Source of the DNA: Ramazzottius varieornatus
Taxonomy: Eukaryota; Animalia; Tardigrada
Reading direction: 5' to 3'
NCBI GenBank assembly: GCA_001949185.1
Contig: BDGG01000010.1
Span: forward strand, 1,559,773-1,623,772
DNA length: 64,000 nucleotides
Below the pieces are notes generated by a model that was given only the letters and a program-made list of their open reading frames with translations, had not been told where the DNA came from and did no database searches. This document shows, piece by piece, positions 1 to 64,000 of this stretch. How positions within the stretch are numbered: the first letter of the stretch is position 1; each line of letters opens with the position of its first letter. Both the position numbers and the translations under genes were made by a program.

Positions 1-1
1 C

Positions 2-409
<408 letters not shown>

Positions 410-893
410 TGAAAATCTTTTAACGGCTTTTTTTATAACTAAGAAGGATTATTTTTGGATCTGTTGGGCAGTAGCAAGGTTTAGCCTGTTGGACTGTAGG
501 AAGGATCTTCGGTTGATCTTTTCGTCCCTTTTTGTTTTTTATCATGACTTGTAAGCATTCACAGCAGCAGAACAGCACTAGATATTTTTTTGCTCGAAGC
601 AGTCCGCTTTTCCTCCCTGTGATGTCAATACGAATCTGCTTTCTCGGTACTACGATGAATGCGCAAAGCCTGCAGCTATTATTCGAGCCAAAAACCTCGA
701 AGGACCGTACTCAAAACACACGTTTTCAACTATTACTGTACACCTAAATGATTCGCACAAGTTCAAAACGGGAAGTTCGAACATTGATGAAGTAACTGTA
801 CCACCAAAGAAATCACACAAAGTAAATATACAGCCACTCCATATAACCTCCTCTTGCTTCCTGACATTCTTATCCGTTTCGGAGCATCTCGTT

Positions 894-1629
894 CTATCGC
901 TTGTCCCATTCCGCTCGCTCGGCCAGTTCCTTCTGGACTTCTTTTATGTAGGGTTCCAGGTAATGTTGCATGGGCTGCAGCAGAACGCATTATGTATGGA
1001 TTTCAGCCACAGCGCAAATCCCAAAACTTGCTAAGGCTAAAACAGAAACAAAAACTGACCCACCTCATCTTCTTTGGGCCACATGGATTCTGGAAGAATA
1101 ATCTTGTTGCGGCTGAGTTGCATTGCTCGATGCATCCTATGTACTCTCGCTTCATAAACATGCTCGGGCAAGCGTCGAACTGCTTCGGCTACCACCGCGT
1201 TGTCGTCGTTATACAGGTCACTGTGGTACAGTCCTAGGAGAAAACCATCAGACATATGACACGATGTAAATGCATGATATATGTGAGAGAATCTGAAGTT
1301 GAGAATCTTTGTTCATCAGGGTGGACCGACCTGGGTGGTAACATAATTATAGGGCGATCAGCAGAGTGGCTGTATATGGAACGTACCATATTCTCGATAT
1401 CCTGCGCTCTTGAATTTCCAGCTGTCGTATGCGTTTTTGACGATCCCTATAAACACGCAGCTCTAGTCTATCGAGTCTTGAATCCGCCATGATGTTCATT
1501 TCCCAATTCGCGCAGTGACGCTACAGTAGAAAGGTATTAGAAACGGAGTACTATAACATTCGACTTACGTATATTGTCCCAAAGTTTCTGGACCGCCGTC
1601 TTGTTGGGGATCATAATATTGGTCGACAT
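894..1629 (-). CDS. UQCRB: Cytochrome b-c1 complex subunit 7 (4 exons)
   Basis: Spliced: MSTNIMIPNKTAVQKLWDNI|RIVKNAYDSWKFKSAGYREYG|LYHSDLY...EAVRRLPE...RMHRAMQLSRNKIILPESMWPKEDE|PMQHYLEPYIKEVQKELAERAEWDKR*; QCR7 motifs. Confidence 0.93.
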
Positions 1630-2331
1630 CTTGCCTAGTGGAGTTGCGTACTTCCCGCTGCAAACAAACCAGTGCTAGCACAAGCAACTGTAGACAGACG
1701 GTGAATCCTTCGGCTGCTCCGAAAATCTGGTGAGATTTTTCCCAAAAGTTTACTTTGTAGAAAATCTGGAAAAAGAAATTGCGAAAAAACTGGTCGAAAC
1801 CCTGTTGTAAAGATCCAGTACTTCGAATCGTTGATTGACCAACTGGGTTGATTGATTCGTAAAGAGGAACGAAAGGCACTCAAGGCAGTGCAAAAGTCGC
1901 GGTTAAATTACGGAGATTTCGACATCGATTAACTTCGGCAATTTTGTTTAGGAAGTTAGCTCTTGTCTTCATCATCTCACCGTCTCACGGGTTGTTCCAG
2001 TAGTCCGCCACTGCTCCTCCGGAGGTAAGTTGAATAAGGTAAGTTGAGAGGTAAGTTGAATTATAGTGCTGAGCGGACTGGGCAAACGGGTCATAGTGAT
2101 GCATCTTGCAAGTTGATGCTGGTCGAGAAGCCAGATGATGAACCTTGTATTCGTACTGTCTGAACGATCCCGCGGTAGTCATTCTCCATCCGTGCGCAGC
2201 CTGGAGAGTAACGCCTCGTTCTTGAAACTTAAACAATGAGGAACCGCTCAGCAGAGAACAGTTGGGCTTGACGGGTGAATTGTTGTTTTACGTAGGTTCG
2301 GGACTTCCGGTTACACACCGCTGATCGCACC

Positions 2332-4406
2332 ATGGAAAGTGCCGAGACGAAGAATCAGCGCAGGAAGCAGCGCAAGAAGCTAAGACGGGAGCAGAAACCA
2401 GACGTTGAAGCTATGGATACCACGCTAAGTAAAGATGATGTGAAAATGAACGTCGACGGGGATTCGTCATCGCTTGTCCCTGACCATGACATGGAAGTTG
2501 AAATGCAAGAGCCCAAAGTCCTCTTGACAGAAGTGGGGACTGGTTTCACGGTGATAGGACAAGCCAAGCAGAGCAAGAAAGTGAAACTGCCACCTTATCT
2601 TCCAGCCTGGTACAGCGCACCTCAGCCACTGTCCAGTGATGTCGCTGAAGCTGGTCTTCCTGTCGAAGACATGCCTGGCTTGGATCTGCGGTTCGTGACG
2701 GCGCTGCACGATCAAGGCATCACATCGTTCTTCCCTGTCCAGCGTACGATCATACCAAACATTCTCAGTTATCAGAACAACCTGAGGTATTACGCTGGAA
2801 GGCCTTCTGATATGTGCATCTGTGCACCGACCGGAAGTGGTAAGACGCTGGCGTATGTCATACCAATTCTGCAGGATTTGAGCAAAAGGTCTTCTTCGAA
2901 AATCAGAGCGTTGATTCTGCTTCCGGTAAAGGAGCTGGCTGTGCAAGTTGCAGATGTGTTTCAAACGTTTGCGAAAGGGACAAGAGTGAAGATCGCGCTG
3001 ATCTGTGGCAAACAAGCTCTCGACCAAGAACGGCAGCAGATACTTCAGGTATGTCAGTTCTGTCCCCAGAAGCAATGATTTGAATTCAGTCTTTTTTTGT
3101 CATAAGTTCGAGAAATGAGTTCGAGAAGATTGATTTTTTCGTACTCCAGCAGACTAACTTACCGACAGTGTTGCTGATCTTTCACGCACCTACATACAGT
3201 TCAGTTGGCTTATGGTGACTTACTTCGGTATGTAAGTGCGGGTGATGTCCATCAGATTTTCGATTACGTTTACGATATTCGCATCAGTTTTTCCGGCTTG
3301 GATAATGGATGAATTTATGACAAACTTCATATGAAAAGTGGGTTTAGTTTCTATACATTTGGCAGTTAGATGAATTCGAAACACAGCTGAAAGAATCGTC
3401 CTGGATGTCTTCGGAAAGAAACTGGACTCATACCCGAAAGACTCCCGTCGATGTCCTCATCGCTACTCCAGGTCGGTTAGTTGACCACCTCTACGAAACA
3501 ACCGATCTCGACCTTCAGAGTCTGGAATACCTCGTAGTCGACGAAGCAGACAGGATGATTGAAGAGTTCAAAAACAACTGGTTCCGGCTACTCGAACGTG
3601 CAGTCTTTAAGAACCCTGAAGTCCGTCCCGCTCTCGACTACACCTGCATCAACCACTACACGAAACCCACACTTCCCTTACAGAAACTACTCTTCTCCGC
3701 CACGCTTTCTTACGATCCACAAAGGTTCGAAGTATTGAAGCTGTACAGACCGAAACTGTTCGCGGCAGTCGCCCTGGAGAACAACGGTGACATGATGATG
3801 AGGAACGACGCCGAAGTCATCGGGGCGTATGCCACACCGAAAGGCTTGAAAGAATTTAGCATCCAGATAGATCCACGGTTGAAACCTCTGGTGATACTTC
3901 ACCTTTTGAATGTAATGAAATGGAGGAAAGTTTTGATTTTTACGAATTCTTTGGAGAATACCAAAAGGTTGACTTTACTGATTAAGATGTTTAGCGAAGG
4001 AACGAACAGCCTAATCGTCCATGAAGTTTCCTCGAATGTTCATCAGAGGAAACGACAAGCCAGTCTAGATAGCTTCGAGAAGGGAACAGTGGATGTGATC
4101 GTGGCGTCGGACTCTGTGGCTAGAGGGATCGACTTGCCGAATGTGGAGTACGTGGTACTCTACGATGCCCCGCTGCACACCAAGACCTACATCCATCGCG
4201 TGGGAAGGACGGCGAGAGCGGGAAAGTCGGGAACGGCACTGACGCTGCTGAAAGCGGACGAGAAGAAAGGTTATACGAAGATCATGAAGGAGCTGAATAA
4301 GCAACCGCCACCCAAGTTTGTGGTGGCTCCCGAGGAACTGGTGGCGCTGGAGGGACCGTATAAAGTAGCCTTGCAGAAGCTCGAGAAAGAAATGAACCAT
4401 TCATAA
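2332..4406 (+). CDS. DDX51: DEAD-box RNA helicase DDX51/Dbp6 (exons 2332-3048, 3366-4406)
   Basis: FFPVQ Q-motif, DMCICAPTGSGKTLAY, DEAD, QKLLFSATL, ARGID, HRVGRTAR; DDX51-type context. Confidence 0.9.
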
Positions 4407-5015
4407 TAGGTCGTACGTGCATTTTTCTTTCTTTCCGGGCTGTTTCTGCCCGAGTAAAATGAACTTGTGACAGACTGTGGTATCGTCCCGGAAAATTCAA
4501 ACTGCAGATAACGTGAGTAGACTCGTGTCATGGAAACTCTTGTTTTGGACTACATGTACCAGCGATCGGCTTTCAGGTAGATTATGAAACGCTCTATGGA
4601 GACTGGACAGATAGCAACGACACCGGTATAGTCGAGGAACCGCAGGCCATGAGTAACCATCTTTGAGATAGCGGCGTATATTATTGATTTTCCACCGCCA
4701 TAAATTCGTTCATTACACGCTAAATGTTGTGCATTCCTCCACGCAGTCCAGGATTTTCCGCATCGCATACCCACATTCACAGTTACTGCAGTGCAGCAAC
4801 ATGACTAGATATCGACCGAATTTAGGTGACTATTACGTGGACGAGAATGTTTTCTTATCTCATATTTTGTACTGTGACATATTTGAGGGTTCCATAATTG
4901 TCTCTTGCCGTACACGTACGATTCAGAATTTCAGCACGTGTTTTGTGCAGGGCAGACTCTTGGAGAATCTTAAGTCAATCACACAGTCTGATTGATATTT
5001 GGGTTTACAGATACT

Positions 5016-5447
5016 ATGGCGGAAACAGATGACGGAAGTGGCGGAATCTTCGAAAAGTATTACCACGAGCTCATTGAGGAAATTGTGTTCGACGCTAAAG
5101 TTCGCCTGAAAAAGCTGATTGGAGACAAATGTTCTGCGAAAGACAAGGAAAGAATCATCAGGGAGTCAGAAACAAAGATGTGGGCCTCGATGAAAGAATA
5201 CATCAAGAAGCCGTCCAAGGAGGAAGAACGGAATAGCTGGAAAGAGTACCAGGAAGGTCGCAATATGGTCACTGTCTGCGTACAGCCTATTATGGAGAAA
5301 GCAGTCAACGAAATGTTGTCCCTGTACGCCGACGAGATCAACCGCCGTCCATCTTCAGCCCCTCCGAAGGAAGAGTCAGATGACGAAATTGATTTTTCTG
5401 ATGGTCTGTGGGCGAAAAAGCACCCCGCTGCTAAGAAGAATGACTGA
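5016..5447 (+). CDS. Hypothetical charged alpha-helical protein (~143 aa)
   Basis: Clean ORF, coding-like composition, acceptor-like ttacag just before ATG; no family recognised. Confidence 0.65.
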   Translation: MAETDDGSGGIFEKYYHELIEEIVFDAKVRLKKLIGDKCSAKDKERIIRESETKMWASMKEYIKKPSKEEERNSWKEYQEGRNMVTVCVQPIMEKAVNEMLSLYADEINRRPSSAPPKEESDDEIDFSDGLWAKKHPAAKKND

Positions 5448-5895
5448 ACTCGTGTTGTTGCACGGGGAGTTTCTACCGTCCTTCAGTACCTTCCTTATAC
5501 AATTAATCATTCTCACTCTTCGCCATTTTACTTTTCCGAAACTGAAGACTCACGAATGTTCCTCATGGTTGTTGGTTCTCTCGCTGTGTGGACCTGGTGA
5601 GTTCTCCGCCCAATATACTGCAGTTATAACTGCTGCTAAAAGAGTCTCTCATTTCGCACAAGTTCTTCCACCTACACATACTACTTATTATTCGGAAAAC
5701 GTTAAAAAACATGGAAAGGGAAACACGCAAAGTGTACTACCTTAATAACGAACTTTCACAAATGCAAGACCTGGAGTAAAACACGAGCAAAAAAATCAAA
5801 ATCTAACGAAACTCAAGTCCAATGCAATAAATTATTAAACATCCACTCGACCGCAGAGGAAAGCTAACTTGAGGATCTGGACGGGGAAACAAGTA

Positions 5896-7593
5896 TTACA
5901 CCTGAAAGATCACGGGTGGCTTGAGTTCTGTAGCTTCGTGGGCGTCAGAGAAGGCTGAAGGTCTTTGACTTCCTTGCTGTTCGTCGTACCATGCCGGTTT
6001 ATACTTCGCGGGTTGCTGGTTCGGGACTCTTGGCTCTGAAATTAAAAGATTCATGGTTATAAAATCTGGCATAAAACTCATAGAACGTAAGATTGTATTT
6101 GCCCGACAATATGGTGTAACCTGCCGTTTGAGTTCGACGGTTTCTTCCGACGTCTGTACAAGCTGCCGTCTCAGTATGCGAGTCGTGACCCACGTATGAA
6201 ACTTGTTATCCACGTTCACCGGCAGTGTGACAATCAGGATGAACCCAGCTATAATCAGCACAGTCCCTCCTATCTTTATGGCGTCAAATACGTTATCACG
6301 GAAGTACCAATCCGCGACTGTAAAACAGTAACAAGTACTTATAAGTAAGATCGGATATAGTCTTGAGAACACTTACCGTGATTGAGTGGAATGCCGACTA
6401 TGCCTCCAAAGGCGATAAACAACGGATAGGTATAGGCCACTCCGAAGTTCAGCAGAAAGTTGAAGACTACAAGAATACGTAACACGATTAGACATCGAGG
6501 AAGACCAGTCAGGTACTCTGGTACACTTTGGTTACTTACCTACTCCGATTGCCGAAGAACCGGCAAGGTAATCCCAGGGAACTGGACTGCTGACCGACTC
6601 CGTATCGGTAAAGTGGAGAATCAGTACGACAGGAAAGAAGACGACTGCTGTTACGACTGCGGTTATCGAGAGGAACAAGCATACTTGATCCGGCTTGGCG
6701 TTGCCGACAACCTTTTTGAAAAATACCTATTCGAAGAAAATCATCAGACCTTATGGGCTTACGGGCAACGAACGAACTGATAAGATTTCCATGAAAGCGA
6801 AGTTATTCTTACAGTAAAGATTGCAGCACCGAGTGCGGCAGTCAAAGTTAGAGCCACCACGAGAAGGCTCGGTCCCGCGAAACCTTCGGCGTACGCGATG
6901 AGGACAATCCCGGAAACAGCGAGCGCGACGGAGATCATCTAGAGAGCCAATACATAATCATGCATACGTTACACCGCGGAGGACTTGGGATGTTTGTGCG
7001 TTTTATCGGTACCTTGAGCGATATGAGGTTTGTACCCAGCACGATGCTGCTGAGGAGAAACACAAAGACGCAGTTCGAGGCAAACATTGCGGTGATGTCA
7101 GAAGGAAGCGAAGCCTTAATGCCCAATGCGCGGACGTATGAGTAGTTCGTCCCCAACGCGACCAACGAAAAGAATCCATTCTGTAGCAGGATTTTCTTCC
7201 AGCTTATACCATCAGGTCCGTAAACATCTTGCGAGCTCCTGTAAGCACAAACGCTTTACATAAACTATGGTACATACCGCTGACCACCGTCCACCCAGTC
7301 CCAACTGACTTCCATATTGCCAGAAAGCTCTCTTTTCTCTTCCAGTTGAACAGCATACATAGACAGTAGACGGGATAGCAGATAACCAGACAGATAGCAC
7401 CAAACCATGTGACGAAGAAAGGAGCGTTGAATGTGGCTGTGTAGGTATTCCGGGCGAATTGCGCAGCACCGACTTGGGAACAGGCAATCAGGCAAACCAG
7501 GACCACTCCGAGCACCACCTTTCGCGTACGGTGCTCCTCCTTTCGCTCGACAACGACTCCTTCAATAATACGGCTATTCTTCCGCGACGACAT
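5896..7593 (-). CDS. SLC35F3: SLC35F3/F4-like putative thiamine transporter (multi-exon; start uncertain)
   Basis: KVVLGVVLVCLIACSQVGAAQFARNTYTATFNAPFFVTWF..YPVY; NYSYVRAL..SDITAMFASNCVFVFLLS; many TM segments over GT-AG introns. Confidence 0.8.
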
Positions 7594-8319
7594 TGGAAGA
7601 TCGCGGGCTGTTCGGTCAGGCAAAGGAATGTGCGGCTTCACGTGGATACTGACAACATGTTGTCCTCCCTCGCCAAGTTGCGCAACACTTCGCCGTAGCT
7701 GTTCGCCGAGCCATTCAGCTACATATCCGCTTGTGAAGCCTCCAGTGACTCTTCCACAGTAGACCACCTAACAGGCACCTAGAAAACGCAGCTTGAGCAG
7801 ACAAAGTGGGAAGAAGTAATAGAACTAACTGCAACTAAGAATGGCTTAAGCTCTGATCTCCGGTCTTCGCCGCATTTGGAATTTGAACGAGGAAACCCAA
7901 GGGAAAAAGACGCTACTTTTTAGCAACTAAAAGACTGCCAGCTACCGGAAGCCGACAGTGATAAGAGTGGAAGCTGACTAAGTGGTGCGCACACGCGCAG
8001 ATTACCTGCACTCGTCACATTGCCCATCGTTTCGATAGGCGGAGCTTATAACTAACGTATTTGCAGACTGATAGCTGTCTGTCATTCACGTGTTTCTTTT
8101 CCTGTGCGAATTTTCCACTTCCTTTCTGGCGCCTGATCCATATGTGTCAATCTCTGAAGTCAGTCTTGATCGCTTCCACTTGCCAACGCTGTTAGTACTG
8201 TATTTTTATGTTTTGTTATCCTCTGGCGATCGAGGAAGCCGTCGACTAGATTGTCGAGGCTCAATAAATCTATCTATCCTGTCTGCTTTTAATCTTCTCA
8301 ATGGCGTGTCAGTTTTAAA

Positions 8320-8448
8320 ACTTTTAAGAGTCGGTATTGATGTTTTTCGTGCAGACGATAACCATAATTTTCCATGGTAAAAAACAGTGGGTCAATCAGT
8401 AACCCATTGGTCAGAAGACAAGAAACATCGATACCGACTCTTAAAAGT
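8320..8448. repeat. Inverted repeat (~28-bp arms) with TTAA at both ends, inside a larger imperfect foldback (~8272-8599); probable MITE
   Basis: acttttaagagtcggtattgatgttt ... aaacatcgataccgactcttaaaagt; outer ctatcctgtctgcttt / aaagcagacaggatag. Confidence 0.7.
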
Positions 8449-9012
8449 GATCCTCTTCCCGACAAAAAGCAGACTTTACGCAACCAGACCAGCTATGTAA
8501 AGGCGGAGAAAGAACGAAAAAAAGTAAAAGTCATCAAACGCATCAAAAACAGAGAATTCAAAAGAAGACAGTAAACAGCCAGAAAGCAGACAGGATAGGT
8601 CGTCGTCTGAGAGTGATCAAAAAGAAGACAGGATAAGCCGTAGGCACATAACGATCAAAAGGCAGAGAGGACTCATAGTGGTGTGCGCGCAGGAACTAAA
8701 AGCTGACCGAATGAGTATTGGCAATGGTTTCACTTTGACTCTACTTTCCCTCTCCCATTTCTCTCCACGAGTCTCCAGCATGTCGGCTTTTTTTTGCCAG
8801 TTAACTGGCAATTGCGCCAACGCTAACGAGTTGATTGAGCTGAAACAGCTTCGTTGATTTGAAGCGTTCTGATCAGAATTTGCAGTTGTCACTTGTCAAT
8901 TTTGTGACTGTTGTCATTTTCCGAAACTGTCGAAATCGGAACGGTGCATTCTCCTGCTCCTGGTTACTTTTCCTGGACCCGCTGGTGGTTTCGTGCAGGA
9001 CTGATATCAACC

Positions 9013-9655
9013 ATGCCGGAAGCCTCGACCAAGAAACTGCGACGCGATTTGTGTCCACTGACCACCGAAGAAGAACGGACGCATCGCGAAGTGGGACAGA
9101 ATGCCTTCTGGAGCCTCTCCTCTGCAAAAGCTATGACAGGCATTGAACAACTACGGGACAATCGACTGGACACCTTCTGGCAGTCCGACGGCTCTCAACC
9201 GCACCTCATTAACGTACAATTCCCTCGAAAGACAGACATCGAGTTTGTGGCCCTATACTGTGACTTCAAAGCGGACGAAAGCTATACGCCTCAAAAGTAT
9301 GTAGACAACTCCCTCTCGGTGTTCGCTGTTGGAATTATTTTGTTTTGTACTTTTCAGAATAACTGTTCGTACGGGAATCAACTTCAACGATTTACAAGAT
9401 CTTCAGACTGCTGAGTTTAACGAGCCGAGCGGATGGGTGGTAATGAAGTTGGATAAGAAGTTTGGGCGTCCACATCGAACTTGGATGTTGCAGATCGCCA
9501 TAATATCCAACCATCAGAACGGACGCGATACCCATGTCCGGCAAGTTAAGATATATGCACCTGTGTCAGAGGAGCACTTGGAGAACCGCGCTGACTTGAG
9601 TATCTGCCCCAAGTTTACCGACTCGTCGTTGCTGTCGATGTCAGTCCTTCGGTAG
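9013..9655 (+). CDS. ANAPC10: Anaphase-promoting complex subunit 10 (one intron ~9297-9357)
   Basis: [39 protein letters not shown]|[20 protein letters not shown]. Confidence 0.96.
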
Positions 9656-10988
9656 CCTTTCGTGACGAGGAAAGGCGATTTCCGCTTCCAGGTTTGGCTC
9701 ATGGGCGCTGTTCGGCTGTAATGCACCATGTCTTTCTGCTCGCTTTGCTATAAAGTTTGATGTGTGCTCAGTGTCTTTTGGCGATCACATGGTTCGTTCA
9801 GACTTTTGATCATCCAAGGCCTTTTGGTGTCTGTGATTGCCTACTAAAGCGAAACCGGGCGAGTTTACCGTCGTTCCAGGGGCTGTTTACTCGGATTACA
9901 TACCAAGAACTTGCAACTGTTTTCCATCAGTGGGAGACAGTCTCCTGGATAAGGCGCTCTGTGTTCACGCTTCATCGATCTATCAGACTGCTTAGGTTCT
10001 CTTAATTGCTTACAAAACAGTTTTCTGATCGTAGTACGAGTCTTTTATATCCTGGAGTCCGCAAACTCTGTAATATCAACTGCCAAGTTTTTGCGACGGG
10101 AAATGCCTGGTTCTCCCTGTATAAAGTCGCAGAGCGAGATTTTCGAAAGTTCGATATAACAGTTTGTCGTTGGGCATAGTCTCTATACAGGATTTAGCGC
10201 TGCCGTCCGCAACGAAGTGTTTTAACTATGAAACTTCCCGGTGAAAAGATTACAAGTTTGTCGGTGTGCGCTGCCTTCTTTCTGCTGCTGTTGTGTACAA
10301 AGGACGCGGAAGCTGCGTTGGGAGTTCCACGGCATTGCACTTGGCACGGTAGGAACCGTAGGATGTAGATAGATTGTTCAGCTCGATCATATTGCACCTT
10401 ACGTTACTGTTACGTATTTTGACGAACCAGGTACGGCGCCGTTTTGCTGGCCATCTTGTCCGTATGGGAAAGTTTCGAAGTTGGAGTCGAAGTGCGGAAA
10501 CAATAAGCTATTCTGTTGCGCCACTGGTAATAAATGGCTATGCTGTCCCCAAGACCTCGACATGTAAGTACAGCTCACTGCTCGCATGATGCCCCGCGAA
10601 CTTCCGAGCAGTTCTTCACTGAACTGTTTACGGGACTTTGGTGTTTCTTCACTTTTACAGTACGCCGGAGCTTGCAGCAGCCATTGCCCAGTAGGATGAC
10701 TGGGAGCATCCGAGTGCGAGCCCGCCAGGATTAAGAACCTTTGTATAGTGAGACGTCAATCCAGAACCTAACACACTAAGTACTCGTTCGCGCTCGAAAG
10801 GTTGCTGCAAACTTGAGCATAATAAAAAACCTTCTCAGTTTAGCCTAGAGTATCTGATGAAAGCCAACCGGCAAGAAACCCATACAGCTACCATCAGGAC
10901 AGAGGCAAGTAATTTAAAATTAAAAATATTTGCGAGAATGAGCGAACCAAGCCCTGGCTTCCTTGTTCTTGATGAGATGGGCCGATAG

Positions 10989-13130
10989 CTACGCCCAACG
11001 TGGTTTTCGCTTTTCCACAAAAGCCGTGATACCTTCCTGCCCATCGGCCAAGGCCAGGTTGTCCACCATGGTCTTCGAACCGTTTCTGGCAAGAAAGTTC
11101 GTAAGATACTAATAAGAAGCAAGAAAGAAAATCTAACAGGTGTGGCCTCGGTACCTGTAGGCCTGTTCCCGACTCATCTGAGCTTGAGCACGAAGGAACT
11201 TCTTCCCAAGTATGATTACTTCTCGGCTCTTCTCGCATATGCGCATCGCGATCCTTGTTGTTTCCTTCTCCAGCAAGTCTTTTTCGACCACCGACGATAC
11301 TAATCCAGCTTGGAGCGCCTCTACACAGCAATCAACATAATTATCATGTAGACGCGTTTGACAATCACTGTACTTGCGGGCTGAGTTCAGTCCTCTGAAT
11401 AGGTTCTGCTGTGCTCTGAAAAAATTCCGCCACACTACCTATGTATATCTGCTTTGAAATTTTGTCACCAAGTAGCACAAGTTCTTATAACCCTTCTTTG
11501 GAAATATCATGCAGATCTGAGGAACGGGAGAAAACCAAAGTCTAGAATCTCGATAGTACGCGCAAATTGAGGGTGGGTTTCCACATTAGAAATCGTCTAA
11601 TACGGGCTCGTTATTTCGCAGCACGAAGTCTGCAAAAATATCTCGCTCATGCAATCTTGCTGAGACGTTATCTCAACACAGGGCAAAACGAACTATTTCT
11701 GACGATTCTAATTTTGGTGGAAAACATGAGCACTAAACGTGCAAGCAAGCAAAAATCAGTGTATATAGTACATATCATAGACTATTTTGGCGTACTTCTG
11801 TGACAGTGAATCAAAAGCGCTCAATTGTTTTTTATAGACATCTTCTGTTACGAAAGGTTTTCTTGAGGTATCTCCAAAGTCTCAACAGCCCGACAGAATT
11901 ATGTCGGTTAATATGGCCAGTTTCAACCGGTAAAATGGGTGTTGTTCCGTTAATTGCACCCATCAAACGATCAAACCTGCGACCAGAGATCGCACATCAA
12001 TCTTAAGATTTAAAGTTGGTCTATCAAATGAGTGGAAGTACGATTGTAACGAGCCAGAAACAGATTTTCCAGATCTTCAAAAACCATCCAGCGAACTAGG
12101 CTCAGCCTGTACCTGTACATCACTTTTAGTTGTCAGAAGGTACCTACCTTTAGCCGTGATGGGATCGCCGGTAAAAAGCATTTTCGCAGCGATTTTGCGA
12201 GGAACCGACCGGACGAGCGGGATACCAGGGGTCGAGCAGAACAGTCCATTATTTACCCTGTAAATTCGCCTTCTTCTATACCCCTGAAGAGCTACTGATC
12301 CGTCAGTCTGATTGAGAACAACTTACCCAGGAACGGAGAACAGGGCGTCCGACGAGGCGACCACGATATCACAGGAGGCGCAAAGCTGCAGGCCTGCAGC
12401 CGCAGCTAAACCTTTCACTTCCGCTATTACTGGAACGCTGAAAAGCAAATTGGATTTGTTGAAGTTTGAATTGCCAGAAAAAAATATACGCTCGAACGGA
12501 AAGTAAGTACTCGTACCGACCTGCAATCCTCTACGGCACACATCAGGTCCGCGCATGCTCGGAAAACCTCTTCGTGTTTCTCTTTGCCGTGATGAGCTCG
12601 CTGCATAACACGTAATAAATTAGCACCACTTGCATCACGTCTTGATAATCTGTTGTGGACAAAATCCGACAACGGTCGAGCTATCGCCGTGACTGACTAT
12701 CAGTGCATACCAGCTCTTTGAGGTCGTGTCCGGAAGAAAATACTGGCCCATTTGCGGAAATGACGATCGTTTTCGTTGTCTGGTCGACGGCGGAAACTAT
12801 ACTGAGTAGCTTCCGCATCATGGATAGCGACATAACGTTCCTGCAAGATCACCGTTTGGCTTGCCCTGACGGTAGATAGTACATAAGTGCGTACCGTTTT
12901 TTGACATTGTTGAGGATAATTCTTTGGATTCCGTCCTGAGTGGATACCAGGCAAAGATCTTCTTGTTGCTCGAATTGTCCTCCATTGTCCTCCACCCGGC
13001 GAGCAGAAGTCTGGGTTGATGGAAAGCGCATAAACGTTTTCCAGGGCTGCCTGCAGTCATCATTACCAGCTCGCGGCCGAGTCACAGAAGCAGCAGAGGA
13101 CCGGAAGCAACTCCGCGCAGCCAACATCAT
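10989..13130 (-). CDS. ECHDC3: Mitochondrial enoyl-CoA hydratase domain-containing protein 3 (multi-exon)
   Basis: Arg/Ser-rich presequence; GPVFSSGHDLKEL, VPVIAEVKGLAAAAGLQLCASCDIVVAS, GLFCSTPG, MLFTGDPITA, DGQEGITAFVEKRKPRWA*. Confidence 0.9.
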
Positions 13131-13881
13131 GGCTCGTCCAGGGGTTAAGCTTCAGCGGGTCGGTCGATTAACCTAAAATGTAATACAAAGCTAACTCCGA
13201 TAAGGCTCGGTGTAAGATAACCCAGTGAGACTGGGAATACATACTGTAATCTGATAGAGTTTCAGCGGAAGAGTACTCGCAGTAACTCTCTTGCCACAAT
13301 CGCATTGACGATCCACAAAAGTGGTTCCGATCAAACGAAGAAGATCCTCCTCCGCTCTCCTCTAGGTCAGCGCTGCATGTGCTTCTGAATCTTGGAAATC
13401 CTGCAAGGCTGCAGCTTACGGAGGCGACGAAGGAGCTTCCGGAGATGGCTGGAATATGGAGATAAACGGAATCATAGACCTGTTGCTTTGTTGTGGTTTG
13501 ATAAGAATGATGACATGAGACTACATATATACAGTCAGCTGTTATTACTTGTTGTGTCATATGACGTGTCTGGTTCGAATCTCGAGATTCAGTCATTTTG
13601 CGCGATTTTCCGTTATATTCCATCTTTCGTATAATCTTATTCCTCCAACTTGTGAGGAGGATTCCTGGCACGGTTTGTGCTCCTCATCTCCTAAACCCCA
13701 GCGGCGCTACTCGACCCTTTACAGCAGGAGACTGGCTGGACAGTGACAGTATCTCAGATTATCTGGAGAACGTTGGAGAATTCGACTGCGGTCGGTAGGT
13801 CGATGCTCGTTCATCTTGCCTAACTGATGAACAACTTTTCATGCATGTTAACGAGCTTCACGACTGCTTCTTGTAGAAGTT

Positions 13882-14415
13882 ATGCTGAGCCCACGCGACG
13901 ACGAAGATGGTTTGGAGGGGACAGAGATTGCCAGAAAGCTAACGTTCGACGATGTTGGCGTCAGCACGGATATCTCCCTCCAACGACGCAATACGACAGC
14001 CGACATGATGGCCAGACTGGAGTTCGAAATGGAACGAATGGACGTCGACGACAGCGCGTTCTGTGAAGAGTCATTCATGGAGGCGCCTTCGACCGACCGA
14101 ACAGCCCTGGATTCAGACTGGAAACAAGCTCAACGCCAACCGGAAGTCGGCCTGACGACACCTTCTCCCACGAAGACATTCCACAAGGCTCGAGATCTGA
14201 ACAATTTCTCCACACCTGTTCGTCAGCCGTCGAGCAGTTCCAACAAGCGACGCATCTGTTCAGACAAGGTTCCCAGCTGCCCGATGAAGGAAAACCATTA
14301 TCGATCACGTCTGTCTATGAGCATACTGAACGATAGTGGACATCGGTCGCCTGCAGCGTGGGGCAAGCGAGACTCGGCCTTCTTCGAAGATACAATGGAG
14401 ATCGGGGTGCCGTAA
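13882..14415 (+). CDS. Hypothetical disordered protein with cell-cycle short linear motifs (177 aa)
   Basis: Single ORF after acceptor ttgtag; contains RKLTF, DSAFCE, DSGHRS, DSAFFE, KEN, several S/T-P sites. Confidence 0.7.
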   Translation: MLSPRDDEDGLEGTEIARKLTFDDVGVSTDISLQRRNTTADMMARLEFEMERMDVDDSAFCEESFMEAPSTDRTALDSDWKQAQRQPEVGLTTPSPTKTFHKARDLNNFSTPVRQPSSSSNKRRICSDKVPSCPMKENHYRSRLSMSILNDSGHRSPAAWGKRDSAFFEDTMEIGVP

Positions 14416-15172
14416 AAGAGTGTTCAGAAAGTTCGAACGGTCTTTGTCTTGTAAGTAACCTGATGTTGAACAGATCTGCTTGCACTAATCTGAATCTGGT
14501 TTCCGGCTTGCTCCATCTTTTGTTTTTCCCCTATGTTTTCTAGGCGCTTTTGATGCCTTCGGTTACTCTTCAGAAGGTGAAAGGTATTTCTGCTAATATT
14601 TTGCTAAAACGCGAAGCTCGCCCATTGGATCAACCGCAAAGTTCAGAGTAATCTGATTGGTAACGAATGCGTTGAAGTGGCCATTTATCGTAATGCGGAT
14701 AAGCCAAACCGCATACAACGTGACCTTCCACGCGGTTAGCGGTGTTACCTTGTTCAAATAGCGCGAAATGCAAATCAGTGTTACCGCTGGATTTTCGGGA
14801 CTAATAATACAGCAACCTTGGTTATGTCATTCGGACAACCGCAGTCAACAAGAAAATCCATACTAGATGGTGAGCGGGTTGTCAACCTATGAAGAAATGA
14901 TTAATGTTCCTTGTTGATGATAATTCTGGAGGCTATTGGGACTTCGGGAGTCGTCACGAGCGCCACCTGTCTTCATGCAGGTACTGTACCACGACAAGTT
15001 TCAGGTATATCTCAGAAAAATCAAAGAAAATACAGTTCGCGAATCGTCTGAAGAATACAGCAATAATTAGCTTTTGATTTTGTGAACATATTTTTACAGT
15101 TTTTACAACATATTTTTTCTTACGTTGAAATCTTCGCTAGCAAAACGGGAGACAGCCAAACAAGCTCGGGAT

Positions 15173-15241
15173 AATCGTTACCTCAAGTGGCGCACGCATG
15201 TAGCCAATAACAATTAAAACTGCGCCACGTGAGACAGCAAT
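15173..15241. repeat. Short palindromic repeat family B, copy 1
   Basis: aatcgttacctcaagtggcgca...tgcgccacgtgagacagcaat; related copies near 39.0 and 44.1 kb. Confidence 0.7.
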
Positions 15242-16586
15242 CCTCCCGACGCTGTTTGCGGACCTCCGAAATACGAATGCCATGGAGTAACAATTCTTTT
15301 TTGTCTTCAGGTGGACGGGGAAGGAAAGGCTTTGGTGGTGAAGATGGATGGACATTGGTGGTTCCTGACATCGTTTCTTCCGTTACGATTTGAGATGACA
15401 GTTTGTGGCGCTAGTAACGACTGCAATGAAAGTCTGGTATTTGTTGGTAGGTTGCTGAACTTATCAGGGTTGATTCAAGGTTCTGAGGCTGATGATGCGA
15501 TTCAACACTATACGGAGTCGCGCACCGCCTGCAGCTAATTACGGTAAGCGCTCACCTATACGTAAATCGTGCACCTTCCATCAGCTAGCAGCTAAGATAG
15601 ATTGCTACCGTACATTGTTGTACCGCTCCAACGAGCGACTTCAGTTCGTGCGCTGTACACTGGTGTGCGAAAGAAAAAAACTTCACCTTACAGAAATAAA
15701 TCCAGCACTTTTCGCAGTTGACGGTAATTATGTCGATCGACCCAGCATCTTCACTGATGTGCTGACGAACCCCGAGACTATTGTGATACAACCGAAGCAC
15801 CATCTTTTCGAAGCTTCTATTCCGTCCACGATCTGTATCTGTTTTTCGTTATCCAGAACTTCAAATCCGCAAGAATGGAATTTGTGGAATACTGAAATAC
15901 TTTTGCCCGACTTTCCAACCGAAGAACGAAGGAAAGTTGCGCCGCTCTCGACGAACCGGAAGTGACGACATCAACGGTTAATGTGAGCAAGTACGTTCAT
16001 GGTATCTCCGTACCACATATCCAAGTTCAATATCGCGATCTCTGAGACAGAAATATAACTGCCGATAGATTGACAATGACACTTTTTTCTGAATTGGATT
16101 GGTTGGTATTGGGTTTCTAACACCACTAAGAAATCGGATCCTCACAACTTGGCGCGAGGCTTCTTGTCGTATTTGTCTTTGCTAACAGGTAACGCTAAGT
16201 AAGCACTACAGTATTGTAAGCGGAAATGAAGGTTTCTTTTTTTTGGGGAGTCCTTACTATAAGCAAGTGCGGAGGACATACGCGTTGGTCATTTAATTCC
16301 TCCTGTGAAGAACCACGTGTGTACGACTTGTTTATGTTGCAGACTATCGTATTTCCTTCAAAATGCTACCTTGAGTCAACATCATTTTTCTACCGGTCGT
16401 TCGCGAATAGTGAACGTCGTAGCTCTTCCATACTAAACTTCGATCTGTGTGGTTGCAGTGAAGGATTCGGAGACGAGGAAACTATGACCGAAAGATCGTC
16501 ACCGATTGAAGCCCGCTATAACGATGCGGAAATTGTCGAGGATTTTTCGCTGGAACTTTTTCATCAATAAAGCCGACTGGATTTTA

Positions 16587-19500
16587 ATGAAATGGATTAT
16601 CGGTAAGTTCCCCGTTTTTTTAGAAGAAGTCGAGTTGAAGATGTCAGTTGAAGATGCCAAACATTCTGGGCAGTATCATACCAGAACGGCGACAGAAAAC
16701 TGAGCCTCGAATGTGGCAATAACATACATTTTCGTAAATAGCACGCGTGTTGTGTCAGTTCTGTATGATGGCGACGTGATTGACAATCCAACATCGCTTC
16801 TTATTAATATTTCGGCTCTTAATATTCTATTCAAATATTTATCTGTGTGTAGAACGGCGCTTAATCGATCAAAAGAAGATTTCAATATTGAGTACCGCAG
16901 TACGTAAACCAGCCAGCGTGGGCTCCCACATCCTTTTACACACAACTGTTCTAAACAAACGCAGTTCGGTTTTATTACTGCGCAAGTCCGTTTTCTAAAG
17001 TTGGTTCAGCTGAAAATATTATCCCGATAATAAGGATATCGACATCGTGCCAGACGTAGTCGGGAGAGTTTTCGCTGTTGATTGGGTTGTTTTGGTGTCA
17101 CAGATTTCCTCATCGCGGTTCTTCTGAACAGCACTCCAACATCGCATGTCTCCGCTCACGTTGTCCTAACCTATCCACCTGCTCGGAAATACGCGTTGGA
17201 CTTCTTGGACAATGTACACAGTCCGGAGCCTTGCGGAATGCCAAAAGGTTCGTACCGATCGGAAATGTGTTACAGTTATGAGTCGCTCTTATGACATAGA
17301 GAAACTGTGCAAAGAAGTCAGAATGTCTAAGTAGTGGAGTCTAGTAAGATGTCTGAAGGCATACTTTCTTCTTTTTTCTCGCTGCGTGAGTCACTGCAAA
17401 ACGAAACTATTTTTGCGTTATTTTATCGGTCAGAATACCGGTGCGACTGCTTAACATTATCATGAATTATGTAATGTGTTGTTTTTTGGCAGGTCTCAGC
17501 GAACCTACTTTCTTACAAGTCGGCTCAGAAATCGAAGTCACGTGGCATTCAGCATATCCAGACGAGGTGATTTTGACGAAAAAAATTAGTCTGTTTGCTC
17601 ACGAACTCGACGGTTAATCTGTTTACCCACGAAAACTTCCCTGTGCCCCAGTCACAGGAAATGCCGGCAAATACCACACACTAGTGCAACACTCAGGTGC
17701 AGAATCCTTTACTGATAGGATACTAGAAAGAGCGTAAGCAGGTTTATGAGATGGGTTTGCCGGTTTTCCGCACCGATTGATTTTTGACTTTGTTGTTGAT
17801 TCGAGGTTTGATTGTGGTGTTTGTTCCTGACAGGGCGGATATGCTATTGAGCTTTTGGATGAGAACTACGACAGAGTATCGCAGCTCTTTCCCGTACTTG
17901 CCGGCAGAGAGCCCCGCACATCAGTATCGTTCGAGAATATATGGCCCAATACCACTTCTCAAACGATAACATTACCAAAGAATGTTAGCTGTGACAAGTG
18001 TACCCTTCGGATAACTCGCCAAGCTCGTCAATGGGAAAATGTTAGCCGGGAGCTGGAAGGCTACGTCTTCCGCAGTTGCGCGGATGTGAACATTGTGGAC
18101 CAAGGTGCGTAAAGTGAAAACGTCTGCCGAGATAATTAGGGCACGCGCGAGTAGTCAAGGGTGCTCCAGCTACGCAGCCGTGTCCAGTCACCCGACAAAC
18201 AAGCGAGCATCACCTGAGCTGTGGGTCTAGCCGGTCGATCATTAACGCACCATCCATGTTGATTTCTTGCCCTTCGTCATATGTCACTCACTTTTTCCTT
18301 CGATTGCTAAACGTCGGTTGTCTCTCTTGCAGTGGATAATTCTCAAAAGTGCTCTAGTCATGGCTCCTGGACCGTGCAACAAAAGTGCAACTGTGATGAC
18401 CTATACACTGGCAATGTCTGCCAGTACAAAGGTGTGAAAGTTATCAAGGTTTTATGCAGCAAATATGAAGCAATAAAATACTCGAAACATTTTATAGGCG
18501 AGCCGAAAAAGCAATGACGAAATCGTAATCCGTTTATTCTTCAGAAATATGTCTCAAAGAAGCCGACTGTAACTTCCGGGGTAAATGTATCGATTCCGGC
18601 TCGAATTCGCATCCCAAGAAGCGATGCAACTGTCTTCCGGGTTGGCAAGGCAGGAACTGCAGTCGCGGTAAGCCGTCTTTGTTTGGACCCAGCACACCAC
18701 GATGCAGTACCATGATATCAACGTCAAAAATTGTTTTGTTGCTCATCTCTTGTTCAACAGAGTCATTCTTGAAGACCAAAGTGTTCAACAAAGCCTTATT
18801 CACACACTACAAGCTGGCTGATGGATTCGATCTCTACTGGAAAATCGACAAGAACCTCGCCGAAATTGAATTCGCAGTCCAGTCCAAGTCTTCCTCATGG
18901 ATCGCTATAGGGTGGAGACCGCTCAGTAAGTACCAACCCATCGTCCCGCAACTTGTAAACTTTAGGAGAGGTTCAGGATAGGTTATTTTTCCAGCTTTAA
19001 CCGGAGAGTGTCGGCAGCAGTTCCCGAAGCTCGCCAACGAAACATACTCTCCACACGGAGCCTCGTTACTTGCGAAGGAGCTGACCATGGACGACAGTGA
19101 ATTCGAAGCAATTAGGCCAAGGAGCGGTAAGGTCTCTGAGGAGCTGGACGAGCCACTCGCCATTCGTCCCCGACGCGAGGTTATGGCTGTCCCACAAAAC
19201 GTAACACTACTTGACCCGGCTGTTCTCTTCAACAATGCCTCTGAAGGTTAGCTCAAAATCCTTTCTAAGACTCCTTAACACAATTCAGTTTCGAGGTGCA
19301 GTATATCGAGCACTGTTTGTTTCAGAACTTCATCCAATGGACTGTACAGATATCGTGATCGGGTTCGCCAGGAATGGTTTCGGTCAAGTGCAGGACTCTT
19401 ACACCAGAGACCGGTCTACGCCACAGGACGACTCTTTCTACGGAGGAATGGACAACCTTATAGGATCCATCGCATTCGAAGAGGACGGTGTTACGATCAT

Positions 19501-22500
19501 GCGCTTCAAGAGAGCTTTAGCCGGTGCGACTCTTTCCTTGATACTTTTAGAATAAGACGTGGGCTCATGTTTCGTTTGTTCCTCTTCAGCGGTTGATCCG
19601 GCGGACCATTCGTTTTTGAACAGTCCGATGCACGTGATATTTGCTCGCGGACAAGAGAAGGGTAGTTTCCATCACTATCCACCGTTGAGCATGGAAGCGG
19701 ACAATAAGTCCTTGACTGAGTTCTACAAACCCGATGATTTACGCTACCACGGTGCCGGTGCTAATAACAGGGGCGTTGCTTTAATCAACTTTTTCGACGA
19801 GAAGAACGAACTGGCGACGCTTCAGTCACCTTGTGTGGGAGAGTGGAAGGCTCCACTGAACTGTGTGGGCGTTGCTTGTCAGTACAAAGCGCGATGGTAA
19901 GTACATTTTTTAACAGATTTCTCACAGACTTTTGATCAGAAATAAAAAACGGTAATATTGTAATTTGATCTCCAACTAATCACTTCATGGAGAGAATTTC
20001 CGATAAAAGCGCGGGCCGAGGTGTCAAAATCTCGTCTCCCAAGCGTGGTGCCCCCCTTAACAAATATATGAGGGGTCTGAGCTCTCAGCGTGGCCTTGTA
20101 CAGGGCCTCAAAAATTCTGGTCTCCCACGGGGAGACGAGTCTGCTGGTCGTGCCCGCGCTGCCAATCAAACGTAATAATTTTCTAATAATATTCTGTGTG
20201 TTTCAGGGAGTTTCTGGAGGACTCGGACTCTATTTACTTCAATATTCAGGCAAAAGCAAAAGACCGATGGATCGGAATTGGGTTTAACGGGGAAGAGAAT
20301 CACATGGTAATGGTCAAAGAAAATCAATTCAGAGAAAAATATACACAGCCCGCCAAGGTTTTAGTTTTCTTGTCTGTTTACAGCCAGGTTCGGACATAAT
20401 CATTGGCTGGGTGGACGATGACGGAAGAGTTCAGCTTACTGACAGGCACGCTGATGGACACCGAACACCCATACTCGACAAGAAGCAAGATCTACAGAAC
20501 ATCGCCGGAAGCGTCGACAGTAACTTCATGACCATCGAGTTTACGAGACTACGCGTGGTAAGCAATAATCTTTAGGAAGAGCGAAGACCATTTCCCTGCA
20601 AAGAGAAACAATTTAACGTTTTTTCCTGTAGACAAATGACACGAACGACTTCCAGTTTCACGATGAAAAATGTGCCTTCTTCCTGTTTCCGGTCAACGGT
20701 GGGAAATTTGACAAATATTCAGGTAAGTCAGCGACAACGCTTTCCGCCGAAGTTCGACCATAATTGTGACTGACGCGGAAAATTTATTGTCTTTCGTAGG
20801 CGTTATGAGTAAGCATGAGTTCATCCCCACGGTTCTACCGAACAAAGTATGCGTGCAAAGTTGCCGGGTTAATGGTACGTCCATCGGTGGTTCCCCAGCC
20901 GCGCTTTTACACGATGCAGCTTCAGAGGTTCCCTCTGCCGGTAAGAGCTGTGCAACGTCACGAAACTGCAGAATTTTAGCCTTGCTTACCGCTCTCTGTA
21001 CTTGCTCGTTCCATTCAAGATTTTCCTAGCTTACTTCCGTAACGTGGCCTTAGGAGGCGTTGGTGATGCAATTATTCCGTGTCCTTCTTGTACTTAATAA
21101 TGTTCCCCTCGTATCTTTACGGCTCTTGTGCATACGATATCCACCTTTTGTACTGTGAACCACACTCACTAACAGTAAACGCACAATTTCTGGTGGCTGT
21201 GTTTTCTTCTGGTGACGGGTTCTCCATTCTTACTATATCAATTACTAACCGCTGGAAGGGCTTCCTTTTTCTTCTTCTTCTTCTTCTTCTTCTTCTTCTT
21301 CTTCTTCTTCTTCTGTGGAACTTCGCGATATTTTTTTACCATGCCAGCCTTTCCTAAGACCGGAAACGTCACATTTGGTAAATTTCAGAATTGGAAAACT
21401 CCAGTTTGATAGTGCCACAGGATCGAGCTGATGGGGAAGCGCTAGTCGTAATCAACACTACGGCGACTACTGTAGCAACATCAGTCTCCTCATCAACCTT
21501 GGCTACGACCACGAGTCTAACAAGCATCGCCACAACACCTTCCGGTCTGTCCAATTTACCCGGTCCTTCCATCCAACTGCCGCCGGCTGTCAAACGGTTT
21601 TTGTCCCGAGGAAACTCCTATCCGGTATCACCTACCTCCACCACGTCAAGTCCACCCATCAAGTCTCCTCCCGCCACCACTCAAGGGGACATCACAACTT
21701 CATCGACAGTCACAGCCGCCGTTCCGGTCTCTACGTCGGCAGCTTCAACAACTTCCTGGATGACCTTACCATCCACGACTACACTGCCTACCACAAAATT
21801 CTCCTCTACACTAGCCTTTCTCGACATCGCTACCACCAGCGCCATCACCACCACGACGACCGCTCCATCAACCACTCAGTCAACCAGAATCATTTTCTTC
21901 GGTCCAGCAGCCTCAACAGCGCCCGCGAAAGGTCCGATAGCCCTATCAACAACCACCACGACTCCCGTTACCTCCACGGCAAGAACGTTAATCGTGGCGA
22001 CAACAACTTCGACCGGGAGACCGATCGTTACGCAAAACTTATCCGTTACAATGCCCACTGTGACCACCCCACCGACGACTGGAGCTCCTTCGGTAACGGG
22101 CATTTCCAACTCGGAACCGGGCGGGAACTGGACGCAGTGCTATGGCCAGTGGCGCTTCCCCCCAGATTGCGTAAGTACCACCTTTTCTTTCGATTGGTCG
22201 ACAGTATTTACCGTTCTTGATTTTCGCTTACAGACACCGGCGAACTGTGAATATGTGATTATGTGGGAGTACGAGCCTAGCGCCGATGACATTCATTTCT
22301 ACATTCGTAGTAGTCATCCCGACCGGTGGACAGGTGTCGGGTTCTCTCCTAATGCGGCAATGGTACACTTGGCATATTCCTTTGTTTTGAGCTGTTCATT
22401 GATTCAAGTCTTCCTTTCAGCCTCATTCCGATGTGATATTTGGGTTCGTGACACCGGACGGTAACGTTACCATAACAGACGGGACCACCGAAGGTCACTA

Positions 22501-25500
22501 TCCTCCCATCAAGTCCAGCCCGTCCATGTTGACTAACATTGCTGGGCGTGTGAAGGATGGGAAAGTAGAGCTGTCTTTTACTCGTCCGCGAGGCTTCGAC
22601 ATCAACCGATATGCCATGTTCGGTGTGCGAGAGCAAGACTGCCCTCACTTTCTCTTCCCCGTCGAAGGTACTTGCATGAAAGGCCCGAATGTCCGTCTTT
22701 ACTTTCTAAGCGTTTTCCTTTCTAATCCAGGTGGACCGTTTGACTCAACAACTGGTTTCATACTGAAACATGCCAAGACCCCCAAGATCAGTCGTCATCG
22801 TATCTGCGTCAAGCAGTGCTCCGCAGAAGACCCGCCGGCACCTTTCACCCTACCACGGCTGTCCGAGCCTATCGCTGCCCCACTAACAGCTCCGACAACG
22901 CCACCTAGTGTGCTGACCACGACACAGTCCACCACGACGACGACCGAAGAAGAAACCACCACCACACAGCTGCCGGTGATTGAAGGCACACCATGCCGAG
23001 CCATCTTCTCTTTCCCCAGAGATTGCAACACTTCCACCTGTGTCTATGTAGCACAATGGGATTACCTACCCCCCACCGACGAAATCAACTTTGTCATTCA
23101 GTCCAACCGGCTGAACACGTGGACTGGTATTGGCTTCTCGGACAGTGGTGAAATGCCGTACTCGGATATGGCTATAGGGTGGGTGAACGGCGATGGTCGT
23201 CCAACCATCAGCGATCGGTGGAGTACGACGTATGCTGAACCACAGCGGGACTTTCAACAAGACTTGACGCACCTTGGAGGGACCCTTCGATACGGCACAC
23301 AGGTAAGACCAGACTTCTGGCGTTGATTTACTTCAATGCCACGGCTCCTTAATTTGACTACGCCTTAGAATGTTTTTTTTCTTCTTCCAGATCGTGACTT
23401 TCACCCGGAAGCGACAAACTGGTGATGAACGAGACTACCAGTTTTCCGACACGTCCTGCCCGTACCTGATCTTTCCGGTCTTCGGAGGTACATACGATGA
23501 CGCCAGCGAGATCATCGACAAGCACGAGGTTACTCCAGTAGTCTCCGATCAACGTATCTGTATTCGTGCATGTCGCCAACGAACAACCCTTCCGCCTTCG
23601 CTAGACAGCTCTGCTGCTGTCCTTGCCAATAGTTCCTCTCCGGTACTGTCCACTTTCGATCAGAAGCTCCTCGTGATCAACCCGGCTCAGTTGACCGAAG
23701 CCGGCATGACACCTCCACCAACCACGACTCGACGTCCAACTGGAGCATTCAGCAATGCCGGTAGCACCAAGACCGGACTGGTCATTTCCAGTGTGGCGCT
23801 TGATGGTTCGAAGACGCAAAGTCCTTCCAGCGCTAGTCTAACTTACCGAAAGAAGTCTCTTCAGCCAAACAGCACCATCAGTATCGGTTCTTCAAGTCCA
23901 GCGACTAGCTTCGTGACGACCACGACAGCACTTCCGTCGCCCGAAGAAATGCTACGTGTCATGCTCCTTCAGGCAGGGTTGAACAATGTCGCTGTGCAGA
24001 TACCAGCTAACGACCAACCTCCTCGATTCGTCACTGCTATGACACCACTTCCGGGTAACGCCTCGTCTCGCGCCACTGCGAATGCCGGTGGTGCTTCGAC
24101 TACTTTCGGTGTCACAAAATCAGGCATTGAGTTCGTAGTAACCTATCCAGCTACCACCGTTGCTTCTAGAAGTGACATCCCGCAAGGTAACAGGCTAGGC
24201 TCCGTACCGGAAAACAATAATAGCCAGAACAGTAGCGCCTTACTCGGGAGCTCCGCACAAGCCTCAAAGCCTTCCGGCAGCTCTGCAGTCGATGAGGCAA
24301 TGAGCCAGGCACAGCTTCTAGCACTGGCCGGTATGGTCATCGGCAACTCGACGTTACTACCACCGAACCTGACGCCGCCGCCAGGGTCCGTTCAGATCGG
24401 TGTAGTCTTGAGTTCTCCACCTGACGTGAGACAAGAGAGCGATATAAGCGTTCTCTCGAGTGGAAACAGCCCCATTGAGCCTATCGTCAATCAAAATACC
24501 CGCGTGAAGAGCTCGGAGACGGTGGTGACGGGCTTCAACCTCGGTCAAACTCCGACAGCCGGAGAACTGCTGGTTCGTGCCAAAAGCCAGAACCCGAGCA
24601 TTGGCCCCCTACCAGCTGCTTCGGGATCCCCACCTCCAGCTATCTCGATGACACCTGAACAAATGCTCCAAGCGCTTTTAAAGGAGTCCGGCATGGGAGA
24701 AGTAAAGGTGGAGGGTGTGGATACCTCACCTGCTGCCAATTCTAAAGAGCCATCTGCCCCTGTTTCTGGACGAATTCGCAATAACGGTAAGTGCCTATCG
24801 GCCTTTTGTGGAAAGACAATGCTTGGAAACCCGAAAAAATAATCTACCCAGATAAGTCTCTAACCAGAAAATCAACAAAATATACGTAGCAAAATGTGCG
24901 GGAAATATGCTGATGTTTATCAGTGCAGTGCAGTGCAGACAAAATCCAAAGGGTAAAAAGTAAAACCATCCTGTGTGTTGTCGAGCAAGGTCTATAGAAT
25001 GAACATAAAGTTATTTACTTTTTTGGCAGCTCCGCTAAGAGACAGACACGACACGGTACCCGCTGCGCCTACTCGATACGGTGCGGAAAAACAGCGCTCG
25101 CGTCTGGGTGGATCTTCAGGCTCACTGGGTGCATCGGGCTCAGCCCCAGTGCCCTCCATCGTTCGGTTCTCCACAGCCCTTCCACCTGTTCAACAGAAGG
25201 CGGAAGTCTTCATCAGTGCCGCCTCGGACAGAGTGTCAAGTCCATCTGGACCTGCTCCTGCTGCACAGGCGTCTGGTTTAGTAGCTTTGGCTAATGACCA
25301 AGGTACCATCGGCGATAATGAAGACTGCGGAGGGATATTCAAGTACCCGTCTGGCTGCATCAAAGAGGCCTGTGCCTACGTTGCCACATGGCGACCTGGA
25401 AGTAGCGTAGACGAAATAGAGTTCTCTATCGAAACTGACCGTCCAGATTTGTGGTCGGCCATTGGATTCTCAGACGACAAACTGATGGTAGAGAATCTCT

Positions 25501-28500
25501 AGATTTGATGCGTAAAAGTGGCAATTTATTTTCATGGTCGGCTTTTTCCGAATTTACAGAAAGGATCGGATATCATCTACGGTTTTATCCGAACCAACGG
25601 CATGCCGCGCTTGGTTGAAGCTTTCGCGGCTGACTACATGGCTCCAGTTCGTGACTTCCGGAATGAGATCCGAGTCATTGACGGTGGTCGCACAGGAAAC
25701 CGAGCTTTCTTCCACTTCGCTCGAAAGCTGACCACGCGTAACCCGAATAACTTTGACTTCGGAAATGGTCGCTGTCCGTTCTTCAAGTTCCCTGTCCTGG
25801 GTGGCTCATTCGACCCGAACACTCTGATGATCGACAAACACCAGCGTACTCCGATAGTCAGTCCAACGCGGATATGCCTCAAGTCCTGCACCGCACCACG
25901 AGTAACCAAACCACCAGGCAAGGTGCTCATGGTACCTCCGACAGTTCCTTCCGTAGTGCGACCTGTTCAAGAGCCAGTGGGCTCTGGCAGTGTGGAGAGA
26001 CCTGTGGTGACGTCGGCGTCTGCGAAGAACGCGTCGAGTAATTCTTCTCCGGATGGGAGTGTGCTGAGCTGTGTCGGTGAATTCCGGTTCCCAGATGGGT
26101 GTACGCCTTCCACATGTGAATATGTGGCGCAGTGGGAGTATGTCGGACCCACTGACGAGATAAAGTTCAACGTCATATCCTCTCGGCCTGATGAATGGAC
26201 AGGTACAGTAACTCGACCTATTGTGTTAACAAAGTACAACCGTCTGTCACGTACTTACATACAGCCCGAGGCGGCCAAGTGACTACCACCTACATACAAG
26301 ATTAGAGAATTCTCGACAGGGTTTTTGCGCAAATTCGAAACTGATCTTCTTTGGTCTAAAATTCTTTTCTAACCTCCTAAAAAATAACTGGTTAGAAATC
26401 TGCCCAGTGGACGTCGAAATCGGCGTGAAACCGGGCATGGTGAACAGTGGAAACCGCCAACAACTTTTGTAGTTTTCGGAGTCCATTTCCAAAATTTATT
26501 TCTGAGTTTGCAGTTGACAGTCTGCGGTGATCTTATTTGAAACAAATAGAACAAGGACCTGGCCACATTAAGAATGGTCGAAAGCATGAATCTACCGTTT
26601 GAGGCAAGAGCAACAAGTTTTGCCGCAAAGGGGGATTTCCCGGCAAAATGGCCAAATTCAACAGTTTTAATTTTCTTGCCAAGTTAGTGTGGCTATTTTA
26701 TGGTATTATTTGGTTTTAAATTACAAGCTAGATAGTCTCACGTGCGTTAAAATCAAGCTGCGGCTTCATAACCAAACACGGAATTTTAAAAGTAAGGTTT
26801 TGGTCATGGAAAGGTATCTTCCCCACCGGAAGTCATGCCGATCAACTTTCCCAGACTATCTCTCAGCCGATGTGAATCTGCCATATTTCAGTGGAAATAG
26901 CTTGAAAAGTTCTTTGAGATGTGTGGAGGAGCGGACGATAAAACGTAAACTGATTTTTTCATAGCGCTTTGAGCAAGTGGTAGTCACTTGGCCGCCTCAG
27001 GCTGTGCATCCAGCTGTAATTTTCTCATGGAATTTCTGGATGCGTGTGCGCGTGATTTATATCGGGAGCTCTCACATGAGACACTAAAGACAGAAATTTA
27101 GAGTTTCTGCTTCAACTATTCTTCTTCACCTGACCAGCTTTATGCTGTTCCAGGTATCGGATTCAACGACAAGCGACAAATGCCTGGTGCCGATATCTTG
27201 TACGGATGGGTGGACCCAGACACTGCCAAGCCCACACTCGTGGATGCTTCTGCAAGTGCCTACGTCACGCCAACACGAGATCTGAGACAAGATGGCAAGA
27301 ATGTGACGGGAAAACGCCTGGACCAGATCATGTCCTTGTCGTTCACACGGAAGCGCAGCACGAACGACGACAAGGATTACCAGTTCACCGATCAGAAGTG
27401 TCCGTACTTCGTGTTCCCCATCCGTGGTGGAGAGTATGATCCGGGTTCAATGATGATCATGAAGCACAAAAGCACGCCGATGGTTTCGACGTCGAGAGTG
27501 TGTATCACATCTGCCTGCGCTCCAGCAAGTAAGTCTAGGGAGGAGCCCAATCATTTGTTATAACACATTTTCTACTGTAATGAGTGGATATTTTGACATC
27601 CTCTGTTATTTCAAATTTTACTTAATGTTTATTCCTCTTAGCATTACCGCCTCCATCAGCCCTTTCCACACCTCCGCCCAACGATAGCCTTCGAGGCCCG
27701 GTGCTCATGACGGACCTTGCCAACTCCAACGCAACTGCTCGGGAAAGCCCAACGACTACTCTGCCACCTCCACCCAGAACGAAAGCTGTTGTCTTACCAC
27801 CCGATCCATGTAAGATGATACTCCTGTAACTGCCCACTGAAAAATTGTTTCGGGGATAAGGACATGGCAGAATAAATGTGTAGCACTTTGTATTTTCTTC
27901 AGTTTCCTACATGCCATGTGAGGGTCAATGGCGCTACCCAGAGAACTGTGTGGAACCCAACTGTATTTATGTCGCATCATGGAACTACTTGGACGATGCC
28001 GATGCAATTCGCTTTGTCGTCAAAGCTAAGGCGACCGGCTGGACCGGCATCGGATTCAACGACGACATGATGATGGTCAGTGATTCTTCCATAGCCTCCA
28101 GCATGGTTTACTACAGCGTACAGCACACTAGAGACCTTATTGATTACGTTTTGATAGGCCGGTACCGATGCAATCATTGGTTGGGTCACCAGCAAGAACA
28201 CCGTGGTGGTCACGGATCGCCATGCGGAGGGTAACAGTGGCGCCCCTATGGCCGATGAACAGACCGTGTACGATGTGGGTGGTCGTCGCGAAGATGGCTA
28301 TCAGATCATCGAGTTTACAAGAAAGCGGGATACCCAGGACCCTAACGGACAACACTACGTCTTTGGTGACCAAAAGTGTCCGTTCTTCATTTTCCCCGTG
28401 GTCGGTGGCGGATATGACAGTTATGGCGGCATTCAAGCACATAGCCTGAAAGCTAAACCGAAAATTTCGCCGCAACGAATTTGCGTTAGAAGCTGCAATA

Positions 28501-29768
28501 TTGGTGAGTTGGGAAACCATAAATGTAACTGGATAATGCTTCAACTGTAAAGTTTTCTGAACAGATGTTCCACGCCGAATGGTCGTTTCTTTCCGCATTG
28601 TGGATCGATCATGGTCTCCCGAGTTGGAATCAAGACAGACAGCAGCGTTCAAGAAGCTAGAAGCTGAACTTGCAGATCCGCTGGGGAAGCTCTTCGGGAA
28701 CACACCGGGATATCGAGGCAGCCGAGTCATCGCTTTCCGACCCGGAAGTGTGGTAGCTGATGTGGAGATCGCCATCGACCCAACAGCCAATCAGACTTCC
28801 GTAGCTGGAGCTAAGATTATTAAAATGATCCTGATGAATCAAGTACAGCAGAAGCAGCAGATCGGTCTCTTCGCTGTCGACCCGGCTAGCCTTTCGATCT
28901 CAAACGCCGAACGTAGGTCTTGCTGTTCCTTCCATTTGACTGAACTCCGTTCGGCTTGTGAATGGACTCACTATGCTAATGGGGTTTTTATTCGCAGAAA
29001 TTGTATTGAGCTCGGGAACAACAGCTCGTACCGACGTAGTCTCCCAGTCCACGTCGAACAAAGCACCTGAATCCGAAGTGCGGACGTACGCTATCATAGG
29101 TGGCGTTGTTGGTCTTATCGCTATCCTTCTGTTCTTGGCTTTCGGTAAAGTCTGGTACGATCGCAAAGCCCGGCTAGAACGTCGACTTCAACGCGAGGTA
29201 GGGTCTTAAACTCATACGATTGGGTTTCTTCTCAGTCTCTGTGGCAAGTATTTTGAGGTAACTGTGTATATCAATGCAGCAAAAGCCAGGAGTACCTGCT
29301 AGACAGGCGCTGGTCGCCATCGGTCCACCGCAGTATCCACGTCGACAGAGCCGAAGCAGCTCTATTGAACCCGTACGGTCGGAAGGACATGGCCAGAGTC
29401 CATCCATCTTCCCCATGCCGACCGGTATGCGAAATGGGAGCCGACCAGACAGTTCGCTGACAAGAACAAGCTCGGCCAACCCTCCTCCCGACTACTACGA
29501 CAACGACTCCAACGGAAAGGTTTCTCGGAAAACGCGACGCACAGCCATAGCTGACGAACATCCACTCCATCGGCTAAGTACCAACGAAAGTGATCGGACG
29601 TTTACAACTTACAGCAGCGATCAGTCCAGACATATTAACAGGAAGAAGACCCAAGACGCCTTGCAAGAGTGGGATCGAGTCGACGACAGTGACTACAAGC
29701 GACCACCAGACTTTTACTTCATGCCCAGCCAGCGACGCTGGACCCAAGTTCCTCAAACTTTTCAATAA
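16587..29768 (+). CDS. nahoda: Nahoda-like type I membrane protein: signal peptide, LPMO-like His1 domain, 2 EGF, 7 DOMON, Thr/Ser-rich stalks, SEA, TM, cytoplasmic tail (many exons)
   Basis: Exon1 ATGAAATGGATTATCG|gtaag (16587-16602) joins 17104 to give MKWIIDFLIAVLLNSTPTSHVSA|HVVLTYPPARKYALDFLDN; EGF repeats 18333-18667; DOMON WxxIGF..M..SD...G and KH motifs; SEA FRPGSVV at ~28735-28755; TM YAIIGGVVGLIAILLFLAF; ends DFYFMPSQRRWTQVPQTFQ*. Orthology to Drosophila nahoda is from memory of architecture. Confidence 0.85.
20008..20161. mobile_element. ~150-bp GC-rich foldback element in an intron (old hAT-type MITE candidate)
   Basis: agcgcgggc..ctcgtctccc / gggagacgag..gcccgcgct arms; flanks ccgataaa and ccaatcaa (6/8 match) resemble an 8-bp TSD. 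Confidence 0.55.
21271..21314 (+). repeat. (CTT)14 microsatellite, intronic
   Basis: Direct reading. Confidence 0.97.
26262..27004. mobile_element. Non-autonomous Tc1/mariner-type DNA element (~743 bp) in the intron splitting DOMON 6
   Basis: TIRs cagcccgaggcggccaagtgactaccac / gtggtagtcacttggccgcctcaggctg (1 mismatch); flanks TA and TG. Confidence 0.85.
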
Positions 29769-29927
29769 GGAAAAAAATCAACTCTGAATAGCAGAACAGT
29801 CCTAAGTTACTTACGCTCCCCAAGTTGATCTTTCAAACCATTTGTTCTTTTTAAGCTCAGATTACTACAAATACTCGAACAATGCCTCAGCATAACTAGC
29901 TGAACTAGCAACAAGAAAATAAAACAT

Positions 29928-32562
29928 CTAAAATTCAGGAAGTATGAAGTTTGTGGACGGCGTAGAAGAAGCGGAGAACCGTGCGTGATTCCCAGGCCGA
30001 TCTGGACCTCGCCGAACCCGTGCATCACCAGTTCGTCCTCTAGAAAGAAGCCACCACTGCAATGCTGACAGAGAGAAAGTGGTGTACAGATTAATTACAT
30101 CTGAGAGCGGAGGTTCTGCTCCGAGTGGGGAACGGTAGGAAGACTGTTGGTTTGCTTGAGCGTGGCCTTCGAAGCACCTAATGGGAGAAAAATCTGACAA
30201 ATGTGCAAGTGAAGTTTTTAACACGGTTGGGTTTCTGAGATATAGGCCTCACGCTGTCTTCTGTCGAGCTGGTCTTCTTTGGGCTCGTACGCATTGGTGA
30301 CCTTGCTGCCACTCGTACGAACTCGAGGTAAGGCATAGTCTGGAGCAAGTTCCCCTCTGTCTTTGAGCATTTTATTCCTAGGAAAAATACGGATTAGTCA
30401 ACTCAGGCAAACAAATTTACCGGCAGTGCAGGTACGAACATGTTAGCTTGAGCCAGTATTTCCAGTCCAGGTGAAACTCCAAACGACGGATCGTACTGCA
30501 TGCAGCTGACAAGTTCCTCGTCCGTCATGTAAACGAGGCGCACACAGTCCATCAGGCGGGCGAGGTGTTTTAATCTTTCCGCCCTTTTGTGGTTTATCCA
30601 GGACATCGCTGCTTCGAACACTTCGAACTCGGACTGTAACAAGACAAGAAGTTATCGCAGCCGCCAAGACATAAAAATTCGACATGTTCGTCTGGTCGAA
30701 AATCGCGGACCGCTGTGACGTATCCAGTCATGACGTCACGAGAAACCAAAACAAAAGAATCTTTCTGATTTCCGATTTTCCATCTTCAGACTCAGAGAGC
30801 CCGGTTATAGGTTACAGTTCAGCTTCCACTCAACCATTGAATAAAAACTGTCTTCTTCAAGAGTTCTGTTCTTGTTGACTTGTTTCTAGGTCTATAGTGT
30901 TCTGGCAAGGACGCGACTCTAGGAACAACAGAGTCAATGGCAAACGGCGGCCATGGAACGAAATAGACGAAGCGCAAACGGCTAAACTGGTAAATGATTA
31001 ACCGAAGTCCGAACCGTGTTGCAGCTCTTATTCTGAACTCTACCGGGATTTTTGGACATATGGCCGTAAGAAGTGCAGTGCTCGGGGACTCACCTTAACA
31101 ATGAGGTGGTCGGAGCTGAGAATCTTGACAACGGTATTCAGGCTCTGTTCCTGGAAGGACGATCTGGAACAGAAGGCTTTAAAATCTTTCGTAAACTTTG
31201 ACCATGCTATCCGTTGCAGATCTTCCACTCCGAGTTCTGTCGCAGCTTGGATTGTCTGGACGATGTTCTGATCCTGTAAAAGCGCAAGAAGCCGACGTAT
31301 AGAAAGAGAATACCAGAACGCGGATTCAGCTGTCCTTACCTCCAGAAGTCGTTCCATGATCTTGTTACATCGCGCCGCAATGACGTAAACTTCCAGTTCC
31401 TTTGCCACATTTAGTATTGAGACCAGGGTTGTTAACTCTATCTATCACAAAGAAGAGCTGCGATGGTTCCAGTCATTGCTCATGACCGTTTTGTTAAGTT
31501 TTGCAGGTATGGAACCAGTACTGGAACATGCTACGTACCTCAAGTTTGGCCATGTACATGAAGTCGACCACGAGGAGAACGGCGCGGGTTTGAAGATCGT
31601 TGCTCAGTGTCACGATGATCGGAAATGTGCTTGTACTGTGAAAGTCTCTGGCTTCTTTTTCGCAGAGACCGGAATGGGCAACGACGACGGCGGAGTGGAC
31701 GGGGATCTGCGTCTCGGCAGTCTTCAGGACGATGTCGCACAAAGCACCGGTCTTCTTCAACCTGATGTACGTCTGGTGGATCCTAAAGAACAGACGGCAA
31801 AGTCAGCAGGTAAGAAGAACAAGTAACGCAGTGAAAATGTGTAGTTCTGTCAAGCAGAAATCACTCTTGCAGAGATAGTGCGAGGATTTGTGGAATGGGG
31901 ACTTATATTTCGGTCTTTCAAGAAAGGGTTGGAATTGGGAAAGAAACCCGGAAGAAAATTGTAAGGAAGGTTTTTGGGGAAGGCTTTGATTTATACGGTA
32001 CTTCATAAGATGCGCCGTCCGGTATCTGCGAAGCAGGTCCTCGAACTCTCTCTGCAGAGTTTTCTTGACGGCCTTCTTGACAATGGTCCCCGCATCCTTC
32101 TTCGTTCGATCAATGCGATAGGCTAGATCGTCTCGAGGATAGTAACTGTCGGCCTGAAAACTGTCGCTTCCCGATTCACTCGATTGTTGAAAGTCTGAAA
32201 CCGGAAGTGTGTGATATTTTTATGTTTGAATAATAGAACACAAACGCCGGGTCATTTATCTTGATATTCCAGCGGAAGTGCTCGCTTTTCTGCTCACCGC
32301 TGTAATCAGAGACCGCAGCTTCCGCTTGACCCGACTCTCGATTTTTTCCCTTTGGTCGCTCTTCTCTCGGCTGAATGGCCGGAGCGGAAACGGTCTGATT
32401 CAGCTCAGTTCTGCCTTGGTTAGCAATAGCGTGACGGGGGTGGTATGTTCGATAGGATAGCTCAGATTGTTGGTCGGGATCGAAAGTTACGCCGTCTGAT
32501 GTTAGCTCAGTAACTTCCGAATCCGAACTGCTCAACAGTCTCGTCTGGTGATTATTAGGCAT
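29928..32562 (-). CDS. BTB/POZ-BACK domain protein without visible kelch repeats (multi-exon; ends approximate)
   Basis: LCDIVLKTAETQIPVHSAVVVAHS (BTB); SEFEVFEAAMSWINHKRAERLKHLARLMDCVRLVYM (BACK); long disordered N-terminus. Confidence 0.8.
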
Positions 32563-32776
32563 TGATAGTTCAGAGGCATTGATATGGGCAGAACACAACG
32601 TTCAAACAGATATATCAAGAAATCATGTTTTGAATATCCGTTTAGAGTTTGAATGGGCTTTGCGCCCTAGCTCTGTATGTCCAAAATATTGGTTGGGGTA
32701 CGGCTGTAAGAACTGTGATGAGTTTCCTCAGCAACACAACCGGCTTTTCTCCCTTGACTTCCTCCGAAGAACCTGA

Positions 32777-33549
32777 CAGTCTTGTATTTAGTTATACTCT
32801 AGAGTAAAATCAATTTACTCTTTTCTTCAGTTACAGTTTTTACTCGCGAGAGTTAAAACTGAGAGTAAAACTAAAATGCCGAGACCAAAACTCAAAAGCC
32901 AGAGATTGAAATGTAAAGGCCGAGAGTGACATTCAAATCCATAAGAGTAGAACTGACACACAAAACGGAAATTCTCCGGAGTGAAACTTCAATGGCGAGA
33001 CAAAATTCAAAATTTGAAGACTGAAAACTGAAATCTGGGACTAAAATGAGGATGTCAAGAGGAAACCACGATTCTATACCATCGGTTATGAAATTACCAA
33101 CTTGTCCTCTGATGCCAAATTTTGTTGATTTCGAGAATATGTGCGCGGAACCTTGAAGATATTTGGCGAACCTTGCTACTTCTGGTTTCCATGCGAGTGT
33201 GGTCGACCACACTAGAAAACACCCTGAAGTTTAAAGTCAGGAATAAAATTCAGATTCAAAAAACTAAAATTTTCCTGAAAAGTTCAATCTAGATTGTTCG
33301 GGACTGAAAATAAACCTCGGGACTGGAATTGAAATGGAATTGGAAAAAAAATGGAATTGGTCGGGAGTAAAACTAAATCTCCGGAGCATAGCTGAAATTC
33401 GGGATAGTAAAATGCAGTTGAACGAGAGTAAAACTAAATTGGTTGGGAGTAAAACTGTATTATGAGAACTGAAACTGTGATCCGTGAGAGTGAATTATTT
33501 TACTCTGGAGTAAAACTGTAACTAAATCTGGAAATAAATCTGTACACTG
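32777..33549. mobile_element. Non-autonomous hAT-type element with perfect 8-bp TSD GAACCTGA
   Basis: gaacctga at 32769-32776 and 33550-33557; CAGT...ACTG ends; subterminal inverted atttagtta..ctctagagtaaaat; many internal gagtaaaact motifs. Confidence 0.85.
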
Positions 33550-36500
33550 GAACCTGAAGGCTCGAAGAATGAAACCATTCATCCCCAAATAGTTTTCGGA
33601 AGTCTTCCTTTAACTCAGGAATGCTGCACAAGTCGCGAATTTTACTCCGCTTTGTCTAGTTCAAACATTATTGTTTCGAAGGTTTTCGATGGCGCCGTCT
33701 GTGTGGTCATCAGTGTGGATCGAGACCCACTTTCTGGTTACATCACCACACCTGTTTTGTATCGTGATCGCGCAGACCACTTTCGGTTCATTCAGACTAA
33801 TTACGGCCATTTACGGCACCACGAAAGGAAACTCGATGCCAAATGTTATTCTTCTGGTGGTCCGCATGTTTAACAGATCGAGAAATTAGTGCAGATGGCC
33901 TTCGACGGATGGTTTGATGAGTGGAACTTTGTTGTGTCTTTAGTTTTCGCTTTTTCTTTCGTGTTGACTGTGCGTGTTGGTCACATCTGACAGCTCTAGG
34001 TCGACGCGTGATCTTTTGATATCAACATGCTTACTCTGCTAGGTCAAACGAATTTCCTTTATGATCAAACCGCACGAAGACCTGTTGAGGCCACCGTTAT
34101 GCTAACAACGACCTCCAACGTTATTACTATTTCAATTTATTTCGGTAAATTGATTTGACGTGTTGAGCTGGCGCAACGAGAAATGGAGTAGGGGGATTAG
34201 CCTACAATCGGACTATGGTCCGACAAGAAAATCTGTAGTCCTGTCTTGTCGGTAGGTCAAGCTGTCGTCGCTTGCATATAGACTTCGAAGAAGCACTTAA
34301 TTTGCGTTCACCGACAGCTTTTGTTGGGCATTCGTTCTCGTATTCGTTCCAGTCAATCTTTTGTCTTTATGGAGGTGCGCCTTTGTGCTTACTTTGTAGA
34401 TTGAACAAATTAGTTGGAAGCGGCGTTTTCTTAACATTGGGGGTAAGGAATCTGACAAGTGCTTGTGGATGGCTTGGAAAGGCAAGCGACCAGGTAGCTC
34501 AAGACTTTTACGAGCGTATTTGCTTAGTAGGCTGTTTGCGCTTGCTAGTGAATGGAGTTGCAGTTACGGGCCACCACAATAAACGGTTTATAGCATGTTG
34601 ATTGTATCATAAAAGTAGCATGTTTCGCGCTAGCCGCTAATAAAGCATATGCAAGCGTCGGACAGAAGGGGGAATTGCGAGTAAATTGGTGCTGGGTACC
34701 ATACTGGGCAGCTGATGAGAGAATGTGCGCACAACAAGGGCCATAATACTCACGGAGCCGACGTGAGCCTTGTCAAGGTGAAGGAAGTGCCGGAGAACTC
34801 GTCGAGAGCAGATGGTGGCGGCTGTTATAAAAATGCCGGGTGGACCGTATACTGTGACTGTATGTGTAGATCAATTAACAAGAAGCCAAAGAAAACCCGA
34901 CCGGATATAAAGTACACTAGTGTGGTGCTTTGTGTAATCTGGCCAAACATACAGCAGCCTCGGTAAAAAGGCCACATATTAATCTGCAGGAAAATGATTG
35001 AGCAAACAAGTCGTAAAGTAAAGTTTATTTGGGGTAGATTGCGGCTGGCAGTCGTGGCCGGTCGATCTAGTCGAGGTAAAACCATAAAGCACCCAGAAAG
35101 AAATGACCAGGTCGCGTTATGCTGACCAAATAATACGAAGACTCGCGAATGATCTGGCGGCAGAATTTTCATTTTCTCAAGTTGGATTTTACCGAGTCTT
35201 GGCTGTTTAAAGATTGAGACAGTTTGATGGCGATCAAGAAGATTTACTATTCACTGCCTCTCGTCGTGAAGGCTGGTATGACGGAAGTTGCAGTTAAAGT
35301 TTGAGTTTGGCTGAATAGCGGGATGAGAAACGGAGAACGGGAAAGCAAAGACTTGCGTGCGGAAAGACATTAAAAGTGCTTTTTCTGCTTTTTCACCATC
35401 GTTTCATTTTCTTGCCACGCCCAGCCGTGCGAAAGAAAATTAAACGCGGAGGTTTACCATCAAAATATCAATCTTCCACAGCCGCCAGTTGAAGGAAGGC
35501 GGTCTTCGTGCCACTAGCCCATCAATTTTCTTGAACTCGGCGGAAAAAAATAGAATGTTGAGTTGAAACGAGTTTTCGAACTTCCATTACTCACGTAGAG
35601 TGATTCAACATTCAAGACTTTTAAGGTCCTAACCGCATGAAAATATCCGTAATTTCTGCAGCAGACTGAAACATTACTACGAGTTGCCACGCCCAGTTTG
35701 CATATGAACGTTTTGATCTTGATAGTTCGATTCCGTTTCGTGGGGGAGAATTCATCTGCGCTGCGAACGAGAACAAGGGAAGAATATGAAGAAGGCTATG
35801 AAAGCAGACGTGTAACAACAATTGTCATCTTTGTGAGATACATATCTGATAGAGATTCTTGCAGACTTCGTCACGCCCTGAAACATCAACAGATGTACCG
35901 CAACCTATAATTACGGGTCGTTTTCTCATCAAGAATTTTAAGCTCTTTTGTGAGAAAAATACGGCACACGAGTCGAGGATGTTTTAGCTAGGAGGCTTTT
36001 TCTGCTCTGGTGCGTAGAGTCGCTCATTTTTCATCCGATGGCACCTAATAATCACCAGTTCACATTTTTGAAATATTCTCTCGAAATTATTGTTGGCATA
36101 ACCTCTGCGAACCACGGCGTAATACCTGGTAGAATGCGGTACATCGTACCAGATGGACTTGAAGTGAATGTTGAGTAATCCGCACAAAAGAAAGGACAGC
36201 CAGCACAATACACTCGAAGAAATAACAACATAACAATATCGATTTTGCTAAGCTTGACATGGCCACTTTTGCCCAGGCCTTTTTCCATCTTACCAATCAA
36301 AGGTATGCACTTGTAATTGTATGTTTAAGAAAGAAAAACACTACTCGGATATGCTCGCTTGATTCCAGTTTTTTCTTTTATTGTTCAGAAATACTTCACT
36401 GGCTCTCAAGCTAATTTTCACTAACAGCTGCGGCAGGAGGGACTACGAGAGCAATATTGCAACATGCAAAAAACTTTATGGCGTGGACCGATCAACGATC

Positions 36501-36590
36501 GTATCATTACCGCTTATCGCAGTTTTATTCAAATTTTTGATACATGAGTGAATTTGATATGGAAGGTCCGCGAACGAAATGTATCCGCTT

Positions 36591-36653
36591 TCACGCACCT
36601 GCCTACATGTTCATCTCGTCGAATCATAAGGGTCCTTGTATGCAGGTGCTTGA
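36591..36653. repeat. Short palindromic repeat family A (CACCTGCATAC-N~30-GTATGCAGGTG), one of about 7 copies
   Basis: Copies near 3182-3245, 36591-36653, 40298-40363, 43163-43216, 43271-43322, 48689-48745, 49764-49823. Confidence 0.7.
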
Positions 36654-37756
36654 CAGCTGGCAGAGTTATCTGCGGACATCCTGTGTTTTGAACTCCTGCA
36701 ATCCGCTCTTCATTTCGCATTTTCTTGCCGCGTCGAAGATCGTCCTCCGAGCTCCCCAAACTATATTCATTCAAAGAAAAATAACTTCAGTATTTCGGCA
36801 AACAACTACAGGAAAAACGTGCCTTTTGGTTAACCCTTTCTCTGGTGCGCCTTCGCTAGAAGTACGTATCATGGTTTAGTGCAAAATTATGCGTGATCAG
36901 TGAGACGATACTTTTCTGGCAAGAACATGCGTTAATTTAACCGCTGCGTCGGTTGGTGTCAGACAGATATGTCAACAGAGGCTTTGCCCTGTGGAAAACC
37001 ATGGCCTTCTTTCGGCGAACTCGGAGATCCCCTCAGAGACTAAATAGGTATTTCGAGGTCTGCATAGTAAAAAGGAAGCTTTGTAGGAGTGACCAGTGGT
37101 CAGTTAAGGCGTGGCTTGGAGCATGGCTGATAAGATTGGTGGGTGCGTATGGTATAGGCGTAGACCAGAAGAGAACAGCCAATGGATAAGCTGATAAGGT
37201 TTCCGCCTGTTGCAGCGAGCTTATCACCGTTATCAGGCATACCCACTGATGCATTTCTGGTAGCTCGGTGTTTAGTGTGCTTTTAGTTTCGAAACGCTTC
37301 CCGCTTAGTCTATCGTATGTCCGTGTAAATGTTGGCTAGTTGGTTATACAGTAGTTAGAAGCGTGTTGAATTTGATAACGATCGAGTGGTCAGTTGGGGG
37401 TATCGTTGGAGGTACTTTGCAAACATTTATGCCAGCTTCATTGGATAGTTTTGTCAGTGTGCTCGGACAGTTCGCTCGTCCATCTTGTTGAGCATCCCCA
37501 GCTAAGGTTTTCAAGTGTCCCATCTCTTCCTCATCGGCCATGATCGTACTCGGCGCACACTTTGCCAAATTACCGCTGCGCATGTAGATCAGGGAAGAGG
37601 ATCAGGAGGTCTTGACTGATCGTATTTATTCGAGTGTTTTGCCTGATGATATATGATGGATTGCCTGTTTGCTCCGTGCCGGCCATTTCCCAGCCTTTTC
37701 ATCGGCTTTTGAAGATCTGTTGATATTTTAATCTCTCTTTGCGGGACGAAAGTAAA

Positions 37757-40700
37757 ATGTGGGGAGAGGTGGTCAGTTCAAGCCGGAGACGTCAGTGCCG
37801 CAAACGGGACGACATTAGGTCAAGTGGATGTGCATCGTCAGGTGAAACGTCCAACGTTGCCCAAGCGTGTCCGAATAAACCACAAACGTTTTCTTCACCA
37901 CCCTCATCACCTGTGTTCAGATGCATCTCAACCTGCCTACGGTATTATTGTCTAATACTGGTACTGTTTGACCAAGGAAGAAGGGCTTCCGCCATCCAAC
38001 TTCCGGATGTGTATTGGAATTCCTCCAATCCAATGTAAGGTTCCTCAGGCAAAACCGTTCTTGTGGAAATCGCCTTATTTTAGGAATTGAAATTGTACGT
38101 GAAAGTGGATAGGCGGGAAAATTAAATTATTTCCGGTAATGTGAGAGTTCAATCTTGTTCTGGTACGATGTGTTAATGTGGTGTGGATTACTTGTGGGTA
38201 ATCAACAAGATGCTTGTTTATGGACAGAACAAGTGGTGTAAATGAGACTGCTCATTTTTCATACGAACCAAGCCGCGGTTGCGGAATAATTATATCATAT
38301 CATGTCAAAAATGGCGCTGCTTTGAATAGGCAGACAAAAAAATGATTCTTCTTGACAAGCTTCAGAAGAGCATGTTGTTCCGCACTCAGACCCATATCTT
38401 GCGTATTCTTTGATACTGTCACAATGGCCAGCTAAGAGCCGTTAGATGAGCTACCGATCTAGCGCTAGCTCTCTGTCCCAACAACGTTTGGTCGTGCTCT
38501 GTTGCGCCAAAGAAGAATACAGCTCCGCATATATATGCCACAAAAAGCATGTTCTCTTCATGAACATTTTGACGGCTACATAATCTTGGCGTGTCACTTC
38601 CGTGCTAATCATGCAGCTAGCTCTTGTCTCCATCTGCGACGTGCAAAGACGATCGAGCTTCATCATTGGTATTCAGGCTAAAATTATGTCTTGTTTAATG
38701 TGTGGCTGCTGGTAGAATATGTATATCTAGAAATAGCATGGAAATGATGTGCTTGAAGATGGTGATTGAAAAATAAACGACTAGCTCGACCGTCTGATGC
38801 ATTGAGGTGCGATTAGACACTCGATGAAGCTCCAGCTCTTCAGGCTGCCACTTCAACATTGTCAAGCCCTCGCTTCTGTAACATATGCTACCTAGGCATC
38901 GCTGTCAACGTTTGTTATGTCAGACAATGCCTGGTTCTTGCAAGATTCGAAACTTCCAAAAAGAACCGTGGCAAGGAAGAAACAAGTTCCTGGTTGCGGA
39001 AAATGGGACGCTGGCAACTGAGCTGCACGGAATCGTTGTTTCAAGTGGCGCACATTCTCATTTTTTTTGACTGAAACTGTGCGCCACTTGGAAGACGATT
39101 TGTTTAAGCCGTTCGCCGACGTCCCGAATATTCACATGTTTTAGTACAAATATTACTATAATTAGTAACTTGGTTTTCTTGTCAGCTAACAATGCATGGT
39201 TCTATAAGGTATTTGACATCATCGGAAAAACTGCAATTTCCTGACAGTTTTGACAAAAGGGGTCTCGGGCTTCACGTTGCGACCAATACTGATCACAGCC
39301 CACAAACCATAACAGATCATCTTAAATATTTTAATCACAGCTTTTCATCTTTGATGGACGTGACAAGAGTGACCGTTCTAAATTTGTGCTTGATGGTTGT
39401 CTCAGCGGCGGTGCATTTTCCTCTTAAATACTTTTATGACAGTGTTTGTGCTTTATGAAGCGGACAAAACCGTAATTTAGCATGTCCGGCTGGTGGCTTG
39501 GAAGGGTAAAGGCGGATCGCCACGGGAAAAGCTGGCTTTATGCTTTGTGCAAGTGAGCAGGATGAATTGGCTATACGTGCGTATTATTCTCTTGTTTAAT
39601 TTACTTGATGTCCGTCAGGGCGGATATAATGGGCATGGCTGGTACTACCTGACTTTTGTGCTCAGCCAAGCTTTAGTCTCAACCCGACCAGGAGGAATAC
39701 TGTCAATTTTCCAGCCAGCAGTTGTCTTTGTTCTCCCTATGGTATTGTTCCAGGTTCAGGCATATCAGTCTCACAGAATTATTTTCCGCTTTATGGAAAC
39801 CCATAACCCGAACTGCTCCTTTGAGACTATTTAGCCAGTGCAGGATGGAACATGCAAAGTGCTTAACGATAAGCTAGGATGGACTGAAACAAACGGCGTC
39901 GTAAACGCCGGTAAAGCGTTTCCGCTTCCGTAGGCAAATGCGACTTTGCTCCCCCTGTAAACGTAGTCAACCGATAATTGCTGCCTTTAAATCATCCGAG
40001 TAAACTTTGTAGAGTGTGTTACGCATCTCACAGCAAGCTTCTACTTTTCGATAAGGGATATGGGCCTCTGTTTATACACTTTATCTGTTGGTGGTTGGAA
40101 AGAAGGTGAGGTATACGGCGATAAAACCGCCGTGATTTAAAGTCAGTCCTGACAGCTCTTCGAGTGGGTGATCGGTCATTGTGTATACTCTCTGAAGCCC
40201 AATCGAGGGCTACTTGCAATAAATTCAAATGTGTCGAGATAAAGGGAGTCCGTTCTTCGCACGATAAGCGGAAGGTCGGCAAAAATAATTACCGGTCTTT
40301 CAAACACCTGCATATAATGAACTTCGAAGTGGGTCTGTTTTGGAAGTATGCAGGTGGATGAAAGTGTTCCATCGGTTTGCCGCCCTCGAGCTTTGAGGTA
40401 TGTTGGCTGCACGAGAGTACTCGCGACCTTCTGGATTTACGATCGTAGAGTGTTGAGACGCCTGCAAGGCACAAAAGTCAAGCCAGCGATACAGCCAAGA
40501 AAATTGCGAAGAGAAAAATGTCCCCAAAGGTAATTTACGGAGGTACTTCCTGGTTGCCTTTGCTTTTTCTATTGTCAGTTTCCGTACATAGAAAATTGCA
40601 TGGAAGCCAGGGAAAATCAAGTTTCTTTGTGTGGCGATAAGTGGTCTTTTTCTCACAGTTTGTCAGGAAAATGATCGAGTGGCCTTGCGTGCGAGTCTTC

Positions 40701-43700
40701 CATGGGTAAATCAAATGAAGCTACCGCGTCCAAATTTGACTATGTTCATTTCTTACCAAGTGTATTAAAGTGTCGTAAATGACGTTGTTCAACCTGCTTT
40801 TTCTGATATCAAGGCAGCTTGTCGTGTTTACTTGGGTGTTGACATGATACCGGTGTTGGACCTTCGTGGAACCACTCCATCAAGGTTCTTCACTCTTTTC
40901 CAGTCGTGCTTCTTTAGGTTTATATCGGGTCTACTGGAGAAAAAGTGATGTTTTTGTCCCAGGAAGACTAGGCTGGAAGAGGAGAAACGAAAGGAGCGCA
41001 GCTGTGTTAGCTCTGCATCATCGGGCGTTTTGTCCAGAGTTATAAGCTGACAACAATGGCACTTCTTTGCGTTGCTGAATGGCAAGCCTGTGCTCTTGGA
41101 GAAACTTGACCATCGAACGCTGGCCTTTTATTTGCTTCTTCTTTTCCCACTTCTTCTTGACAGGCAGACGGCAGGCAGGGCTTTGGCAAAGGCGAATATA
41201 ATGGACTCCTCTGATCGACTGACCGGTGCGAAGTGAAGGATTGGTAATTGGACTATGAGCACGTCCAGTTTTGGTCGGAGCATGTGCCAGCAAACGTTGA
41301 CTGGACAAAAGCCAGCTAAAAGTGTATCAAGTGACCAGTGGTCAGTTTAGTTTGGCTTGGTGTGTAATTTTGGACTTTTCGGCTGATTGTTTGGCCAGCG
41401 ACTTTGGTTAATCCGGCCAAGCATGCTGCTTTGCACCTTGAGGCTAAACACAAGGCTTTGGTCTTAACGCGTTGCACTCTCCGATGTATAATTTAGGTGT
41501 GATAATCGGTGGACGTTCGTTCAAGATAGCTTTGCTAAAAGCTCATGCATATTACTTGGTGCAGTCAGGCTCTCACGGTGAAAGAAGCAAGGAAGAGAAG
41601 GGAAAGGTGAAGGAATGGGTAATGGCAGGTGAAAATGTACGAGCAAGCCAACGGAGAAAGAGCAATTAAAACAGCGAGAGATCGCTAACGGGGACCATGT
41701 ACATGCTAAATTGCGGAGAGGCAATAATGGACATAAAAGACCAACGATCGGGGAAAAATGAAGCGAGATGAAAGAACAAGCTCTCCGACACACTGATAGC
41801 CATCATAATTCATACGCTTCCCTTCCGCCACACAGAAAACGCCCACCGCTCACTGTGCGAACTTTTTTTAATGATAGCCTTGTCACTCACGGGGAAAATT
41901 GCCTTCACCAGTGACCACATGGCGTAGCAAGGGAACATTTTTTCCAAGAGACTTCCTTGGGAGTTCAAGAAAATCCATAATATCGACCGACGATAATTCT
42001 TGCTAGGTTTACTTGGCCATAATCTTTATTTAATGTGGTGGCGATCAAGGCAAGCGTTTAGCGCTTCTTGATTGTTGCCGGAATGACCAGCATACATGTC
42101 CTTCCATTTCTGGCTTAGAGAATTGCACGTGAAGACGGATGGATCTTCTTCGTCTTCATCAACGATAGCAACTTGACACAGTGGCGTCAACTTTGCACCA
42201 CTGAAACTTTGATGAACTTAGCCCACTTTGGTCGGTACTTTCAGTCCTAGACTGTGGTCTAAATTGATTTAGCCAACAATGATATCAGATGCATCAACAG
42301 TAGCTATTAGCTTTCCTTTAATGAATATTAATGATGCTGGACCGTCAGACTTCACAAGTCAGATCAGATGCCAGCACCATTGCGAACACAATTTCGGCTA
42401 ATATTAGTGTAGTGCATTGTAATTTTCGGCTGCTGGTCAAGAGAAAGCCTTTCGAACCTTTGACGGCTGCTTATTATTGGATCATATCAGCTTGATGAAG
42501 TAGCCTCAACGAACCCGGTGCAGAATAAAGGGGAGTGGATGGAACAGCATATGGCTGCCCCGGCTTTGTCCAAGAGGATCAGATCGGATATAGATGTGGG
42601 TAGTAGTTCATCCTTCTGGATTTTAGTCCTTCTACCATTGATATTAATGATGGTCCTTGGGAAGAGGCTAGTTGGACAAAAGCCGGGTCATATGCCTCAG
42701 TCATTAAAGGAGCGTTTTTGCCGAAAGTCGAGTCGACAGGGGGCGTATTTAAGCCAGTGCGGACTGCGGTCCATAAATGTATCTTTTTAGCCTAAGCGGA
42801 TTATTTAGAGCTAAACAGCGGGAGGAAAAACGTTCGTTAAATGTGATCACTTTCCCATGAAGAAATCTTATCATTTGTGTTTGTGAACGCACGTGTGCAT
42901 GTTGCCTTGATTTATGATGGACGGTGATGCAGTGCGCTGTTCCTCGGTATGGAAAAATTGGCTAAATCAGCCCGAATGACTCTGTCGTAATCTTTAATTG
43001 CGTATTCCTGGCGTAAAGCGGCAGATGTTAGAGTCAAAATTGAGATGAGGTCAAAAGCCAACATTTCTGCACCATTTGAGCCAACTGTGCACTTTGTGGA
43101 ACTGTCTGTTATATAGTGGAACATTTGGAGAGCATTTGAGCTAAATGTTCCCAGTTTGCATGAACCTGCATACTTGTGAGGCATTAGCTAAGTTGTTGCT
43201 TAGTGCATGCCAGTGGGAGATCTCAACGTTGAAATGCGGCCATGCCGCATACCCTAGAGATGCAGCTCGAGCACCTGCGTACTTGTACTCGTGTTGCATG
43301 CAAGTACCTCTGTATGCAGATTTGGGAAAGGTGTATCGTGTTGTTTGACGATCGCAAATATTCAACCAGGAAGTTCCGGGTTCCTGGCGCAAAGCGCAGC
43401 TGGGAAGATTGATGTTGTTTTCATTGAGACAAACTGAGGCATTTGAACTTTGGCGCCTTTCTTTTGCATCATTCCACACATTCAAAATCGCATAGCTATC
43501 TCGTAAATGGTAATTTCATGATGTGCATATATTTTTTAAGTGCAAAGTGAAAGTCGGTTGATGATGTGACATTTTGTGTCGATAATGTGAATATGAATAT
43601 GTAGTGTAGGATATGGACAAGTCCGATGATTGATGCAGTGTGATTTATTAACTCTACAGACGTGTTTCCAGTTCATGTTGGATTAACGCTGGCAGGCATG

Positions 43701-46700
43701 CAGCGGCCATAGATATCGCTCGGGACAAGATTACCATGTTGGACAACCATTTTTGAATTCTGTCCCAGGGCATCTATTACAGCACTCTGTTGCATGTGGC
43801 ACGTAATGCTAGGGTATGGTCGGTCGAATTTGATCGGCGGCCGCCATCTTTCCAACAACAGTAGCAGCTTGACCACTCGCTAGTTTACTCCCGAGTTAAA
43901 CTGAATTAACTGTCCGTCTGCCTCTCCTCCCTCCTGCTGACCTCGTCGTGAATTAACAATTGTTTTCTCATATCCACAATCACTTGTTGAGACCTGCCTC
44001 CAAACAGCAAAAATCGAAATCAAAAAAAATTAAATAATTTTTGCTGAAAAATAACAAATGGGACGTCGGCAAATTATCTGGACCAGATCGTTTTCCAGAG
44101 TGGCGTACACGTTCAACCAGTAACAATGGAAGCGTGCGCCACGTGAGACAACGATCTGGCTAAAGCCATTTTGCCTACTTCACAAATAAATTTCCGCGGG
44201 TTGGGACTTCGGGGGGGGAGGGGTCTGTGGGGTATTGGGCGTCGTAGCTTACACTCGCAGGAATATTTTGACCGATGGCCACCCGCAGTTTACGCGTCTC
44301 GAAGTCAGCCTTTGCGTAACTTGACACAGTGTCTCTCACTGGGAGGAAATATCGCAGGATGAATCAATTTGATACGAAGGATCCACTTGATACTACAAGA
44401 CCTTCTTTCTAGGGACCGAAGAAAGACATTGGTCAGCAGGGAGAGGAAATTGAATCTGACTTGCCGGTTCACCCTCACTTTGTTCGGAAATTGTTCGCTC
44501 TGGCTCGTTCGTGGTGTCTTTCGAAGTGCTTCCCAACAGCGCTCTGCGGTATAACGCTGCCGGCTCTTGAGAGAGAATTGAGTAGTTTACGTTGAAGCTG
44601 TGTTAAGATGTTCGGTTAGTTTAACATCTTTTTGGCTTTCATCCGTGGCAGTCTAAGTCAATATGGATGGATGAAGGGATTCCCGTAGCCGTGGCTCATG
44701 ACTGTCCAACTTTCCACCGTCCAATATGTACACACTCTTAGGCCGGTTATGGCGGACTGAAAAGGTTAAGAGCGGCCTTGTCACGTCTCAAGTCAAAAGT
44801 AGTTAAACGTTGTGGGAGAAAGAAAATGACCGTTTCTCAACGGAGCGCATCTCAACAGTTGATAAAGCATGTTATTACAGTGCACACTACTCCATGATTT
44901 AAAAATGTCTGTTATTGGGCCGTCTTGATATGTCTTGTAGAAAGAATTCCAGAAGACATAAAAGAGGTGATTACGGCCTTGGTCCAACAGGTAACTGCTT
45001 ATTAATTCCAACAGGGCGTGTCCACAACGGAGACATGCAGGAAGATTCCAGTATCCCGCATTCCCTTCAGCTGGCGCTTTTTTCCCCTTCTTCCGATGAG
45101 GGACAATTAATGACCACAAGTGCTGGCCCTGATAAGTGGACGTGAACGGTACCGTCCGGAGGTAATTACCGGACTCTGCTTTTATTTCGGCAGATATGCA
45201 GGTAGTGACTGGCTGTCTGTAAGGTTGAAACAGTCGGAACCAAGAAGACGTCGCTACCTAACATGGCTACTTATTAAACATGGCCCACCTAGCGGGTAGT
45301 CATACCCACCGTGCCCAATCTTCCATAACCGCCGCCGCCAGCAACATGTGTTACTGACTCCTTTTGTCTTGCATATCGAAGCTAATATCCAGCAAAGTTT
45401 TCAATCAGATTGGAAACCTTTTCAACTGATACATTATCCTGGACATCCCGGCGAGTTCCTCACAAAGCAGGAAGGGCAGGTCATTTCCCTAATGGAAGCC
45501 ATACGCCCTCATCCACAGGTTTTCTTCCTATGCCAACCCTTCCTCATCTTACGGACCTCTCTGGACACGCTTTCGTTGAAAAACAACTCGAGAAAAATAG
45601 CCAGAAATATTCGAAATCAATTATTCGATGTAGGGGTCGCTTTGGGAAGGAGGATTGGGGTGCGAGCGAGCAGCTGTGTGTGGAATTAGGGGAACAGTGG
45701 AGCGGCGTCAAGTGTTGACCAGTGTCCAGTTTCCCTAGCGGTCGCTTTCTTTTGATGGGTGTCGTGTATATTTGTCAATAAATGATCGATCATACTCTGT
45801 CGAGTATGGAATCTCTAGTGCAAGCAACGCTGTAGCACCACACGAGCTCTTAAGAACCCCCATGGGAAAGGACATTGGAGGGATTACAGGACATGATAGG
45901 CCTCTGGGTAGTCTCCACCATTCGATCTCGTCTTATGCAACTCAAAGCCTTTTGCAGCCAAGGCTTTGCTGACAGATCTTAATAAGCTGGCTGGCTGAGA
46001 AAAAAGAGATCCCAACTGGCCGGTCATGGTATTTTCTTTCCTGTGGCGTTGCAGGCTCTTTCAACGCCGGATTTGCTCATCGAACAAAAGGCAGTCATCG
46101 AATGCGCCGCTAAGAGATTTTTACCAAGCTGGTGGTAGTGTCGAGTTACCTCCGCGACAAGATATCAAGCAGCGCCTCAAGAGATACATGCTACGATAAC
46201 ACCGATGCCTGTAGACTTGCACAGAAAGCTTCCACATTGACCCCTAAAGGCATGCGTCGTTTATTTTCTTTCTGTATTTATTATGTGGTTATGTAAACTA
46301 GGCGGCAAGTTGGGCAAGATGCCATAACCTATGACAATAAATTCTTGCTGGTCAAATTTATACAAAAATGTACAAAATATGTTTGCCATTCAAACGCAGA
46401 AAAAATAATCCGAAAAAAGTTTTCCGAGATATTGGCAAGTATTTCGGGGTCGTATCTCGCAGATGAATACATGTTATCGGTGATTGAGCTTTTAGTTTTT
46501 GAATGGGTGAGACGACCGTGTGAAATGGGTCCGTTAAAGTTTTCCGATAGTTTATTTAAGCCGCGCAATGAAAGCACAAATTTGAGATTTCCATCCATTA
46601 GAATAACTGAGGTAAAAAAACCCTAGAAGTGGGCCATATGGCTCGTTACTCGATGTGTCAAGAGCAAATGCAAGGCAATTTGGTTTTGTTTGCTTTACGA

Positions 46701-48988
46701 ATCTAAAGATGACCGAAGGGAATGGTGGTCCCTGTGAAAAGCCCGTGCGCCAGTTGAATGGGGTAATTCGAGCTGTGGTGTTTGCGTTGTCAACGTTCAA
46801 AGGGAAACGTGACCTTATGAAGTAGTTGTTGTCCTAGTAAAAACCTTTCCCAGACATTCTAGCACAAACGTATGTCATTTAATATCTCATGTATTCTTCT
46901 TGTTCGTTTACAGATTCCGCATCGACAATACTGACCACATCATTGATGTCAACAAGAGTCCGCAAGAGTACGATCGAGTGAACATTTATTGTCCACGCTT
47001 TCCTCGCCATCAAAGTGGTGGCGTAACAACATCCATCGATGCCGGTCAAAACAAGTCCGGCAACGATGGCTATTATATCATCTACAACGTTTCCAAGGAG
47101 GAATACGAGAGCTGCAGCGTCACGAACCCTTCGGCACGGCGCATGGTTGTCTGTGATAATCCCTCGTCTGACCGTCTTTCTTACGTCACCATCACCTTCC
47201 GTCCTTACAGCCCAACGCCCAACGGACCAGAATTTCATGCCGGCCATGATTACTATTTCATAAGTAAGTCCAAATCCCCTTCCTCCACTTTACTATCTTA
47301 ATTCCCTTCGCCTGAATTACCGCCTTTAGCTTTTGACTGCCGTCAGAACTTCTTTGGTCAAAGGCAACTTTGGACAACAGCGGCTCAAAACTGTATAAGG
47401 AACTTAAAGTCCTTGTCGACAACATGCCCTAATCCGTCTACCAACTTCCAGTCTTGCGTGAGCAAGACTGGAAGTGCAACTTTAGGAGCCTTCAGGTTAT
47501 GCGAAATCTTAATTAGCGTGACTATGTTAACTAAGATTTCACTTGAGAATAACCTGATGAAGAGATTCTATCAAGAAGTGTTGTCAGCACTTGTTGGTCG
47601 CTCTTCCTGTGTAGACACTTTTTAATTGACATGTTACTTGAAATTAGCATGGGCAAAGGGAAATCGGAGCGCTCGGCTCTTTGTCAGCTTCGAGCCTTCC
47701 AAAATTTAGATCAGTGCCAGATTGAAAATCTGCCCATTGGAATTTCTATGGTCGTTTCGAAATTTCCGTTTGGGCAAGTTTTACCAAACTAAATAAAAGG
47801 AAACCGCCTTGTCGACTTCTGATGGGAATGCACAAAGCAAAGTCTGCCTGATGACGATCTGTAAATGAGCGAGACATTTAGCAGACTCATTGGAAGAATG
47901 TTTTATGACTCGTCTGTCTGGAAGAGAGTCAACACAAGTAATGAGAAGCAATAATATCAAAGTAGCACAGAAGGGAGCGGGAACTGGGCGATTACGGCTT
48001 TTTATGGTCAGTTGGCATGATCTAATTAACCATCCTTTTTCCTTTTCTAATTACAGCCACTTCGACGGGGACAGAAGCCGGACTGGATAACAAGTTTGGT
48101 GGACGCTGTTCGTCGCACAATATGCGCCTCGTCTTCAAAGTGGCAGGCGGCGCTGAAACCACCGATAATGGTCAGTACTTTTATTCCTGTTCAACCTTGA
48201 TATATAATTGACTTGCGCAATGCAATTATCTTCTTACGCTAACCTTCTTCAATTTCGCCTTTTCACAGATGATGGGACACAGCGATTTCCGCCCCCTGTG
48301 ATCCGTCTTCCCTTGCCGGAGCCAAAGCCGTCCTACGAGACAGTAACAATCACTCAAGATGTGCCTATTGTCTTCTCTTCGCCAAGGAGAACGCATTTCG
48401 GCAGACGGACAACGCGGCGACCCCGCATTATCAATCCCGAGTACACACCCAAGCCCAAAGAAGTCAAGGAAGCCAGCGTCATCGATACCGAAAACAATGA
48501 GTTACCGTCTTTACAAGATCAGTCAAGTGCAGCTGAATATCCAAGCCGACCTGGCGACCAACGAAGAAGACAATTCGATGCCACAACCAGAGGTAACTAT
48601 TTTCGATAACCGATTACCTCATCCATTTTCTTTTGTAATGCGATCGGCCAATCCATCTCTGCGTTGATGTAAACGGTAAAATGCAGACTTTGCATACACC
48701 TGCATTGGGTTGAATGCATGGCTTGGTGTATGCAGGTGGATGAAAAGCGAACAAAACAGCGCATTTTATCACAGTATTCATTTTGTCGAATGTACCTGAC
48801 GTTTGGTTTACTTTCTAGGTTTCTTTAACGTGATCAAGGAAGAGGAAGCCGCCGTTCCGGCAAGACAGACAAAGCCTGCTCCACCAAACAGCGCCAGCAA
48901 CAGTGTTATCAACAAAAATTGCCAACTTGTCATGTTTATGATGATATCCTTATGGGCGGTGATGCAAGGAATGCTCCAAAGAGTTTAG
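37757..48988 (+). CDS. Ephrin: Ephrin, probably GPI-anchored (exons 37757-38034, 46914-47263, ~48057-48170, ~48270-48591, ~48819-48988)
   Basis: DVYWNSSNP|IFRIDNTDHIIDVN..YDRVNIYCP..YIIYNVSKEEYESC..TITFRPYSPTPNGPEFHAGHDYYFI|TTSTG..GGRCSSHNMRLVFKV; C-terminal hydrophobic tail with no cytoplasmic domain. Confidence 0.93.
39002..39128. repeat. Short palindromic repeat family B, copy 2 (~130-bp MITE-like)
   Basis: gggacgctggc..aatcgttgtttcaagtggcgcaca / tgtgcgccacttggaagacgatt..gccgacgtccc. Confidence 0.75.
44056..44160. repeat. Short palindromic repeat family B, copy 3
   Basis: aaatgggacgtcggc..cagatcgttttccagagtggcgtac / gtgcgccacgtgagacaacgatctg. Confidence 0.7.
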
Positions 48989-49495
48989 AAAATGTTACAG
49001 TGGACAAAGGCACGCATGCACGCATGTAATGCTGCATCTCCTCCTTCTGGTTCCATGACCAAAGCTCTGCAATGCGGACAAGCGGCGCTGCTCAGTGGCC
49101 AAACTCTTCTCCCGGATGATGTGCCTTGAATGATGTTTGGCCTGACTACTCAAAGCATGCCGGTTTGCGGCGGTGATTTCTAGAGCGGCCATCAGCCCTG
49201 TCCATCGTCTTCGCATCGCTGCTCTTTTGTTTGAATTTGAGACTGAAGATTTGAAGAATGTATTATTTGCACAATTTGTGTGTCGGACCAAATGACATGT
49301 GGAAATTTTATTAGCGCCTTTTAGCCTTGACTCAATCCTTCGCAATAACTTTGTTCATTTGAACGGACCAATGCTTTTCATACATCTATCTTATTGTTCT
49401 GAGAAAGCACGTTCGAACACGGAATACCGGACGTGGGTGCACCAAGACACAATAAAATTATATGTAAGAAAACTAAAATTAAAATTTACATACCG

Positions 49496-50504
49496 CTATT
49501 GAACAGTTTGCGGTCTATCAAAACTTTGACCGCTATTCGCCACTTTATCATTCTGCTCAACATGTTCGGCAACGTTACCAGACTTGCGTTCTTTATAGGA
49601 CCTTACGGCATCCTCGAACAGCCGTTTATAGCCGTGATGTTTGGGTAGAACTGCACTGAAAGCGCTCAGATCATCGAGCGTGAAGATTTCTTGTGTAACC
49701 AATCCGATCACCACCTATATACAAAAGCTGAATCAGTTTTGAGAACGGTAAAAACAACGCTGGCACGTGCATACCAAGAACCCACTGTGAACTAAGGTTA
49801 CATGTGTATGCAGGTGTGTGAAATGAGAATTATTTTCCACTGTTCCAAATTAAACTGTACAGACGGAATTCGGAGTTTCTTACCTGAAGGACGGATGTAC
49901 CAGCGAACTGATTCTGCAGGAAAGCCGGGAAGCCGTTGTGGCCATCATCCAGCGTATACAGCGGTATTCGTATCACACCGAGCGACTCATGGCCGTATTC
50001 TTCCGCTTTCAGCGCGTTTAGTTCGATTTCTTTGAAGGCTTGTTCGCTGACTTCTTGAGCGTAAAAGTTGAGAATTAAGTTAGCTCGCGGACAGTAATGC
50101 GAAACTACGTAATGCGATGAATTGAAGGCGAAACGGCTCATATCGAGCGCCATCTCCTCCTCCAGCTCACGATTCAGTCCTTCTTCTAAGGTGGCGTCAG
50201 GAACGGCCAGATCGGAAACGATCCCGCCAGGAAAACCTAGCTTCCCGTCGAACCTGCAAATCAGAACACGAAAACGTTGACGAAGTGCGTACGACATAAT
50301 AAGGCAGGAAGTTTACCTCATTTGCATCATTACCCACGCTTTGCATGGAAGCTGCGAGACAAACTTGGCGTTCGTTCTGGCATAGATCATGGCGTGACAA
50401 GCCTGGACAATAGTTCCAGTATTGGCATCTTGGTAATTCAGTTGCTGGACTTGTCCCCATGGAAAGTCTGGAGCAGCAGCAACGGCAGGAGGAACTTTGC
50501 TCAT
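49496..50504 (-). CDS. NUDT16: U8 snoRNA-decapping Nudix hydrolase (3 coding exons)
   Basis: QACHAMIYA..MMQMR|FDGKLGFPGG..LEEGLNRELEEE..HESLGVIRIPLYTL..GFPAFLQNQFAG. Confidence 0.92.
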
Positions 50505-51097
50505 GTTGCTTAACCAAAAGTGTTACGAATACAATCGACTTCGAGTAAGAATTAGTACAGCATCAGGGACGATCAGAGCAGACAGAAAATTCCTTCCGCA
50601 ACTCGAAATCCTGCAAAACAGCAGCATTTACGTAAGTCTACATAGCAACCCAACAAGGAGGGAATCAGGAGTATATGGTCGGGAAGCCAACGCTGCAACC
50701 ACAGCATTTATGCCCCACTTTAGGACAAAACGTACCTGATGGAATGCAACATCACAAACTGCACCGTCAGCGCCTTACGTCTTCATGGCGGATTCTCCCC
50801 TTCCGCAAGAAACTGGCTTCGTTTACGCTGAGCTCAACGATACAAGTTAGTTGACCGTTGACGTCCAAATCAGCAGCTTCTTCACTATATTATAGCAGGA
50901 AATTTATCTTCGGATCTGATCCAGATGACTGTAATCAGTTTAATGTCATACAGCAAGCGGTAGTAAGTCATGTCATGTGATGTCATGTAATGCAATGTGA
51001 ATGAAAGATGACAGTCGTTGTGTTGAATGTCAACTGTCAAGGTTGATTTACTCGTTACTGTAGAAGAAAATCCGATGGCGTGGCCGTGGCGCGAAGT

Positions 51098-51823
<726 letters not shown>

Positions 51824-52274
51824 TTAAACATTCAACAACCAGATTACGTACCTCTCAAACGAATGATAGGATGACATGTCATGTCGTGTCATGTCATCAA
51901 CTTACCGGCGGCGCAGTATGCGCTATCATTCAAACCTTATGCCTTGATAGCTGTTCTTCTTCCCCGGCAACTTCCGATCTCCACTTCAAAGTCAAATAAG
52001 CTTGCAGCTAAGCCTTCTGTTGTCCATCAGGCAAACGGAATCACAGCGTTAGATTCTCAGTTCATATGCAGGACCCAACAAGAGCTTCAGGGAAAGAACG
52101 TAAGTTTTGCTGCTTGCAACTTTTGCTGAAGAACTGAATGGATCAAAATTTCTTCAGAACGAAGCAATGAACAAGTTGACAAGAAAGTCTGAAAGTGTTA
52201 CGATAGTCTAAGAACACCAGGCTGACGGCAAAAGGCTTAACGGGAGGATATCTGGATGTTCGAAAGCCGATGTT

Positions 52275-53739
52275 TTATTCGCTGCCGGCACCGACTTTCG
52301 CCAAGACAGCTCTCTTCTTCTGTGCAATGCGATTGGCCACTTCAGCATGAGACAGCTTCTTCCTGTTCCACCTGAAATGAATGGAAGTCCTGTAGACTGA
52401 GCGGGTGACGAGCAGTCTGCGCTTTCGTGAAATTATCATATAATTTGGGCATACCGTTTGTTCTTGGCTGGTTTTGGTTTTTGTTCTTTCTTTTCAGGAG
52501 TAGGATTAGCTCTAATGTTTTCGTGAGCTGACTTGTAGGCTCCTTCGATCTAGTAGACAAACAAACTATAAGTAAGGGCCAACTCCACGGGACAATACAA
52601 ACAGAAGTACAGTACTTTTCAGAACTTACAGTTTCGGAGGTGATGCCAGCTGCCAAGTACCAAGAAAACTGCTTCTTATAAGCTTCATCGTCAGCGTCCT
52701 GCAGCTCTTTCATGTAGTTGCCAACATGACCACCCATGATGTGCTTTCGGTGGATCTCAGCATCGAACTTCTTTGATTCACTGTCGTATCCTGGAAATCG
52801 ACGGTTGCTGCAAAGGAAAAGACTGCATGAACTACAGCCGAAATCTCTAAGTCGCTACCGCTATCGTCGTGCTTCGGTTTGCAAAGTCTTTTTTACCTAT
52901 GAGGGATGTTCAATCCTCCATCGACAGCACCCTTCATGCAGGCGAACACCTTCGACCCAGTAGTGGTTCGGCCAAGACCGACATCGAGGAAGCATTTGAA
53001 TGCTCCGGGCTTCCCCGCAACGTCTTCGACGTGGGTCTCTTCTCCAGTAACATCCGTCGTTCCCTCGTAGATTTTGTCGAGCTTCAGCTGCTTCAAAAGC
53101 TGCGAAAAGACAAACCACGTCAATAAGCGTAGCTCCCATGAGCCTCTCAAAATTCCCGCAAGGATTATCACGAAAACTGGCTTCAAACGAATTAAAAAAG
53201 GAATCAACCAACTTACCCTTCTTGCCAGCAGCAGACCGGTCGCGTAGGCAGCAGCATAGTTGGTCAGTCCCAACTTGATACCGAAGCGAGGCAGTTCATG
53301 TGCATACGCGGAGCACAGAACTTTGTCGCCTTCGATCTTGGCGTAGACGATCTACGGGTGAACAAAGCTTGTGAAAGCTCCACCAGATCATCACGGACGG
53401 CGGGAAATTATACCTGAGCGATGATATCCTTATTTGTGAAACGGACGACGAGTCGGTATTTCGGGGTGTTGTACTTGTTCTTGTCCTGTTGGATTAGTCC
53501 CTTGCGCGCTTGATAATCGGTCTTTCCCTCTGTAAAGCAGAAACATGTCATCCTCTCTTTCCCCAGGGAAGAACGGGAGCCAAAAATTCGAAAGATTCAC
53601 CCACTCACCTCGACGTCGGCGAAGCTTCACCTGGAAGCGCTTGAAGTACTGCTTGTTCTTGACGACTTTGACCATACCCTGCGAAAGACAACATCCACTG
53701 TGATACCTCGATACCTTCTAAAACACACTCGCTTACCAT
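52275..53739 (-). CDS. RPL5: 60S ribosomal protein L5/uL18 (about 8 exons; ATG alone in first coding exon)
   Basis: [64 protein letters not shown]. Confidence 0.97.
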
Positions 53740-53808
53740 GTTTGCTCCGGGTATCTAACGACAGGATTCCCGATAAGGAAGCTGTAGAACGTGGATTCTG
53801 AAACTTTG

Positions 53809-53820
53809 CAAAGGGAAGAT
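53809..53820 (-). promoter_or_regulatory. Candidate 5'TOP/TCT initiator of RPL5 (TCTTCCCTTT)
   Basis: Pyrimidine tract ~70-80 nt upstream of a ribosomal-protein ATG. Confidence 0.5.
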
Positions 53821-54077
53821 CGAGATACAGAAACTGCTCTTCTCGATGAATGGCTCAAATTCAATGGCAACTTGGCAAGCTGTGGAAAAATTTTCTGATT
53901 TCCATGCCGGTAGCCCGGCTCGGCTAGCAAACCAGTAAGCCGTCTTTGTATTAGGCAAGGCCTGCCATCACACTTTCAGAAGCCGCGATTGTTGGGTCAT
54001 TTTGTAGTGCCCACCGCGAAGCCGCGGTTACGACCGGGGCAACTAGTAGTCTAGTACGTCACTCTCACACTACTTTA

Positions 54078-54725
54078 GAGTGCCAGTGATTTGGGACAGG
54101 TTGGGGTCCTGGTCAGCGTAAAACAACCCCGGTCGCGGTCTTTTCTGACTGAGGCTGGCAGCCGGAAACGGCTGATCACTCGTTTACGGTGCTTTCTCGG
54201 CCGGGTGTCAGCGAGAGAACTTGATTCTATCCAGCTGAGAAAATAAAGTTTCATTTTCTCTTGCGCTTTGTTGCTCTGGACATCTTGATACAACCGTTGT
54301 GATGGCTGGGGATCATTACCGAGAAGCGTAGCCTCCAGTTATTCAGGAGTTTAATGCTGGATATCCTACTCTCAGTGAGGGCGATACTGTTGACGATGAC
54401 GATAACGTTCTGGACGTAAGTTTCCATAAAAACTCTTCCCATCTTCGGTCTGATGATAGCGAGATTGTTGATAGAAATGGTTCTGATAATTCTGGCGAGT
54501 CTGATGAAGAGATAGACGACGAGTAAATTTTGAATTTAGAGAGTATGTGTATGGTACGCTCGAATTAATATCATGCTTGGTCGGGCTTTGTTGTCGTGGC
54601 TTTTAGAGAACGGGCTGTATAATGATGAATAAAAGCGAATTACAGCTGAGCCTACTATGTTTGGTCTTTGCCAGGCAAGTTTTACACTCACCGGGACCCA
54701 AACCTGTCCCATATCATTGGCACTT
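54078..54725. mobile_element. Non-autonomous Tc1/mariner-type element (~650 bp), ~47-bp imperfect TIRs, TA TSD
   Basis: ta-gagtgccagtgatttgggacaggttggggtcctggtcagcgtaaaac versus reverse complement ta-aagtgccaatgatatgggacaggtttgggtcccggtgagtgtaaaac. Confidence 0.85.
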
Positions 54726-54767
54726 TACAGTAACACTTTGTACTTTGTAGTTTGTACGATCGTCGAC

Positions 54768-54980
54768 TAGAGCCCTGCAGCAGCACGCAACATCCGTTCT
54801 GCAACTGCTCTGCATCCAGTTCTTCCAAACTGCAACTGCACTGCACTGCATTTATTCTGACCGAGGAGAACTGCAACTGCACTGCATCTGCATTTTTTCA
54901 TCGTTTCGGCGACTGTAACTGCACTGCAATGCAGTAAAATGCAGTGCAGTGCAGAACGTACGGCATGTTGCAGGGCTCTA
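54768..54980. mobile_element. hAT-type MITE (213 bp) rich in TGCAC/TGCAG repeats
   Basis: TIR tagagccctgca / tgcagggctcta; 8-bp TSD tcgtcgac / tcgtggac. Confidence 0.85.
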
Positions 54981-55014
54981 TCGTGGACCCAGAGAGACTA
55001 AAGGGGGTAAAGGA

Positions 55015-55460
55015 TAGAGCACTGGGCCGCAGGTCCAAAAGCACGCTGTAACTGTGCTGCGCATATTACCAGGGCGCTGTGCGCTGCGCTGTGCTGCACA
55101 ACTTTCATGCCCAGTGGCTAAGCAGCTGTGCTGCAGATGCACGTTGGCCTGGTGCAACTGCGCGGAACGCCGATGTATTGACGGGATTTGTGGTTCAGTC
55201 AGCGAAATCTGTAGTCAACCTGGAGAACGTTGCCCTAAAGTACGGCAAAGCTGAGACCGCTGACGTTCGAATGCCCAAAAACTGTAATTCTTGTTAGGTT
55301 TCGGTAGGTGCATCTGCGCGGTAGTCTATGGCTTTCTGCTGTATGCTGTGCTGTGCCGCACAAATTTCGTCAGTACACGCGCTGCAGCACAGCTGCAGTA
55401 CGGCGCAGCGCGGCACAGCAGCAGTGCGGCGCAGCGCATGCGGCCAGATTCCGTGTTCTA
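55015..55460. mobile_element. Degenerate MITE-like element with GCTGTGCTGC-type subterminal repeats
   Basis: tagagcac..ggccgca / tgcggcc..gtgttcta; inverted GCTGC-rich arrays; no TSD seen. Confidence 0.5.
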
Positions 55461-55901
55461 GCCCGCGGCCACTGACAGCTGCCGATTTCCTTTGGGTTGA
55501 AGTTGGACCCAAATGATTTTCAGTCGAGGAATTTCCGCGGAGGCGTCGTCGCATGCATCTATCAGACTTCACTTTATAAGTAAATTTGCTGAGTAGACGT
55601 TTCAACAGGATCTGAGGACGCTCTTTTGACCCACGACCCACTGCACTCTTCAGGACATCGTAGCAAGCCGATCTGAGACTCTCGTACGAAGGACACAGGT
55701 AAGGCTTTCCTCGTCCATAAATATTAAACCACCTGTTACCTACTCAGTTACTATAAAATTAATCATTTCATAACTTCGATATTGATTCATCTGCGCAAGG
55801 GCTGAGGCCAACTGCTGCTGTCGGCATTCTCGGAAAATAGTATTGACGGGAACGTATCAGAAAGTTAATCGGCATTTTACCTCGTAGAGACCGCCGCCAT
55901 C

Positions 55902-56222
55902 ATGCCGTTCACCTTCACCGACATCTTCAAGTTCATATTCGCACTGATCCTTCCGCCCCTAGGTGTTTTCCTGGAGCGAGGTAAACTTTTTCTGTATCCG
56001 TTTTTTTCTTGCGTTTCCCGGACATGATATCAATGACATCATTACAGGTCCATGTTAAAATTCGGCCTAGACAGAAACTTTCTTCGGGTTCCGTTCAGAT
56101 CCTCAAACTTGACTTTTTAAATTCCAGGTTGTAACAAGGATCTTGCGATCAATGTCCTGCTGACGATCTTCGGATTCATACCTGGCATCATCCACGCTTG
56201 CTACATTATCTGCAAATACTAG
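55902..56222 (+). CDS. PMP3/RCI2 (UPF0057) small membrane proteolipid, 57 aa (intron 55981-56127)
   Basis: MPFTFTDIFKFIFALILPPLGVFLER|GCNKDLAINVLLTIFGFIPGIIHACYIICKY*; absent from the ORF track. Confidence 0.92.
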
Positions 56223-56835
56223 CCCAGGCAGAACATGGGAGCTAGAGGGATCGCAAAAGCGAAAGTTTCTTACAGTTACACACAAGCATGATTTTGCTGC
56301 ACTTTCCACTCTGTGTCTCTGTCGCATTTTGTTCCTTCGTACAAACCTTTCCTCTCATGTGATGGACCTAGAGGTGTCTAATTCGGTTTTACCCTCCTTT
56401 ATTCCCTTGTCATTCCATTCGAATAGTATGTTTTCCAGCTTCACTTCCGTCAGCTGTTTTCTGGCTTTCCGCAGTTTTGTGGGATTTTTCCTGGGCGAAA
56501 ATCGCTTTAGGTATATATGGCTGCTCCGTTTTTACTCTTACTAAGGTGAATGGATTATGATTTTTGCTAAGCAGAAAAAAGTAAAATTACGACCTTGTTA
56601 CGTTCGGCAGTTCCTGTAAGCGGTGACGTGTAAGTAGAGCTCTTATATTAATCTTCTAGTCAGTATTCAGTAATCTAATCGGGCCTGAATAATGGATGTC
56701 GTCATGTGTCTCACGGCCTGGTTACAGCGATCGGCTGATGTCTGGTATCGATTCATTGTGTCATTGTCGCGCAGCTGTCTTCCCGTTTGTTGTTGCAATT
56801 TGTGGTTGTTCGCTGGCTGGACTTAAGCGTGGCCC

Positions 56836-58920
56836 ATGCTGCGTGGGACCTCATTAAGAAACACGTGGCGTGAAGCGACGACGGCCGAAGGCTTCCTGGT
56901 CACGACAGACGGCGGACAGCTCAACCGGAAGTCATTACGAACGCCCATCCAGTCCAGCATGGATGTCTTCCACCTCAAGATCGTCATAACTGGCATACTT
57001 TTCTCCATAGTTATCTACGCTATCCCATGGAGCGACTTTCTTCTGAGTACGGTACCCAGAGACGACTACGTCGACTTGACTTCGAATGAAACTTTAAAGC
57101 AGGATGTTCATTTCGTGATTTTGGGAGCAACAGGTGATCTGGCTTTGCGATACCTGTTTCCGGCGCTTTTCAGCATCCGGACCAACAGTACGCCCACCGA
57201 GATTCGCGTTACTATCTACGCAACTTCCCGCCAAGCTCCTGACGTGATCCGGAACTCAGTCGAGCTTAGCATAGACGCGGCTATCGGTTGTACTGAAGTC
57301 GTCCAACGAGACTTCCTATCATTCATCAAGTACCGCCAGCTTCGGGCAAGCGAAGATTTTGAACGGTTATGTACTAGTATACCTTCAACGGACAAACTGG
57401 TGTTTTATTTGTCTATTCCACCGTCAGCATATGCAAACACCGTGAAGAACTTTGGACTCTTCTGCAAGAATGGACGTCGAGAAGCGGACATCAGGCTTGT
57501 GCTCGAGAAGCCTTTCGGAGCCGACTACAGCTCTGCCAGGGCTCTTTTCGAGAAGCTCAAACAATGGTTTCCATTCGAACGATATTACCTTGTGGACCAT
57601 TACAAAGGTAGAAGAACCGCATGTACACCAAACTTTCTACATGGAATTTCTATCTCGAAAATCGAACTGAAATTTGTTGGGTATTTCGCTTTGTTGCGCA
57701 TGGCGTCATGAGGCATACTAGTCTGCAGAAACGTCAAAGCGGTTAATTAGGTACTATATATTTTAAATATATTACCAGTTATTTTGTTTTAGCCAAGGAA
57801 GCGACAATAGCCATTCCGGAGTTCTTCGCCAAGAACTCTGACGTTGCAGCGGACTTCATATCAAGCAACTCGTCTACCATCGAGCTGGTCCTCAACGAGA
57901 CGCTTGGCGTGACCGATCGCATCAGCTTTTACGATGAGACGGGCGTCGTTCGCGATGTCGTGCAGAATCACCTCATGGAGATTCTCATCGACATTGTGTC
58001 AGCAATCACGAAGAAGGTAAACAGTGACCTGGAACGCAGCAGTTTGATAACGAATGTGTCAATAGACACAGTGAACTTTGGACAATATGAGTCGTACAAC
58101 CAAGAACTGGCGAAATCAGCGGTGCGTGAAGGCCCATCAAACACACCTACGTTTGTTCGTGCCGAAGCTTCGCTGAAGTCTACTCTGCTGAAAGATGTGA
58201 AAGTCTCGTTTACGGCTGGGAAGAAGCTAAGTCGGAAGGTTAGTCAGGCACGGCTAACCTTCGGCGACGGTGAAGTGGACAAGGAAGTAGTCTTCCACAT
58301 CGGCGGTCAAGGACTGAACTATCCGGCAGTTTTATTCCGAGGCTTTACACGTAACTCTGTTATATGTCCATCCGGTCGACCACTGTCAGAAAGAGTACCG
58401 TACAAAGCGCTCCTTAGTGAAAGCAAAGCACTGTTCCAGGTGTGTCCGCTGGGAACGACGTTTCGGAATGCGTACGAAGCTGTAATCGAGGATATTCTCC
58501 GCTGGCAGAGTCAGTACAGTACGGATGTTGGATTTATCCTCAGCTCGTGGGCCTTATGGGATCCTTGGATAAAAAAACTAGGAACGGGTTAATCGACGCT
58601 TCTAAAAACACGTAAATATCTTAGTTACTGTAGATCCTCCACCATCTTTGACCAGATCAAATTGAGCCCATTCCACATAATGTCCTTGTGTGTATAGGTA
58701 GACTCGCTGATATGGTTGCAACGAATGAGATCACAACGCTAAGTGTACAGATGCTTATGCTGTCACGCTGAAGATCGATCCGTTCCTGTTGAATCCAAGA
58801 CCTGGCCTGGAGATTGACCACACCAAGCTGGATCACGCACAATACGCGTTCAACCGGTATCAGAGGCAGACGCGTCCTAAGGTGAGTAACCTTGCCTGTA
58901 AAGGGGATCAGTGCCACTGA
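56836..58920 (+). CDS. H6PD: H6PD-like glucose/hexose-6-phosphate dehydrogenase domain protein with N-terminal signal/anchor (3' end uncertain, 58592-58920)
   Basis: GATGDLALRYLFPALF, FYLSIPP, LEKPFG, VDHYK|AK, FYDETGVVRDVVQNHL, TPTF, AGKKL, AYE; hydrophobic IVITGILFSIVIYAIPW. Confidence 0.78.
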
Positions 58921-59389
58921 TCCGGTGAATTTTAGTATCGATCCAAGAGGTGAAGTCGTCCGCCATGCTGACTCAATGCCAAATATATTGTTTATGTTTT
59001 CAGTTGCATACAGTACCTCACGGAAAACTCGTGGTTGCCATGTGAAACCCCTCTCGACAAGTTAGCACAATATAACGATATGATCTCTTCCTTTTTTGAC
59101 TAAGTACGTCTGTTTCTAAATATTCGACCTCTCAAGGTCAAAGTTTTGCTGTAATTATTCACGGGTGTGATTTGAATTAGAAACCGATGTTTCGATACCT
59201 TGGAGAATGAATATTAAGCATGGATTGGGAAGCGTCTTGCATAGCCGTAACGTTCGATAAGGAAGCCATGATATCGATGTTGAATTTTTGAAATCGCTCG
59301 GTTTTCGCGTATCTCGATGCTCGTTGTGAAACCCATATAATTTTTCCATAAAGTTTGATCAGTTGCTTTGAACCACATGTACGAATTGC

Positions 59390-62152
59390 ATGGACGGCAG
59401 CCATCTATCAGTTCACGGAGCAGCTTCCGGTATCCCCTCTGCAGTAAATCTCGGCGTTCCGTCTGTCGGACAAGTTGGCTTTTCACAAAATTCACGACCT
59501 TTAGTAAATGGAGGACGAGATGACGATGAGTGTGATGTCAGCTATCCGGCGCAGTCCGGACAACTTCCGACCGTCTCGGCGATCCCATCCACTTCCGTCC
59601 ACACTGTGCCTTTCAACCTGCCGAACTTGCCCAATGCTTCGTCCGCGCAGTATGGCGGTCATAGTCATGCTCCGGCAGGCCGACTCAACCGTCCGAACGA
59701 AACATTCTCCATGATCTTCCGGAAGAAATACGAGAAGCTAGACTGGAGAAAGATCGCGTCGATAGACCTGGAGAAGATTTACAAGACCCAAGACACTCGA
59801 GCGCTGCAAGACAACCTCACACAAATGGCGTTCTTCGACCTCGAAGAGGAACTGGTATGTAAGTTACTCCTTCAAGTCATTTAAAAAATTGAGACCCAGC
59901 TATTTTGCTCACGGTGGATTGATTTGCGGATCTTTCTAGAGATCTGTGGGAATTAATCCACAGTTCGAGAAACTCTTCCAAACAATGCAACTGTCCCTAG
60001 AGTACCTTCTATACGTCCAAGACCATCTACAGAGGGAAATAGATTCCATAAAAGGCGCATCTGCCCTTCTAATAAAACGCCAAACGGACACAATAAAGAA
60101 GTTTGAACACGAAGTGGAGGACCTGAAAGCCCAACTGCAGTCCACCAAAGACGAGCTGAAGAAGCGGAAGAAGATGATGGTGGCCCAGCAGGATATCATC
60201 AACAGTGCGGCGAAGGGCAATTACCATCGTTGTCCCATGTGCGAGAAGGCCTTCATCGAACGCGGCTATTTGGAGACCCACTTTCGGAAAAGACATCCGA
60301 ATGCCGATATCAAAATGCTGGGTTCGTCGAGGGACCAACAGTTCTTCCACGACCATCAGTCCTCACAAACGCACGAACTGCAGCAGAGTGCACACGCTGT
60401 CCTGCCATGTCCAGTATGTCCTGACGTTTGTACGCCGGAACTTGCAGCAGCTCGAGACAGGATACGCGAACTGGAAAAGATGCTGTTCACGCCTCCAAAA
60501 CCCGGTTAGTCTTACTATGTATGTTCAGCCCAGATCCCACACGATGAAACGTAGAAAAATGGATACAGTTGATACGTATGATTGTTGTAAATGCCCGATG
60601 AATTACCTGTGTTTACAAGGACTGCAGCCACTGTCCAAACCTACCCGAACGAGAATGATATTTTATGGTTTTGGCTGTTTATAGCTGTTCCAGAACCGCC
60701 CCCAATGCCACCGCAGGTTTTAGACATGTACAACAAGCAGCGGGAAGAAATTGAACACCTAAGGTCCTCCCTCGCCGAATTCCAGAATCGGTACTTTGAG
60801 TCGGACAAAGCACTGGTGGAACTAAGGAAAGACTACCAGCACCTAACAAACAAGGTTCACGAAGCCCAGGCTTCCATGACGAACCAGCAACAACAGAACT
60901 TCCAGCATCAAATGCAGCAGTTGCAGAATCAGGAGCGCCCACAGTCCCCCAACCCAACGATAGCCGACATGATAGAGCGACGGGTGTATGGTATTCAAGA
61001 GTCCATGGAACGCCGACTCGCACAGTCCGAAGAATCCTGGAAGGACAAGTTCGCCAGATTGAACGAACAGCACACGAGGGACCTCAAGGACCTCGAGAGA
61101 GACATGGCCATGAAAGCACAAGAACAGCAGACTGTACATAAAGCTGATAAACTTCGATTACAGATGCAGAACGAAGAACAAGAAAGGCGGATAAGGGAAA
61201 TGGAAAACCAACACAATACCCAACGAGCTCAGCCTCAACTCTCAAGGAGGGAACCAGGTTCCGGAGCCTTTCAGATACAAGTACATACTAACAGGCCGAG
61301 TACTGCTGGTCCGACGAACCGATGGGGGAAGCCAATGACGCCTCGAGTCTCTGCCGCCATGAACAACTACCCGGAAATTATCGATGAATTACGGGACGAA
61401 CTGAACGAGGCTTTGAGTAAGAAGCTAGAAGAGTATGGAGTACCTCGAGGTGCGACCAAGGTATCAGACAGGGACAAGGACGAGATCTTCAATAAGCTGA
61501 GGAGGGAACATGCTCAACTTCAGGGCAAGCTTGCAAAATTTGGGGTTGGTTCTTTCAACTTCGCACAGCAACTTCGCACAATGGCGCAATGTTACAACGC
61601 TTCTTCCCTTTCAGGCGGCTCGAAGTACCATTGAGAACCACCTGAAAGGAAAAGTACCTGCCCAGTACTCCAGCAGCGAGCTCTTGGACGAAGCTAGTAA
61701 GATCCGCGTTCGGAAAAGATCAGGTCGTCAGGTGGTCGAAAGCGGGAATAACCAAAAGGTGACCGAGATAACCACCTACGACATCCGACCGGCTCGATCA
61801 TCCGAGCTTGACTTGGCTCGCCAGCAAGGTTCGCGACAACTCTGAAGTGATATAATTGATAATTATGTAGGTAAAACTGCTCGAAATATTGAATATTTTG
61901 CTTGCTGCAGCTGTCCCCGCGAAAGGCGGTGAGAGAGAAGCCTCATCCAATGTAAGAAGGGTGAGCTTTCGGGCTGCGAAGGATAAGTCTCCCGCGTCAT
62001 CCCCTAGGTCCGCGAGAACGGAACCACCGGATCAGAGTGCCGGGCCTCCGCAGCATGCGAGACGTTTTTCTCAGCCTAACTCTGATTTGGAATTTTCCAC
62101 TCCGAAGAAAAACAATGATGGTGCTTGGTTTAGTGATGAAGATTCACAGTAG
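59390..62152 (+). CDS. DZIP1: Cilium assembly protein DZIP1/DZIP1L (iguana); extra 3' exons possible to ~62930
   Basis: EKLDWRKIASIDLEKI..LQDNL..KLFQTMQLSLEYLLYVQ; C2H2 finger CPMCEKAFIERGYLETHFRKRH; coiled coils. Confidence 0.9.
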
Positions 62153-63457
62153 CCGCTAACTCGACTCTTGTTTTCTTCTTCTTGTTTCCTTTCACTTCCG
62201 GTGGGTATCTCTAGTACTAGTGTTCGCGCTGATGAATGCGTCGCAATGGCAGGCGCACGTATCTTTGTTTTTCTCTGTTGAACAGTTTTTTTGCTCTGTA
62301 TAGTGGTTCATACTTTGTAGTTAGTTTGTTGAGTTGAGAGCTCATAAGATACAGGTACTTGCTTCGGTAGAATCCGTATACGAGGAGACTGGCGATTGTG
62401 GCGGTAGTTCTGTTCCCTCGACCAATAAAACAACGGCAATCAAACAATAATCCCCTGCACTTCCAAGTCATGATCAAGAATTGAGTCTGAACTCAGAAGG
62501 AAACAGGCAGTTCGCAATCTCCGCATTGAAAACTGATATTATCATTTAAATAGAACACTTCGTTTGACTTCGTCGACTTCATTTCGAATTTTCGATTGGT
62601 TCTACTTGAGCTCCTTTGATTCAGATATCCATCATCAGCTTCGCAGCTGTTACTGTTTCCTCTGAGGAAGAAGTTCTGCCAACTATCGAGGAAAGGACAT
62701 TCCGTCCACGTTCGACATCAGGTAAGTAAATCGTATCTTACAGCTTATTTTAGTACCTACTAAATGACGATTCCGGCTTGTTCTTCAGGTGCTCAGGGAA
62801 GGCTACCAAGTAGCCAGAGAAGATGTTCGGCGCAAAAGCAGCTTCGCAAAGTGAACTGGAGGAAGAACAGCGCATGGCGCAGATGGCAGTCTATCAAAGT
62901 CTCGCCAGTACGAATTACAAAACGATAATAGATGGGAGCACTTGCTCGTGCCATCTGCTGCTGCTAATTGCTAAAACAACCCTTATAGCTTGATCAATCG
63001 CGTTCATCTTGTTACAGCATTCGCGGTCTTTTGCGGAATACTGCGGATCATTCCGCTTGGCATCGACGTCGTGAGCAGTTTTAGGTAACCAGATACTCTT
63101 CTGTGAACTCTCGGGTTGAACAGCCCGTCTTCATATTCGTCGAGAGCAAACCCACTCTGGTGAGACCGTGTTTTGAAAAAGCTGTCGGTCTGCGCAGTTT
63201 TCAGTGTGCATTGTAATTTTAGCGGAGTCAGTGGACTGGCTTTTGTTTTATTGAATCGTATTCTCAAAAACGTTGCAGAAAGCACGATGGAAAATCCTTC
63301 GAGACTGGGTCGAGGGAGAAGCTACTGAAAAGAACCGATATGAGCAAAAAGGGGGCACAGTTATTCGAAAATCTTCTAGGGAAACCTAAACATTACGGCT
63401 AGCTTCGGCAAAGACATCTTTCCAGAATCCATGGAAGTCGGGAAGCGGAGGGTTACT

Positions 63458-64000
63458 TCAGAGACTATATTTTGCCACCCACGCCTTAATTGCATCCAGT
63501 TGGTTTTGCAGAATGTACGAGCTGCTGCAAACATCCAACATTAGATTTCGGGTTACGTGACGCCTTTCACAACAAACGGGTTCTCTCACTTCACAACACA
63601 GGTCGAGACTCTAGAGGGTCAACACAACAGTTTATTTTATTTTGAAAGAGGAAGATCGACTTACGGGTCGGAATAAACCCGCACTAGTGGATCATCACTG
63701 CGCGGTGTCATGTGGTTGTCGACTAGGGAAAGAGCAAGATGAAGCAAAGTGCGGATGCGAATAAGACAAACATAGTGTATAGAAGCGGCACGAACTCTTT
63801 TCTGGATCGAATGTGGGGCTTTGTAGTGATGTCCGAGCTGTGAGAGAGGTCTTCCGTGGAACCAAATCGCTTTCGAACGGTGATGGGTGGTGGTTCAAGG
63901 TGCCTGAGATGACGTAATCACTGGTCAGACTAGAACCATGCCGACCATTTTTAGTAGCAGCCGCGTTATCCAACGACAGGTTAGTAACATCGACTGGAGG
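63458..64000 (-). CDS. 3' exons of an unidentified gene running out of the window
   Basis: Open frame from the window edge; plausible splices give ...DDPLVRVYSDP|SYILQNQLDAIKAWVAKYSL*. Confidence 0.4.

What the first reader, a model, noticed from the sequence alone, without database searches (positions are those of the whole stretch)
16587..29768. Candidate one-protein redox system: seven-heme DOMON wire tethering an LPMO-like copper domain to the cell surface
Seen in sequence: the architecture is signal peptide, His1 domain, 2 EGF, 7 DOMON separated partly by mucin-like stalks, SEA, TM, tail. Established: fungal LPMOs are reduced by the DOMON-fold, Met/His-ligated heme-b cytochrome domain of cellobiose dehydrogenase, and some fungal proteins fuse the two. 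Inference: this animal protein joins an LPMO-like metal site to its own chain of cytochrome domains on a membrane stalk. It could carry electrons from a plasma-membrane reductase (e.g. cytochrome b561 type) or from small reductants to act on cuticle or apical matrix polysaccharide, or to handle copper. I know nahoda-like proteins only as DOMON/EGF proteins of unknown function, but I cannot check the literature.
Basis: partly seen in the sequence, partly recalled or inferred. Interest (0 to 1): 0.93.

Follow-up and report, generated by a model that had tools for sequence, protein, structure and literature searches.

The report
Membrane-tethered LPMO-like head on cytochrome-type DOMON array
This animal gene encodes a cell-surface, mucin-like protein whose tip has the fold of a copper-dependent polysaccharide oxidase and whose stalk carries seven probable haem-binding domains, a conserved but unstudied design; in this genome one of the two copper-holding histidines is replaced by aspartate.

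Summary
One + strand, multi-exon gene (16587-29768) encodes a signal peptide, a domain starting with His, two EGFs, seven DOMONs, S/T/P-rich linkers, SEA, one membrane span and a tail.

The head is a real LPMO-fold domain. A profile of relatives hits the Thermobia AA15 structure (E 4.8e-7), with its His91 and Tyr184 aligned to family His and Phe. A model of a relative ranks LPMOs first (Z 8.5).

All seven DOMONs keep a Met and a His. These are the best-conserved non-structural positions in 44 copies from relatives. The Met aligns with the axial Met83 of a fungal cytochrome b domain, and two copies in a relative lost both residues together.

The family spans tardigrades, arthropods, molluscs, annelids, nematomorphs, hemichordates and tunicates. 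All members are unnamed and the head is unannotated.

Three caveats:
- This genome's copy has Asp where 30+ relatives have the second brace His, so a canonical copper site is not intact here.
- Linkers of 55 to about 500 residues mean there is no rigid "wire".
- Haem binding, copper binding, electron transfer and splicing remain untested.

The scan's other notes on this gene cover this same stretch, not other DNA.

The parts
16587..16602 (+). Exon 1: start codon and first five codons of the signal peptide; GTAAGT donor at 16603
   Evidence: Sequence read. No ATG precedes the signal peptide in the next exon's frame.
17104..17247 (+). Exon 2: rest of the signal peptide; His1 codon at 17157-17159 after a Val-Ser-Ala site; start of the LPMO-like head
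   Evidence: This His is invariant in the relatives.
17493..17566 (+). Exon 3 of the head; Asp codon GAC at 17561-17563 sits where relatives have the second brace His
   Evidence: That position aligns with His91 of TdAA15A.
17834..18104 (+). Exon 4: C-terminal half of the head; Phe codon 18068-18070 at the axial position; Gln codon 18029-18031 where relatives have a nearly invariant Glu
18333..18431 (+). EGF-like domain 1
   Evidence: Pfam EGF families, weak. Splice sites. Cys pattern shared with relatives.
18545..18700 (+). EGF-like domain 2; its 3' limit is approximate
   Evidence: Relatives have two EGFs here.
18770..19897 (+). DOMON 1, the long variant with an acidic insert; Met codon 19337, His codon 19748
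   Evidence: Pfam DOMON. The matching Met and His are invariant in 26 relatives.
19829..20850 (+). DOMON 2; Met codon 20304, His codon 20814
21430..22131 (+). Mucin-like linker of 234 residues, 53% Ser/Thr/Pro
22237..22825 (+). DOMON 3; Met codon 22360, His codon 22769
22991..23579 (+). DOMON 4; Met codon 23153, His codon 23523
   Evidence: Pfam DOMON 6.9e-23 and CDH-cyt 1.9e-6. Its Met aligns with the axial Met of 6jt6. HMM coordinates.
23580..25322 (+). Long low-complexity linker of about 500 residues with one intron, 28-34% Ser/Thr/Pro
25323..25892 (+). DOMON 5; Met codon 25485, His codon 25839
26067..27521 (+). DOMON 6, split by an intron of about 950 bases; Met codon 27180, His codon 27465
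27917..28505 (+). DOMON 7; Met codon 28073, His codon 28440
   Evidence: Best match to the last DOMON of P0001.
28585..28857 (+). SEA domain, with a Gly-Ser-Val-Val type self-cleavage motif
   Evidence: Pfam SEA 1.8e-14, above the cut-off. Motif read from the ORF.
29090..29146 (+). Single predicted membrane span
   Evidence: Hydrophobic run in ORF 28958-29209. No predictor was run.
29274..29768 (+). Cytoplasmic tail; the C-terminal motif at about 29703-29744 is shared with arthropod relatives and P0001; stop codon ends at 29768

Best explanation
This is one gene for a type I membrane, mucin-like surface glycoprotein of a conserved bilaterian family. Shown: the tip is a diverged LPMO-fold domain whose nearest solved relative is insect AA15. 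Two EGFs, seven DOMON domains, a SEA domain, one membrane span and a tail with a conserved end motif follow it. Shown by sequence and fold only: the DOMONs are of the cytochrome b kind, with Met and His at the haem-ligand places. Inferred: the DOMONs carry haem b and take electrons from ascorbate-type reductants or from a separate membrane cytochrome b561. They pass electrons by collision along flexible tethers to an acceptor at the tip. In most relatives that acceptor would be a histidine-brace copper. In this genome the second brace His is Asp and a nearly invariant Glu is Gln. Here the head is therefore more likely an altered metal-binding or ligand-binding end piece than a working LPMO. 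The output is more likely metal reduction and hand-over, or matrix redox chemistry, than polysaccharide cleavage.
For: Architecture and single-gene reading; collinear with P0001 and about 30 relatives. Head: a profile of relatives hits 5msz (TdAA15A) at E 4.8e-7, with family His on His91 and family Phe on Tyr184. VIA-align on the model of P0007 gives 5msz Z 8.5, and LPMOs of six families fill ranks 1-15. Pfam LPMO_10 and BIM1-like each match 8 of 26 relatives near the cut-off. Atlas leads point the same way. DOMONs: Pfam DOMON and CDH-cyt. The Met of DOMON 4 aligns with chain residue 65 of 6jt6, which is the axial Met83. Met is kept in 42 of 44 and His in 40 of 44 DOMON copies of relatives, and the two copies without Met also lack His (Fisher p 0.006). 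Met and His of DOMON 1 are invariant in 26 relatives. All seven window copies have both residues. Met-to-His spacing is 93-97 residues, against 99 in CcPDH and 93 in fly CG8399. The fold matches DBH DOMON (Z 13.8), CcPDH cytochrome b (12.1) and CDH cytochrome (11.8). DBH, which binds no haem, has Leu at the Met place. His-to-Asp in the head.
Against: There is no experimental or RNA evidence. Haem and copper binding are untested. The His ligand is placed by position, spacing and co-loss, not by a significant residue-level alignment (one search found nothing). The best structural match of the DOMON is the non-haem DBH domain. Long flexible linkers argue against efficient haem-to-haem transfer. 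The docking test of head against DOMON 1 gave no answer. The head models had only moderate confidence (mean pLDDT 64 and 69). The Asp could be an assembly error or a polymorphism, which I could not check.
Confidence: 0.45

Rival explanations
1. One reading: a self-contained, catalytically active LPMO that cleaves chitin or another apical matrix polysaccharide, with its copper reduced in cis by the DOMON haems.
For: LPMO fold and AA15 relation. His1, the second His and the axial Phe are conserved in relatives. Cytochrome-type DOMONs. AA15 enzymes are needed for cuticle chitin turnover in insects, and no physiological reductant is discussed in that paper. No canonical LPMO_10 match was found elsewhere in this genome.
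Against: In this genome the second brace His is Asp. The two-histidine brace is described as common to all copper-bound LPMOs characterised, and from general knowledge of the enzymes it is needed for catalysis. The family also occurs in hemichordates and tunicates. Pfam scores stay below the LPMO_10 cut-off. No substrate-binding surface was tested.
Confidence: 0.15
2. A non-redox apical matrix organiser or adhesion protein. The DOMONs and the head would bind sugars or chitin, as proposed for Knickkopf-type DOMON proteins, on a mucin stalk with a SEA shedding site.
For: Mucin-like linkers, EGFs, SEA and a single membrane span. DOMON 1 region resembles a CBM9 sugar-binding module at Z 8.2, and the best DOMON match is the non-haem DBH. 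The head lacks a complete brace here.
Against: Met and His are among the most conserved positions and were lost together in two copies. A published comparison reports that this pair is not kept in sugar-binding DOMONs or in DBH.
Confidence: 0.2
3. A haem-binding store, carrier or scavenger at the cell surface, with no electron transfer role.
For: Seven putative haem sites on one shed-able ectodomain.
Against: Six-coordinate Met/His haem b domains of this fold are known as electron carriers (CDH, CcPDH, CYBDOM). The conserved pairing with an LPMO-fold head across phyla is not explained.
Confidence: 0.08
4. Gene-model artefact: the head exons and the DOMON array belong to two genes, or the locus is a pseudogene.
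For: No RNA evidence could be obtained. The exon 3 donor (GTGATT) is weak. A paralogue on another contig is rearranged.
Against: Every junction checked is canonical and phase-compatible. There are no stops in any coding piece. The order of parts is collinear with P0001 and about 30 relatives, including the conserved tail end.
Confidence: 0.05

Closest known systems
AA15 lytic polysaccharide monooxygenases (Thermobia TdAA15A, PDB 5msz; insect LPMO15 groups I-IV)
   Same: Secreted beta-sandwich domain that begins with His after the signal peptide. The second His and the axial aromatic residue of relatives align with His91 and Tyr184. Best structural match. Found in animals.
   Different: Below the Pfam LPMO_10 cut-off. 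The axial residue is Phe, not Tyr. This copy has Asp for the second His. It is fused to EGFs, DOMONs, SEA and a membrane span, an architecture absent from the four described insect groups.
Cellobiose dehydrogenase and CcPDH: AA8 cytochrome b domain that reduces LPMOs
   Same: A DOMON-fold, Met/His haem b domain serves as a mobile electron carrier towards an LPMO copper. The fold matches at Z 11.6-12.1, and the Met aligns with the axial Met.
   Different: There is no flavin or PQQ dehydrogenase domain here. The cytochrome-type domains sit in the same chain as the LPMO-like domain, in up to seven copies, in an animal membrane protein.
CYBDOM proteins (SDR2/FRRS1, fly CG8399, plant CRR/HYP1) and AIR12
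   Same: Extracellular DOMON with a conserved Met/His pair at similar spacing, thought to pass electrons to metal acceptors at the cell surface.
   Different: There is no cytochrome b561 domain in this gene; the b561 genes lie on other contigs. There is a single membrane span, and the electron source is unknown.
Bim1/X325 LPMO-like copper acquisition proteins of fungi
   Same: Surface-anchored, non-cleaving LPMO-fold copper binders. Pfam BIM1-like matches 8 of 26 relatives at about the cut-off and over the whole domain. LaX325 matches at Z 5.7.
   Different: The match is weaker than to AA15. The anchor is a membrane span rather than GPI. The host is an animal. The cytochrome-type domains are added.
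Animal DOMON surface proteins (Knickkopf, Skeletor; Drosophila nahoda)
   Same: Extracellular DOMON proteins of invertebrate epithelia. A 1259-residue Anopheles 'DOMON domain-containing protein' belongs to this family.
   Different: Orthology to nahoda was not tested here. The literature holds only list mentions of nahoda. No source annotates an LPMO-like head.
SEA-containing transmembrane mucins
   Same: Ser/Thr/Pro-rich stalk, membrane-proximal SEA with a Gly-Ser-Val-Val type motif, single span and short tail.
   Different: The ectodomain carries putative redox domains instead of only glycosylated repeats.

Membership tests
LPMO (histidine-brace copper enzymes, AA15-like) | His as the first residue of the mature protein | tested here: met
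   His codon 17157-17159 follows a Val-Ser-Ala cleavage-type site. It is invariant in relatives. The cleavage is predicted by rule only.
LPMO (histidine-brace copper enzymes, AA15-like) | Second brace histidine (His91 of TdAA15A) | tested here: not met
   The window has Asp (GAC, 17561-17563). Relatives have an invariant His that aligns with His91.
LPMO (histidine-brace copper enzymes, AA15-like) | Axial aromatic residue (Tyr184 of TdAA15A; Phe in many AA10) | tested here: met
   Phe codon 18068-18070 aligns with Tyr184.
LPMO (histidine-brace copper enzymes, AA15-like) | Immunoglobulin-like beta-sandwich LPMO fold | tested here: met
   Tested on the model of relative P0007, not on the window protein: 5msz Z 8.5, and ranks 1-15 are LPMOs. 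Model confidence is moderate.
LPMO (histidine-brace copper enzymes, AA15-like) | Score above the Pfam LPMO_10 gathering cut-off | tested here: not met
   No hit on the window exons. Relatives score 19-22 bits against a cut-off of 23.
LPMO (histidine-brace copper enzymes, AA15-like) | Copper binding and oxidative cleavage of a polysaccharide | not testable with these tools
   Needs protein chemistry.
Haem b DOMON / AA8-type cytochrome domain | DOMON beta-sandwich fold | tested here: met
   Pfam DOMON in all seven units. The model of a relative matches CcPDH cytochrome at Z 12.1 and CDH cytochrome at Z 11.8, and also DBH at Z 13.8.
Haem b DOMON / AA8-type cytochrome domain | Axial Met ligand | tested here: met
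   The Met of DOMON 4 aligns with Met83 of CcPDH. Met is present in all seven units and in 42 of 44 copies in relatives.
Haem b DOMON / AA8-type cytochrome domain | Axial His ligand | tested here: inconclusive
   A conserved His lies 93-97 residues after the Met in all units. It is lost together with the Met in two copies. The structural ranges are consistent. There is no significant residue-level alignment to a solved cytochrome.
Haem b DOMON / AA8-type cytochrome domain | Bound haem b with a reversible redox spectrum | not testable with these tools
   Needs expression and spectroscopy.
CYBDOM | Cytochrome b561 membrane domain in the same protein | tested here: not met
   No b561 match in the exons. 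PF03188 matches occur only on other contigs.
Bim1/X325 LPMO-like copper binders | Score above the Pfam BIM1-like cut-off | tested here: inconclusive
   8 of 26 relatives match at E up to 0.01. P0028 scores 26.6 and P0032 27.7 bits against a cut-off of 27. No hit on the window exons.
SEA-domain membrane mucins | SEA domain above the cut-off, next to the membrane span | tested here: met
   54.2 bits against a cut-off of 26.4. The span follows within about 80 codons.

The most novel reading that the evidence does not exclude
Bilaterian animals carry a conserved, membrane-anchored protein in which cytochrome b type DOMON domains reduce an AA15-related histidine-brace copper centre in the same chain. 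This would be an animal counterpart of the fungal CDH-LPMO pair. It would act at the apical surface on chitinous matrix or on copper uptake. The tardigrade copy would show a natural His-to-Asp remodelling of the brace.
Probability: 0.3. Interest if true: 0.85.

Novelty: new variant of a known kind. Interest (0 to 1): 0.62.

Why it matters
How animal LPMOs get their electrons in vivo is not addressed in the insect AA15 paper I read. No animal protein that joins an LPMO-fold domain to cytochrome-type domains appears in the searchable literature. If the family works as proposed, three things follow:
- It would give a ready-made, genetically tractable model (flies, beetles, tardigrades) for extracellular electron supply to a copper site.
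- It would assign a function to a widespread, unnamed gene family.
- It would extend the histidine-brace world to membrane proteins of deuterostome relatives.

The natural His-to-Asp change here offers a built-in test of whether the head needs a true brace.

Tried and rejected
- I then worked by coordinates only.
- **Joined model.** Window searches were made exon by exon by reference, and whole-domain work used natural proteins of relatives.
- **Homologue searches.** The search for homologous proteins with a DOMON exon found nothing. With P0007 it gave only 7 fragments.
- **PDB by sequence.** A four-sequence profile of the DOMON Met-to-His part hit nothing real. P0001 as a whole hit only DBH weakly.
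- **Foldseek on the first head model.** No match at E <= 0.001, although LPMOs recurred with high probability.
- **Complex prediction.** Head against DOMON 1 with haem gave 'no answer': median 0.34 against 0.36 for a control. This counts neither for nor against binding.
- **Alternative exon.** A loose search for a second copy of exon 3 that carries the His found none between 16000 and 18400.
- **Nahoda.** Orthology could not be tested because no fly sequence was at hand.
Full report
**Observation**

The stretch 16587-29768 holds a + strand, multi-exon animal gene. I read it exon by exon. An ATG at 16587 is followed after 16 bases by a GTAAGT donor.

The next exons are 17104-17247, 17493-17566, 17834-18104, 18333-18431, and one starting at 18545. 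Each has a pyrimidine-rich CAG or TAG-type acceptor and a GT donor, and the phases fit from exon to exon. The first two exons give a 23-residue signal peptide that ends Val-Ser-Ala, and the next residue is His (codon 17157-17159).

Pfam on the open pieces finds the following:
- EGF-type matches.
- Seven separate DOMON units, each cut by an intron, mostly just after a conserved Met.
- A SEA domain at 54 bits against a cut-off of 26.

A hydrophobic span (29090-29146) and a 164-residue tail ORF ending at 29768 complete the gene.

The linkers are rich in Ser, Thr and Pro:

| Linker | Length (residues) | Ser/Thr/Pro |
|---|---|---|
| Units 2-3 | 234 | 53% |
| Units 3-4 | 55 | 55% |
| Units 4-5 | about 500 | 28-34% |

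**One gene or two**

The indirect evidence is good. A full scan of protein representatives with the largest head exon found 46 relatives. The best, P0001, has 2184 residues and was predicted from a 6883-base contig. A contig that short cannot hold introns, so I take it for a transcript.

P0001 has the same order of parts: signal peptide, head, two EGFs, seven DOMONs, SEA, membrane span and tail. It is collinear with the window. The last 14 or so residues of the tail are shared with P0001 and with horseshoe crab, scorpion, mite, ostracod, beetle and sandfly proteins.

I did not build or search a joined spliced protein.

**The head**

Pfam finds nothing in the three head exons. The relatives' proteins give near-threshold matches to LPMO_10 (19-22 bits, cut-off 23) and to the BIM1-like copper acquisition domain (26.6-27.7 bits, cut-off 27). 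Each family is matched by 8 of 26 relatives.

A profile of 33 head sequences hits the crystal structure of Thermobia AA15 (5msz) at E 4.8e-7. In that alignment:
- The family's His in the Tyr-Pro-His-(Lys/Arg)-Gly-Gly motif lies on His91.
- The family's Phe just before the Ser-Cys-Ala-Asp motif lies on Tyr184.

The AA15 paper names His1, His91 and Tyr184 as the copper site.

An AlphaFold model of the short relative P0007 reached mean pLDDT 64, with the core at 80-91. Compared with 48,161 PDB representatives, it gave 5msz first (Z 8.5, 126 residues aligned). AA9, AA16, AA11, AA10 and AA13 LPMOs fill ranks 2-15, and the X325 copper binder scores Z 5.7. Foldseek alone was weak. The Atlas gave only leads, all to LPMO-type clusters. 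The head is thus an LPMO-fold domain whose closest solved relative is AA15.

**The broken brace**

In alignments of 26 to 34 relatives from at least eight phyla, His1 is invariant. The second His is invariant in the 26 and kept in all but one garbled sequence of the 34. The window has Asp (GAC, 17561-17563) at the second position.

The flanking splice sites are unambiguous, and a loose search found no alternative exon. A nearly invariant Glu of the relatives is Gln here (18029-18031).

I could not check reads, so an assembly error or a polymorphism (one base, G for C) is not excluded. Taken at face value, this copy fails a defining LPMO feature. I therefore do not file it as an LPMO, though it clearly descends from that fold.

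**The DOMONs**

I built an HMM from the six short-type DOMONs of P0001 and aligned 44 copies from 24 relatives.

- **Conservation.** Apart from Cys, Trp and Gly, the best-conserved columns are a Met (42 of 44) and a His 94 columns later (40 of 44; at least one of the four misses is an alignment slip). The two copies without the Met are exactly two of those without the His, both in P0001 (Fisher p 0.006).
- **DOMON 1.** In the long-type first DOMON, the corresponding Met and His are invariant in 26 relatives.
- **This gene.** All seven units of the window have both residues (codons are listed under parts).
- **Met equivalence.** The Met of unit 4 aligns with chain residue 65 of 6jt6 (E 8e-4). 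That residue is the axial Met83 of the CcPDH cytochrome b domain; its partner is His182, 99 residues on. DBH, which binds no haem, has Leu at that place.
- **Published comparison.** A paper on animal CYBDOM proteins reports the same Met/His pair, 93 apart in fly CG8399. It says the pair is not kept in sugar-binding DOMONs or in DBH.
- **Fold.** A model of the hemichordate relative P0028 (DOMON regions at pLDDT 75-92) matches DBH DOMON at Z 13.8, CcPDH cytochrome b at 12.1, CDH cytochromes at 11.6-11.8 and the haem subunit of ethylbenzene dehydrogenase at 10.9.
- **What is missing.** A significant residue-level alignment for the His could not be obtained.

Haem binding is therefore well motivated but not shown.

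**Distribution and literature**

Named relatives come from tardigrades, a nematomorph, an annelid, molluscs, chelicerates, crustaceans, insects, hemichordates and a tunicate. All are 'uncharacterized' or 'DOMON domain-containing', and none has an annotated head. Copy number of the short DOMON runs from one or two in insects and hemichordates to six or seven in P0001 and an abalone.

Full-text searches found no paper that joins DOMON with LPMO or with the histidine brace; the co-occurrences checked or evident from titles are the Domon-Costello mass spectrometry nomenclature or unrelated DOMON proteins (Knickkopf, amidating enzymes). The described insect LPMO15 groups I-IV have no such architecture. 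Nahoda appears only in gene lists. I could not test whether nahoda is the fly orthologue.

**Genome context**

The assembly has 55.8 Mb in 200 contigs. A paralogue's nearest named relatives are tardigrade proteins. From memory, that size fits a small tardigrade genome; I did not verify the species.

Cytochrome b561 matches lie on three other contigs, none near this gene. No LPMO_10 match was found anywhere in the genome at exon level.

**Mechanism**

- **Shown:** the domain order, the LPMO fold of the head, the DOMON fold, and the conservation and co-loss of Met and His.
- **Inferred:** the DOMONs bind haem b and act as one-electron carriers, as in CDH, CcPDH and CYBDOM proteins. Electrons would enter from ascorbate-like reductants or from a b561 protein in trans, and would leave towards the head.

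The linkers make a rigid wire impossible; transfer would have to go by tethered collision. A docking test of head against DOMON 1 with haem gave no answer and counts neither way.

In full-brace relatives the end acceptor is most simply a brace-bound copper. The output could then be either polysaccharide oxidation or copper reduction and hand-over in the manner of Bim1. Here the gene keeps all fourteen putative haem ligands but has lost a brace His. I therefore favour a metal-handling or ligand-binding head over a working LPMO for this copy.

**Verdict**

It is a new variant of known kinds: an LPMO-fold domain fused in cis to cytochrome-type DOMONs on an animal membrane mucin. Function is unproven. 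The scan's other notes on this gene (s1-792715, s1-792757, s1-792800) cover this same stretch and agree with what I tested.

Noticed in passing
G000 contig C8, about 364700-366600 (L010:2690-4612): A second family member, closer to the Hypsibius protein P0009. Its first exon has Gln where the family has His1. Most of the head and EGF1 were not found. The EGF2/DOMON 1 first half lies inverted relative to the flanking exons, so this is either a rearranged, possibly dead copy or an assembly fault.
   Followed up: partly
whole genome G000: No match to Pfam LPMO_10 at exon level anywhere in the 55.8 Mb assembly. Canonical AA15 genes may therefore be absent from this animal. An exon-wise search can miss them.
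   Followed up: partly
P0001 residues 973-1142 and 1237-1409: Two of the seven DOMONs of this relative have lost both the Met (now Lys) and the His. This is a natural paired loss that supports a joint role for the two residues.
   Followed up: yes
window 29703-29744: The last 14 or so residues of the cytoplasmic tail are conserved with chelicerate, crustacean and insect relatives and with P0001. This suggests a sorting or docking motif of unknown partner.
   Followed up: partly
window 18029-18031: Gln replaces a nearly invariant Glu of the head. This is a second change in the otherwise well-kept head, besides the His-to-Asp change.
   Followed up: no
window 21265-21314 and 16623-16656: A (CTT)x16.7 microsatellite lies in the intron before the first mucin-like exon. 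A 13-base tandem of 2.5 copies lies in intron 1.
   Followed up: no
window 22679-22726: A 48-base in-frame insert inside DOMON 3 has no counterpart in the other units. It may be a very short intron.
   Followed up: no
window 30403-30642, minus strand: This ORF looks by eye like part of a BTB/BACK-type (kelch-family) gene and would be the next gene downstream, on the opposite strand. I ran no search on it.
   Followed up: no
same genome, other pieces (scan notes s1-795398, s1-794297): Earlier notes report a copper monooxygenase with three putatively haem-binding DOMONs and a pair of secreted DOMON-only proteins. This genome may therefore hold several extracellular DOMON cytochrome candidates.
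   Followed up: no

What the first reader, a model, noticed from the sequence alone, without database searches (positions are those of the whole stretch)
17157..18104. Unannotated LPMO-like histidine-brace domain at the mature N-terminus
Predicted signal cleavage VSA|H leaves His at position 1 (CAC 17157-17159), followed by VVLTYPPAR, like HGxLxxPPxR in AA10/AA15 LPMOs. The domain then shows PCG, GSEIEVTW, GGYAIELL, LPKNVSCDKCTL and YVFRSCADV. These match AA15 landmarks (G..I.V, GYFEF, LP...TC..CVLQW, F..CADI), with Phe at the usual axial-ligand position five residues before the Asp. At about 145 aa it is compact, closer in size to LPMO-like copper proteins such as fungal X325/Bim1. It spans three exons, so the ORF track hides it.
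Basis: partly seen in the sequence, partly recalled or inferred. Interest (0 to 1): 0.88.

Follow-up and report, generated by a model that had tools for sequence, protein, structure and literature searches.

The report
LPMO-like domain, histidine brace incomplete
The start of a large animal cell-surface protein is a true relative of the copper enzymes called LPMOs, but here one of the two copper-holding histidines is an aspartate, so it probably does not work as a normal LPMO.

Summary
Window 17157-18104 (+) holds three GT/AG-bounded exons.

The domain belongs to a bilaterian family with the layout signal peptide, His1 domain, 2 EGF, multiple DOMON, and in some members SEA and a transmembrane helix. 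I found it in tardigrades, arthropods, an annelid, nematodes, hemichordates and a tunicate.

The family is homologous to LPMOs:
- Pfam LPMO_10 or BIM1-like hits at or just under threshold in 17 of 37 homologues.
- A family profile finds bacterial LPMO_10/BIM1-like proteins at E 1e-10 to 1e-8.
- For an AlphaFold model of the closest homologue, the 19 best PDB matches are all LPMOs (Z up to 7.2).

The histidine brace is not complete here. The second brace His, which aligns to His91 of TdAA15A, is His in all 37 homologues that cover that site. In the window it is Asp (GAC, 17561-17563). A near-invariant Glu is Gln. The other 29 of 31 conserved positions are kept.

Verdict: a genuine LPMO-like domain with an altered, probably non-canonical metal site. 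I did not build the joined spliced protein.

The parts
16587..16602 (+). Exon 0: ATG and the first 5 codons plus 1 nt of the signal peptide (MKWII). The donor is G|GTAAGT.
   Evidence: Read directly. It is the only way to supply an ATG, because the exon-1 frame has no in-frame ATG upstream of His. No RNA evidence.
17104..17247 (+). Exon 1: the rest of the signal peptide (…FLIAVLLNSTPTSHVSA), then the mature N-terminus HVVLTYPPARKYALDFLDNVHSPEPCGMPK. The His1 codon CAC is at 17157-17159.
   Evidence: tblastn of homologues ends at 17246/17249. His after the signal peptide in 33/33 homologues.
17493..17566 (+). Exon 2: (G)LSEPTFLQVGSEIEVTWHSAYPDE. It carries the position of the second brace histidine.
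17561..17563 (+). Codon GAC (Asp) at the position where every homologue has the second brace His (W+6; equivalent to His91 of TdAA15A).
   Evidence: Paper PMC5823890 for His91 as a copper ligand.
17834..18104 (+). Exon 3: GGYAIELL…LPKNVSCDKCTLRITRQARQW…EGYVFRSCADVNIVDQ. It holds the beta-sandwich core, the CxxC motif, the axial Phe and the CAD motif. Gln replaces the near-invariant Glu of the 'EW' motif.
18333..18431 (+). Exon 4: first EGF-like module.
   Evidence: EGF_Teneurin E 7e-4. Homologue alignment.
18545..18667 (+). Exon 5: second EGF-like module.
   Evidence: Read. Homologue match.
18772..28400 (+). Seven DOMON domains separated by Ser/Thr/Pro-rich linkers, over many exons. This is context, not part of the finding's range.
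   Evidence: PF03351 matches on C10, converted to window coordinates 19331-28355..
28585..28860 (+). SEA domain.
   Evidence: PF01390, E 1.8e-14.
29075..29768 (+). Transmembrane helix (…IIGGVVGLIAILLFLAFG…) and cytoplasmic tail to the stop codon.
   Evidence: ORF translations. Hydrophobic stretch read by eye. Same SEA+TM end in homologue P0001.

Best explanation
The stretch encodes the mature N-terminal domain of a type-I cell-surface protein. The layout is: signal peptide, LPMO-like domain, 2 EGF, 7 DOMON with mucin-like linkers, SEA, transmembrane helix, tail.

The domain is a true but distant homologue of LPMO_10/BIM1-like copper proteins. It belongs to an uncharacterised subfamily found across bilaterian animals. 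In that subfamily the copper site would be built from the N-terminal His, a second His six residues after an invariant Trp, and an axial Phe.

This gene keeps His1, the Phe, all four cysteines and 29 of 31 conserved positions. The second His is Asp and a near-invariant Glu is Gln. The most likely reading is a well-folded, selectively retained LPMO-like module whose metal site has been remodelled. It no longer forms the T-shaped three-nitrogen (N3) brace, so it most likely cannot do LPMO-type oxidative chemistry. It probably serves as a binding or structural head, or as a weak Cu(II)-type site, at the tip of the DOMON stalk.

Shown: homology, fold class, architecture, and the two substitutions. 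Inferred: loss or change of copper chemistry, and the role of the domain.
For: Gene model and motifs.

Family and architecture.

Homology to LPMOs:
- LPMO_10 in 11 and BIM1-like_dom in 6 of 37 homologues at E<=0.01, with scores of 18.9-22.3 bits against cut-off 23, and 26.6/27.7 against 27.
- The family profile A2 finds PF03067/PF20238-bearing bacterial proteins at E 1.2e-10 to 1.1e-8 in 5.8 billion sequences. These align motif for motif.
- phmmer of P0002 against PDB puts TdAA15A first (E 0.014), with the family's His on His91 (for His91 as a ligand).

Fold: AlphaFold model of P0002, pLDDT 73. 18 of the top 20 chains among 48,161 PDB representatives are LPMOs (AA16 and AA15 Z 7.2). All of the top 19 in the second look are LPMOs.

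Substitutions: His in 33/33 by the W+6 pattern plus four Glandiceps sequences, against Asp in the window. 29/31 conserved columns are kept, and the two that differ are His to Asp and Glu to Gln.

The exons are open and single-copy in the genome, which argues against a pseudogene.
Against: The window's own domain was not folded or profile-searched as one piece, because the joined step was left out by instruction. Exon by exon, Pfam gives nothing.

No read or RNA evidence could be obtained, so a C/G base error (CAC to GAC) or an unseen splice form is not formally excluded.

No close orthologue (>60% identity) was found, so I cannot tell whether the Asp is fixed in the lineage.

An N-terminal amine, a His1 imidazole and a carboxylate can still bind Cu(II). 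X325 and CopC include an Asp ligand in addition to both brace histidines, so 'no copper' is an inference.

Structural Z-scores of about 7 are middling on their own.
Confidence: 0.7

Rival explanations
1. One reading: a functional copper histidine-brace LPMO (AA15/AA10-like) that oxidises chitin or another polysaccharide. The DOMON domains would feed it electrons.
For: His1 after the signal peptide, the axial Phe, the LPMO fold and LPMO profile similarity. DOMONs of homologue P0001 also hit the CDH cytochrome family (PF16010, E 1.8e-12), the natural electron donor of fungal LPMOs.
Against: The second brace His is Asp in this gene and in none of the 37 homologues. A near-invariant Glu is also changed. 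No family member has been assayed. X325/Bim1 shows that even an intact brace does not imply LPMO activity.
Confidence: 0.08
2. A remodelled but still working metal or redox centre. The N-terminal amine and His1 imidazole plus the Asp carboxylate would bind copper (X325 and CopC include an Asp ligand in addition to both brace histidines). The site would act in copper capture or hand-off, or as the terminal acceptor of electrons from the seven DOMON domains.
For: Six homologues hit BIM1-like_dom. X325 uses an Asp carboxylate as a fourth ligand and is linked to copper transport. Apart from the His-to-Asp and Glu-to-Gln changes the domain is strictly conserved, which suggests retuning rather than decay. 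The protein is tethered at the cell surface next to DOMON domains.
Against: In X325 and CopC both brace histidines are retained and the Asp is additional. Here the Asp replaces a His. A harder O-ligand disfavours Cu(I), and so disfavours redox cycling. Haem binding by these DOMONs was not tested here.
Confidence: 0.17
3. Artefact: the true protein has His at the second brace position, and the Asp comes from an assembly base error or from a wrong exon 2/3 model.
For: A single transversion separates GAC from CAC. The site lies two codons from a splice donor. No reads or RNA could be examined.
Against: The junction keeps length and register with all homologues. No alternative exon or acceptor gives His. 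By size and contig count the genome matches a high-coverage Sanger+Illumina assembly (inference). A second conserved polar residue is changed as well, which one base error cannot explain.
Confidence: 0.05
4. A chance resemblance: a generic Ig/FN3-like sandwich unrelated to LPMOs.
For: Pfam finds nothing in the window's exons. Foldseek E-values are weak (0.011-0.017). Z about 7 is in the range common for beta-sandwiches.
Against: The profile search reaches annotated LPMO_10/BIM1-like proteins at E 1e-10 with all motifs in register. The top 19 structural matches are all LPMOs. TdAA15A is the best PDB sequence hit.
Confidence: 0.01

Closest known systems
AA15 LPMOs (e.g. TdAA15A from Thermobia domestica, PDB 5MSZ)
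   Same: An animal, secreted protein with His1 directly after the signal peptide and the LPMO beta-sandwich. The motif around the second His (…PH.G.F…), LP..[ST]C..C.L and F/Y…C.D[IV] line up. TdAA15A is the best PDB sequence hit of the closest homologue (E 0.014) and ties for the best structural match (Z 7.2, 119 aligned, rmsd 3.5).
   Different: About 145 aa against about 195 aa, with only 18% identity. Pfam LPMO_10 stays below threshold. The domain is fused to EGF, DOMON, SEA and a transmembrane helix instead of being free or CBM14-linked. In the window the His91 equivalent is Asp. No activity data exist.
X325 / Bim1 LPMO-like copper proteins (Pfam BIM1-like_dom, PF20238)
   Same: Compact size. 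Cell-surface tethering. An LPMO-like fold without a flat polysaccharide-binding face is a plausible shared feature. PF20238 matches six family members over nearly the full profile, one above the cut-off. An Asp takes part in metal ligation in X325.
   Different: X325/Bim1 proteins are fungal and GPI-anchored, and they keep both brace histidines. This is an animal transmembrane protein with DOMON repeats in which the Asp replaces the second His. The window's own exons do not hit PF20238.
AA16 LPMO-like proteins (PDB 7ZE9)
   Same: Tied best structural match (Z 7.2, 113 aligned, rmsd 3.4) and of similar small size (162 aa).
   Different: Fungal, 13% identity, and no sequence-profile link was found here.
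Bacterial LPMO_10/BIM1-like membrane-anchored proteins (e.g. the Myxococcaceae MAG protein P0074)
   Same: These are the closest sequence relatives outside animals (E 1e-10 to 1e-8). His1, PCG, W.ET..H.G, VTLPAGVTC..CTLQ and YYSCADI are in register, and they have a C-terminal membrane anchor.
   Different: They have Tyr rather than Phe at the axial position, no EGF or DOMON, and an intact second His.
Cellobiose dehydrogenase plus LPMO (two-protein fungal system)
   Same: A haem-type DOMON/cytochrome domain sits next to an LPMO-type domain. DOMONs of homologue P0001 hit CDH-cyt.
   Different: Here both are in one polypeptide, with 7 DOMONs and no flavin dehydrogenase domain. Haem binding and electron transfer are untested. 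The acceptor site in this gene lacks a brace His.

Membership tests
LPMO superfamily (histidine-brace copper proteins) | His as the first residue of the mature protein (signal peptide cleaved directly before it) | tested here: met
   …HVSA|HVV with Val at -3 and Ala at -1. His at the same place in 33/33 homologues. SignalP was not available and the joined N-terminus was not submitted.
LPMO superfamily (histidine-brace copper proteins) | A second, internal His completing the T-shaped N3 brace | tested here: not met
   The position equivalent to TdAA15A His91 is Asp, codon 17561-17563. It is His in all 37 homologues that cover the site.
LPMO superfamily (histidine-brace copper proteins) | Axial Phe or Tyr near the C-terminal C.D[IV] motif | tested here: met
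   The window reads YVFRSCADV. Across the family this position is Phe in 62 and Tyr in 2 of 64 sequences. It is Tyr in the bacterial relatives.
LPMO superfamily (histidine-brace copper proteins) | LPMO-type beta-sandwich fold | tested here: inconclusive
   Met for the closest homologue P0002 (45-58% identical to the window's exons): Z 7.2 to AA15 and AA16, and the top 19 matches are all LPMOs. The window's own domain was not folded, because the joined step was left out.
LPMO superfamily (histidine-brace copper proteins) | Copper binding and oxidative polysaccharide cleavage | not testable with these tools
   Needs EPR or ITC and product analysis.
Pfam LPMO_10 (PF03067) / AA10-AA15 | Profile score above the gathering cut-off (23 bits) | tested here: not met
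   Window exons: no hit, and no hit in the own genome. In the ten homologues listed individually the scores were 18.9-22.3 bits, below the 23-bit cut-off. 11 of 37 match at E<=0.01, best 5.5e-5, but the bit scores of the others were not listed.
Pfam BIM1-like_dom (PF20238) / X325 | Profile score above the cut-off (27 bits), both brace His plus an Asp ligand, and a GPI anchor | tested here: not met
   Window: no hit. Homologue P0031 scores 27.7 bits and P0030 26.6. The window lacks the second His and has a transmembrane helix, not a GPI signal.
Animal His1-domain / EGF / DOMON family (uncharacterised; noted in PMC6950343) | Signal peptide, His1 domain with PPAR.Y.LDFLD, PCG, W…PH.GG, C..C and FWSCAD motifs, then two EGF modules and DOMON repeats | tested here: met
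   29 of 31 conserved columns are kept. The exceptions are His2 to Asp and Glu to Gln.

The most novel reading that the evidence does not exclude
A natural one-chain redox machine on animal cell surfaces: an LPMO-derived metal head wired to a string of haem-type DOMON domains. In this tardigrade the head has been retuned from a His/His brace to a His/Asp site with a new chemistry, such as copper reduction or capture, or controlled peroxide handling at the cuticle or apical matrix. That would be a new class of N-terminal-His metal centre.
Probability: 0.12. Interest if true: 0.8.

Novelty: new variant of a known kind. Interest (0 to 1): 0.55.

Why it matters
LPMO-like histidine-brace proteins are known mainly as secreted enzymes (AA9-AA17) or fungal copper-handling proteins (X325/Bim1). 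This gene belongs to an animal-wide, membrane-tethered subfamily that databases name only 'uncharacterized' or 'DOMON domain-containing' protein. In the Pfam hits stored for these homologues the N-terminal domain is not called.

Its fusion to up to eight DOMON domains suggests a built-in electron path, which would be testable in insects, horseshoe crabs or tunicates that keep the full brace.

The window's copy changes exactly the second copper-ligand position and one other conserved polar residue while keeping everything else. It therefore offers a ready-made natural comparison with intact-brace orthologues for asking what the brace is needed for in this family. For annotation, it warns against calling this gene an LPMO.

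Tried and rejected
- Pfam on the three exons separately found nothing relevant.
- phmmer of exon 3 and of P0006 against PDB sequences found nothing relevant.
- Foldseek against PDB gave only weak E-values (0.011-0.017), although LPMOs ranked first.
- The search for homologous proteins with P0002 alone returned only itself.
- PF03067 and PF20238 against the window's own genome gave no match. So no canonical AA15 gene was detected exon-wise, which does not prove absence.
- The joined spliced protein was not built, searched or folded. All searches used single exons by reference or database homologues. As a result there is no signal-peptide predictor result and no model of the window's own domain.
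- An alternative exon or acceptor that would restore His: none exists.
- Pseudogene reading rejected: the exons are open, single-copy and 29/31 conserved.
- No close orthologue (>60% identity) of the window's domain turned up in any database search.

Full report
**1. What is in the sequence.**

Window 16500-19000 reads as a spliced animal gene on the + strand.
- A 16-nt first exon (ATG at 16587, donor G|GTAAGT) encodes MKWII.
- Exon 1 (17104-17247, acceptor …cacag) continues with …FLIAVLLNSTPTSHVSA, then HVVLTYPPARKYALDFLDNVHSPEPCGMPK.
- Exon 2 (17493-17566) gives …LSEPTFLQVGSEIEVTWHSAYPDE.
- Exon 3 (17834-18104) gives GGYAIELL…LPKNVSCDKCTLRITRQARQW…EGYVFRSCADVNIVDQ.

The predicted signal peptide has 23 residues, with Val at -3 and Ala at -1. 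tblastn of eight homologues against the whole window matches exactly these three pieces, in order, ending at the proposed junctions. No second copy of any exon exists.

Everything below rests on single exons given by reference, or on database homologues.

**2. The rest of the gene.**

Downstream come two EGF-like exons (18333-18431 and 18545-18667). Then there are seven DOMON domains separated by Ser/Thr/Pro-rich linkers (converted to window coordinates 19331-28355). After those come a SEA domain (E 1.8e-14), a hydrophobic transmembrane stretch near 29075-29150, and a tail ending at 29768. The protein is therefore a type-I surface protein with the His1 domain at its far tip.

**3. The family.**

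Exon 3 alone found 41 proteins at E<=1e-3 in a 1.84-billion-protein library. Follow-up searches show a family with the same order: signal peptide, His1 domain, 2 EGF, DOMON repeats, and in some members SEA and a transmembrane helix. Members include:
- tardigrades (Hypsibius exemplaris P0014, Paramacrobiotus P0033, P0068 and P0069);
- horseshoe crab, scorpion and crayfish;
- insects (Athalia, Diamesa, Anopheles, Lutzomyia, Cydia);
- a nematomorph and a nematode;
- the annelid Owenia;
- hemichordates (Saccoglossus, Glandiceps);
- the tunicate Clavelina.

All are named 'uncharacterized' or 'DOMON domain-containing' protein. The Pfam hits stored for them list EGF, DOMON and SEA but not an N-terminal domain.

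The closest relative of the window's domain is P0002, a 210-aa fragment from an unnamed Logan assembly. It is 57%, 58% and 45% identical to exons 1, 2 and 3.

**4. Is it LPMO-like? Yes.**

- Pfam LPMO_10 matches 11 of 37 homologues at E<=0.01, and BIM1-like_dom matches 6 of 37. Scores lie just under the LPMO_10 cut-off (18.9-22.3 bits against 23) and at the BIM1-like cut-off (26.6 and 27.7 against 27).
- A profile of the family (A2, which includes the window's exons as separate rows) finds, among 5.8 billion proteins, bacterial proteins carrying PF03067 and/or PF20238 at E 1.2e-10 to 1.1e-8. One of them is annotated 'lytic polysaccharide monooxygenase'.
- In alignment A3 these bacterial proteins share His1 after the signal peptide, PCG, W.ET..H.G, VTLPAGVTC..CTLQ and YYSCADI, in register with the animal family and the window.
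- phmmer of P0002 against all PDB sequences puts the insect LPMO TdAA15A (5MSZ) first (E 0.014).
- An AlphaFold model of P0002 has mean pLDDT 73 and a confident core. Compared with 48,161 PDB representatives, 18 of its 20 best matches are LPMOs: AA16 7ZE9 (Z 7.2, 113 aligned, rmsd 3.4), AA15 5MSZ (Z 7.2, 119 aligned, rmsd 3.5), then AA9, AA11, AA10, AA13 and fusolin. In the second look the top 19 are all LPMOs.

Each Z alone is middling. The clean enrichment together with the profile evidence makes homology secure.

**5. The brace is incomplete in this gene.**

In one search the His of the family's …YPH.GG motif aligns with residue 91 of TdAA15A. The AA15 paper states that His1 and His91 bind the copper (PMC5823890). 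That position is the sixth residue after an invariant Trp.
- It is His in 33 of 33 homologues matched by pattern, and in the four Glandiceps sequences that have a two-residue insertion.
- It is also His in all seven bacterial relatives.
- The window has Asp (GAC, 17561-17563): …TWHSAYPDE|GGY… against …TWHLAYPH[KRD]GG[FY]….

The exon 2/3 junction keeps the length and register of the family. No other donor, acceptor or exon could bring in a His.

Of the 31 alignment columns that are at least 85% conserved in 26 family members, the window keeps 29. The kept residues include His1, the PCG and CxxC cysteines, the axial Phe and the SCAD motif. The two exceptions are this His (100% conserved) and a Glu (92%, the 'EW' motif) that is Gln in the window.

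This pattern points to a folded, constrained domain with a deliberately altered polar site. It does not look like decay.

**6. Source organism (inference).**

The window's assembly has 55,842,812 bases in 200 contigs. That fits the published Ramazzottius varieornatus assembly of 55.8 Mbp in 199 nuclear scaffolds plus the mitochondrion, built from Sanger and 160x Illumina data (PMC5034306). The tardigrade homologues share local features with the window, such as LLD.xY. If the identification is right, a base error at the Asp codon is unlikely.

**7. How it most likely works.**

In family members with the full brace, the domain probably binds copper at the tip of a long glycosylated stalk. The stalk's DOMON domains resemble the cytochrome domain of cellobiose dehydrogenase (PF16010 hit in P0001, E 1.8e-12). 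That domain is the natural electron donor of fungal LPMOs, so a built-in electron path is a reasonable but untested idea. It is the subject of note s1-792710.

For this gene, the N3 T-shaped site cannot form. The amine and imidazole of His1 plus a carboxylate may still hold Cu(II). But a hard oxygen ligand disfavours Cu(I), and so disfavours the redox cycling that LPMOs need. This last point is from established coordination chemistry and is my inference.

I therefore favour a non-canonical role: a binding or structural head, or a retuned metal site. I put canonical LPMO activity at about 8%. X325/Bim1 shows that even intact braces need not be LPMOs (PMC7924993; PMC10952591).

**8. Comparison and novelty.**

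The domain is not a member of AA15, LPMO_10 or BIM1-like by their profile thresholds, and it fails the second-His criterion. It does work from the same fold and N-terminal-His design.

[quoted passage not shown] I found no experimental work on the family.

I rate it a new variant of a known kind. The family-level architecture is the more interesting part. The window's copy is a natural His-to-Asp variant of it.

Noticed in passing
G000:C8 about 364.7-366.6 kb (L011:2738-4594; also L002): This is a second, short-type paralogue, the orthologue of Hypsibius BV898_15301 (P0014). Its N-terminal exon reads …ISACSA|QVRNTFPPARKYDFDAL…, with Gln where the family has His1. The rest of the LPMO-like domain and the first EGF (P0014 residues 68-192) were not found in the ~17 kb fetched around it (C8:355000-371999). 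The block for residues 193-378 lies on the opposite strand, and residues 378-467 return to the + strand. It is either a rearranged pseudogene or an assembly inversion.
   Followed up: partly
window 18003-18035 (…RITRQARQWEN…): The Glu of the 'EW' motif, 92% conserved in the family, is Gln here. This is the only other conserved column, besides the second brace His, where the window departs from the family. Its position relative to the metal site is unknown.
   Followed up: partly
whole genome G000: Neither PF03067 (LPMO_10) nor PF20238 (BIM1-like) gave any exon-wise match in the window's own genome. So no canonical AA15-type LPMO gene was detected. Split exons could hide one.
   Followed up: no
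window 18772-29768: The gene continues with seven DOMON domains, Ser/Thr/Pro-rich mucin-like linkers (for example 21400-22170 and 23560-24800), a SEA domain, a transmembrane helix and a ~165-aa cytoplasmic tail. Homologue P0001 has eight DOMONs with hits to the CDH cytochrome family.
   Followed up: partly
window 21274-21313: A (CTT)n microsatellite of about 13 units lies in what appears to be an intron.
   Followed up: no
P0059, P0060 (EukProt gene models; organisms not identified here): These family members replace the Asp of the SCAD motif (SCALV, SCSLV). P0060 combines DOMON with a cytochrome b561 domain (PF03188). That hints at a link between this head domain and transmembrane electron transfer in other lineages.
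   Followed up: no
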